Origin: Planctomycetota bacterium
GTDB lineage: Bacteria; Planctomycetota; SZUA-567; H5-PLA8
Assembly: GCA_038227875.1 (NCBI GenBank)
Contig: JBBRPR010000064.1
Span: 1 to 45,342, forward strand
Direction: 5' to 3'
DNA: 45,342 nt
Shown here: positions 1-45,342 of the stretch, piece by piece
Position numbering within the stretch: position 1 is the first letter of the stretch
How the letters are laid out: each line of letters starts with the position of its first letter
The notes under the pieces: generated by a model
What the model saw: only the letters and a program-made list of their open reading frames with translations
Told to the model about the DNA's origin: nothing
The model's database searches: none
Made by a program: the position numbers and the translations under genes

Positions 1-3000
1 CCCGTCCCGCCCCCCTCCCCCCACCCCCTCCCCTTCCCGGACCCGTTCCCGTTCCCGTTCCTGTTCCCGTTCCTGTTCCCGTTCCTGTTCCCGTTCCTGT
101 TCCCGTTCCTGTTCCCGTTCCTGTTCCCGTTCCTGTTCCCGTTCCCGTTCCTGTTCCTGTTCCCGTAGAGCCCAGAATTGTGATGCTTGCGGTTCCATTG
201 ATCGCACCGCTGGTGGCGGTGATCGTGAATGGGCCTCCGGCAACGGCGCTCGCGGTCAGCAGCCCAGTGGCGGAAATGATTCCCGATCCGCTAGCGGCGC
301 TCCACACTACGGCTGGCTGCGGACTCATGATGTTACCGAACGTATCGGCGGCCACCGCCGTGAATTGCTGCGACCCGCCAGGCGAAACCGTATTCGATGC
401 AGGAGTGACAACGATGCTCCCAATCGTGCTGCTGGGTTTGATGGTTACGCTGGCGGTGCCCTGCACGGCTCCATTCTTGGCTGTGATCGTAAACGGACCG
501 CCGGCAGCGGTGTTTGCGGTGAGAAGACCGGACGCGGAGATGCTTCCCGCTCCGGCGGCGGCAGTCCACGTAATCGACGGCTGGGGACTCATGGTATTGC
601 CGAATTGATCTTTTGCGGACGCAGTGAATTGCTGAGTCGTTGCGGCGACAACACTGGCGGTGGCCGGCGAAACAGTGATGCTGCCAACGGTGGTTGTGGC
701 GGTGATCGTGACGCTGGCGGTACCGCTGATCGACGCGCTGGTGGCGGTGACGATGAACGGACCGCCCGCGGTCGTGTTAGCGGTGAGCAAGCCGGACGCG
801 GAGATCGTTCCTGCACCGGTTGCAGCGGTCCACGTAATGCTCGGCTGGAGACTCAGCGCGGCGCCAAACTGGTCTTTGGCGGTGGCTGTGAATTGCTGCG
901 TCGTACCTGCGGGGAGACTGACCAATGCAGGGGTGACGGCAATGGTGGTGAGGACCGGGTTGGCCGTCGCGGTGAAATTCTGGCCGCTGACATTGACTCC
1001 GCTAACCACGACGTTGGCGATTGTGACCGGCGAGAATGTGTACCCGCTGCGCGACGGGGTCAGCGTGTAGGTGCCGTTGGGGACGTTGGCGATCGTGTAC
1101 AGTCCACTCGCGTTGCTCACCGCGCTGCGCGTACCGTCACTCACGACGACATTGGCCAGTCCGACGCCGCCCGACGTCACGGTGCCGCTGATCGTGGATG
1201 TCACGCCTGCAGGTTTGTATGTCGCATAGACGCGGCTGTTTCCCGTGACATTCACGGTGGTAATCGCTGACGCGGGATTGGCAACCGTGCCGATCCATTT
1301 GTCGAAAACAAATCCCGTGGGTGCAGGCAGTGCGGCAATGTCGCGGGTGCCGTTGCCGTAGGAACTGCCTCCGCCCAGGCCGTTGGTCATGGCGAGGTTA
1401 TTGAAATTTGTAGCGGCATAGTTGGCGTTGACCATAACGGTCTGGCCGGTGGTCACGCCTGAGATTGTCAACGTCGTCTGAGAATCAGTAGATTTGCCGA
1501 GTGTCGCAGTGACGCCCGGTGGCAGCGCGGCAATGCTCCAGTTCTGAAAGCGCCAGCGGCTTGGCACCGTGTACGTGAAACGGTCGGTGGAGATGCCCAG
1601 CACGATTGAGCCCGCCACCGGGACCAGGAATGCACCGCTGCCGCTGTTGGTGGAACTCAGTGCGGAATTCACCACTACGTTAAAAATCGGTGAGGAACCG
1701 GCCGTCACCGTGGCCGTAGTAGTGGTCACAGATCCGAAAATGTTGGTCAGTCGGCAGGAGTAGGTGCCTGCGACAGTGGGGACAAAGGTCCCTTTGTTCG
1801 CACCGCTGATCGGGGTGTTGTTCTGATCGAGCCACTGCCATTGAATCGGCTGCGTGCCGCTAGCGGCAACGGAGAGCGCCGTCGTCGTGCCGAGTTCCGT
1901 GTGCACGGGGTTTGCGAGAATCTGCAGCGGCTGGCCCAGCGTGCCACACCGGCTGACAACCTTTCCGTACGGATTTGAAATCTGGCAGTAAAACGTCGTC
2001 TCGTCGTCGGCGGAACTCAGTGCGCCGAGCGTAACGCTGGAAGTCGTCGCGCCTGCAACCCGTGCGGCGGAGTCCACGAGCGCAATGCCGTCGCGGTACC
2101 ATTGGTAACTCAGGTTGCTGCCGCTGGCACTCACGCTGAAGGTTGCGGATCCTCCGGCCGACCAGAGTTGATTCGTCGGGTGCGAAGTGATCGCGGGCGC
2201 CGCGCCGCCGCCAGCCGCGTTGACGTGGACGATGATGCTGTCGCCGGCCGTCAGTCCGCCGGCGTCGGTGGCCACAACATTCAGCACGTAGTTACCCGTC
2301 GTGGTGAAATAGGAGGTGGGCGTCAGCGCGCGTGGATCGTCGAATGTGACTGGACCGGGTCCGCGTGCCGACCAGAGGTATGTGAGCGGGCCGCTGCCAC
2401 CCGTTCCCACGCTGGCGGTCGCGCCGGAAAAGGCGTAACTGGCGAGACTCGCTGCGCTGGATAGCGTCACGGCCGGCGAGGTCGTGGCCTTGCCGGTGCT
2501 TCCGGTGCTGACGAGGGGAGGGAAGGGGCCGGTCGGCGTCCATTGGTAGATCGTCGATCCGCTCGCGGCGTAAACCGACGTTCCATCGCAGACCAGCGCC
2601 TGATTTAACTGGGAAAAGTTGGGCTGAAATGTGGTGGTGATGGTAGTCCAGTTGGTGCCGTCGAATTTGATCACATCAGCGAATCGCCCGCCGTGATTGG
2701 CGGTGGTCAGCCATGACGCGATGGCGTAGACGTCGCCGGACGGCGCGGTGACAAACTGGCTCATCAGCCGCGTGGAGGCTCGCGACGACGCGGAGTCGGT
2801 ATCCACGGGTCCGTTCTGCGCGAGTGCGAATGCGCCGGTATTGGTGTAGACCCAAAAGTTTTTGCCGGTGTTCCGGTCGGTGTACATCAGGACTTCGCCG
2901 TTGGGCGTGCGAGACGTGGCGTAGGTCTGAGTCATGTGGAACGCGTTTGGGTTCTGATACATGGGATTTCCGGCGAGATCGCGTTCGGGCTGGTACCAGA

Positions 3001-3793
3001 GCGGATCGACCCATTCCCAGGTGTAGCCGTTGTCGAGCGAATGGACGTAAGTTCCGCATTCGCCGCCGTAGAACATTTCGCCCCACGGCGTGCGGCTCGT
3101 ACCCATGCACCATCCGGGGTTGCCAAAACTGACCGTATTGTTGCCGTAGCCAGGCTTGTCGACATAATTCGAATCACCAGGCGGCGCCATGAATGTCTTG
3201 ACGTCGGCGCGCTTGGTGAACGTCTTGCCGCCATCGGCGGAATCGATGATGCGCTGCTGGCCGGAGCTGAGCATCTCGCCGTTGTCGTCGTGGATCCAGC
3301 CCCAGATTCCTGTGCCGGTCCACGATGTTTCTTCGAGCGCGTTGAAGGTGTACGTCGTTTGCGCCCATGAGCCGGTGGCTGCATTGAAGTACCAGAGATA
3401 CGGTTCCTTGTGATAGGTAGTCTTGTTCAAATCGATAATCGTCAGCATGGGCAGTGTGTTGCCCGTGGCCGGGAAGATGCCGCTGGTTTGAAAAATCTGA
3501 GGGGCCACCGGAGCCATTCCTGTGTTGGGGAGCGCGGTGAAGGTCATGTTGGGCGCGAGGGTCGATTTGTAGAGCGTGGGCACGGTCGCGCTGCCGCCGG
3601 GCGTGGCGTAGACGGTGGTGCCGTCGTCGGCAATATAGAGCGTGACAAACGCGCCCGGAGTCCCGGTGGTGTAGGTCGTCCAGTTGCCCGTCGCTGCATG
3701 CGCACAGACCGGAATCATCACGGTAATCAGCAGGAGCGCCGGAGAGAGCAGTCGTGATCGCGAGCTGTCTTTTTGAGCGAGGTTTCGGCGCAT
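1..3793 (-). CDS. Large secreted multidomain protein (>1260 aa, 3' end outside window): signal peptide, Asp-box/BNR beta-propeller, PKD-like, Ig-like, InlB-B-repeat-like, carboxypeptidase-regulatory-like, 3x Big_2 domains, (Gly-Thr)n tract
   Basis: Not in ORF track because it has no stop in the window. Read manually from ATG 3793: MRRNLAQKDSSRSRLLSPALLLITVMIPVCAHA-ATGNW (signal peptide). Frame checked as the same at 2542 and 178. Asp-boxes SADGGKTF and SLDNGYTW; PLTYLWSARGPGPVTF (PKD-like); APAITSHPTNQ...ATFSVSASGSNLSYQWYRDG (Ig); ISGTVTSGGVGLANVVVSDG...GLYTIANVPNGTYTLTP; three TQQFTA-like Big_2 units. Confidence 0.85.
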   Translation of the reverse strand, partial: MRRNLAQKDSSRSRLLSPALLLITVMIPVCAHAATGNWTTYTTGTPGAFVTLYIADDGTTVYATPGGSATVPTLYKSTLAPNMTFTALPNTGMAPVAPQIFQTSGIFPATGNTLPMLTIIDLNKTTYHKEPYLWYFNAATGSWAQTTYTFNALEETSWTGTGIWGWIHDDNGEMLSSGQQRIIDSADGGKTFTKRADVKTFMAPPGDSNYVDKPGYGNNTVSFGNPGWCMGTSRTPWGEMFYGGECGTYVHSLDNGYTWEWVDPLWYQPERDLAGNPMYQNPNAFHMTQTYATSRTPNGEVLMYTDRNTGKNFWVYTNTGAFALAQNGPVDTDSASSRASTRLMSQFVTAPSGDVYAIASWLTTANHGGRFADVIKFDGTNWTTITTTFQPNFSQLNQALVCDGTSVYAASGSTIYQWTPTGPFPPLVSTGSTGKATTSPAVTLSSAASLASYAFSGATASVGTGGSGPLTYLWSARGPGPVTFDDPRALTPTSYFTTTGNYVLNVVATDAGGLTAGDSIIVHVNAAGGGAAPAITSHPTNQLWSAGGSATFSVSASGSNLSYQWYRDGIALVDSAARVAGATTSSVTLGALSSADDETTFYCQISNPYGKVVSRCGTLGQPLQILANPVHTELGTTTALSVAASGTQPIQWQWLDQNNTPISGANKGTFVPTVAGTYSCRLTNIFGSVTTTTATVTAGSSPIFNVVVNSALSSTNSGSGAFLVPVAGSIVLGISTDRFTYTVPSRWRFQNWSIAALPPGVTATLGKSTDSQTTLTISGVTTGQTVMVNANYAATNFNNLAMTNGLGGGSSYGNGTRDIAALPAPTGFVFDKWIGTVANPASAITTVNVTGNSRVYATYKPAGVTSTISGTVTSGGVGLANVVVSDGTRSAVSNASGLYTIANVPNGTYTLTPSRSGYTFSPVTIANVVVSGVNVSGQNFTATANPVLTTIAVTPALVSLPAGTTQQFTATAKDQFGAALSLQPSITWTAATGAGTISASGLLTANTTAGGPFIVTATSASISGTASVTITATTTVGSITVSPATASVVAATTQQFTASAKDQFGNTMSPQPSITWTAAAGAGSISASGLLTANTAAGGPFTITAKNGAVQGTASVTIKPSSTIGSIVVTPASNTVSPGGSQQFTAVAADTFGNIMSPQPAVVWSAASGSGIISATGLLTASAVAGGPFTITATSGAINGTASITILGSTGTGTGTGTGTGTGTGTGTGTGTGTGTGTGTGTGTGTGTGTGPGRGGGGGRGAGR
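45..166 (-). repeat. Hexamer tandem repeat (GTTCCY)n encoding a (Gly-Thr)n linker
   Basis: About 20 units of gttccc/gttcct on +, in frame as GGA-ACG/GGA-ACA on -. Bases 1-44 look like a degraded continuation. Confidence 0.9.
178..960 (-). repeat. Three tandem ~87-aa bacterial Ig-like (Big_2) repeats within the large CDS
   Basis: Repeated translation QQFTAxAxDxFG...QP..W.AA.G.G.IS..GLLTA...AGGPF.ITA....GTASxTI; the DNA motif gtgaattgctg recurs near 360, 624 and 888. Confidence 0.85.
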
Positions 3794-3877
3794 GCAAGAA
3801 TCTCCGTATTTCCAATGAGACAAGTTGACACCGGCAGCACTGAGCAGCTCAGCGCCGAATTTCAAGGCAGGCAGTAG

Positions 3878-5788
3878 TTACTTCTTTTCTGAAACTGACG
3901 TTCGAACGAACAGCGCTCCGTTTTTCGTTCCGGTGTACGCACGGCCATCGGCATCGAAAGCGACGTGCGTGATCACTCCGGGCAAGCCCTGAACCGTGGT
4001 CCACGTCACGCCATCATCGATGGACTGATAGAGCTGGCCGCGGTCGGAGACACAGAGCATGGAACCACGTACGTCGGAGACGAGCATGCGGACGCTGCAG
4101 CTATCCGGCAGCTCCACAGGCGTCACCGGTTGCGGCGGTGCGTACCGCCACAGCGTGTGCGTGTCACCGCCGTTTGCGCGCAGGCGAGCCAATAGCACGT
4201 CTCCGTTTTTCGCAAAGCACGCCGCGTAGCAGGTATCGAATTCCTTTCCTGCGACGGCTGGAGGAATTACTTTCCAATTCAAACCGCCGTCGCCGGATTC
4301 GAAAAATCCGTAGTACTCGGTCGCGGCGAGGACTCTATTGGCTTGCTCGGGCAGGGGACTGCAGACGACCCTGGTGCAGGCTGACGCATACGGGCGGCCC
4401 AGGTATTTGAAGTGCAGGCCGCCATCCAAGGATTTCCACAGCGTCGTCGAGTCGATAGTAGCGATAATCGCGCCGTTGGCGTCCGCGCACAGCGATGTTA
4501 CCAGTGGCGGCGTCTGCGTGGGTTTGTCCTGATCGAACGTGGACGCCGTCCAGCGCTGCGTCATGTGATCGCGGACCATGCAGGGGATGCCGGCATGATC
4601 GACATTTTTGAACGCGCATGCGGCTACAAGATCGCCGTCGGATGTCAGAGCTAGAGTCGTTGCGTACAACAGTGCGCCGGGGTTGTCTCCACTGATGTCT
4701 TTCCAGGTCTTGCCATCATCGGAGGACATGCAGATACCGCTGGCCGAGACCGCGGCGTAGAGCTCACCTTTTCGTCTGCACAGCAACGCCGTGATTTCCC
4801 GGCGCGGCAGACCTGAGCCGTTCAGGCGCGCCCAGTTGGGGTTCAGGCTGGCGGTTAAGTCGGTGGGCTCATTACGCCACGCGAACGCCACGGAAATATC
4901 CGCGGAAACAGCGGCGGCGGGGCCCTGACCATTTTTCGCGACGCTGCGTTCTCCGCCGGCGACAGCTACTTTTCCAAAGGTGTTGGCAAACTCGATCTGT
5001 CCCTGTTCCACCGCTACATCCGTCTGCTGGCGGTGGCGGATCACGCCGAATGCCGTGCCGGTGACGCGCACGTCGGCGTCGGGTGTCCGTACGAGAAAGC
5101 GCACCGGACGGTTGCCTGTTTGCTGCATGGAATGCGGCACCTGGAAGAACGCTTCGCCTTCGTTCAACTCCACGGTTAGCGGCGCTGAATTCGAAAAGGT
5201 GAGTTCCGTGCCTTCGCGCAGATTGAGTACTGTGCCGTCCGCCAGCGTCACTACTCCAGGCTTTGACGCGAAGCGCAGTCGTGCACCTGTGTTCCATTTC
5301 ATCGGTGCGTTCAGGTCGATCGTCGCCGTGACGTCGTGCCACTCCGCTGTTTGCCCGGCGGACAATTGAAGTGCCCCATTTACCGCGATGACGTCCACCA
5401 ATACGCTCGCAATAGGCTGCGGCTGGGGCTGGGTGGGGCTGCTCGGCTGAACCGAAGTAGATCGCCAAATGAAGAGAAGCGCGGCAACCGTAGCCACGGC
5501 GCACGCGGCCATCGCACCGTTCCGCCACGTGCTGACGCGGCGAAGACGCGATTCAACGCGGTAAGACCTCGATTCGTTCAACGCTGTCAGCGCCGACTGC
5601 GCGCCGGTGTGCAGCATCCGCAGCGTTCCATGCAGGTTCATCAGGCGCGCGAATTCCGCTCGAAGGCCGGGCTGGGACTCGAGCATCCCGCAGAATCGAG
5701 ATTCTTCGGCCGCGGACAAGTCGCCATCGAGGAAGCGGCTGGCCAGTTCGTGGAATTCGTGGGAAGGCGTCGCGGATTCGGCGGTCAT
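3878..5788 (-). CDS. FecR-family anti-sigma factor with C-terminal Asp-box beta-propeller
   Basis: N-terminal anti-sigma helix (FLDGDLSAAEESRF), TM segment, FecR motifs (LADGTVLNL, LNEGEAFFQV, FLVRTPDADVRVTGTAFGV, VAVEQGQI), four Asp-boxes (SSDDGKTW, SLDGGLHF, SGDGGLNW, SIDDGVTW). ATG 5788 overlaps the sigma stop (ATGA). Confidence 0.88.
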   Translation of the reverse strand: MTAESATPSHEFHELASRFLDGDLSAAEESRFCGMLESQPGLRAEFARLMNLHGTLRMLHTGAQSALTALNESRSYRVESRLRRVSTWRNGAMAACAVATVAALLFIWRSTSVQPSSPTQPQPQPIASVLVDVIAVNGALQLSAGQTAEWHDVTATIDLNAPMKWNTGARLRFASKPGVVTLADGTVLNLREGTELTFSNSAPLTVELNEGEAFFQVPHSMQQTGNRPVRFLVRTPDADVRVTGTAFGVIRHRQQTDVAVEQGQIEFANTFGKVAVAGGERSVAKNGQGPAAAVSADISVAFAWRNEPTDLTASLNPNWARLNGSGLPRREITALLCRRKGELYAAVSASGICMSSDDGKTWKDISGDNPGALLYATTLALTSDGDLVAACAFKNVDHAGIPCMVRDHMTQRWTASTFDQDKPTQTPPLVTSLCADANGAIIATIDSTTLWKSLDGGLHFKYLGRPYASACTRVVCSPLPEQANRVLAATEYYGFFESGDGGLNWKVIPPAVAGKEFDTCYAACFAKNGDVLLARLRANGGDTHTLWRYAPPQPVTPVELPDSCSVRMLVSDVRGSMLCVSDRGQLYQSIDDGVTWTTVQGLPGVITHVAFDADGRAYTGTKNGALFVRTSVSEKK

Positions 5789-6348
5789 GAGGCGCGACCC
5801 TCGCGCAACACGGTCCGTTTGGTGCAATCAAGTAGAGCGCGACGGAGGCGTACCAGCGTCATGTTGACTTTGGCGAGGCTCTGACCGAACTGGTCGGCCA
5901 GACTTTTCAGAGCGACTCCGTCTTCATAGCGGCGCTTGATCAGTTCGCGCTGTTCCGGTGGAAGCTTTTCGAGGCAGCTCAGCAAGGCCTGGCTTTCGCT
6001 CGACAGTTGGGGCGCATGTTCTTCCGCGGAAACGGCGGCGAATTCCAGGATGCGAAGCCGAACGCGAGCAGCGGCCTGAGATTGAAAATGGCGTGCGACC
6101 ACGTTGCGCGCAATACCAAACGCCCAGCGCAGATAAGGCTCCGACGTCCGGTAGTCGCCAAATTTCTTCCACAGGATCAACGTCACTTCCTGGAGCAGGT
6201 CTTCGGCGGTCTGGTAATCATGCACGGCTGCAAGCAGAAAGCTGAAGACGGCACGTTGCGCGGGCATGTGTACTTTTAGAAATTGCTCGCGGCCATCAGC
6301 GGTGTCGTCTGTGGAAGGTTCCATGTGCGTACTTTCAAGCTGCGTCAT
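5785..6348 (-). CDS. ECF-type sigma-70 factor
   Basis: Region 2 (AEDLLQEVTLILWKK...WAFGIARN) and region 4 (CLEKLPPEQRELIKRRY...LVRLRRALLDC); coupled to the FecR gene. Confidence 0.93.
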   Translation of the reverse strand: MTQLESTHMEPSTDDTADGREQFLKVHMPAQRAVFSFLLAAVHDYQTAEDLLQEVTLILWKKFGDYRTSEPYLRWAFGIARNVVARHFQSQAAARVRLRILEFAAVSAEEHAPQLSSESQALLSCLEKLPPEQRELIKRRYEDGVALKSLADQFGQSLAKVNMTLVRLRRALLDCTKRTVLREGRAS

Positions 6349-6477
6349 CGAATTGAACAGGAATTTTCAAGATTCGAAGTATTTGGGGAAGAATGTTCAA
6401 GTGCACCCGTGAGGTGTGATGTTCGATCGCAACTTCCTGCAACAGAGCGCCGGGTATGGGATTTGCGCTCTGGGTAA

Positions 6478-6625
6478 CTAGTTGAGCTTCCGCGCCAGAT
6501 CGAGAATGCGTTTATGCAACCGCGAGCTGATGCGCCCGGTGGTGTGGAGCGCGTAATGCACTGTCGTCTTGGAGACGCGCGATGCGCTTGGCGATGAGAT
6601 CCATGTCAGCCGACGGTCGTTTCAT
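6478..6625 (-). pseudogene. LacI-family regulator relic (N-terminal HTH only)
   Basis: Manual reading: MKRPSADMDLIAKRI, 1-nt frameshift near 6577, then VSKTTVHYALHTTGRISSRLHKRILDLARKLN*. TAG lies at the position of the conserved Tyr of L(G/N)YxPN. No sugar-binding domain follows. Confidence 0.75.
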
Positions 6626-6779
6626 GCTGAATCGATTACCCAATGGCTGCCAAATGCAAGCGCGATTGGCACCATCCCACCTACGCTGACGGTCAACAAC
6701 GGATCGACCGCGTTTCGTGATTTTGGATTGTGTGTCGATGCAACCCGAACTCTAATGTGGAAAGGGGATTGGGTATACT

Positions 6780-9440
6780 TTACTTCTTGGCCGGACCTTC
6801 CCGCGTTGTCGTGGCGGCGAGGACTACTCGGAAGCCGAAGGCATCATACAGGCTGCGATCGCCTTTCCACATGGCGCCGCGCGTAGCCGAGCGGCAATTT
6901 GCGGCAATCCCGTTGCGGGTGCCGCCGCGCATCACGCAATCTCGGCCCTCTGGAACTTCCGGATCTTCGGCGGCGGATTTGGAATACGCATCAGCGACGA
7001 ACGCATCGACGCAATACTGCCACGCACTGCCGTGCATGTCGTAAAGGCCCCAGGCGTTGGGTTTTTTCTGACCAACGGGGTGCGGCTTTCCGCCTGAATT
7101 CTTTTCGTACCAGCCGGCCTGATCCAGTGCCGCTTCGGTGTCGCCGGTGTAATACTTGGTCTTGGTTCCGGCGCGGCAGGCGTATTCCCATTCGGATTCG
7201 GTCGGCAGTCTTACATTCTTACCCGTGAGTTTGCTGACCTTTTTACAGAACTCCAACGCATCGGCATAGTTCGCTCTATCTTCGGGTAGATTGTCGCCTT
7301 TGTTTTGGGAGGGATTGACGCCCATCACCTTCTCGAATTGCTGCTGGGTGACGATGTACTTTCCCATGCAGAATGGATGCGTGATTCGGACTTTGTGGAC
7401 GGGCTTTTCATTCGCATCGCCGTCGTTGGAACCCATTTCGAAGTCGCCAGCAGGAATGGGCATCAGGTCCAGTTTCACGCCGCCACCCAGGTCCAGCGTG
7501 ACGGCTTGGGAGGCGAGGAGCATCGTGTCGAGTTCCTCCAGCCGCGTCTGGAGCGTCTCTGCATGGTACTTGACCCACTCGGTTCCAGCGAAGTCGTGCT
7601 CCAACGCTTCGTAGACGGGCCTCGCGCCTTTCCAGTTTTTGGCGGCGAAGAGATCCTCTGCTTTTTTCCAGAGCGCCTGGGCTTTGGATTCACGAGCAGC
7701 GCCCTGTTCAGCCAACTCCAGTTGCTTGATGGCGGCTTGAAGCACGTGGCCGTCGCAATGCAACAGTGCCTTGTCGGCGGATTCGAAATCCTGCCGGGCC
7801 AGCGCGCCGAAGACCTGTCCCATCCATTCGTCGCTGGTGGATGGAGCAGGAAGTGGAGCCAGCGCCTCCCGCGACGCCGGCAGCAGATCCGCGACCGCGA
7901 CCTGGACGGTGGCTGATCCCATGGTGGCTCCGTTGATGACCAGTGGCTTATCGAGCTTGAGTGTCTCGGCGTCGGCGGCCAGCACGTTGCCTTCAACGAC
8001 TCCGGACTTGGTCTCCAACTTGATTTTATGCCCTACGTTTTTCGCGAACGCTTCGCGCCAGATTCTGTCCCGCTTCTGCAGCACTTCCAGCACCGGCTTG
8101 AGGGCCTTGCGAGATTCGACCGGCGCATCCTGATTTTGCGCCACCGCTCGCAGTGCCGCGGTCACGTCTGATTGACCCAGCGGAACCAACACCTGACGGA
8201 GCAATTGCTGAGTAGCGATTTCGGCGTCCACAACTTTTGATTGCTGCGATTCCGCGGCCGGCGTCTTCGTTCCAGGCGGCGGCTGGTCGGGAAGATCGGG
8301 CATGGTCGCATGGGTCTTCTTGAATTGCTCGATCGCGGCAATGCCTTCACGCAGGGTTTTCGCGGACAATGTCATTTCGGAATCGCCGTGGTCTTTCAGA
8401 AATGCGTCGACCAGCGCCAGCCGATCGGTGCTGTTTTCTTTTTCCAGCGCTCCGATTTTTTTGACCATGGCGTCGTAGTCGGATTTTGCCAGCGCTTCAG
8501 CGTCAGGTTTGGGTGGTGTGACTGGAGTCGCTGACGCCAATTCCTTGCGCAGCGCCCGGGCTCGGCCGGAGACGATCGAATCGCCAAACTGAGTCAGAAA
8601 GGCATCAATGCGTTCGATCCGCCCCGCGCTGTCGTCTGCTGCGAGTCCATCGAAACGTTGCATCAAATCGAATGCGTTTTTAGCTCGGGATTCTGGATCG
8701 TCGGTGGTCCTCGAAGCCAGCGTCGACGTAACCGATGGAGCGTCGACACGGGGAGGCAACGGGGACGGCGCGGTATCCATCGGGTGGGCATTGGAGCCTT
8801 CCTTCTCGACTTTCGCGATGTTTTTAACCGGGTGCGAATTGGAGAATAATACGAAAGCGCCGATCAGCGTCACTACTGCGGCGGCTGCGATCATCGCGGC
8901 GAAGGGCTTGCTTTCCGGTGTGAGCGCGGACTGCTGCCCTCCCAGTCCCAGTACACGCTTGCTCAGTTTGGCTGGGGTAATGTTGGCCTTGGATCCCAGC
9001 TCGGTTGCTTTGAAACCCGACGCCGGCACTCCCGCGTTGCCGCCGGACTTGCGCGTGGGCTTGCGCAAATCGGCTGCGCTGATGGCATCGAACTCCATCG
9101 TGTTCACGCCCACGGCGCAATCGCTGCAGAAGACGCCTTTGAGCTTCTTGTCGCGGCCCTGGCCTTCGAGAATCTGGCGGTCGGTGATGCGCTTTCCACA
9201 GGTCTCACAGAAATAGAATTTGATGTCGCCGGTAGTCGGTGCTGCGGGCGTGCCGAGCGCTGGGCTCCTGGCTTCCGGCGCCCTTTTATCGGGCTGAATC
9301 ACGGCCGATACGATGGCGCTCCCACGCCAAACGCGAGGAGCGCACGTGGAACAGTGGACTTTGTCATCATTGCCACGTGCGGCCGCAAGTTCACTGGAAG
9401 GAACGCGGACGCCGCAAGTGTCGCAATAAACAATATCCAC
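6780..9440 (-). CDS. Membrane-anchored protein: two N-terminal Cys4 Zn-finger-like motifs, TM helix, helical region, C-terminal FGE/SUMF1-fold domain
   Basis: CDTC...CSTC and CETC...CSDC; TM AAMIAAAAVVTLIGAFVLF; FGE-fold motifs IPAGDFEMGS, EKPVHKV, RLPTESEWEYACRAG, HPVGQKKPNAWGLYDMHG, GFRVV. Confidence 0.88.
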   Translation of the reverse strand: MDIVYCDTCGVRVPSSELAAARGNDDKVHCSTCAPRVWRGSAIVSAVIQPDKRAPEARSPALGTPAAPTTGDIKFYFCETCGKRITDRQILEGQGRDKKLKGVFCSDCAVGVNTMEFDAISAADLRKPTRKSGGNAGVPASGFKATELGSKANITPAKLSKRVLGLGGQQSALTPESKPFAAMIAAAAVVTLIGAFVLFSNSHPVKNIAKVEKEGSNAHPMDTAPSPLPPRVDAPSVTSTLASRTTDDPESRAKNAFDLMQRFDGLAADDSAGRIERIDAFLTQFGDSIVSGRARALRKELASATPVTPPKPDAEALAKSDYDAMVKKIGALEKENSTDRLALVDAFLKDHGDSEMTLSAKTLREGIAAIEQFKKTHATMPDLPDQPPPGTKTPAAESQQSKVVDAEIATQQLLRQVLVPLGQSDVTAALRAVAQNQDAPVESRKALKPVLEVLQKRDRIWREAFAKNVGHKIKLETKSGVVEGNVLAADAETLKLDKPLVINGATMGSATVQVAVADLLPASREALAPLPAPSTSDEWMGQVFGALARQDFESADKALLHCDGHVLQAAIKQLELAEQGAARESKAQALWKKAEDLFAAKNWKGARPVYEALEHDFAGTEWVKYHAETLQTRLEELDTMLLASQAVTLDLGGGVKLDLMPIPAGDFEMGSNDGDANEKPVHKVRITHPFCMGKYIVTQQQFEKVMGVNPSQNKGDNLPEDRANYADALEFCKKVSKLTGKNVRLPTESEWEYACRAGTKTKYYTGDTEAALDQAGWYEKNSGGKPHPVGQKKPNAWGLYDMHGSAWQYCVDAFVADAYSKSAAEDPEVPEGRDCVMRGGTRNGIAANCRSATRGAMWKGDRSLYDAFGFRVVLAATTTREGPAKK

Positions 9441-9615
9441 ACGTGCTCCCGCAAACTTGCCACAGATTGCTTAGGCACGCCCTCGTGCAATGGACGCAAG
9501 CGATCAAGGCAGCAAGTATATTACCACATCCGCTCGATCGCAGGCAAATGATACCGCGGCTGAGGCTCGTGGGCTATTTTAAGTAAACACTGTGGCCAAT
9601 TGTGGACGCGCCTGT

Positions 9616-11829
9616 TCATTCATTCTTTTTCGCCATCCCTGGAACTGTTACTTTCTCCATCTTTCCCGGTTGCATCAGACCGGCAATTTCTCCTTGTGAA
9701 AGTGCGTAGCTGAAAATTTTGAATTCATCAATTCCACCCTCGTAGCCGATCCCAAGCTGCGCGCTGGGATGCACTGTCTTGATGCTGGTCAGTCCGGTCT
9801 TCACCAGTACACCGTTGAGATACAATTTCGTCTGCTTGTTGTCGTAGACGACAGCGACGTGCGTCCAGGTGGTGATCGGTGTTGAATGAACCAGCACGGA
9901 TGGCTTGTGATACGGATGCGGCACATCGCTTTCGTTTTCGCAGACAGATACGCCGTTGTTGCCAACAACGAGGCCCACCCCGGCGTGGCCGGCACCGTAG
10001 AGATAGCCGTCGTACGCCACAATGCCCCAATGATACGGATAGTTCCAGACCGAACCGCTGGTGACCTCGGCAGTTTCTTGACGGGGTTGCGTCGGTTTGA
10101 CCCACAGGGTCATGGTGAAGCTGTTGGTGATGTGGGCGAAGCATGCAGGCCTTGCCGTCACATTGCCGCCCGCGAACGTGAGGGCCTTGCCGAACTTGCC
10201 GTCCTGCGCATCCGCCTCCCAATAACGGTACCCGACGTTACTGTGGCCAGAACGATCAGCGATGATCTCTGCAGCGCCTTCGTCAAACGACCAATCCAAG
10301 AGACAGCCGGACCATTTGAACGACTTTGAGCCGGCGTCCATCGCACGGCCGGCGACGTTCTGGATATTCGTGGCGTGGAGCGAATAGGCGGTTTCTGGGG
10401 TCAGTGGTGAGGTCGACAACTGCACGGTCGCACCATCGTCGAGCAGATGCGCAGCCGTGACGCGGATTCCGCCGTCCACCGCGTAGTTGGCGGCATTTTC
10501 CGCGGATTTCTGCTCGACTCTCTCACTAAAAACGACCGCGACGGAGCCTGGCGGTTCGGCGTCCACGGCATCGATTGAAAGTTTCGCCGAATCCGGAACC
10601 GCTCCGGCCACGATGCGGAACAGCCGACCTTCGCCGGGTCCAAAATCGAGCGTGAGGGTGTTGCCGACGGGCACGAGGGCCGGCATTTCGGCACCGGTTT
10701 GTTTGCCGACTTCAATCAGCCCGCTGACCTGTTTGGTGAAAAGACGCGTCTTCCCCGGGAACAGATACTCGCGGTTGACCAGCAGGACGTACGGCCGATG
10801 GGTAGCATCGCTGAACCAGCCCGCCAGAATGGGATCGCCGGACGTGGATTGAATACTGGAATCGGAACTGAATCCTTTGGTGCCGATGGGCAGCGGCAGC
10901 GAATGCGTCACGCCGAGTGACGTCATGCCTCTTAGCAGCGGGGCCAGCCTCATGATATCAGTATTCAGCTTCTTCAAGACGTCGTACTGAGGAGTCTTGG
11001 TGCCGCTGGCATCCACGGAAGCGGGTCCGATCACGTTGCTATAGGTGAAATACTGCAAACCTCTGGCGCCGTACGCCAGGTTGCTGTATTGCTGCAATGC
11101 CATCGCGCCGCCGGTTTGAAGCGGCCAGCGGTCCAGTTTGGCGGACATGGAGAAGGCCCACAGTGGCACGTTCTGCTTCAGCGCCACGCGGCGGAACACT
11201 TCCAGCTTGTTGAAAAATTCGAGATCGCAGCCCGTGCGCGTAATGGGATAGGTGTCAAACGACAGAATTTGAGGCTTCACCGCTTCCATGTACTGCGTGA
11301 TATCTTTTTCGTTTCCGCCCAGATCGGATTGATTGATGTAGATAAGATGCTTGGGATCGCGCTTTAAAATACGGTCTCTGATCGTGCGCAGTGAATCGTA
11401 GAGGGTTTTATCGGGCTCGTCGCAGACCATGAGACCCATATACGCAGGATGGTCTTTGTAGTCATCGACGATTTTATCCAATTGTACCAGGATCGCCGGA
11501 TCAAGGGTTGGCTTGATCGTGGTGGAAAATCGTTCGTCCTTAACGACGATTTTAACACCCTTGAGTTTCGCCGCATCCAAGGCGCGGAGATTTTCCTCCC
11601 GCGATCCGCTGCGATCGCCCGCGTTCACGTTGATATTCAGACCAGCGTCGACAAAGTCCTGAAGCACGGCATCTTTGAAAATTTCAAGGCGCGGACCGCA
11701 CCATGCCACATTGGGAAATTCCACGGCTTGCCATTGCGACGCGGGACTTTCCTCCGCCGAAAAGGCCGAAAGGCTGGCACACGCGGCGAGCAAGATCAAC
11801 ATCGCGAGTCGGTAGTATTCAGTTGGCAT
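9616..11829 (-). CDS. Secreted putative glycoside hydrolase (TIM-barrel-like) with Ig-like and LamG/ConA-like domains
   Basis: Signal peptide; YKDHPAYMGLMVCDEP, LSFDTYP, LAYGARGLQYFTY; VVFSERV...AANY (Ig-like); WSFDEG...FTMTLWVKP...WTHVAVVYD...LYLNG...GGIDEFKIFSYALS (LamG). Confidence 0.75.
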   Translation of the reverse strand: MPTEYYRLAMLILLAACASLSAFSAEESPASQWQAVEFPNVAWCGPRLEIFKDAVLQDFVDAGLNINVNAGDRSGSREENLRALDAAKLKGVKIVVKDERFSTTIKPTLDPAILVQLDKIVDDYKDHPAYMGLMVCDEPDKTLYDSLRTIRDRILKRDPKHLIYINQSDLGGNEKDITQYMEAVKPQILSFDTYPITRTGCDLEFFNKLEVFRRVALKQNVPLWAFSMSAKLDRWPLQTGGAMALQQYSNLAYGARGLQYFTYSNVIGPASVDASGTKTPQYDVLKKLNTDIMRLAPLLRGMTSLGVTHSLPLPIGTKGFSSDSSIQSTSGDPILAGWFSDATHRPYVLLVNREYLFPGKTRLFTKQVSGLIEVGKQTGAEMPALVPVGNTLTLDFGPGEGRLFRIVAGAVPDSAKLSIDAVDAEPPGSVAVVFSERVEQKSAENAANYAVDGGIRVTAAHLLDDGATVQLSTSPLTPETAYSLHATNIQNVAGRAMDAGSKSFKWSGCLLDWSFDEGAAEIIADRSGHSNVGYRYWEADAQDGKFGKALTFAGGNVTARPACFAHITNSFTMTLWVKPTQPRQETAEVTSGSVWNYPYHWGIVAYDGYLYGAGHAGVGLVVGNNGVSVCENESDVPHPYHKPSVLVHSTPITTWTHVAVVYDNKQTKLYLNGVLVKTGLTSIKTVHPSAQLGIGYEGGIDEFKIFSYALSQGEIAGLMQPGKMEKVTVPGMAKKNE

Positions 11830-12004
11830 GGCGGGCTCCGAGTTGCGACGACGCGCGAATCTGTACTAGTGGTGAATCACTTTATGAGCTACTAGTGATA
11901 CATACACCGCTTGCAGTCGTCAATGGTCAGATTTTAGAAGAACCTCGTTTCGAGTTCACCTGATGCTTAGTTAGGTGCTACATGGACTCCGATAATTGAT
12001 GTCA

Positions 12005-12774
12005 TTACGGCGGCTCAAAATACGCCGTCACCCGCAGTCCGAGTTTCATCGCGCTGGCGGCGGGGTGTCGAATTTGATGATCGCTTCGATGATCTTTACG
12101 TCCTGGCGTTCTTTCGCTTCGCCGGTGGAAAAACGTTTTTGGCCGGTGATCGGGCTGATCGTGTCGACGGTGCCAGTGTAACTTTTCGCATCGCTTGCGG
12201 ATTCGATCGCGATTGTCACGCGTTGGCCGGGATGCAGTTGCGCGTAGTCGGATTCGTCGACATCCGCGGCCAGGCGCAGTTGGGTCAGGTCGGCGAGTGT
12301 TACGACCGGCTGCGGGTGTAGCACGTCGATGACCTCGCCGGGGTACATGTATTTGCGGACCACCGTGCCGTTCACCTGCGCGAGCATGCGCGTTTTGTCG
12401 AGCTCGGCGCTCGCGAGTTCAACCTGCGCGCGCGCTTGTTCGACTTGAGCTTCGGCGGATTTGACTTGGAAGCTGTGGGTCGCTTTACGGCGAGCGACTT
12501 CGGATTCCGCGCTGGCGAGCATCGCGCGCGTGCGGTCTTTCTCCTCCGGACGCGAACCGGATTTCAGCGCCGTGCCGCAGACGCTGATTTCGCCGCGCGT
12601 CGGCGAGAGCACGCCGCCGATCATCGAGAGCAGCGTCGTTTTTCCGCTGCCGGACGGCCCCATGAGAATCGTGAGTTCGCCCGGCAGAATCGCGAGATTA
12701 ACGCTGCGCACGGCTAAAGATTCGCCGCCTGCGTAAAACTTTTCGACGTTGCGGATCGTGATCGTGGGTCTCAT
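12005..12774 (-). pseudogene. Deletion-fused relic: N-terminus of an ABC ATPase joined in frame to the C-terminal part of a HlyD/MFP adaptor
   Basis: ATG 12774 MRPTITIRNVEKFY...GPSGSGKT (Walker A) but no signature motif or Walker B. Near 12565 it switches to LKSGSRPEE...AQVEQARAQ...VNGTVVRKYMYPGE...LADLTQLRLAADVDESD. A frameshift near 12050 displaces the natural end MKLGLRVTAYFEPP* (TAA 12005). Confidence 0.85.
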
Positions 12775-13311
12775 GTGCGGAACACCATTCCTGGCGCCAA
12801 GCGCCGCAAACGGACAATCGAGAGCAGCGCGGCTCCAGAACAAAGCAGCGTGGTGAGCACCGCGACGCAGACGAGCAGCGCCGGCGGAATTTCGACCGCC
12901 GTCCCTGCGGCAGCCGCCGCCGCGCGAATGCCGAAACTGATCACGATGCCTAGCACCAATCCCGCGCCGCCGGTTTCGATCAGCCAGTATTTGCGCGTGC
13001 GCCAACTGAATTCGTCGCGGGTGTGGACGTCGATGTCCGGGACGCTCGCGGAAATCGCGCGACGGCCGGATTCGACGTCCGCTCCCGGTTTGACTTTGAT
13101 CAGAAAAGAAATCAACTTCGAGCCGCCGTCGGCCATCAGCCAGCCACAGCGTTCGCCGCGCCGCAGCGACGTGAAAATGTACGGCGTCGTCGTGAACGAG
13201 CGCATGCCCTTGGTGAAACCCACGGACTTTCGCGCGGTGCTCCATGATCTCGACGGAATCGGCCAACTGCGGCGCTCCCAGTTTCGCCAGCCGATGGACA
13301 TCATGGATCAT
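12771..13311 (-). pseudogene. DevC/MacB-type ABC permease relic
   Basis: ATG overlaps the upstream stop (TAATG). RLAKLG...VEIMEHRAKV, 1-nt frameshift near 13225, then VGFTKGMRSFTTTPYIFTS...EFSWRTRKYWLIETG, then a jump to the last TM region ending SIVRLRRLAPGMVFRT. About 180 codons, far shorter than a full permease. Confidence 0.8.
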
Positions 13312-15011
13312 TACCTCTGAGTTACTGCGGATAGCTGGTAGTGACCGGGCGAAATAATGCTCTGCGGGTCGAGTGCGGATTTGATGCGCGCAGTGACGTC
13401 GAAGAAGACCGACGACGACTGACCGAGTTTATCCATGCCGGAATTTCCCATGCGGTACGGGATGTATCCGGCGGCAATGAGCGCATCGAGCGCTTCGGCG
13501 TGGCACGCAGCCGCTCGACGCCGTTCTTCGGCAACCGATTTGTCGAACGCGATTGTGGTCACGGCGCAGAGCGAGCGGGCAGTGACCATCGAAAACGTCG
13601 CGAGGTAATCAAAGCCGTAGCGATTGAAGAGGGGCTCCAGCAGCGTGTTGATGCGATCGATATGATCACGCGTCATCGGCAGCACAGGCGAGAGCCACAA
13701 AAATCCAGCGTTGTGATCGAGGGGATCGGCGGAGCGAGCGGCGCTCTCCGGAGCGGCGTTGCGTACACGCCAGAGCCCGCACTGCACGCAATTGTCCGGC
13801 GACTTTCCGCGCAGCAGTTCGAAACCCAGCTCCGCTTTATTCAGAAGACGCGCGAGCGATCCACCAACGCCGATTGCGGTGAGGCCCTTGACGATGCGGC
13901 GCGCCCAGGCGAGCCGGCGATCATCGAGGAAGACGAGAATCTTCAAACCCTTCACACGGCGGAGCGCTTTTTTGACTTCCGATTCGGCCGCGGCGACTTC
14001 GGCCTTCGATCCGTATAGGGCTCCCGATCCGGTCCAGGCCGAGACGCCATGACGCGCGCGCAATTGCGTTCGCACGTCTGAATTCAGCGGCGTCTGTCCG
14101 TTCATTTCGGTCCACGGATAGGACTGCGTCATCGAGATCACGCGAAGATCGTTGCCGATGTGAATGGGCGTCGTGAGAGTTCCGCGCATCCGGAGTGGTC
14201 GGAGTGCTTCAACGAGTTCTCCAAGGTCTTCAGGATTTTTGACGCTGAAAAAAAACGCTTTGAAGCATTCTGGCCTGGGCAGCAGCCAGAACGTCATTTG
14301 CGTGACGATGCCGAGATTCGATTGCGTGAAGATGCCGTCGAGATACGGCCCCACGCCCCACTTGTAAACGCTCGCGGCTTGCGCGTTTTGAAAATGTCCG
14401 AAGCCGGTTTTCAGCACGCGGCCGTCGGCGAGCACGATTTCCATGCCGCAGGTGTGGAGAAAACGGTCGCCGTGCGGCGTGTGGCCGAAGCCACGTTCGA
14501 GCGTGTTGCCGACGATGCTCGCCGACGGCCCGGCACCCGTAGCGTCGGGCATGAATGGAAGTTTGTGATCATCAATGTAATCGGCGAGTTGGCCCTGCGT
14601 CACGCCGGGTTCGATGATCGCGTAGCCGAGATCGGCGTGAACTTCCACGATGCGGTTCATGCGTTTGAGATCGAGCAGAATCTGGCCGCTGGTCGCGGCG
14701 CAGGCATCGCCGTAACCCCAGTTTTTGCCGCCGCTGATGGGATGGAGCGGCAGCTTGAAGTTTGCGGCGATCTTGACGACGGCCTGAACTTCCTGCGTGC
14801 TGGCGGGCTGAACGATGGCGCGCGGCGACGTGCCCGTGGGAAGCGTGGTACGCGCGCGGTATTCCCGGTGCGCGAAACTGGTCTGCACGAAATCTTTGCC
14901 GACGACGGCGCGCAACTCGTCCAAGGCTCGGGAGAAGGTGTCGGGGGCGACCGCGCTTCCCACTCCGGTGCGGCCGGCGCTTGCAGGTATCGTTGATTGG
15001 GTGGCGTTCAC
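13311..15011 (-). CDS. FAD-linked oxidoreductase of the VAO/p-cresol methylhydroxylase family (FeeG/CndG-like candidate)
   Basis: PISGGKNWGYG, IEPGVTQGQL, SIVGNTLERGFG, CGMEIVLADG, GPYLDGIFTQSNLGIVT, GYIPYR, KSALDPQSIISPG; 566 aa, intact. Confidence 0.9.
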   Translation of the reverse strand: MNATQSTIPASAGRTGVGSAVAPDTFSRALDELRAVVGKDFVQTSFAHREYRARTTLPTGTSPRAIVQPASTQEVQAVVKIAANFKLPLHPISGGKNWGYGDACAATSGQILLDLKRMNRIVEVHADLGYAIIEPGVTQGQLADYIDDHKLPFMPDATGAGPSASIVGNTLERGFGHTPHGDRFLHTCGMEIVLADGRVLKTGFGHFQNAQAASVYKWGVGPYLDGIFTQSNLGIVTQMTFWLLPRPECFKAFFFSVKNPEDLGELVEALRPLRMRGTLTTPIHIGNDLRVISMTQSYPWTEMNGQTPLNSDVRTQLRARHGVSAWTGSGALYGSKAEVAAAESEVKKALRRVKGLKILVFLDDRRLAWARRIVKGLTAIGVGGSLARLLNKAELGFELLRGKSPDNCVQCGLWRVRNAAPESAARSADPLDHNAGFLWLSPVLPMTRDHIDRINTLLEPLFNRYGFDYLATFSMVTARSLCAVTTIAFDKSVAEERRRAAACHAEALDALIAAGYIPYRMGNSGMDKLGQSSSVFFDVTARIKSALDPQSIISPGHYQLSAVTQR

Positions 15012-15075
15012 GATGGGAGGATTTCCTTGTTAAATCGCCTGGCGGCGGGGAACCCGGAACGTTTTCAGCGGGCTG

Positions 15076-15921
15076 CTAACGCAGCAATCCGAAATAGCGG
15101 GCGTCGTCCGCGGACATGGGCCGATGCTGGCGCGAGAGCGACTGCGCGATGGCGGTTTCTTCAGCCTTCGAGTACGGATACCCATGCAGTCGGCGACCGT
15201 TCCGATCGCGTCCACCCGTGCAACCCGTGCTCTTAACGGCCAATTCGATTTCGGACAAATTCAGACGCAGCAACACCGCTGGCGCGCCACGGACGCGCGA
15301 GCAGCTCCGTTCCGGACCTTCCTGCGTGAAAAGCAACATCCGGCGGTAGTACTTCACGTGTGACGGATTGACTTCGATAATCAGGTCGCTGGAGTTGCGA
15401 ATGAAGCGCGAAAAGATGTAGCAGTAGTTGAACAAGGCCAACAGCAGACTCTTGGCGTCCGCGCAGGGTTCTTCAATCGCCAGACGCGTGACTTCAGCCA
15501 GACGGCAACCGCGTGCGCGAAGCGTGGCCACTTCCTGGCCGTAAATTTCGTCGCAGGGCAGGTTGTTGGCGGAATCGAACACGAGCGAAAGAGTGGCCAC
15601 CGCGTTTCCCGAGGAATCTTCGGCCAGCAGCGTCAGTGTCTGGGCGTGCGCGTCGAAGGACGATAAGCACAATTCCTGGCCTTCTTCTGATGCATAGCCG
15701 GAACGGCGATACACGCGGTGGGCGAGAGCGTAGGCGCGCTGGCGATCTTCCCGCGTCGCGGCCACGACGATGCGGCACGCGGTGGTTGCGCCGATCGCTG
15801 CCGCGGCCAGTTCGCCATCATCGCGAATCGCGCGCAACGCCTGAGACACTTTCGATAACGGCCGGGAGAGGCGGGTCTCGGGGCACAGACCCAGCACGTC
15901 CAGTTGTTTCAGCGTTGACAT
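15076..15921 (-). CDS. FeeM-like N-acyl amino acid synthase (GNAT fold)
   Basis: RBS AAGGAGG before ATG 15921; AYALAHRVYRRSGY, ATLSLVFDS..LPCDEIY, LRARGCRLAEVTRLA, DLIIEVNPSHVKYYRRMLLF, RVRGAPAVLLRLNL. Confidence 0.85.
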   Translation of the reverse strand: MSTLKQLDVLGLCPETRLSRPLSKVSQALRAIRDDGELAAAAIGATTACRIVVAATREDRQRAYALAHRVYRRSGYASEEGQELCLSSFDAHAQTLTLLAEDSSGNAVATLSLVFDSANNLPCDEIYGQEVATLRARGCRLAEVTRLAIEEPCADAKSLLLALFNYCYIFSRFIRNSSDLIIEVNPSHVKYYRRMLLFTQEGPERSCSRVRGAPAVLLRLNLSEIELAVKSTGCTGGRDRNGRRLHGYPYSKAEETAIAQSLSRQHRPMSADDARYFGLLR

Positions 15922-16055
15922 GATGGCCTCCTTTACCAAGTGAGTTTCGAAGCGACGAATTCGTATGCGCGAAGACCACTCAAGCAGCTTCCTACTCGGC
16001 GTCTTTGTACTTGCTCGAGACCGCGGGATTATTGATCCGCGCGCAACTAAAGAGT

Positions 16056-16103
16056 CGTTGCAGTGAAAAACGACCGGCTGTTGGGGCGTATTTCACTGCA
16101 ACG
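16056..16103. repeat. 17-bp inverted repeat (1 mismatch, 14-nt loop); possible terminator or REP-like element
   Basis: cgttgcagtgaaaaacg (16056-16072) and cgtatttcactgcaacg (16087-16103). Confidence 0.75.
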
Positions 16104-16881
16104 TTACGCGCGGATCATTAGGCGTGGACGGCACAACCGCCGGCTTCGCGGTCGCGCTCCAGGCCATCGCGGCTCCGGCCGCCAGCACTGAGCACGCGGC
16201 GATGGCCATCGTTCCAACGCCCACCCTCATGCGGCCATCACCGCCACTGCGCCGCGAGAGCGCCTTGCCAGCTGTGCGTCGGCCGGTGTCAATGTGCTGC
16301 AACGCCCGCGCCGCCGCACCTGGAGGGCACGTCTCGCCGGTCGTGATTGCTTCAAAAAGATTTTCGGCGTTGACCAGCGGCACAGCCGTGGCCACACCGG
16401 CTCCTGTCAGACTGGACCGCAAGCGGGCCAGGGCCTGTTGACTTTTGCTGCCAACGGCCGGCTGCGAAAGATTGAAGAGCTCGCCAATCTGACGGTGGGA
16501 CATGTTTGCGCCGAAGGAGCACGCCAGCAGTTGCGATTCCAGCTCCGGAAGTTTCCTGAGTTGGCTACGCAAAACGTCGATCAGTTCCGTCCGCTCCGCG
16601 GTGTTTTCCGTGGCGGAGTTAAATCGTCCACGTTCGATGGTCATACGGTCCTCCCGTCTTGCGCTCCGCGCCCGATTCCGTTTTAGATTCAGGCTTTTTC
16701 CCAATACGATGCAGTAGATTCAATGGGTCGCGCTGGCTTCTGCGGCGAGCGCTGAATTGCGCAGAATGTGAAAGGCCCTGTTGAACACACGTTCGTGGCG
16801 CCGTTCGGCCCGGATCAGGCGCAGACACTTCAGACCGCCTTCGGCCTGAAATTCCGATGCGGCTTTCGTATTCAGCGTCAT
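16093..16881 (-). pseudogene. Degraded paralogue of the adjacent membrane-anchored ECF sigma factor
   Basis: ORFs 16720-16923 and 16093-16704 share a frame. FNRAFHILRNSALAAE matches YNFAFRILRSSELAE; a ~17-codon deletion in region 2; TGA (16720-16722) at the Trp of GWIMSVV; LPELESQLL and AITTGETCPPG match LPELECTLL and AISTGHECPPG. Ends just after the TM helix. Confidence 0.85.
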
Positions 16882-16979
16882 GGAAGTTCCTCTGCGTGTG
16901 GGAAAAAAGTGACAACGACACACCCGCCTGCCATCGAATGGATGGCCGCACTGCTACAAAATCCGTTTCGTTTGGGTCG

Positions 16980-18431
16980 TTACTTACTCAGTGGTTCCGC
17001 CCAGGGAACTCCACGCTCTGTTCCGGTGACGACGTCCGGCAGTGCCGCCATTTTTTCGATTTGTTGCCCGGGATTCCGCAGTGCGCTCGCCTGCTCCTCT
17101 GCCGTAAAATCCCGGACCACGACTTTCTGGATCACCACGTTCTTGAGACTCAAACAGATCTGATCGAAGGGACACGAGTCGTCGAATTTTCGGGCACTGA
17201 GCAGCTTCTCGTCGATGAATTGCAAGGCACACGCGTCTTTGAAATAGACACGGATTTCAAAACCGTTCGGGTTGGTGTATGGCGTTTTAAACTTCCAGAA
17301 CTGATAGGGAGGAAAAGATTCGCCCTCGCACCACAATGCGTCAATTCGCGCCTCGTCCAGGGTCTCCTGAACACTCAGAATGACGACACAGGGCCGCTTG
17401 GGCAATGTGATTGGGACTTTCGCCACGACGATGCCCGCCGCCGCCATCGCGCCGGTTTGTGTGCCGGTACCGGGCCGCCATTTCCAATCGCCCCACACGG
17501 CAAAGTTTCCAGCATAGCCGTTTGTGAAATCCCATTTTTCAAAGAGCGGCTTGTTCGCCGGCGCAATAATCGGTGCGACAACAAGTGGCATGCTGGATTT
17601 CCAGGGCTGCCAGAGGGCGGCTCCAGCGACAACGGCCGCAGCAAAAACGCCCGCGATCGGCAGCAGCGCCATCCCCGATTTCTGGATCGCCAGGCTTTTC
17701 GTGCGCGTTGACGCTTTGGCGAGCTGCGAACCGGGATTCATGGCGCGGCTGACGATCCGGTCGCGCATGCCCGGCGGGCATTCGTGGCCGGTGGAGATGG
17801 CCTTGAACAGGGACTCGGCATCGAGCACCGGCACAAAGCTGGCGACAGCGCCTGCACCGGCCAGTTTGGTCCGCAGGCGTTGCAGTGCGGCGTTGATCTT
17901 CTGCGAGACGGCTTGTTGCGAGAGGCCGACCATGTCGCCGATCTTCTGGTGTGACAAACTTGAGCCGTAACAATAGAGCAGTAGCGTACATTCTAGCTCC
18001 GGAAGTTGATCGATCTGATCGCGTAACTTCTCGATCAACTCTTCGCCTGCGACAATCTCGTCGATGGCGCCGCCTTCCTTGCTCTGCATCTTCGCCATAC
18101 GTTCCACTCGCTTTGCGCTTTGAGCGCGGCTGCGTTTCAAGTCGATGCTTTTGTGTGCCACGACACTCATGATCCAGCCGCGGGCTTGAGTGCCTGACGA
18201 AAGTGATTTTCGCGATTGCCAGAGGGAGAGTAGTGCTTCCTGGACAGCGTCCTCCGCCAGCTCGGAGCTGCGCAGGATGCGAAACGCAAAATTGTAGGAG
18301 GACTTGTGGTAGCGGTCGCAGAGCTCCGTGAACGCCGCGCCGTCGCCGTCTTTGGCCATGGCCGCAAGCAAGGATTGGTCGCTCTGTTCCATAGTCGCGA
18401 GTTTATCCGGTTCCACTGATGCATGTTGCAC
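16980..18431 (-). CDS. ECF sigma-70 factor with long C-terminal extension (TM helix plus extracytoplasmic domain)
   Basis: SDQSLL...DGAAFTELCDRY...LAEDAVQEALL (region 2), IDQLPELE...SHQKIGDMVGLSQQAV (region 4), TM LPIAGVFAAAVVAGAALW. Alternative start ATG 18392. Confidence 0.88.
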   Translation of the reverse strand: MQHASVEPDKLATMEQSDQSLLAAMAKDGDGAAFTELCDRYHKSSYNFAFRILRSSELAEDAVQEALLSLWQSRKSLSSGTQARGWIMSVVAHKSIDLKRSRAQSAKRVERMAKMQSKEGGAIDEIVAGEELIEKLRDQIDQLPELECTLLLYCYGSSLSHQKIGDMVGLSQQAVSQKINAALQRLRTKLAGAGAVASFVPVLDAESLFKAISTGHECPPGMRDRIVSRAMNPGSQLAKASTRTKSLAIQKSGMALLPIAGVFAAAVVAGAALWQPWKSSMPLVVAPIIAPANKPLFEKWDFTNGYAGNFAVWGDWKWRPGTGTQTGAMAAAGIVVAKVPITLPKRPCVVILSVQETLDEARIDALWCEGESFPPYQFWKFKTPYTNPNGFEIRVYFKDACALQFIDEKLLSARKFDDSCPFDQICLSLKNVVIQKVVVRDFTAEEQASALRNPGQQIEKMAALPDVVTGTERGVPWAEPLSK

Positions 18432-18831
18432 TTCGGTCTATCTTGATCGTCCATTCATAAATCGGAACAGGCGCTGCGATCACAAGCAGATTTTAGAATT
18501 ATTTTATCGATTTCTGGCGCTCATTCACACGCTTGCTCTTCGTCGTGCCGCTCTTCCCTTCCTTCAGGATTCTTGAACCTCACGCATCGCGTCGTCGTAG
18601 AATACGTGCGGCGCCGGCTGCAGATAAACAACGGAAGCCATGAAATTTATCACGGCCATCTGCTGACACGCCGGAAAAATAACCGAATTCCACGACAGCG
18701 AAGTGGATCCGTGGTTGCGATGCCACCAATTTTACGACAAATTGTGGAAAGAGGTCCGCACCGATGTCTTCGTTTATTATGATCAGTAAGTTCAAGTGAA
18801 GGCAGGGCTTGGCAGCCCTTTTCGTAATTTC

Positions 18832-19542
18832 TTAGCGTGAACGGGTGAACAGGTATTCCTTTAACTCCTGCAGGCCCTGGAGCGAACCGATTTCATAAAA
18901 ACGCTGCTGCTCCTCATATGCGGTCAGTTTGCCGGAACTCAATACCTTTTGGTAGACACGATCCAAGCCGAATGGCTCGGGCATTGAACCATCGAAGCTT
19001 TTGCGATCGAAGACGCCAAGACCGTAATCGATGTGCTCCATGCGATTCGTGCGATTATTCTTGTCGTACGCAATGATTGTATTGTCGCGGTACTCAACGT
19101 TGCTTTGATCGAATTTATGATTATTTCGGAAGACCGTCATTAATGCCATCGCCTGCGACTCGACGAATCGATCCTGAATCAGCCGATAGTCGCAATCCAG
19201 ATACGAGTCGCCATAAAGGACAAAGAATCGATTGCCCAACAGAGGCAAGGCTCGTTGGATTGCGCCTCCCGTGCCGAGCAGCTTCGGTCCGTCAAAGGAG
19301 TAATCGACGTGGAGGCCGAAGGCGGCACCATCGCAGGTGAAATCGCGCAGCATTTCTCCAAGAAATCCCACGCAAAAAACGACGTGGGTCACGCCTTGAG
19401 AATGAAGCAACCGCAGCTGATGCGCGACAAACGGTTCGCCGTTAACATCCAGTAATGATTTGGGTATTTTTTCGGTCAGCGGCCGCATGCGGGTTGCCAA
19501 TCCACCCGCGAGAATCGCTACAGGATACAATTCGGTGCTCAT
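18832..19542 (-). CDS. Sugar-1-phosphate nucleotidyltransferase (HddC-like)
   Basis: ILAGGLATRMRPLTEKIPKSLL, LGTGGAI, FFVLYGDSYL, FYEIGS. Confidence 0.9.
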   Translation of the reverse strand: MSTELYPVAILAGGLATRMRPLTEKIPKSLLDVNGEPFVAHQLRLLHSQGVTHVVFCVGFLGEMLRDFTCDGAAFGLHVDYSFDGPKLLGTGGAIQRALPLLGNRFFVLYGDSYLDCDYRLIQDRFVESQAMALMTVFRNNHKFDQSNVEYRDNTIIAYDKNNRTNRMEHIDYGLGVFDRKSFDGSMPEPFGLDRVYQKVLSSGKLTAYEEQQRFYEIGSLQGLQELKEYLFTRSR

Positions 19543-20522
19543 GATTGAATGACGACCTTGGTGCCTTCAAAATCAAAGCGGAAGCGCACTTCTTCGAGCC
19601 CAGCTTTGCGCAAGACATGACGCAGGCGAGATTTCTCTTCGGTGTAAAACATTAAAAATCCACCGCCGCCAGCACCAATGAGCTTTCCGCCGAGCGCGCC
19701 ATTTTTCATGGCCAGGGTATACCATTCGTCAATGGCGCCGTTGCTCATGATGGGTGAGCGTTTGCGCTTGTGCTGCCAGTGAACGTCCATGAGTTTGGCG
19801 AATTCGGCTAAATCGCCCTTTTCCAATGCGTCTTTGCTCTGGCGTCCCAGGTCTTTTACAAAATGTAGATTTTCAATCATTTCCTTGTCGTTTTGCTTTG
19901 TGCGCGTGTCCTGATCCTTCAAAATCTCCGATGCCGAGCGGCTCTGGCCCGTAAAGAATAAGACCAGGTTATCTTCGAGATTGTACAGGGCCTCAGAACT
20001 GATTTTCAGGGGCCACACTTCAACTTGATCGTTGGGTAGGAACCGAAAGCAGGTCAAGCCACCGTACGCGGAGATGTATTGGTCCTGCTTGCCGATCGGC
20101 TCCTTGAGGATGTCCAGTTCGACGTGACACGCCTGTTCTGCAAGTTCGTGCGGATGAACGACCCGTTTCTGGGCGGTATGGAGCGCTTTGAGCAGCGCGG
20201 TGGTAAAGCTCCCCGAAGAGCCCAGTCCCGTGCCGGCATGGATGTCTGCCATGCTGGCAATTTCAAGATTAAACACGTCAACTCGCAACAGGCGCAGCGC
20301 TTCGCGAACGATCGGATGTTGAATTTCATCGATCGACTTCACACGTTCAAGTTTTGAGTATTTCAGGATTAACTCTTGTACAAAAGTGTTGTGAAGTGTG
20401 ATGTAGACATATTTATTAATTGATGCGGCGATCAGAAAGCCGCTGTGCTCCCGGTAATACGAAGGAACGTCCGTCCCACCACCACCGAGCGTGATTCGCA
20501 GCGGACTACGCGTGATGATCAT
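19539..20522 (-). CDS. GHMP-family sugar kinase (heptose-7-phosphate kinase HddA-like)
   Basis: Start MIITRSPLRITLGGGGTD (ATG 20522), GTGLGSSGS, IGKQDQY, GGKLIGAGGGGF. Confidence 0.9.
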   Translation of the reverse strand: MIITRSPLRITLGGGGTDVPSYYREHSGFLIAASINKYVYITLHNTFVQELILKYSKLERVKSIDEIQHPIVREALRLLRVDVFNLEIASMADIHAGTGLGSSGSFTTALLKALHTAQKRVVHPHELAEQACHVELDILKEPIGKQDQYISAYGGLTCFRFLPNDQVEVWPLKISSEALYNLEDNLVLFFTGQSRSASEILKDQDTRTKQNDKEMIENLHFVKDLGRQSKDALEKGDLAEFAKLMDVHWQHKRKRSPIMSNGAIDEWYTLAMKNGALGGKLIGAGGGGFLMFYTEEKSRLRHVLRKAGLEEVRFRFDFEGTKVVIQS

Positions 20523-21495
20523 ATCCAGACTCCTTGTAAATTTGCTCCACCACGCGCAGAGTTGCATGGGCGTCTGACAAGCCCGGGACAGACGGTCGAC
20601 CCAGCCGAATGTCGTCGATGAACTCCGCGAATTCAAGGGCCCACGAGCGATCCTCCATGGGAAATTCCCATTTTGTAGTTTCCGGAGGCCCCATTTGCGG
20701 AAGCATTTTATAAAATGCCAGCTGCTCTACGCCGTAGCTTCCACCGAGTCCGGTAATCTCTAGTTTTCCATCCCGCCCAAAGATTTCGAATGAGAAGAGA
20801 TTTTTCCATTCCGTGCAACTGGCGTGGAGAAATGCGGTCTTCCGATCTGCAGTCTCCAGCAGCATGAATGCGTTGTCGTCGACAGGCATCTTCCAGTAGC
20901 ACGTCAATGCGCGACCGGCAACGTTTACAATATCGCCCAAAAACCAGCGGGAGAGATCGATCAAATGCACTCCCTGATCGATCAGTTCGCCGCCCCCGGA
21001 TAAGCGCGGGTCGGCACGCCATTCTTTTTCGTAGCCTAGCCGTCCTCCGTGGCCGTACCGCGCACGGATATAAAGCAATGAACCAATGGCGCCGGCATCA
21101 ACCAATTCACGGGCTTTGCGAAATGTCGGGTGGTAGCGGTGATTGAATCCCACCCTCACAGTGACTTTCGATTTTGCGGCAGCGCCGATCAACGGCTCGA
21201 GTTCGCTGCTGAAACGCGCCGCGGGCTTTTCAATCAGCACATGTTTACCGGCTTGAATTGCATGCAAGGCAATGACGGGAAGTGAATCGTGACGCGTGCA
21301 GACGATAACCATGTCGACGTCCTTACGTTCGACCACGGAGCGCCAGCTGTCGGAAGGTTCCACACCACTATGGGCTGAGGCCAATGCACGCGCGCGATCA
21401 GACACCTCATCGGCACACGCGATCAACCGCGCCCCTTCCATGAATCGAGCACGCTTGGCTCCAATCAGGCCACATCCGACGATGGCTGCATTCAT
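20506..21495 (-). CDS. Gfo/Idh/MocA-family oxidoreductase
   Basis: IVGCGLIG, GKHVLIEKP, VGFNHRYHP, GGGELIDQGVHLID. Confidence 0.92.
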   Translation of the reverse strand: MNAAIVGCGLIGAKRARFMEGARLIACADEVSDRARALASAHSGVEPSDSWRSVVERKDVDMVIVCTRHDSLPVIALHAIQAGKHVLIEKPAARFSSELEPLIGAAAKSKVTVRVGFNHRYHPTFRKARELVDAGAIGSLLYIRARYGHGGRLGYEKEWRADPRLSGGGELIDQGVHLIDLSRWFLGDIVNVAGRALTCYWKMPVDDNAFMLLETADRKTAFLHASCTEWKNLFSFEIFGRDGKLEITGLGGSYGVEQLAFYKMLPQMGPPETTKWEFPMEDRSWALEFAEFIDDIRLGRPSVPGLSDAHATLRVVEQIYKESGYDHHA

Positions 21496-22364
21496 TGTGG
21501 TTCACCCCAGTCGAGATTGCGGTCTTTGGGAACGATGCGACGGAGCGTGTAGATGTCCGACTTTTCCAATTGTGGCGCCAACTCCGGAAATCGATCCCAG
21601 GGGTCCCAGAGCGCACTGATCAGGCGTCCAGAAATTCCGTCGCTGGCTGGAGAGCCAAGGAATGTGCAGAGGTTTGCGCCGATTTCCAGCGGCGTGCCAC
21701 CGGTGCGTTGTTGCTCCAATGCGGCAGCGTACATTGCGCGTCCAACCTTTTCCGGCCCGGCTTCCAGAACTTCATCGAGGAGTCTCGTGTTCAGCGCGCC
21801 AGGCGCAATCGTATTTACATCGATATTGTACTCGCGAAGTTCTCCGGCCAGTGTTTCACCAAAACGCACGATTGCCGCTTTTGATGCGGCGTATGCGCTT
21901 AAGTAAGGCATGGGTTTCGTTGCGCCCCCGCCCGAGAGGATTACAATCTTTCCATATTTCTGACGTTTAAACGCGGGCACGACCGCGCGACAACAATAGA
22001 CTGTGCCCATAAGATTAATCTCAATGGCTTGAACCCAATCCTCCCAATTCACGGATTCAATAGCGCCTTTCGGGCCATAAACTCCGGCATTGGCTATGAG
22101 AATATCCAGTCCGCCCAACTCGGAAAGCGTGGCCTCGACCAGTGCATCGACCTGGGCCGTTTGCGAAATATTTACCGTGCGATGCAGAATTCTGGCTCCA
22201 GCAACGGACACGCGTTTGATGGATTCAGCGGCGGTGGCCAGAGCTGAGGCCTGCCGGGCGCAGAGCATCACACTTGCGCCCTCGCGCGCGAAGGCGTGAG
22301 CAACGGCCAGTCCAAACCCCTGGCTGGCCCCTGTAATCAAAGCTCGTTTACCGGAAAGTTTCAT
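21492..22364 (-). CDS. Short-chain dehydrogenase/reductase (SDR)
   Basis: TGASQGFG, NAG, YAASK. Confidence 0.92.
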   Translation of the reverse strand: MKLSGKRALITGASQGFGLAVAHAFAREGASVMLCARQASALATAAESIKRVSVAGARILHRTVNISQTAQVDALVEATLSELGGLDILIANAGVYGPKGAIESVNWEDWVQAIEINLMGTVYCCRAVVPAFKRQKYGKIVILSGGGATKPMPYLSAYAASKAAIVRFGETLAGELREYNIDVNTIAPGALNTRLLDEVLEAGPEKVGRAMYAAALEQQRTGGTPLEIGANLCTFLGSPASDGISGRLISALWDPWDRFPELAPQLEKSDIYTLRRIVPKDRNLDWGEPQ

Positions 22365-23659
22365 CCGCCTCTCCCGATTGCGAAGTAGGAAATCTTACAC
22401 TCCTGCGCCAACTCCGACTCCAGGAAACGGCTGGGATCGAAAACACGCGGCGTGTTCATTGTGGCTAGGAAATCCGCTGTGGATAATATTTTGAATTCAG
22501 GCCATTCCGTTGCAATCAACGCTGCATCCGCACCGCGAAGCGCTTCTTTAGCAGTGGAGCAAAGGTGAATCAGCGACGAAAGTTCGTCGGGAAGGCGGCT
22601 AACCGCAGGATCAAACGCGCGAACGGTCACGCCTTGAGTGTGAAGCCACTTACAAACCTCGATTGCGCTGGAGCGCCGTAAGGTATCGGTACCCGGTTTG
22701 TACGTCAGTCCCAGGACGGTAAGCGTCTTTCCGGCTAGCGTTCCGAGCACCGTTGTGAGTACCCGACGCAGCCACTCTTTATGCAGATCGTTGCTTTCCT
22801 TGATTCCGGACAGCAGCGGCGTTTGGCAATCTGATTCGCGGCCGAGCCGCGTCAGGAACATAATGTCGCGCGCCAGCGTCCCGCCGGCGAAGGCAGGACC
22901 AGGCTTCAAATAGGCTTTCGGACCAATTCGAATATCCGTCTTTAGACCACGCTCAACTTCACGCGCGTCGGCGCCCGCGAGCTCGCATAACGCGGCGATT
23001 TCGTTGATAAAAGAGACGGAACAGGCAAGGAATGCATTCAGCGCGTGTTTAGTCATTTCGGCGGATTCAATGGACATCCATTCTATATTGATTCTCGATT
23101 TAAATAATTTAAAGAGTTCGATAATTTGATCGCGTGCGACAGGGTTTCGAAAACCAACCACGACGCGATCCGGATTGGTAAAAACCTCAATCGCGTTACC
23201 CAGACGTAGATTCTCGGGCGAATATACGAATGCAGCATGCCCATTCGGACACGCCTGTTGATAAAGCTTCTCCAGGCGGCGTGTGGTGCCCACAGGAACT
23301 TGAGACGAAACAATAATCAGGACGCGGTCTTTGAGGTGCGGAAAAAGCCGGCGTGTGCGTTGAACTACGGATTCAACGTCTGCGATGTCGTGGTCGTCAA
23401 CTGGCGTGTCGTATGCAATCCAGCAGACATCGGCGGCTTGAATGGTTTGGGGATCCGAGGTAAAGGTCAACCGCCCGGCATTCATGTTCTTTCGCAGGAG
23501 TTCTGCCAGACCTGGTTCGGCAATTGGAGGATGTCCCTGCGCGAGATTCTGCATCAATTCCGGATCATCGTCGAGTCCGATGACCGTATGGCCGGATTCT
23601 GCCAGTCCCGCGGAGGCAACGCATCCCAGATGCCATAAGCCCACAACCGCAATGATCAC
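22361..23659 (-). CDS. UDP-glucose/GDP-mannose dehydrogenase family protein (atypical active site)
   Basis: GTG 23659 overlaps the upstream stop. VVGLWHLG, PIAEPGL, SQVPVGTT, SPENLRLG, SAEMTKHALNAFLA..SFINE, VLGLTYKPGTDTLRRS; has AFAGGTLARD where the family has GFGGSCFPKD. Confidence 0.88.
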   Translation of the reverse strand: MIIAVVGLWHLGCVASAGLAESGHTVIGLDDDPELMQNLAQGHPPIAEPGLAELLRKNMNAGRLTFTSDPQTIQAADVCWIAYDTPVDDHDIADVESVVQRTRRLFPHLKDRVLIIVSSQVPVGTTRRLEKLYQQACPNGHAAFVYSPENLRLGNAIEVFTNPDRVVVGFRNPVARDQIIELFKLFKSRINIEWMSIESAEMTKHALNAFLACSVSFINEIAALCELAGADAREVERGLKTDIRIGPKAYLKPGPAFAGGTLARDIMFLTRLGRESDCQTPLLSGIKESNDLHKEWLRRVLTTVLGTLAGKTLTVLGLTYKPGTDTLRRSSAIEVCKWLHTQGVTVRAFDPAVSRLPDELSSLIHLCSTAKEALRGADAALIATEWPEFKILSTADFLATMNTPRVFDPSRFLESELAQECKISYFAIGRGG

Positions 23660-24612
23660 GACCGTATCCCCAGGATTTCCGGATTCTGCTGCAGATATTT
23701 TACGGTCTGGATCACACCCTCGCGAATTGTCAATTTGGGCTGCCACCCCAGCGCCCGAATCTTTGAACAATCGAGAAAGATGAATGGGCTGTCGCCAATC
23801 CACCCGCGCTCACCGCCGGCGTATGATTTTTCAGGCGACACCTTGAGTTGCTCACAAATCCAGTTAATAGAATCGTTCACCTCACAGTAATGGTCAGTTC
23901 CTAAATTGAAGATATGGAATTTGTCAGGACATGAACGGGTGGCAAGCAGCATCGCATCAATACAATCCTGAACATAAAGATACGACTTTCGCTGCTTTCC
24001 ATTGCCCAGAATGCGCAGTGACTTTGGATTTACGGAGAGTTGTTTACAGAAATCAAAAACGTGGCCGTGGGTATAGCGTTCGCCGAGAATCGAAACAAAT
24101 CGGAACACGATTCCATTGAATCCAAAACCCTCTGAATAGGCCGAGATCAGACTTTCGGCCGAAATCTTGGACGCGCCATACAGAGATGTTTGGGTGGGGA
24201 AGGGAGCCGTTTCAGGCGTCGGAAAAACCGTGGGCTCTCCATAAACAGAGCCGGTTGACGAAAAGGCGATACGCCTCACACCGTTTGCCCGCATGGCCTC
24301 CAGCATGTTTGATGTGGCGATCGTATTCTGTTCCAGATCCTTGCGCGGATGCTGCGTTCCAAATCGGACATCGGCATTGGCGGCAAGATGAAACACGAAT
24401 TCCGCGCCCTTGACCGCAGACATGAGCGCATCGGCGTCGAGCAGATCGCCGCGAATCAACCGAAACCTGGGCGAGGCCAAAGCGTGTTTGAGAAAGCATT
24501 CCTGGCCTGTGGAGATGTTGTCGAAGCCTGTTACAGCATGTCCCTCATCGATAAGCCGATCCACGAGGTTGCTGCCGATGAAGCCCGCACAGCCGCTTAC
24601 GAAGTACTGCAT
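23656..24612 (-). CDS. NAD-dependent epimerase/dehydratase (extended SDR)
   Basis: SGCAGFIGS, HLAA, SSTGSVYG, YGASK. Confidence 0.92.
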   Translation of the reverse strand: MQYFVSGCAGFIGSNLVDRLIDEGHAVTGFDNISTGQECFLKHALASPRFRLIRGDLLDADALMSAVKGAEFVFHLAANADVRFGTQHPRKDLEQNTIATSNMLEAMRANGVRRIAFSSTGSVYGEPTVFPTPETAPFPTQTSLYGASKISAESLISAYSEGFGFNGIVFRFVSILGERYTHGHVFDFCKQLSVNPKSLRILGNGKQRKSYLYVQDCIDAMLLATRSCPDKFHIFNLGTDHYCEVNDSINWICEQLKVSPEKSYAGGERGWIGDSPFIFLDCSKIRALGWQPKLTIREGVIQTVKYLQQNPEILGIRS

Positions 24613-24850
24613 TCAGTAACTCCCGAAGACGCAAACGACAGGCAGAACTCCATCGCATCTACAACAATCACCGTGTTCAGCGGTCCGCGCTGAAAGAGTG
24701 CCAAACGTGGATCATAGTCGTTACGCTGATAAAATGCGATGTCGCGCACAATTTTAAAGCCGCGATGTACCCGTCTGCACATGAGCACCATCAAAAACCG
24801 CGCTTGAGAGGCTAATTGAAACGCTTGGCGAGTCAGAATTTCACGAGGAG

Positions 24851-25756
24851 TTAAGCGCGCTTCTGAGCGGTGATTACACAACGAATTCCAAATGGATAGG
24901 AAATCCATCGTCCGGCGAGAAGTTCGACGCCCATGAGTAACTTAAGCGCAAAATTGCTTTTTGACGCACGTATGCTCTCTTGAACGATCTTCCGTTGCTC
25001 CTCAACGGGCGCGGTCAGGTACTTCTGATTTCTTTTCTTGGTCATATAAAATGCGGGGTAAAGCGAAAATCCGAGGTGCGACCGCTCGATAACTTTCAGG
25101 TCTTTGTTTTCAATGGATTGACGGAGCGCTTTCATGGAATAGCGCCTGAAATGCATCAATTGTTTGTCATACACATCAAAAAGATTCGGTCCAGCGGGTA
25201 CTTCAATGACGGCTATTCCGCCGGGCTTTAGAATACGGGCGATCTGCGCAATGGCTGCATTGTCGTCGTCGATGTGCTCAAGTACGTTTAAAAGCACGAC
25301 AGCATCAACACAGTTGTCGGCAAGAGGGCACTTGGTGAGATCGAATTGCAATAACGGCACATTCAACTTTTGCAAAGCCAGATGCTTCAAGGGTTGCAAA
25401 ACATAGTCAGCGCCAATCAAGAAACTGCCCGGCAACCCTTCCTGAATAGTCTTCAGCATATAACCTGTTGAGCAACCGACCTCTAATATCGTGGCGGTAT
25501 CTACTGGAGCCTTCAGATACCTTCGCAATTGCTCCAGAGCCCTACCCCGGGAAGCGCGATCCATGACGTGATCGCTTCCAGCGTTATTTTCGTGGAAGGC
25601 AGTCAGTTCGTCGGTCCAACCGGAATCGCCAGTCGCATAACTTAGGACCGCGACTGTTTGTTCCCCAAGTTGAAACGCGTTCCCGTTCCAGACTGGCCGC
25701 AACTGAACCCCGGGTATCGGAGCCCATGGGAAGTCTGCGAATTGGCCTTTTTGCAT
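24851..25756 (-). CDS. Class I SAM-dependent methyltransferase
   Basis: ILEVGCSTG, LNVLEHIDDD, RILKPGG, HFRRY. Confidence 0.9.
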   Translation of the reverse strand: MQKGQFADFPWAPIPGVQLRPVWNGNAFQLGEQTVAVLSYATGDSGWTDELTAFHENNAGSDHVMDRASRGRALEQLRRYLKAPVDTATILEVGCSTGYMLKTIQEGLPGSFLIGADYVLQPLKHLALQKLNVPLLQFDLTKCPLADNCVDAVVLLNVLEHIDDDNAAIAQIARILKPGGIAVIEVPAGPNLFDVYDKQLMHFRRYSMKALRQSIENKDLKVIERSHLGFSLYPAFYMTKKRNQKYLTAPVEEQRKIVQESIRASKSNFALKLLMGVELLAGRWISYPFGIRCVITAQKRA

Positions 25757-25812
25757 TTCAATTGGCGCTCAGGGGTCACTTCTGGAAATAAAAATGGGTT
25801 GCGTCCCCAAAA

Positions 25813-26823
25813 CTAACTCAGTTTTCCAGGGTTTGAGGCCGATTGGGCAAGCCTCGCATCCCGATCCGCCATGTCTTTTTCGGATTCAAATCCGACGGAC
25901 TCCTCGACGATGAATTTCGGGCGGCGTTTAGACTCGTCATAAATTCGGCCAATGTACGCACCAAGAATACCCATGCCAATAAATTGCAAACCGCTCATCA
26001 TCAAAATCAACAGAACCGCTGTGGTCAAGCCGGGTGCGAAATCATAGATCCCTTTCGCTTTAATATAAATAACAACAACGGCGGCAATCACGGAGAAGGC
26101 CGACATCGCAAAGCCCATTACGACCAACATATTTAGCAGGTAGTCCGAGAACGCGACGATTCCGTTAAAGCCGATACGCAGGCTTCCGGTAATCCGATTG
26201 TATTTTCCCTCCCCACCGATGCGCGCCAGGCGGTCGAAGGGCAATAAATAAGTTTTGAATCCAACGACGCCCACCAAGCCCCGCAGAAATCCGTGACTTT
26301 CGTTGAGTTTGCACAGTTCGCGAATGACACGTCGATCCATCAATCGGAAATCGCCTGTATTCCGGGGAATGGCTACAGACGAAATTTTATTGATGAATTT
26401 GTACCCGACAAAGGAAATAAGCTTCTTTAATGGATGCTCCCCTTCGCGTGAGCGGCGTTGAGGAATAACAACTTTGTATCCGCCTTGCCAGTATTTAACC
26501 ATCTCGGGAATCAAATTCGGCGGATCTTGCATATCACAATCAATTACGATGACGGCCTCACCAGCTGCATAATTCAACCCAGCCATGGTGGCAGCCGGCT
26601 GGCCAAATCGCCGTGAAAACTGAAGCAGCTTTATTCGTGAATCCTTTTCATTCGCTTCGCGAATGAGCTCGACGGTACGGTCCGTACAGGGATCCACCGC
26701 AAAAATGATTTCGTAGCTTTCGGTGACCGAGGAGAGTACGGTTCGCATTTCCGAAAGAAATTTAGGCAACGAGTCCTCTTCGTTGTACACAGGCACGACA
26801 ACCGAAAGCATTGGTGTGACCAT
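25813..26823 (-). CDS. GT2 polyprenol-phosphate glycosyltransferase (GtrB/DPM1-like)
   Basis: SVVVPVYNEE, FSRRFGQ, DCDMQDPP, TGDFRLMDR, two C-terminal TMs, YIGRIYDESKRRP. Confidence 0.92.
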   Translation of the reverse strand: MVTPMLSVVVPVYNEEDSLPKFLSEMRTVLSSVTESYEIIFAVDPCTDRTVELIREANEKDSRIKLLQFSRRFGQPAATMAGLNYAAGEAVIVIDCDMQDPPNLIPEMVKYWQGGYKVVIPQRRSREGEHPLKKLISFVGYKFINKISSVAIPRNTGDFRLMDRRVIRELCKLNESHGFLRGLVGVVGFKTYLLPFDRLARIGGEGKYNRITGSLRIGFNGIVAFSDYLLNMLVVMGFAMSAFSVIAAVVVIYIKAKGIYDFAPGLTTAVLLILMMSGLQFIGMGILGAYIGRIYDESKRRPKFIVEESVGFESEKDMADRDARLAQSASNPGKLS

Positions 26824-27058
26824 GGTACCTCGTTTTAAGCGGTGAGTCTTGAGGCATAATTGTAACTCTTGTCGTTGATTTCGGCCAGAATTGAATTGCT
26901 GGGGATCATCCCATTAACGTTCGCTCGCGGCGGGTGGAGTGCAGCTAACACGACAATCTCACGTGTGCGTTCCTTTCAAGTTTTGCCATTTGGCCGGTTT
27001 GATTCGAGAAGAGGCCCTTGCACAAGGGACCGAGAGCCGTGATTGTTCGATGCCGCTA

Positions 27059-27829
27059 CTAACTACGAATCCCCGGCAATGGCGTGTTCTCCATGGCTTT
27101 TTGATAGGCAGGGAGCACTGCTTCAATCGGACCGTCCTGGACAATTCCGCCGTGATCGATCCAGATGCATCGCCGGGCGATTCGCCGGGCGAGGACGAGA
27201 TCGTGCGAAACCAGAATGAGAATGTCGAGCGACGAATTTCCTGCGTCCATCCGGGCGCACGCTTTCTGCACGAAATGCGCGTCGGCATTCGCAAAGATTT
27301 CATCGAGAATCACGATCTCGGGATTCAGTTCCATCGCGATGCCGAACGCCAGACGCGTGCGCATGCCGGTCGAGTAATACTTAATCGGAGTATCGAGAAA
27401 GTGCTCTGGGATTTCTGCGAAGTCGATGACCTTTTGAGTGCAGGCCACGATCTGCGTGCGTTTCGCGCCAAGAATCGCACCGTTGAGGAACAAATTCTCG
27501 CGCCCGGTCAATTCAAAATGAAACCCTGCGCCGGCCTCGATTAGTGGTGTGATGCGCCCGCTTATTTTTAGTTCGCCACGGCTGGGCGGATAGATGCCGG
27601 CGATGACCTTCAGCAGCGAACTCTTTCCCGCCCCGTTTGGACCGACGAGCGCCAGGCGCTCGCCACGCTTGATCGACAAAGACACGTTTTTCAGAGCGTG
27701 GAATGTTTCGACTGATTTGGTGCGGAATGCCAATGAATTTAACAGCCATTCGCGCAACGAAAAACTCTTGTTGCGATAGAGCACAAACTCCAGCCCGATG
27801 TTTTGAAGTTCGATTTCGCTCATGAGCAT
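27059..27829 (-). CDS. wzt: Polysaccharide ABC exporter ATP-binding subunit (no C-terminal CBM)
   Basis: FHALKNVSL, GPNGAGKS, ELTGREN, YSTGMRTRLAF, ILDE, VSHD; follows wzm. Confidence 0.9.
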   Translation of the reverse strand: MLMSEIELQNIGLEFVLYRNKSFSLREWLLNSLAFRTKSVETFHALKNVSLSIKRGERLALVGPNGAGKSSLLKVIAGIYPPSRGELKISGRITPLIEAGAGFHFELTGRENLFLNGAILGAKRTQIVACTQKVIDFAEIPEHFLDTPIKYYSTGMRTRLAFGIAMELNPEIVILDEIFANADAHFVQKACARMDAGNSSLDILILVSHDLVLARRIARRCIWIDHGGIVQDGPIEAVLPAYQKAMENTPLPGIRS

Positions 27830-28623
27830 TAAAGCCGGAAGATCAGTTTACGTTCAAGGGTGGCGTAGATCAGGTGTCCGATCAAAAACGTGACAATTGC
27901 CACACCAAACGCTGCGGCCCAATGCTGAGCGGGTGGCACGATGTTCTGGCTGATAATCTCCTGAAAAGGGCGGATCAAATGGGTCATCGGATTGAGTTCA
28001 AAGACAAAGTGCCACTTCTGTGGAATTTTCGCGCTTTCGATTTCGTAGATAATCGGTGTCAGGTAAAATCCGAGCTGCATCGTCACTGACATCAAATGCG
28101 TTGTGTCGCGGATGTAGACGTTGACCGTTGAGACTCCGAAGGAGATCCCACTGATGAAAATCAGCAGGATCAGAACCGCCAGCGGCAGCGTCAGCAATTC
28201 CAGGCCGGGCCGGTAACTAACAAATGGCATGATGACTAGAAAGAGTACCGCGAAATTAAACAGGAAGTCGTAAAAGCGGGCCAGGGTGACTGCGACCGGA
28301 AAGAGGTGCTTGGGCAGGTAGATTTTCTTAAGCAAGTCTTCATGCCAGACGATCGATGTGCCAGCGCCCCACATGGCACTCATCAGGAAGTTCCATGGAA
28401 GCAGGCCGGCGAAAACGTAGCGGATATAATGTTGTGCAGATTCGAAACCCAGGGCACGCCAGAACACGATGGTCATGATGGCCATCGTCGCGAGCGGGTA
28501 AAGAAGTGTCCACATGTAACCGAGAATGGTTCTGCGGTAACGGAGTTTCAAATCGGCTTTGACGAGGTTGGCTAAAACCTCGCGATATTGATACAGCGAT
28601 CGCACGTCATGGATTAACGTCAT
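27829..28623 (-). CDS. wzm: Polysaccharide ABC exporter permease
   Basis: DLKLRYRRTILGYMWTLLYPL, GLLPWNF, LLKKIYLP, FYLTPIIY, LNPM; likely ATG 28623. Confidence 0.9.
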   Translation of the reverse strand: MTLIHDVRSLYQYREVLANLVKADLKLRYRRTILGYMWTLLYPLATMAIMTIVFWRALGFESAQHYIRYVFAGLLPWNFLMSAMWGAGTSIVWHEDLLKKIYLPKHLFPVAVTLARFYDFLFNFAVLFLVIMPFVSYRPGLELLTLPLAVLILLIFISGISFGVSTVNVYIRDTTHLMSVTMQLGFYLTPIIYEIESAKIPQKWHFVFELNPMTHLIRPFQEIISQNIVPPAQHWAAAFGVAIVTFLIGHLIYATLERKLIFRL

Positions 28624-28710
28624 TTCGGCTTCGGACTCTAAACGAAACGTGGGGCGGTGTCCATGACGGCCGATACGAGAGACGCTTGCCTCGATCCCGA
28701 GACCCAAGCG

Positions 28711-30168
28711 CTAGTTACGCCACCCAACGAGAATCCGATAGAGGCCGTTTCGCACGGACACCGGAACGAGATGTTTCAATCCCTTGTACGCGCCATAGAA
28801 AATCGAACGCTTGTATGCCGGCTGCTGCATGAGTAGTTCGGCCTCGCGGAGCTTCCTGCGTCTTGAATATTCCGTTGCGGCCGCGGCCAGAGCGCCCGTA
28901 TCCGGTACTTCCGGTGCGGTCCGGTCAAGCAGGGGCTCGTAAATGAGCCTATAGGACTTCGCGTTCTCGGCCGGGGTGGTGTGCTTGAACTGGAGAAGTC
29001 TTTCTTGCATGGAGTCGACCTGCGCGCGGTTTCCTGCGAGCTCCTGCAGGATCGTAGCGGCCGCTGCAACAGAGTTTGAATCTATGATCCAGCCCCATTT
29101 CCCTGCCGCAACACGTTCTTCGAGCGCGCCCATCCGCGGGACAATCGGCGGGACACCCGCGAGCAACGCCTCTGAAAGTGTGAACGAAAATGTCTCCGCG
29201 CAGACTGAAGTGAACAGTGCCACATCAGCCGAACCCGCGAGTTTCGGGATGATGTCTTCACGCCGGTAGGGGCCATGGAATACACGCTTAACGCCGATTT
29301 CGTCGACGCGCGACATGAAGTTCAGGTACTCAACATCGCCAAAAAAGTGCCATTCAAGCGGAACATTCCGGGTCGTTGCTAGCAATTCGAGGATGAGTTC
29401 ACGACCTTTGATGTTGTGCGCCATCTGGCCAATCAGCGCAACGCGGAGTCGCCGTCCCGGTGCCGGCCGGCACGGCAGATTATCGGGCGCAGTGTAACCA
29501 TGAGGAATAACTTCCGCACGTGCGAGCGCCGTGGGAAGGGCTCTGAGCACTGTGTCGCGTGCGCTCATCGACGGGAAAATGATACGTTCTGCCGCGTCGA
29601 AGATTTCGTGCCAACGTTGCTGGTGTTCCGCCAGTAGTTCATTGGCCGGGCACGGCGGTTCCATCTTGTTTACTTCGAAGTAATTGCGCAGACAATCGAC
29701 GGAGATCTGCGCCTCGGTTGTATGCGCGCGGCACGGTGTAAACGTGCGAATATCGAGAAGATTCAAGCTTGGGCAAACACAGTAGAAATCATGGTGGACC
29801 GTGACGTACTTCATGCCTTCGCTCTGCAAGCGGGGCAGCGCTGCAAGCGGAAAGTAGAGCAGGTGCTCGATCGAAACCACCGTTACACCGAACAGCCCGG
29901 CAATGCGAGCCAGTAGCTCTTCGGCTTCCGGATGTGCGTGCGCACACCGTAGCAAGGGCGTTTTGAGCGGGAAACTGAACAACTCTTTGGAAATGAGATT
30001 TCCGTCGCGGATAAGCGCTGCGTTGATGCAATCCGGAGTGAATGGATACACGATCACCGCGCGTGGCAAGGCAAGACTTGCGATGCGATCCAACACATGC
30101 ATCTCCGTCCCACCAGGGGCAACCGCGAACGGATCGGAATGCAGCAAGAGCATGAGCGTGGAATTCAT
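28711..30168 (-). CDS. Glycosyltransferase (GT4/GT-B)
   Basis: GGTEMHV, HDFYCVCP, FPS, VIPHG, IKG, ETFSFTLSEALLAGVP. Confidence 0.88.
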   Translation of the reverse strand: MNSTLMLLLHSDPFAVAPGGTEMHVLDRIASLALPRAVIVYPFTPDCINAALIRDGNLISKELFSFPLKTPLLRCAHAHPEAEELLARIAGLFGVTVVSIEHLLYFPLAALPRLQSEGMKYVTVHHDFYCVCPSLNLLDIRTFTPCRAHTTEAQISVDCLRNYFEVNKMEPPCPANELLAEHQQRWHEIFDAAERIIFPSMSARDTVLRALPTALARAEVIPHGYTAPDNLPCRPAPGRRLRVALIGQMAHNIKGRELILELLATTRNVPLEWHFFGDVEYLNFMSRVDEIGVKRVFHGPYRREDIIPKLAGSADVALFTSVCAETFSFTLSEALLAGVPPIVPRMGALEERVAAGKWGWIIDSNSVAAAATILQELAGNRAQVDSMQERLLQFKHTTPAENAKSYRLIYEPLLDRTAPEVPDTGALAAAATEYSRRRKLREAELLMQQPAYKRSIFYGAYKGLKHLVPVSVRNGLYRILVGWRN

Positions 30169-30310
30169 ACCTCACCAAATGTAGCAAAAGACGCGGGGCA
30201 GGGTAGGTCAGTTCGGTCCTCCTACACGATTCTCAAGATCAAAACGTACTGGATGCCCGCCACTAATTGCTTAGACTCCGACGTTTCATCGTGGGCGGTG
30301 ACTAAAGAAG

Positions 30311-31519
30311 ATGACAGCAAACACATCCGACGAGCTGGATTTACGTGCGCTCTTAAAAATTCTGCGTGCTCGACGCGGAACGCTGGCGGTAGGCGCGTTT
30401 CTGGGCTTGGCCGCGGGAATTACCGTTGCGATCTTCACCCAGGAGCTATATCAGGCCAATGCCATCCTGACCCTCGACAGTAACCGCCCTAATAGCACCC
30501 AGCTATCCAAACCCGCGAAAGAGTACGCTGAAAGCGCGCATGTTCTCAACACTGTATCCGAGGTTCTCGGCGTCAAACTGGAACTGCTGCCTGACCGTTT
30601 TGTGGCTCGCTCCGTTGATAACCAGCTCTACTTGCGCACGCTAGCCGACTCGCGCGAACAAGCTGGGCTGCTGGCAAAGACGTGGGCGGACATCGTTGCG
30701 AGGGACGAACAGACGCAGTCGGCCGGCATTGTGCAGGCTCAACGCGAAGCGCTCAAGCGTACGGTCGAAGAGGCCCACAATGAACTCATTGAACACCAGA
30801 ACAAGCTGACGAAGTTCGTGAAGGAAAATGACGCGTACGAGAAACTTGACGATTATCCCGTATTCGATACTTATCGTGCGCTTTCCAGCGACCGCAACGA
30901 CAAGCTCGCGGAATACAACAAGCTCGTCGCCGAACAGCAGATCTTTTCCAAGCCGGACCTCGCGCCGGAAGACCTGTTCAATTCACCTCGCGCGCGCAAG
31001 GACACAACCCTCGACGAGTATCACAAGCAGATCAACGAGTTGAATCTTCAACGGTTGTCGCTGGCGAAAACCGACACCGACGCATTGCACAAGCTCGACG
31101 AGAAACTCACCGCGGTGCGAGCCGCGATGTTGGAGGCGTCCCGCAAGTTTGCCGTGCAGGTTCGCGTGGATCTCGGAAATGCCAAACTGATCCTCGAGCA
31201 ACTCGACGAAAAGGCCGCGGCGTTGCAGAAGGAAATGGGAAAAGCCAAAGCCGACTTTCAGCAGTACTCAGTTTTGGCGACCGAATTGAAAGTGGCCGAG
31301 CGTCGCTACACAGACGCCTCACAGAAGTATGGCGAATTTGAAACCACCAGCGCCGCGCTGATCTGCAAAGTGGTCGAAGACGGTACGCAGAACACGGACA
31401 ACTACCGCCGGAAGGAACTTAAAAAATTCGGCATCCTGGGCCTCGTCGGCGGGCTATTTCTTTCGCTGATGCTGGTAGGTCTTCAGGAAGCGCTGAAGGA
31501 ACCAGAGCAAAAGAAGTAG
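30311..31519 (+). CDS. Wzz/GumC-like polysaccharide co-polymerase (no kinase domain)
   Basis: The + strand reads ATG ACA GCA AAC at 30311 and ends TAG at 31517-31519, so the track's '-' label is wrong. ELDLRALLKIL, N-terminal TM, YQANAIL, long coiled coil, C-terminal TM GILGLVGGLFLSLMLV. Confidence 0.82.
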   Translation: MTANTSDELDLRALLKILRARRGTLAVGAFLGLAAGITVAIFTQELYQANAILTLDSNRPNSTQLSKPAKEYAESAHVLNTVSEVLGVKLELLPDRFVARSVDNQLYLRTLADSREQAGLLAKTWADIVARDEQTQSAGIVQAQREALKRTVEEAHNELIEHQNKLTKFVKENDAYEKLDDYPVFDTYRALSSDRNDKLAEYNKLVAEQQIFSKPDLAPEDLFNSPRARKDTTLDEYHKQINELNLQRLSLAKTDTDALHKLDEKLTAVRAAMLEASRKFAVQVRVDLGNAKLILEQLDEKAAALQKEMGKAKADFQQYSVLATELKVAERRYTDASQKYGEFETTSAALICKVVEDGTQNTDNYRRKELKKFGILGLVGGLFLSLMLVGLQEALKEPEQKK

Positions 31520-31716
31520 GGAGGTATTTTTTCCAAGTCTGCTCAGAAAATTAATCTTCCTGCAATTGACGACCACAAGCAGGTAACGACAAAGTATTGT
31601 GACTCTCTTACGATTTGCAGTCTAAATTCGATACGTTAAGATTCGCCGTGTTAGATAAACCATTGGGCCTTGAAGTTCACACACTTCAAAGAAGGTTAAG
31701 GGATCTTGGGGCAGTC

Positions 31717-32277
31717 ATGACAGTGGGACTTGAAACGAACTCAGCCAGCGATCACGGGTGCAACGAAATTGCCAAGGGGTCCGTCTTTGCGGAGGCTGGC
31801 TCGCAGATGTGGGGCGTGGCTTGGACGAAGTCAAGGTGCGAGAAAGCACTGGCCGAGTACTTTACGGCACGTTCCGTGTGTCTTTTTTTGCCTCTGGTGG
31901 CGACGCGCCGCAATGCTGGAAACCGCATTCGGCAATCCTGGTTGCCGCTATTTCCGGGATATGTTTTTTTCGATACCGCGGCCATCAGCCGGCCCGACGT
32001 TTTCGCATCGCGCCGGGTCGCTGAAGTACTTTGCACCGGCGACGAAGCGCAGTTACGGACGGACTTGATGAACCTGTCACTTGCCCTTCAGCACGACCAG
32101 TCGCTCAGAGAAGTTCGCTTTGGTGAAATCGGCTGCCCGGTGCACATTAAGAGCGGTTCGATGAAAGGTCTGACCGGCGAGTTGGTCCGTTATGGATCGC
32201 AGAGTCGCTTGATAGTGCGAATCCAGTTTCTCGGAAAAGCTGCCGAGCTTGAGATTGACGAGGCATTCATCGCGTGA
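31717..32277 (+). CDS. Specialised NusG paralogue (UpxY/RfaH/LoaP-like antiterminator)
   Basis: WGVAWTKSRCEK, FLPL, PLFPGYVF, KOW-like GCPVHIKSGSMKGLTG. Start uncertain (31717 or 31808). Confidence 0.88.
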   Translation: MTVGLETNSASDHGCNEIAKGSVFAEAGSQMWGVAWTKSRCEKALAEYFTARSVCLFLPLVATRRNAGNRIRQSWLPLFPGYVFFDTAAISRPDVFASRRVAEVLCTGDEAQLRTDLMNLSLALQHDQSLREVRFGEIGCPVHIKSGSMKGLTGELVRYGSQSRLIVRIQFLGKAAELEIDEAFIA

Positions 32278-32283
32278 ATCGGC

Positions 32284-32312
32284 TTGACACGGAATGCCGC
32301 GGGTTCTAACTT
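32284..32312 (+). promoter_or_regulatory. Putative sigma-70 promoter
   Basis: TTGACA (32284-32289), 17-bp spacer, TAACTT (32307-32312), just after the NusG-paralogue stop and ahead of the + strand polysaccharide genes. Confidence 0.55.
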
Positions 32313-32410
32313 ATTTTGAACGTTAGGTTGCTCGTGGGGTATGTTCGGGTTGAATTAGTGTCCTTCCTGGACACGAAGGGGACGGAGTCTGTCCGGAACT
32401 CCTAAAATAA

Positions 32411-32815
32411 ATGGTTTCCATCTTCTCCTCAATTCATTTCAACTGGCAAGCTTTAGCCTGCCAGACCTGTAACATCCACTTTGACATGCATTTCAAATCC
32501 TCCACGATGATTTACAAAGATGCCGGACGGGGAATAGAGGGCATTTTTGCCACACTTCCGCGAGAACTCGCGTCAATTATCGAGTTCGATGAGTTGTCTC
32601 TGGATGAGCATCCGACATCAAAACGGGTAACCCTGTGGTTCAGGCAGGGTGCCAAAGCGGTATTCCATATTCGGCTCATCCGAAAGGGTGGACGGTGTCT
32701 TGTGAAAATTGGGGGCATGGATCCGAGGCGGGTGCTGGCGGGAATCCACGTCTGCAAACGTAACTTCGACCAATGGTTTGATATTTCGAAATGCGATATC
32801 GGTTCATTAGATTGA
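32411..32815 (+). CDS. Hypothetical protein
   Basis: 134-aa ORF co-oriented with the operon and filling the gap after the promoter; no recognisable motif; start uncertain. Confidence 0.35.
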   Translation: MVSIFSSIHFNWQALACQTCNIHFDMHFKSSTMIYKDAGRGIEGIFATLPRELASIIEFDELSLDEHPTSKRVTLWFRQGAKAVFHIRLIRKGGRCLVKIGGMDPRRVLAGIHVCKRNFDQWFDISKCDIGSLD

Positions 32816-32854
32816 AGATCCCGTACGAAAAACGCTTATCAAGATGGAGGCGGA

Positions 32855-33080
32855 ATGAAGGCAATAATTCTGTGCGGCGGCCAAGGCACGCGACTTCGTG
32901 AATTCGGAATTGCTGCCCAAGCCCATGATTGAGATCGGCGGGCGTCCGATCCTCTGGCAAATCATGAAGACGTATGCTTATTGTGGAATCAACGAGTTCT
33001 TTCTGTGCCTGGGGTTCAAAGGCCACCTGATTAAAGAGTATTTTCTGAATTACGAAGCCATGAATACGGATTTCATCTGA
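32855..33080 (+). pseudogene. rfbF: Glucose-1-phosphate cytidylyltransferase relic (frameshifted, truncated)
   Basis: GGAGG RBS, ATG 32855 MKAIILCGGQGTRLRE, frameshift near 32902, then SELLPKPMIEIGGRPILWQIMKTY...LCLGFKGHLIKEYFLNY...DFI*; about 75 codons of a ~255-aa enzyme. Confidence 0.88.
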
Positions 33081-33127
33081 TCTCTAAAAATAACATATTT
33101 TTGCCTGATTGAAAAAAGGACTTGCCG

Positions 33128-34603
33128 ATGGAAAAGGCAGAATCGATTCGAGCAGGAGTACGATTGAATTCCAAGCAGGCGTCGAGTGAAATGGCACTGA
33201 ATACGGCAGCAACATCTCCCTTGTTGTCTATACTCGTATTAGTGCTCGCCGACATAACCATGGCAGCCATAGCAGCCGTGGCGTGTGTGTACGTTCGCAA
33301 GTATTTTGATCCCGCGTTGATTTTGAGCATGTACTGGGATCTCTGGCCAGGGTTGTTCGTCTTGGTTCTTGCCTTCGTCGGATCGCGACTTTACGTGCTG
33401 ACGGGCATGAGTGCCCCCGAGGAGCTGAGGCGCATCGTTTCCGCGATGACTCTCGTCTTTGTTGGCGTAGCGGCATCGACGTTTCTGGTCAGAGGCGGCG
33501 AAGCGTACTCAAGACTCACGTTTTTTGGAGCATGGGCCGCATGTGGCGTACTGATACCGATCGGCCGAACAATAGTCAAAAAAGCCGTAGCCCCATGCAA
33601 ATGGTGGGGACGGTCAACAGTGATTCTTGGTGCCGGAAAAACAGCGACTCGTATCGTCCGGGAAATGGTCAAGCGACCGCAATTGGGATTTAAGCCTGTC
33701 TGTATCTTTGACGACGACCCTGTCAAAATCGGGACTTCCATTCAGGGTATCCCGGTAATTGGCGGCTTGGATTTGGCGCCCGATATTGCGCGTCAACGCG
33801 GATTGAAATATGCAATCCTGGCCATGCCTAATATGCCACATACGCGATTACTGGAAATCGTCGAGCAACATGCACATGCGTTCAGTCATCTGATCGTAAT
33901 TCCTGATTTATTTGGTTTTGCAAGCCTGCGAGTGCCAGCTCAGGATCTTGGCGGGACGCTGGGGCTGGAAGTTCGGCAGCAACTGCTGCTGCCTGCTCCG
34001 CGCGCGGCAAAATGGATTTTGGATATGCTGCTATGTCTGGTAGGCGGAATAGCCATCTTGCCGTTCGTAGCTATAATTGCGCTGATGATCAAGCTGGAAT
34101 CTCGCGGACCTGTGTTTTACGGGCATACGAGGATAGGCCGCAATAACCTTCGATTCAAAGCCTGGAAATTCCGTTCGATGTTCAAAGACGCGGACAAAAT
34201 GCTGGATCAGTATTTGAAAGATCATCCAGAACTTGCCGAGGAGTGGAAAGCGAACCAAAAACTCAAGAACGACCCGCGTGTCACGCGGATGGGCCGCATC
34301 CTGCGCAAAACCAGTCTCGACGAATTGCCGCAGCTTTGGAATGTCATCAAAGGAGAAATGAGTTTGGTCGGTCCGCGCCCCATTGTTGACAACGAAATTG
34401 AAAAGTACGGGAACGCATTTTCGCTATACCTGAAGGTTCTTCCGGGACTCACGGGCCTTTGGCAGGTTTCGGGTCGCAGCGATACCAGTTACGACGACCG
34501 CGTCGCCATGGACACGTACTATGTTCGAAATTGGTCGGTCTGGATGGATCTGGTAATTATTGCGAAAACGTTTCCGGTACTGTTGGGGAGAGGCGCATAT
34601 TGA
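33128..34603 (+). CDS. wbaP: Undecaprenyl-phosphate hexose-1-phosphate transferase (WbaP-like initiating transferase)
   Basis: N-terminal TMs, [67 protein letters not shown]. Confidence 0.92.
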
Positions 34604-34634
34604 TTGGAAATACTTCCGAATCTAAAGAAACGTG

Positions 34635-34906
34635 ATGACGACAGAGACTTCAACAACCCACACGCCGATTCCGAAAAAAGCAACAATCCTGACAGTGCTT
34701 CTTAAGTATGAGTACGGTCGTAAGGACTGGGCCACATCCCCGGATAAGCACTTGTACTATAGCCGCGAAGATACATTAGTCAGGATGGAAATTTCAGCTC
34801 CGCTGTTCGAGAGAACTGTGGCCGTGGAAAGAAGATTCTTAAGCGCCTGCTGGCCGCGTCCAAAAGAATGGCAGCAATCGAAAGTCAAACGCAAGGAGAA
34901 CTATGA
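34635..34906 (+). pseudogene. Probable mosaic relic of deleted polysaccharide genes
   Basis: ILTVLLKYEYG resembles a CgeB-type GT N-terminus and PDKHLYY resembles a methyltransferase motif. Another frame ends QTQGEL* with TGA overlapping the next ATG. Confidence 0.4.
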
Positions 34907-35853
34907 GCGCATTTGTTCTAAATACAGATTCAACGATTTTGGTTGCTGGCCATCGAGGCATGGTCGGATCCTCGATTGTGCGCCGGCTTCTTGAAACAGG
35001 GTATTCGAAATTGGTACTATTCGGGTCAGACCAGGTCGATCTACGAGACCGGCTCGCCGTCAAACGCTTGTTTTCGAGCCAAAAGATTGACGTTGCAATC
35101 CTCTGTGCCGCGCGTGTGGGCGGCATACAGGCCAATTTAAGCCGACCTGCAGAGTTCATCTATGACAATTTGGCAATTCAGACAAACATTATTGATGAAT
35201 CGTATCGCGCTGGCGTAAAGAAGTTCTGCTTTTTGGGAAGTTCGTGTATTTATCCTCGTGACTGCCCACAACCAATGAAAGAAGAGTATCTGCTGACCGG
35301 GCCGCTTGAGCCCACAAACGAGTACTATGCGATTGCCAAGATTGCTGGATTAAAACTGGCTCAGGCTTACAACAAGCAATATAACTTTAACGTCATCAAT
35401 CCAATGCCATGTAACATTTATGGTCAGAACGATAGCTTTGATCCAGTCAACTCGCACGTGCTTTCTGCGCTGGTGCGAAAATTCGTGGACGCAACCGAGG
35501 CTTCCCTGCCCAGTGTTACTCTTTGGGGAACGGGTTCGGCCCGCCGTGAATTCTTGAATGTGGATGATGTTGCGCGAGCTGTGGTTCTCCTGCTCAACAC
35601 GTGGAATTCCGCTGAAATTATCAATGTTGGAAGCGGAACGGATGTTTCCATTTCCGAGCTCGCCCACCTAATTAGCAGTGCGTGCGGTTACAAAGGCGCG
35701 GTGGAGTGGGATAGTACAAAGCCCGACGGAATGCCACGAAAGTGCATGGACGTAACGAAATTGACGGCATGCGGATTCAAGCCGGAAATTAGTTTGGAGC
35801 AAGGGATCTCGCAAATGATTTCCATTTACAAAAAAACAAAGAGTGCAATTTGA
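34903..35853 (+). CDS. fcl: GDP-L-fucose synthase family epimerase/reductase (Fcl; ColC-like in this context)
   Basis: AGHRGMVGS, AARVGGIQAN, FLGSSCIYP, LEPTNEYYAIAK, SHVLSAL, WGTGSARREFL, KPDGMPRK. Confidence 0.93.
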   Translation: MSAFVLNTDSTILVAGHRGMVGSSIVRRLLETGYSKLVLFGSDQVDLRDRLAVKRLFSSQKIDVAILCAARVGGIQANLSRPAEFIYDNLAIQTNIIDESYRAGVKKFCFLGSSCIYPRDCPQPMKEEYLLTGPLEPTNEYYAIAKIAGLKLAQAYNKQYNFNVINPMPCNIYGQNDSFDPVNSHVLSALVRKFVDATEASLPSVTLWGTGSARREFLNVDDVARAVVLLLNTWNSAEIINVGSGTDVSISELAHLISSACGYKGAVEWDSTKPDGMPRKCMDVTKLTACGFKPEISLEQGISQMISIYKKTKSAI

Positions 35854-35875
35854 CCTCTAGCCAAAGGAGAATTCG

Positions 35876-37048
35876 ATGATTCCGTTAATGAAGTCGGCGT
35901 TTTTCAATGAACAGGAAGCCAAGCAGGCGTTAGCGGAGTTCATTGTCAAAGCGCCTCGGCTCAGTATGGACGTAAAGTGTCGAGAGTTTGAACGGGCTTT
36001 TGCGCGCTTTCAGGGGCAAGATGATGCAATTCTATTCAACAGCGGCGGCAGTGCGAATTTAGCAATACTACAGGCACTGTTGAATCTCGGCCGCTTAAAA
36101 CATGGAGATAAGGTCGGCTTTTCCGCAATTACGTGGTCGACGAATGTAATGCCCATAATCCAACTGGGACTTGTTCCAGTAGCAATCGATTGTGAGCCGA
36201 GCACCTTAAATATGATGTCCTCGAATTTCTTAAAGGCATTGGAGAGAACGGCATTGAATGCGCTCTTTATCACCAATGCGTTGGGCTTCACGGGTGATTT
36301 GGATTTAATCCGAAAGATTTGTGTTGAACGAAATATCATTTTTCTGGAAGATAACTGTGAGTCACTGGGAACTGAATTGCCATCTGGAATGGCAGGTAAC
36401 TTTGGAGTGGCCTCCACGTTTTCCTTCTTTGTGGCGCACCATATGTCGACAATTGAAGGCGGAATGATCTGCACCAGCGATCCGGAACTGGCCGAAATGT
36501 CACGGATAGTTCGCGCGAACGGATGGGACCGCAATCTTACGGCCGCGCAACAGATCAAATGGCGAAAGCGCGTCGGTGGCGTAAACGAGTTTGAGGCAAA
36601 GTACACTTTTTATGACTTGGGATATAATCTTCGCCCAACGGAGATCACCGGATTCCTCGGACTGTACCAACTTCAGTACCTTTCCGAGAACATTAAGAAG
36701 CGCGAACAGAACTATCTGTTTCTTGAAAAATTCATGAAAGAAAACCCAGACATGGTGGTCCTTGATCACTCGCATGTAAAGGTGCTTTCAAACTTTGCCT
36801 TTCCGATCATATGCAAGACCCCGGAACTAAAGGAGTTTTACCTTTCGCAGTTCTCTGGAGCCGGTGTGGAGATTCGTCCGATGATTGGCGGCAATATGCA
36901 AAAACAACCGTTCTATAAAAAGTATGTTTCTGAAATTGGGCCGTTGCCCGGCGCAGATTCAATTCACGATTGCGGCTTCTATTTCGGAAACTACCTTGAG
37001 TTGACTGACGTGGATCTTGAACTATTAAGCAGTTGTCTTATCAAGTAA
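35876..37048 (+). CDS. colD: PLP/PMP-dependent GDP-4-keto-6-deoxy-D-mannose 3-dehydratase (ColD-like, DegT family)
   Basis: NSGGSANL, WST, EDNCESLG, FSFFVAHHMSTIEGG (His replacing the Schiff-base Lys), GWDRNL, GYNLRP; 390 aa; adjacent to an Fcl/ColC homologue. Confidence 0.78.
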   Translation: MIPLMKSAFFNEQEAKQALAEFIVKAPRLSMDVKCREFERAFARFQGQDDAILFNSGGSANLAILQALLNLGRLKHGDKVGFSAITWSTNVMPIIQLGLVPVAIDCEPSTLNMMSSNFLKALERTALNALFITNALGFTGDLDLIRKICVERNIIFLEDNCESLGTELPSGMAGNFGVASTFSFFVAHHMSTIEGGMICTSDPELAEMSRIVRANGWDRNLTAAQQIKWRKRVGGVNEFEAKYTFYDLGYNLRPTEITGFLGLYQLQYLSENIKKREQNYLFLEKFMKENPDMVVLDHSHVKVLSNFAFPIICKTPELKEFYLSQFSGAGVEIRPMIGGNMQKQPFYKKYVSEIGPLPGADSIHDCGFYFGNYLELTDVDLELLSSCLIK

Positions 37049-37674
37049 TAAGTATCCCGAAAAACTGCTGGTCGGTTTCAGAGACGAGGATGGCAAAGCA
37101 TTGAATCGTAGGCAGTTAATTATCAGCGAATCGAGGAGTATGACATCTTTAAAGGGCTTGATTCATGGATAGCAAATCGCGTTCTTCCATTTTCCTCTAA
37201 GCTACTTATCAAGAACGCGGAATTGCTGCGTGAAAAGGACTATATCATCAATTTGGTGCTGCGCGGAGAACCGACGTGACGCGCACGAGGTAAAGGGGTG
37301 TTTGTGAAGAATTGCTGACCAGTATTTCGCTTAAAAGATTTACTGATTTATCCAAGCGCTTGAGGGGGGGTACCGTGGTGGTGCTCAATGCTTCTTTTTT
37401 AATATGCCTCGCAATCATTTCACGATTTTTTCACCTTGTGGCTTCGATGGTTACGCTGAGGCCCTTCCTGCTAGCCCGTTGACAACCTGATTTCGAGAAA
37501 TTTGATTCACGCCCGTTGCGATTCCTGGCATAGAAAATACCGCCTGTTCGGATTTGCGCTTTTCCCCTTTCCACTAGTGGATTGGATTCCGTTCGCGCGC
37601 CGCGCCGCAGCCACGATGCCGATTCTAACCGCTAACTAAAGGATGACCACCTGAATAGCATAGTATTTTGCTGC

Positions 37675-39024
37675 GTGCTAATCTCCTATGTTTGGTTCGT
37701 TTTTGGGGCATGCCGGGTATTCCTTTCAAACGTTCCACTGCCTTGCAAATTTCTGGTGCTACCAGTAGTTGCAACACCCCTTGGAAAACTATTGTATCTT
37801 CCTGTCATTGCAGTTGATGGCCTGAAAGCTTCCTTCGTGTTGTGCGCCTTGGGGGTGGGTGTGTTTACCTTCAATACAATGGTGAAGCGAAAGCGGTTTT
37901 CAGCCTTTATATGGCTGCAGCTGATTTGCATGGTACCTATTGGGCTATCCTTGCTGGGTGTCGATAAGAATATAAATATTATCTGGGATAGACTCTACGA
38001 ATCGCAATACGACAGCATTTTACTACGGTCATTGTCGTACCTGATTTTTGCAACGTATGGGTGTTTTGTCGCTGCCAGTTTGAAAAAACAACCCCCTGCC
38101 TTTCAAGAACTGCTTATTAATTCCTTTCTGCAATCGACCGTGGTAGCCACTCTCCTTGGGGTGGTCATTTTTGCGGGAGTATGGGTTCGCGCCTTGGATG
38201 TTGTCGATCTTACGCCGATCTCGGTGGACACACATATTGTCGACAACTTCTACCGGTTCAATCCAGGCGCCAATGTAAATGAGTTCGGAGTTCTCGCCGG
38301 ATACGCCATTTTCTTCGTTCAATACAGGGCCATTGGCCACCGAATGACGTTGAAGGATCTGGCGCTCATTAGCCTTTTCGGAGCGGCATTATTCGCCAGT
38401 TTGACGCGCGGCGCTTGGGTTGCTTTTACCTTGGCGACGGTGCTGTATTCTTTATATTCCGCCCGTCGACTGAAGAGACTGGCAATTGTGGGTGGCTTGA
38501 CTGCGTTGGCGATTGCAACGCTGTCCCTTGTTAATGAAAACGTTGCACTCATCATCGATACGCGCTTCAGTATGGACCTTGGCGCCGGGGGGGAAGAGCG
38601 GCTTGAAAAGTTTCAATGGGCAATTCATGGATTTTTGAACGATTCGTGGCTTCAATTTCTCATCGGACATGGGTGGGCAACCAATCTTTACGCACATAGC
38701 ATTTTTTTTCAGCTTATCTATGAAGTCGGAGTCATTGGGTTTCTTATCTTTATGATTCTGCTTCTTGCCCCGATAGTTTTATGCAGTATTCGAGCGGTCA
38801 CTAATCCACGGTTTTCTGTTCAACGCCAATTGCTTTCTGCAATGGGTCTCTTTCTGGTCGTCGTTGCGATGCTGCACCACACCATGTACCACGTTCAAAC
38901 CTGGCTTGTCTTTGGATTCATCCTTGCCGGAGCGGAATCGCAAAGCGCAAGCAAGAATGTGGGCGCAATTAAATCAGTTGATCCGCAGGAATTTGCGCTG
39001 CGGCCCGATCAGGCAGGTGCATGA
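37675..39024 (+). CDS. O-antigen polymerase/ligase-like membrane protein (Wzy/WaaL)
   Basis: Multiple TMs; NVNEFG, SLTRGAW, ER...IGHGW...YAHSIFFQLIYEVGVIG. Start uncertain. Confidence 0.82.
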   Translation: MLISYVWFVFGACRVFLSNVPLPCKFLVLPVVATPLGKLLYLPVIAVDGLKASFVLCALGVGVFTFNTMVKRKRFSAFIWLQLICMVPIGLSLLGVDKNINIIWDRLYESQYDSILLRSLSYLIFATYGCFVAASLKKQPPAFQELLINSFLQSTVVATLLGVVIFAGVWVRALDVVDLTPISVDTHIVDNFYRFNPGANVNEFGVLAGYAIFFVQYRAIGHRMTLKDLALISLFGAALFASLTRGAWVAFTLATVLYSLYSARRLKRLAIVGGLTALAIATLSLVNENVALIIDTRFSMDLGAGGEERLEKFQWAIHGFLNDSWLQFLIGHGWATNLYAHSIFFQLIYEVGVIGFLIFMILLLAPIVLCSIRAVTNPRFSVQRQLLSAMGLFLVVVAMLHHTMYHVQTWLVFGFILAGAESQSASKNVGAIKSVDPQEFALRPDQAGA

Positions 39025-40214
39025 GTAACAAGGTTCTCGTGATTGCTGGTGCCATCGCGGGCGGTGTCGGCAAGCATGTCTTTGATCTCATCAACGGATT
39101 GAATCGCGAATTCAATATTTTCTTCGCCTTTTCAACAGAGGACGGCGACGGCGACTACTCAAAGAAGATTGACGATATCCGGCGGACGCTGAACGAGGGT
39201 AATTTATTACCCCTGAAAATTTGCAAACGGCCGGGCATTGACGACATAAAGAATGTCATGCTTCTTCGCAAATTTGTGGCAAAACACGGCATTGCCCTTA
39301 TTCATGGGCATGGCGCCAAAGGTGGCGCTTACGCGCGTCTGACGGCGATTTGTCACCCGGAGGTAAAAGTAATCTACACACCACACGGCGGGGCCGTTCA
39401 CTCTGCTCATGGTTTGATTGGCGATCTGGTTTACGGATTCATCGAAAAGACACTATACCACTACACTGACTGCTATTTGTTTGAATCGGCATACAGCCAA
39501 GTTGCATTTTTCCAAAAGGTTGGTGGTTCGCCTGCGTCAGGGAAATGTCTGGTCAATCACAATGGAATTGATTGCAATTCGCTTTCTGCTCCTGCGAGCG
39601 CAGCAAATCTATTGGCTGCTCGCGGACTGCCATACGATTGGCTGAAGCAACGAACCCCTGCTGACGTGCATTGCTGTTGCATTGCATTTGTAAGACCGAT
39701 CAAGGGTCAGTCTGTATTGTTGAAGGCATGGAAAGGGGTTTTGGAGAAGGTGCCGGATGCCCATCTGCATCTACTCGGCCCGGTTGCCGACCCAGACGGC
39801 CTGGAGGCGCTGATACGAGAGTTGGGTATCCAAAACCGTGTACATATCTATGGCGATGTTCCGAATGCACGTTTACTTCTTTCGGTATACGATTACTGTC
39901 TCATTCCATCGTTATTTGAGTCCTTCGGCTATGTCGCAGTGGAGGCCATGTGCGAAGGGGTGCCCGTTATCGCTTCAAGAACTGGCGGATTGCCCGAAAT
40001 TATTGATCACAACCACACTGGATTTCTGATCGAAGCCGGCAATCCCGTCGCTTGGACCGAAGCCCTTTGTCAGGTCTTTAAAGACAACACTTTTGCTTCA
40101 TCATGGATTGCAAGCGCTCGCGCCGACGCCCGCACTCGATTTTCACTTCAAACCATGCTGAAAACGATCTCAAATGTATACCGTGAACAGTTACCGCTGG
40201 ATCCGGAGATTTGA
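39021..40214 (+). CDS. Glycosyltransferase family 4
   Basis: GGVGKHV, IHGHGAKGG, YTPHG, NGID, IKGQ, PSLFESFGYVAVEAM, GGLPEII. Confidence 0.93.
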   Translation: MSNKVLVIAGAIAGGVGKHVFDLINGLNREFNIFFAFSTEDGDGDYSKKIDDIRRTLNEGNLLPLKICKRPGIDDIKNVMLLRKFVAKHGIALIHGHGAKGGAYARLTAICHPEVKVIYTPHGGAVHSAHGLIGDLVYGFIEKTLYHYTDCYLFESAYSQVAFFQKVGGSPASGKCLVNHNGIDCNSLSAPASAANLLAARGLPYDWLKQRTPADVHCCCIAFVRPIKGQSVLLKAWKGVLEKVPDAHLHLLGPVADPDGLEALIRELGIQNRVHIYGDVPNARLLLSVYDYCLIPSLFESFGYVAVEAMCEGVPVIASRTGGLPEIIDHNHTGFLIEAGNPVAWTEALCQVFKDNTFASSWIASARADARTRFSLQTMLKTISNVYREQLPLDPEI

Positions 40215-40217
40215 GTC

Positions 40218-41828
40218 TTGCCGGACCACATTATGTCAAGTGATCCTAAATCTTGCTTTGGAATTGAGCAATGGACCTTGGAAAAATGCGCTATCGCGGC
40301 ATTATCCGCTGCTCTGGTCTTAATCTGGATTGCGGCATGTTTCTTGGATATCAATGCCCCCGCCCACGCGCGGTTGATCCGCGCATTGTCCGGGGTAGCA
40401 GTGCTCGGTCTGGGTGTCATGGAATGGCGGCGTCCGTGGACTGGATTCAAACTGTTTTTTCTGCTCTGGCCGCAAGGTCTGGTTTTTCGCGAGATTCTCG
40501 CCAAAGGTCTTTCCCCTTCATTCGACGCCATCCCTACGTTCTGGGGAGGTCCCCTTGCCGCGGCACTGACATTGGCCGTGCTCTTCCGCATTCCGATTGA
40601 ACGTAAAGAAGCGGCGCTGGACTCCGGTGTTGACCGGGGATCGCAAAAATTCCGATGGGCATTGTGGACATTGGCGCTTATCTGGGTGGCGTCGGCAGTT
40701 GCTGGTTCGGTGCGATTAATGAACCCGCCGGAAGGCTGGCGCCTGGGCAGTGGGTGGCGGCAGTTCTTGACACCCGGAATGAGTGTATGGACGCCCTTGC
40801 AATCGGCGGTTGAAGTCGTCCCCGCGTTGCTCTTGGGACTTGCGCTGCTCAACGGGTCATTCGGAGTCGATGCGCGCAAACCATCGTCAGTTTCCACGGC
40901 ACTCTTGAAGTGTGTTTGCGCGGGCCTGGCTGTTGCTGCCGTCGAACTCTTATTTTGTTATTGTATGAATTGCCATTTTACTTTTGATAACACGCCGCCG
41001 TCGGGGCCGTTCGGTCACCGTAACACCACAGGTCCTCTTTGCGTTCTTGCCTGCGTGGCCGCGATATGGCTGGCACTTCGCATGACTTCGAATGTGTTGA
41101 AGGGTCTGTGGGCCGTTGTGGCTTGTCTATCGCTCTTTGCGGCATATCAATCACTCTCTCGTAATGCCTATGCGCTTGCAGTGTGTACTGGGATTCTGGC
41201 TCTCGTGTATCGACCTTCAAAATGGCGAATTGCTGCGCTGATTTTATTTGCGTTGAGCTGCCTGATAACGGCGCTTTGGCTCCCACTGCCGGACCGCGAG
41301 GCTGTTCCCGCAGCCGTGCGACGCGTGGTCGACTCAATCAACGAGTTGCGGAGCGGAGAATTTAATAATTTGACGGCACATCGCGGCGGACTCTGGATTA
41401 CGTGCTGGCATATTTTCCTCAGTTTTCCCATTTTGGGATCGGGCCCCGGAACGTTTGGCATGATTGCCTACCCCGGTTCACCATTCGCCGGTCCGGTGTC
41501 GGTCGAATCAGGCATGGCTGCGGCTCACTCGATGCCCTTGAACATCCTGGCGGAGTGCGGCCCGATTGCGGCGGTCGCCTGGTGCGTTGTCTGGCTCTTT
41601 AATCCGCTCGCCAGTCTCGTCAAACGCACGGCCAATCCGTGGACAATTCTTGCGCTTCTAATTGGTATTTCGAACCTTGCAGACACGGTTTGGCTTGTCC
41701 CCGGAATGGCGACGCTAGCCAGCAGTACGGCGGCATTTTCGTTCATTTTGGTGGTTCGAGAAGATTCCCACGAAAAGTTCGTCGGGCCTGATTGCTGTAC
41801 CGGGACTGGGATAATGTCATCGCGCTGA
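40218..41828 (+). CDS. O-antigen ligase family membrane protein
   Basis: Multiple TMs; GPFGHRN, SLSRNA, RGGLW...PILGSGPGTF, AAHSMPLNILAECG. Confidence 0.8.
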   Translation: MPDHIMSSDPKSCFGIEQWTLEKCAIAALSAALVLIWIAACFLDINAPAHARLIRALSGVAVLGLGVMEWRRPWTGFKLFFLLWPQGLVFREILAKGLSPSFDAIPTFWGGPLAAALTLAVLFRIPIERKEAALDSGVDRGSQKFRWALWTLALIWVASAVAGSVRLMNPPEGWRLGSGWRQFLTPGMSVWTPLQSAVEVVPALLLGLALLNGSFGVDARKPSSVSTALLKCVCAGLAVAAVELLFCYCMNCHFTFDNTPPSGPFGHRNTTGPLCVLACVAAIWLALRMTSNVLKGLWAVVACLSLFAAYQSLSRNAYALAVCTGILALVYRPSKWRIAALILFALSCLITALWLPLPDREAVPAAVRRVVDSINELRSGEFNNLTAHRGGLWITCWHIFLSFPILGSGPGTFGMIAYPGSPFAGPVSVESGMAAAHSMPLNILAECGPIAAVAWCVVWLFNPLASLVKRTANPWTILALLIGISNLADTVWLVPGMATLASSTAAFSFILVVREDSHEKFVGPDCCTGTGIMSSR

Positions 41829-42076
41829 TCCTGATTCAGGAACGTCGCAGCAATCGTCAACGTACGGCGTCTATGTTCCACGGATAAATTACTCGTCGCC
41901 ATACTGTGTTTTTGCGGATAAAATATGCCCATCGAGAGCCCAAAGATTAGATGTAGTTCGCACTGTGCACTCGCGATATTTAGAGCGCACATATTTCGGC
42001 AAACCTTCTATAGCGCGAAAACACTGACCCATGCTATACTTCTCAGCTCTACCGAGTTTACAAGGAGGCAACCCGA

Positions 42077-45000
42077 GTGCGATCAGCCCTTTGCACAATC
42101 ATTTTGGCGTTAACCCTTTCCTCATTTTTTGGAGGCAAGGCTGATGCTGCAATCGTGTATGTCAATGTGAATGTTGCGGGGCCGACCCAGGACGGGACGA
42201 GCTGGGCGACGGCTTATAAATCGCTGCAAACAGCGTTAACGACTGCCGCGCCTGGCGACATGATTTGGGTTGCCAAAGGAACCTATCTCCCAACCGCCGT
42301 GGGCGATTTCAATGCTAGCTTCTTTCTGGTCAATGGTATTGCGGTTTACGGCGGTTTTGCGGGAAACGAACCTGCGACTTTCAATCTGGCATTCCGTGAT
42401 TTCGTCCTCAATGCCACTGTCCTAAGCGGATTGATTGGAGCACCCGGATTCAACTCCCATCACGTCGTTCAGGTCCTGCCCAACACCAACACGACTGCAA
42501 TCCTGGATGGTTTCACAATTACAAATGGCAACGCCAATGGTCTTGCGGCCATCGATCAAACTGGCGGCGGTATGCTCATCGGCGCCAATTCCAATCCTAC
42601 GTTGGTCAATCTCCTCATCACCTCGAATATTGCCACAACTGAGGGCGGTGGCGTGGAAATCCAAGCCGGCACCGCGACCGTTTCGTTCGACAAATGCAAA
42701 TTCGACACGAACAGCGCCCCGGATGGAGCGGGTGTCATTGCCCACTCCGCTACGCTATTCACTAACTCCACGTTTACGTCTAACAATGCCACGACGATCG
42801 CAGGCGGTCTGGATGCACAAGCGGGTGCCACCACTCTGAAGAACTGTACATTTAGCTCCAATCGCGCGCCCGTTGCAGGTGGTATGAACACATCTGTCTT
42901 GTCCTCTTTGACCAGTGTGATTTTTACGTCAAACGCTGCAAGTGGTGGCAACGGCGGAGGGTTGCGTCTGGCCGCTGGATCTGCCGGGTCGCTGGTGGAT
43001 GGATGCATCTTCAATACCAACAGCGCTTTGGTGGGAGGCGGAGCCGATGCAGAAGCTCAGGCAACGATCAATCGTTCCACCTTTTCTGGAAATACGGCAA
43101 CGAATCAGGGCGGGGGACTCTTTACCGCTGCCCCGGTGACTGTGTCACTTTGCGGTTTGGGTGGAAATCAGGCGACGTCGCCCGGCGGATTGGGTGGAGG
43201 TATTTGCAGCAGCGCTGCCATCACCCTCACCGGCACAACGCTCGCCTCCAATACTGCGGGCCAGGATGGCGGCGGGTTGGACGCCATCGCGGGTGCGGTG
43301 ACTGCCACTAACTGTGTCTTTCAGGGCAACACCGCCAAGCGCGGCGGTGGCGCGCGCTTCAGTGGCGCGAGCGCATTGACCAATGTCGATTTCCTTTCTA
43401 ACAGTGCTTCATCGCAAGAAGGCGGCGGAATCGACAATGCCGGCGCGCAGACCATAACCAACTGCGTCTTCAATGCCAATTCCAGCGGGCTCAATGGTGG
43501 CGGTGTTCGCAACCTCAATCCCGGCACTGAAACGATCGTCAACTGCGTCTTCAGCTACAATACGGCGGTCAACGGCGGCGCGATCCGTCAGCATGGCGCA
43601 GGCGCGGCGGTCATCACCAACTGTACGATCTTCGGCAATTCGGCGTCCGGGACAGGCTCGGCCATTTCCATCTTCACCGGTAGCGTCACAGTTCTGAATA
43701 CGATCGTCTGGGGGAACTCGCCATTGGCGAATCCGGCCATCGACAACGCGGCGGAAAACGTCACGTATTCGGACGTACAAGGCACCGGTTACGCCGGCGT
43801 AGGCAACATTTCGTTGAATCCACTCTTCGTCAACCCGGGAGTTCCGGCGGGACCCGATGGTGGGTTTCGGACCACCGACGACGGATTTAAGTTGAACTTC
43901 ACGATCGGCAACCGCAGCCCGTGTATCGATTCGGGTTCCAATGTCGGCGCGCCGGCTACGGACATTCTCGGAAATCCGCGCACGATCAATGGCGTGGCTG
44001 ATATGGGCGCTTACGAATTTGCGCTCGTGCCGATCATCATTTCAAATTTGACCGCGGCACAACAAGACGCGTTGTTGAGCCAGGTCGCTCGCACCTACCC
44101 ACTGCCCCAGCCTGGTCCGGTCTTTGGTACGTCGGTGATCGGCACGAATGTGATCACGACCACGAATACCAACAATGTCAATGTCGGCGATGTGATCGTT
44201 GCCGGTCCCGGAGTTGTCGCAGGTTCAACGGTGACAGCCGTCGTTCCAAACGTGAGCATCACTCTGTCGGCGAATGCAGGCTTCGGCGCCGGCGTCGGCA
44301 CGTTCTTCTTCAACGGACCGACGTTCACAATCTCGGGAACATCGACTTCTGGCAGCACGATTATCACTACAACGGATACGGGGAACGTCGCGGTTGGTGA
44401 CCTTGTCGTCATTGGCCCTGGCCTTACCGGCGCGTCCGTGGTAACGGCTGTTGTTCCCGATGTCAGCATCACGCTCTCAGTGGCTGCCAATGCTGCTGCG
44501 GGTACAGGCTCGTTTACGTTTACGGCTCCGCCACTGGTTACGGGCAAACCGCTGCTAACCACAGCCGTCAATCCGCCGCCGGTGACGATTCCTCCCGCGC
44601 CGCCCACTACAACAACGACTGGGACTGCCAACGCGCAAATCGAAATTTGGGATCTCAATACGTCCGCTCCGCCGCTGACCTACACATTTGCATGGTCGCT
44701 AATCAGCGGTCCTGCCGGTGGGACAGTGACTTTTACGCCCGGGGCGAACGGCTATGCCACGCAACAAACCGCCGCGACATCGCCTGTATCACCGTTCACG
44801 GCTTACCAGGGCAGGTTCCTGACCAACAACGTCACGCTGTCGCTGTCAACCATCGGCACCTATGCGATCCAAGTCAGCGCGACTAACGGATCCGACACGA
44901 TCTACAGCACGGTATTCGTGCAGTATGTTGCGGCACCCGTTGTTACTTCAGCCGTAACGGCCACACCGAGCTCCGTTGCGCTTGGCCAGTCGATCCTGTT

Positions 45001-45342
45001 CTCGTTTGGCGTCTCCGATCCGAACGCAAGTCCACTGACGTTCACGTGGAATTTCGGTGATGGCACGACCGGTACTGGCCCCACTCCCTCGCACACCTAC
45101 ACAGCGGTGGGAACGTATACGGTGACAGCCACAGCGACTAATATCTATGGCCTATCTGTCACCGGCACAGTCACGGTAACCGTCTTCCCGTCGCCGGTCG
45201 GTAACTTCGCCGATTCCGATGGCGATGGCTTCCCCGACGATCTCGAAAAGTTCCTCGGTTCGTCGCCGTTTGATCCGAACTCCACGCCCACAGGTCTGCC
45301 GGCCGTGATCTCCGCCTACACCGTCACGAACAACGGACTGAA
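42077..45342 (+). CDS. Large secreted protein (>1080 aa, 3' end outside window): parallel beta-helix, choice-of-anchor-Q-like region, tandem beta repeats, PKD, DxDxDG motif
   Basis: Not in ORF track. AGGAGG RBS, GTG 42077 MRSALCTIILALTLSSFFGGKADA-AIVYVN...DGTSWATAYKSLQTAL...IWVAKGTY; many FxxN/GGG repeats; SPCIDSG...DILGNPR...DMGAYE; FTWNFGDG...SHTYTAVGTYTV; DSDGDGFPDDLE. Frame checked as the same at 45182. Confidence 0.88.
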   Translation, partial: MRSALCTIILALTLSSFFGGKADAAIVYVNVNVAGPTQDGTSWATAYKSLQTALTTAAPGDMIWVAKGTYLPTAVGDFNASFFLVNGIAVYGGFAGNEPATFNLAFRDFVLNATVLSGLIGAPGFNSHHVVQVLPNTNTTAILDGFTITNGNANGLAAIDQTGGGMLIGANSNPTLVNLLITSNIATTEGGGVEIQAGTATVSFDKCKFDTNSAPDGAGVIAHSATLFTNSTFTSNNATTIAGGLDAQAGATTLKNCTFSSNRAPVAGGMNTSVLSSLTSVIFTSNAASGGNGGGLRLAAGSAGSLVDGCIFNTNSALVGGGADAEAQATINRSTFSGNTATNQGGGLFTAAPVTVSLCGLGGNQATSPGGLGGGICSSAAITLTGTTLASNTAGQDGGGLDAIAGAVTATNCVFQGNTAKRGGGARFSGASALTNVDFLSNSASSQEGGGIDNAGAQTITNCVFNANSSGLNGGGVRNLNPGTETIVNCVFSYNTAVNGGAIRQHGAGAAVITNCTIFGNSASGTGSAISIFTGSVTVLNTIVWGNSPLANPAIDNAAENVTYSDVQGTGYAGVGNISLNPLFVNPGVPAGPDGGFRTTDDGFKLNFTIGNRSPCIDSGSNVGAPATDILGNPRTINGVADMGAYEFALVPIIISNLTAAQQDALLSQVARTYPLPQPGPVFGTSVIGTNVITTTNTNNVNVGDVIVAGPGVVAGSTVTAVVPNVSITLSANAGFGAGVGTFFFNGPTFTISGTSTSGSTIITTTDTGNVAVGDLVVIGPGLTGASVVTAVVPDVSITLSVAANAAAGTGSFTFTAPPLVTGKPLLTTAVNPPPVTIPPAPPTTTTTGTANAQIEIWDLNTSAPPLTYTFAWSLISGPAGGTVTFTPGANGYATQQTAATSPVSPFTAYQGRFLTNNVTLSLSTIGTYAIQVSATNGSDTIYSTVFVQYVAAPVVTSAVTATPSSVALGQSILFSFGVSDPNASPLTFTWNFGDGTTGTGPTPSHTYTAVGTYTVTATATNIYGLSVTGTVTVTVFPSPVGNFADSDGDGFPDDLEKFLGSSPFDPNSTPTGLPAVISAYTVTNNGL
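44140..44525 (+). repeat. Two tandem ~70-aa Thr/Val/Gly-rich beta repeats within the large CDS
   Basis: ITTTNTNNVNVGDVIVAGPGVVAGSTVTAVVPNVSITLSANA and ITTTDTGNVAVGDLVVIGPGLTGASVVTAVVPDVSITLSVAA. Confidence 0.8.

Follow-up and report, generated by a model that had tools for sequence, protein, structure and literature searches.

The fee cluster from soil environmental DNA, reportedly described by Brady et al. 2002, is said to combine the synthase FeeM with the flavin oxidase FeeG, and CndG of the chondrochloren pathway in Chondromyces crocatus was reportedly described by Rachid et al. 2010. Related gene sets have been compared with a window of 45,342 nucleotides, a contig of an uncultured Planctomycetota bacterium with a 9.3-Mb genome. 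Here, as in the fee cluster, a FeeM-family synthase gene is clustered with a gene for a 4-phenol-oxidising flavoprotein of the VAO/PCMH subgroup. We consider it probable that positions 15921-13311 encode a fee-type two-enzyme biosynthetic unit leading through an N-acyl-tyrosine and a quinone methide to an enamide. The unit sits in a decayed copy of a cassette.

FeeM and FeeG are treated in parts of PMC11959600, PMC8762209 and PMC11350588; how FeeG and CndG work and where they stand in the family is set out in section 5.2.1 of the last. By likeness to FeeG, which was compared by description, an N-acyl-tyrosine and its oxidative decarboxylation to an enamide would be expected. According to passages of PMC11959600, fee also contains functions for fatty acid activation and an ACP of its own, whereas the window has only two biosynthetic genes. 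Unlike fee, these come from a cassette that also includes genes for a MacB-type exporter and a membrane-anchored ECF sigma factor, and the synthase is distant from FeeM itself (solved structure 2g0b: E = 5.4e-11, 45 bits). CndG, likewise compared by description, falls in the same subgroup of FAD enzymes, and section 5.2.1 of PMC11350588 ascribes to it an oxidative decarboxylation of an N-acylated tyrosine through a quinone methide, but its substrate comes from a PKS/NRPS line and not from a FeeM-type synthase. In the hyellamide cluster of Hyella patelloides, as presented in parts of PMC11959600, the FeeG/CndG homologue HyeB is the proposed enamide-maker and, as in the window, there is no dedicated ACP. 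However, its acyltransferase HyeC belongs to the SGNH/GDSL family and not to FeeM, glycosyl- and acetyltransferases follow downstream, and the host is cyanobacterial. Clusters for dehydrotyrosines, of which the Stieleria examples are planctomycetal, also combine an N-acyl-tyrosine synthase with a later-acting flavin enzyme, which depends on O2 and oxidises the side chain of the tyrosine. In these, a nitroreductase-superfamily oxidase and a ThiF-type cyclase yield dehydrotyrosines or oxazolones, whereas the window has a VAO/PCMH enzyme and lacks ThiF.

An initial annotation, made from the letters of the window, had recognised an intact FeeM-like gene with a strong ribosome-binding site, an intact VAO/PCMH-family flavoprotein gene and a dead exporter in a probable planctomycete. 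All three elements were confirmed in place on the minus strand (Table 1), and the named relatives fit the proposed origin. The synthase frame (15939..15076) has its likely start at the ATG at 15921, giving a protein of 281 aa. It matched the Pfam FeeM profile PF21926 (E = 6.4e-45, 153 bits, cut-off 27) and a search of the representative library gave 3206 relatives at E ≤ 0.001. Sites of the GGAGG or AAGGA type were found at the equivalent place before several paralogues. The genes are tightly packed: the TAA stop of the flavoprotein gene (13313-13311) is followed after a gap of 6 nt by the ATGATG of the permease frame at 13304, and between 12046 and 18431 there is no space for additional genes.

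Table 1. Features of the decayed cassette and of the sigma factor gene upstream of it, in window positions.
Feature	Position	Strand	Evidence
FeeM-family N-acyl amino acid synthase gene, intact	15076..15921	-	PF21926, solved FeeM 2g0b
Shine-Dalgarno AAGGAGG, 5 nt 5' of the FeeM ATG	15927..15933	-	direct sequence reading
VAO/PCMH-type 4-phenol-oxidising flavoprotein gene, putative N-acyl-tyrosine oxidase	13311..15011	-	PF01565, solved relatives
MacB/DevC-type ABC permease relic, frameshifted, internal deletions	12774..13323	-	tblastn
ABC ATPase relic, only N-terminal third, P-loop kept	12565..12822	-	tblastn, PF00005
HlyD/DevB-type membrane-fusion relic, only C-terminal part	12046..12570	-	tblastn, HlyD_D23, HlyD_3
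Membrane-anchored ECF sigma factor gene native to the cassette, relic	16084..16806	-	tblastn, Sigma70_r4
Membrane-anchored ECF-type sigma factor gene (483 aa), intact, other paralogue	16980..18431	-	Sigma70_r2 + r4

The flavoprotein (566 aa, GTG start) matched PF01565 (FAD_binding_4, E = 4.7e-29), and its best solved relatives were 4-phenol oxidoreductases, with nsVAO 9fge at the top (E = 3.7e-95), followed by PCMH 1dii (2.9e-89), EUGO 5fxd (3.5e-70) and VAO 1ahu (2.4e-58). The GxNxGYG and PYR motifs claimed for it were located at G95-K-N97-W-G99-Y100-G and P518-Y519-R520. Residues G95, N97, W98, G99, Y100, Y519 and R520 were the same in all 18 aligned relatives, and all family-invariant residues are retained in the window. 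With PCMH (PchF/PchC), EUGH, VAO, EUGO, VAD and nsVAO, as covered in part of PMC7617285, the enzyme shares the fold, the FAD_binding_4 domain and the phenolate-binding Tyr/Tyr/Arg, and these catabolic enzymes likewise take the hydride from the benzylic carbon. The flavin site differs. Next to flavin N5 the window has G159-A160, where the catabolic enzymes have Asp/Glu-Leu (the pair of the water-adding oxidases) or Ala/Thr-Pro/Ile, and F437 occupies the histidyl-FAD site. Since the flavin-linking His is absent, the FAD is probably bound non-covalently. Our controls reproduced the published signatures of Table 1 in PMC7617285 (oxidase D-L plus H, dehydrogenase A-P, nsVAO T-V plus L). A conserved segment of about 75 residues in the flavoprotein (approximately 360-434) could not be aligned to the solved enzymes.

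The phylogeny included four homologues from plasmids that have genes for cytochrome c, aldehyde dehydrogenase or a decarboxylase nearby. They were split from the 85 other flavoproteins with an SH-aLRT of 100, and the split was reproduced in a 101-row tree. The window enzyme did not group with these catabolic-type homologues. In the non-catabolic clade the first N5 position was Gly in 83 of 85 rows and the second Ala, Ser or Thr, and none of the 85 rows had the flavin-linking His. The window flavoprotein was placed in an all-FeeM clade together with three fusion proteins. An NRPS-linked homologue from a 9.9-Mb genome (L157) also fell inside the non-catabolic clade, which does not imply identity with CndG. 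Membership in the published oxidative-decarboxylase clade (FeeG, CndG, HyeB) is suggested by genomic context, the type members being compared by description.

The pairing of the two genes is recurrent. All five VAO-type flavoprotein paralogues of the host genome start 183-315 nt past a FeeM domain of the same orientation, a recurrence that excludes chance. The five partnered synthases share one 7-row clade among 45 rows (SH-aLRT 98); their flavoproteins, unlike them, are split over two deep branches. In two related genomes (G004 and G012), a FeeM gene is no more than 4.2 kb away from five of the six flavoprotein copies. A survey of 6-kb neighbourhoods around the best 80 of 578 flavoprotein relatives in genome_contigs found a recognisable synthase at 36 loci from several phyla. 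A strong FeeM match was present at 32, in 23 cases directly upstream on the same strand (once within the flavoprotein's own open frame), and the others were one Pfam FeeM match and three NasY-type synthases (PF13444/TIGR03694). Three natural PF21926-PF01565 fusions were found (P0041, 812 aa; P0042, 822 aa; L034). The host genome thus carries the synthase-flavoprotein unit five times, the unit is conserved in several phyla, and in three relatives it forms one fused protein, all of which supports a functional pair over a catabolic enzyme adjoining by accident. At 44 of the 80 loci no synthase was recognised within 6 kb. A Hydrogenedentota/Nitrospira subclade had CbiX and AhpC neighbours in place of the synthase (7 loci), and FeeM was absent near the flavoprotein at all eight loci fetched from the phylum of genome G043. 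Members of this clade therefore act in other contexts as well. Of the two-gene pathway proposed initially, the functional pairing is borne out by these counts, while tyrosine as the substrate and decarboxylation to the enamide stay at the level of family analogy, as no sequence feature fixes either.

The sequence shows the locus to be the decayed copy of a larger cassette of membrane-anchored ECF sigma factor, synthase, oxidase and MacB-type tripartite exporter, in which sigma factor and exporter are pseudogenes and both enzyme genes are intact. The broken MacB/DevCAB-type exporter spans 13304-12046. Like MacAB- and DevBCA-type exporters, it stems from an operon of permease, ATPase and membrane-fusion protein, and it resembles the intact exporters 3' of two FeeM genes of the host genome (L030 and L017), with which its pieces were mapped by tblastn. 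Residues 1-14 (frame -1), 135-175 (frame -3) and 166-381 of the 381-aa L030 permease were recovered in two frames, the last stretch squeezed into only 152 codons, with a weak DevC match (TIGR01185). The ATPase piece retains only residues 8-93 of the 271-aa L030 protein (64% identity; positions 2-98 of 137 in PF00005). The membrane-fusion piece (12570-12049) retains only residues 273-445 of the 460-aa L017 protein (65% identity) and matched HlyD_D23 and HlyD_3, with TIGR01730 and TIGR02971 below cut-off. A deletion joins the ATPase piece in frame to the membrane-fusion piece. With all three genes broken, the exporter is dead, in agreement with the initial annotation.

The sigma factor relic aligned by tblastn with residues 39-301 of the 490-aa sigma factor on contig C102 (56% identity), and its DNA was 75% identical to L019 6542-7036. 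It lacks 19 residues of region 2, is interrupted by an in-frame stop, has lost the N-terminus and the periplasmic domain, and is recognisable only by Sigma70_r4. The intact sigma factor upstream shares 33% identity with that of C102 and belongs to the same paralogous family (18 paralogues aligned). In its predicted structure, the helical part matches ECF sigma factors, and a beta-sandwich formed by residues 297-472 matches galectin/ConA-like lectin folds. It is possibly the present regulator of the pair.

Most likely, the pair would make an N-acyl-tyrosine and oxidise it via a quinone methide. With acyl-ACP (or acyl-CoA) from primary metabolism as the donor, the synthase would attach a long fatty acyl group to the amine of L-tyrosine or of a closely similar amino acid with a 4-hydroxyphenyl group, a step suggested by family membership. 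Tyr100, Tyr519 and Arg520 of the flavoprotein would bind the phenolate, and a hydride would pass from the benzylic carbon to FAD, as the mechanism of the family and the conservation of the pair suggest. In the least certain step, the p-quinone methide would lose CO2 to give an N-acyl-4-hydroxystyrylamine enamide, as for FeeG and CndG. Any expression would need the intact sigma paralogue or another promoter, and export a pump encoded elsewhere.

The same genes and first step could also end without decarboxylation, an outcome that we regard as unlikely, though it is the strongest competitor. Loss of the alpha-proton would give a stieleriacine-like N-acyl-2,3-dehydrotyrosine, and addition of water a derivative with a beta-hydroxy or beta-keto group. 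N-acyl dehydrotyrosines are known from planctomycetes (PMC12479983), enzymes of the VAO family are capable of both dehydrogenation and hydroxylation of 4-alkylphenols (PMC7617285), and none of the examined residues decides the outcome. However, passages of PMC12479983 and PMC10404671 credit the double bond in the stieleriacine, thalassotalic acid, kyonggic acid and tyrazolone clusters to a TyzC-like nitroreductase and ThiF. A ThiF set, with or without the nitroreductase, lies beside seven other FeeM loci of the host genome, so a second route to dehydrotyrosine would be redundant. The Asp/Glu of water-adding oxidases is absent from the flavin site, and the sole characterised VAO-type enzymes oxidising N-acyl-tyrosines, as given in section 5.2.1 of PMC11350588, decarboxylate.

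Less probable still is a dying duplicate, no longer expressed or useful, whose two frames are merely not yet broken. Of the cassette's four functional parts, two are pseudogenes, the duplicate on contig C102 is intact and has its own sigma factor, and a consensus promoter scan gave nothing above shuffled expectation. Against this, both enzyme frames are complete next to relics with deletions, frameshifts and a stop, the strong Shine-Dalgarno and every family-invariant flavoprotein residue are kept, and an intact paralogue of the lost sigma factor is encoded immediately upstream in the same orientation. At 75% DNA identity to C102, dN/dS was 0.13 for the synthase and 0.14 for the flavoprotein, which places both genes under purifying selection, although with dS near saturation (approximately 1.0-1.3) these values are rough and compatible with recent silencing. 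A catabolic 4-alkylphenol, p-cresol or eugenol oxidoreductase sharing no pathway with FeeM is very improbable. The best solved relatives are catabolic, and other relatives are auto-annotated as '4-cresol dehydrogenase (hydroxylating)'. Yet no CxxCH frame of at least 60 aa occurred in 11800-16200 that could represent a cytochrome c subunit, and no aldehyde dehydrogenase was found near the flavoprotein; the tree, the flavin site, the five-fold adjacency and the fusions also speak against it.

The initial annotation had singled out the locus as the best candidate for an undescribed system. For the chemistry of the pair, which is of a known kind, fee-like and widespread, this goes too far, and what appears undescribed is the sigma factor wiring together with the expansion of synthases: the host genome has 19 FeeM genes, and a sigma factor gene heads the cassette of 16 of them. 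The sigma factor relic and the standing of the locus as one decayed duplicate among these 19 go beyond that annotation. Having lost its cognate sigma factor and exporter, the window copy may be on its way out.

The FeeM profile search that had been proposed in the initial annotation placed the synthase firmly within the family. The open reading frame at 15939..15076 matched the Pfam FeeM profile over positions 2–158 of 158 (153.2 bits, E 6.4e-45; curated cut-off 27 bits), and residues 54–227 of the synthase matched the solved structure of FeeM (2g0b, E 5.4e-11). The ATG at 15921 is the likely start, and the strong ribosome-binding site described earlier is present as AAGGAGG five bases 5' of it. 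Within the LAEV motif, the acidic position (E130), which presumably has a catalytic role in this family, aligned with that of FeeM and was nearly invariant among 27 relatives. Synthase, flavoprotein and exporter relic followed one another in the same orientation on the minus strand, with a gap of 64 nt between the first two. Compared with a duplicate of the cassette on contig C102 of the same genome, Nei–Gojobori dN/dS was 0.13 for the FeeM gene (dS 1.29) and 0.14 for the flavoprotein gene (dS 1.01); both values are rough, since dS was near saturation. They suggest that neither enzyme gene is dead, unlike the cassette's own sigma factor (see below). A search of sequencing runs for the locus listed three DNA sets, all from one study and one of them possibly the source sample, and no RNA set.

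Features of the cassette and its surroundings in the window
Feature	Position	Strand	Remarks
FeeM-family synthase	15921-15076	-	
VAO/PCMH-type flavoprotein	15011-13311	-	566 aa
Permease relic	13323-12774	-	residues 1-14, 135-175 and 166-381 of 381, in two frames
ATPase relic	12822-12565	-	only residues 8-93 of 271
Membrane-fusion protein relic	12570-12049	-	only residues 273-445 of 460
ECF sigma pseudogene (cassette's own)	16084-16806	-	missed in the initial annotation
Intact ECF-type sigma factor	16980-18431	-	483 aa; membrane segment, C-terminal beta-sandwich; 1.06 kb upstream of FeeM

The genome containing the window (9.34 Mb in 176 contigs, 88% complete) encoded 19 FeeM matches above the cut-off, five VAO-type flavoproteins and one unrelated FAD oxidase (E 1e-16). 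In all five cases, a FeeM domain on the same strand preceded the start of the flavoprotein gene by 183–315 nt. In a FeeM tree of 45 rows, the synthases partnered in this way all lay within one clade of 7 rows (SH-aLRT 98), and their flavoproteins formed two deep branches, with 37% identity between the window's protein and the copies on contigs C2 and C49. In two related genomes, five of the six flavoprotein copies were located at most 4.2 kb from a FeeM gene, four of them at most 0.8 kb; the sixth was on a contig without FeeM. Two public proteins were fusions of FeeM and flavoprotein (P0041, 812 aa; P0042, 822 aa).

A scan of one genome per species yielded 578 flavoprotein relatives, of which the best 80 loci were retained; several of these stop at contig edges, and genes in fetched loci were called as greedy ORFs. 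A FeeM profile built here matched at 35 of the best 80 of 578 loci, 32 of them at E ≤ 1e-30. The synthase was directly upstream on the same strand in 23 of the 32 strong loci, including L034, where both proteins shared one open frame. The three weak matches were NasY-type synthases (PF13444), two of which were tested and exceeded the TIGR03694 cut-off. Pfam added one further FeeM (L051:4815-5996), fused to a cyclic-nucleotide-binding domain, so that a recognisable N-acyl amino acid synthase was present at 36 of the best 80 loci. Hosts included Planctomycetia, Phycisphaerae, Oxalobacteraceae (Massilia and kin), Pseudomonadales, Desulfovibrionales and Syntrophobacterales. This survey, also proposed in the initial annotation, shows that the minimal synthase–oxidase pair is widespread, occurring in Planctomycetota, Oxalobacteraceae, Desulfovibrionales, Syntrophobacterales and others. 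As with FeeG, CndG and HyeB, the flavoprotein is partnered genomically with a putative N-acyl-tyrosine-making enzyme. The pair was common in Oxalobacteraceae (Massilia, Rugamonas, Pseudoduganella and others), where FeeM was followed by the flavoprotein at L056, L062, L067, L068, L070, L076, L078, L083, L089, L090, L091, L096, L100 and L101. The producers of kyonggic acid belong to this family, but their published clusters use ThiF and nitroreductase instead; strains with the pair may make a second, enamide-type acyl-tyrosine.

The flavoprotein matched FAD_binding_4 (PF01565, 101 bits), and its 33 best solved matches were all VAO/PCMH 4-phenol enzymes (E 4e-95 to 2.5e-57), among them nsVAO (9fge, 3.7e-95), PCMH (1dii, 2.9e-89), EUGO (5fxd, 3.5e-70) and VAO (1ahu, 2.4e-58). 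The phenolate-binding motifs quoted in the initial annotation could be located: G95, N97, W98, G99, Y100, Y519 and R520 were invariant in 18 of 18 aligned relatives. Y100 and Y519/R520, which aligned to the GYG and YR of nsVAO and whose counterparts in VAO we take to be Tyr108, Tyr503 and Arg504, were kept in 82, 84 and 84, respectively, of the 85 members of the clade comprising the window's protein and its relatives. Equivalents of these three residues were also present in all four catabolic controls from plasmids. A predicted complex of FeeM and flavoprotein (score 0.01, mark 0.32) counts neither for nor against the pair.

The flavin site set the clade apart from characterized enzymes. Signature sites were taken from Table 1 of PMC7617285, a study that identifies the best PDB matches, 9FFK and 9FGE, as nsVAO, which binds FAD non-covalently. 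According to that table, PCMH and EUGH have an N5 pair of Ala/Thr and Pro/Ile and a flavin-linking Tyr, whereas oxidases of the VAO/EUGO type combine an Asp/Glu-Leu pair at N5 with His as the flavin-linking residue. The window's flavoprotein differed from both PchF/PchC and EUGH and the VAO/EUGO-type oxidases, having Gly159-Ala160 at the N5 site and Phe437 in the column of the flavin-linking His. Across the clade, the first N5 site was Gly in 83 of 85 rows and the second Ala, Ser or Thr, and none of the 85 members had His in that column. The controls gave the published residues (D-L and His in L115 from Rhodococcus, A-P in L113, T-V and Leu in L116). A conserved stretch of approximately 75 residues (about 360–434) did not align to solved enzymes; it contained no invariant Tyr in the 18-sequence alignment, in which the flavin-linking Tyr site itself was not alignable. 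Thr-Gly-Ala/Ser combined with the lack of His forms a recognisable flavin-site signature separating the pair's flavoprotein from its lignin- and cresol-degrading relatives, and could serve to correct the common automatic label '4-cresol dehydrogenase'.

A catabolic function of the PchF/PchC type, the alternative raised in the initial annotation, was weighed using homologues found on plasmids by tblastn (29–36% identity). The four that were fetched share the phenolate-binding residues with the window's protein. A cytochrome c gene was located directly upstream at L113 and L116, with an aldehyde dehydrogenase gene in addition at L113, the third homologue lay among genes for aldehyde dehydrogenase and a UbiX/UbiD-type decarboxylase, and the fourth, from Rhodococcus, was beside an aldehyde dehydrogenase gene. 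At the window's pair, there was no adjacent c-type cytochrome or aldehyde dehydrogenase, no ORF of at least 60 aa with a CxxCH motif was present in 11800-16200, and the neighbours were FeeM and the exporter relic. In an 89-row tree, leaving out L039 (partial) and L075 (one stop), the four plasmid homologues were split from the other 85 rows (SH-aLRT 100), and the split was repeated in a 101-row tree (100 rows different). The window's flavoprotein was placed in a 7-row clade whose members were all linked to FeeM, including the three fusions P0041, P0042 and L034. The trees were quick searches under LG+G4 with SH-aLRT only, and the split from catabolic homologues bears only indirectly on membership of the 'OxD' clade (PMC7617285), that of the oxidative decarboxylases FeeG, CndG and HyeB. 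Among the 120 relatives listed, no match was named FeeG, CndG or HyeB.

The formation of N-acyl-tyrosine followed by flavin-dependent side-chain oxidation has precedents in the fee pathway and in those leading to chondrochlorens and hyellamides. FeeG and CndG have been placed in the 4-phenol-oxidising subgroup, with a mechanism in which a benzylic hydride is transferred to flavin N5 and the p-quinone methide acts as electron sink, before decarboxylation gives the hydroxystyryl product and the flavin is reoxidized by O2 (PMC11350588); the review also states that the class lacks a crystal structure. Given family membership, conserved pairing and fusion, N-acyl-tyrosine is the probable product of the window's synthase, and the flavoprotein probably oxidises this product via a p-quinone methide. 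Decarboxylation and alpha-deprotonation would both be candidate outcomes for this intermediate, and the missing acidic N5 residue argues against the addition of water. The N-acyl dehydrotyrosines known from planctomycetes, the stieleriacines, have been assigned to another oxidase, a TyzC-like nitroreductase that acts together with a ThiF protein (PMC12479983, PMC10404671). In contrast to the window's pair, seven other FeeM genes of the genome had such a stieleriacine-type set beside them. There was no room for an ACP gene between 12046 and 18431, where small ORFs were scanned within the cassette. No description of FeeM and VAO-type pairs in planctomycetes was found in a literature search.

The exporter had been called dead in the initial annotation, and this assessment held when intact exporters encoded at two further FeeM loci of the genome served as tblastn queries against the region. 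Complete MacB/DevCAB-type genes for a permease, an ATPase with Walker B and signature motif, and a membrane-fusion protein were absent, and only fragments remained: the permease was broken over two frames, with residues 166–381 squeezed into 152 codons, and the other two were partial. The membrane-fusion and ATPase pieces were joined in frame, indicating that one deletion took the rest of both genes. The flavoprotein stop codon (TAA, 13313-13311) was followed six bases on by ATGATG in the permease frame. A 421-aa ORF at 13311..12046 was considered as a real chimeric protein and rejected; its first 180 residues had no homology and overlapped the permease relic in another frame. Since the permease, ATPase and fusion relics are all broken, this ORF is an accident of the lesions.

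The cassette's own sigma factor was dead too. Of the sigma regions, only region 4 was kept in a 203-aa ORF that separates FeeM from the sigma gene upstream. The window was 75% identical in DNA to the C102 duplicate (L019) across FeeM and flavoprotein (15902-13336), and 16810-16249 matched the sigma gene heading that duplicate. With the 490-aa C102 sigma factor as tblastn query, only residues 39–301 were covered. Region 2 had lost 19 residues, the frame was interrupted by a stop, and neither the N-terminus nor the periplasmic domain was present, which indicates a loss of function. The intact 483-aa sigma factor further upstream belongs to an 18-member paralogous family of the genome and has a CPP motif before its membrane segment. 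In its AlphaFold model (mean pLDDT 77.6), the helical part matched the ECF sigma factors SigW, SigL, CnrH and AlgU, and a confident beta-sandwich (residues 297–472) matched galectin- and concanavalin-like lectin domains (1oq1, 2a6y, 3zr5).

Sigma factors of this kind (479–536 aa, with regions 2 and 4, CPP motif, membrane segment and a shared C-terminal domain) accompanied most FeeM genes of the genome. The survey combined a Pfam analysis of the genome's remaining 18 FeeM loci (L015-L032, on contigs C83, C67, C9, C27, C102, C88, C49 (two), C89, C97, C105, C17, C2, C13 (two), C15, C95 and C51) with counts from a sigma profile that was trained on the same sigma factors. A sigma factor was encoded within 1.5 kb on the same strand at 16 of 19 FeeM genes, and upstream of FeeM in 15. 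Among genomes of the same family, FeeM had such a sigma factor nearby in 15 of 22 cases in G004, 1 of 1 in both G001 and G002, and 0 of 2 in G012. No sigma factor of the window's type was near FeeM in G021 (0/16) or G028 (0/10), which belong to the same class but another family; these genomes had 47 and 13 FeeM match rows, respectively, some G021 domains being split over two rows, and their FeeM domains were often within larger open frames, many of 600–1200 aa. The 'sigma-headed FeeM cassette' is a grouping made in this analysis and not a published family. In the window it is the intact 483-aa neighbour that takes the sigma position, the cognate copy at the locus being a relic. Tailoring genes across the genome's cassettes comprised the VAO-type oxidase (five), ThiF with or without nitroreductase (seven), glycosyltransferase, methyltransferase and beta-eliminating lyase/aminotransferase, and intact MacB-type pumps followed some cassettes. 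Short sigma fragments were observed right beside the FeeM gene, before or after it, at L016, L020, L021 and L022.

Scanning 11800-18700 for consensus sigma-70 promoters and terminators gave nothing above shuffled expectation. A k-mer comparison of the regions preceding 17 FeeM genes and 16 sigma genes, some of whose starts were only ORF starts, revealed no common motif. No sigma-linked synthase cassettes were described in the literature searched, in which ECF classification supplements were covered only partly, and no paper was found joining N-acyl amino acid synthase, ECF sigma factors and Planctomycetes. The word 'acyl' was absent from the main texts of the ECF papers PMC7826278 and PMC7671368, the part covered of one PMC7826278 supplement contained no relevant passage, and PMC11148156 did not mention CndG, FeeG or oxidative decarboxylases.

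A speculative reading, which we consider improbable as a whole, is that such cassettes are self-contained circuits forming a lineage-specific birth-and-death family, in which the window's pair is one member in decay. Each circuit would start from an outside cue, perhaps a glycan, sensed by a membrane-anchored ECF sigma factor through its outward lectin-like domain. The sigma factor would then activate the circuit's own FeeM synthase and dedicated pump, together with a tailoring enzyme that varies from circuit to circuit (VAO-type oxidase, ThiF/nitroreductase, glycosyltransferase or methyltransferase). About 16–19 cue-specific channels for different exported acyl-amino-acid lipids would thus be present in one planctomycete, a combinatorial repertoire for chemical signalling or chemical warfare. 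The logic would be analogous to that of multiplied LuxR/LuxI pairs, but the proposed circuits are built from sigma factors. The window's copy would have been rewired or orphaned after losing its own sensor and pump. 

The window itself documents cassette turnover: a cassette was duplicated, its sensor and pump were lost, and both enzymes were kept. The 19 synthase loci, most of them headed by their own membrane-anchored sigma factor, supply concrete, testable candidates for planctomycete small molecules, a repertoire that is still largely unknown.

Other results spoke against the pairing. At 13 acidobacterial/Bryobacterales loci (L069, L073, L081, L086, L088, L093, L094, L095, L098, L104, L107, L112 and L063), a conserved gene of 273–327 aa without clear family was located directly upstream, often near PEP-CTERM proteins, fatty-acid desaturases or glycosyltransferases. 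Its Pfam FeeM matches, at two loci, were below the cut-off, nothing was found against NCBIfam in the four tested, and hhalign against the FeeM alignment gave a probability of 18% (E 0.0013). The gene is thus only doubtfully FeeM-like, and the 13 loci were excluded from the synthase count. A CbiX-type chelatase gene was directly upstream at seven loci (L038, L040, L042, L043, L055, L066 and L108) in Hydrogenedentota, Nitrospiraceae and an unclassified MAG. Six loci of the derived CbiX subclade (L042, L048, L049, L055, L066 and one more) had an AhpC/TSA peroxiredoxin gene downstream, and no synthase was found near the flavoprotein in this subclade. Among 401 genomes of the phylum of G043, 18 had a flavoprotein match at E ≤ 1e-60, and FeeM was near the flavoprotein at none of the eight loci fetched. 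One of these, L157 (G413:C1:9506000-9525900, in a 9.9-Mb genome), encoded an NRPS-linked homologue whose flanking genes specify a PPDK_N ATP-binding protein and an NRPS of one module (C-A-T-TE), a CndG-like context without FeeM; none of the eight, L157 included, was assignable as CndG.

Public proteins also included fusions of FeeM with a glycosyltransferase (P0193, P0201, P0213, P0234 and P0183), a B12-binding radical-SAM domain (P0221, P0232 and P0248), a YgaP-like membrane domain (P0174) and a second FeeM (P0162). Elsewhere in the window, the gene for a small classical ECF sigma factor of 187 aa precedes that for a FecR-domain protein of 649 aa (3878-6348, minus strand); the two form an ordinary sigma/anti-sigma pair with no relation to the cassette. 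Genes for polysaccharide biosynthesis occupied a large region (18832-41828), which encoded a nucleotidyl transferase, GHMP kinase, UDP-glucose dehydrogenase, glycosyltransferases, an ABC-2 (Wzm/Wzt-like) transporter, Wzz-like and NusG-like proteins, an initiating sugar transferase, a DegT aminotransferase and two Wzy_C proteins. Its G+C content was 46–57%, below that of the cassette (about 61%).
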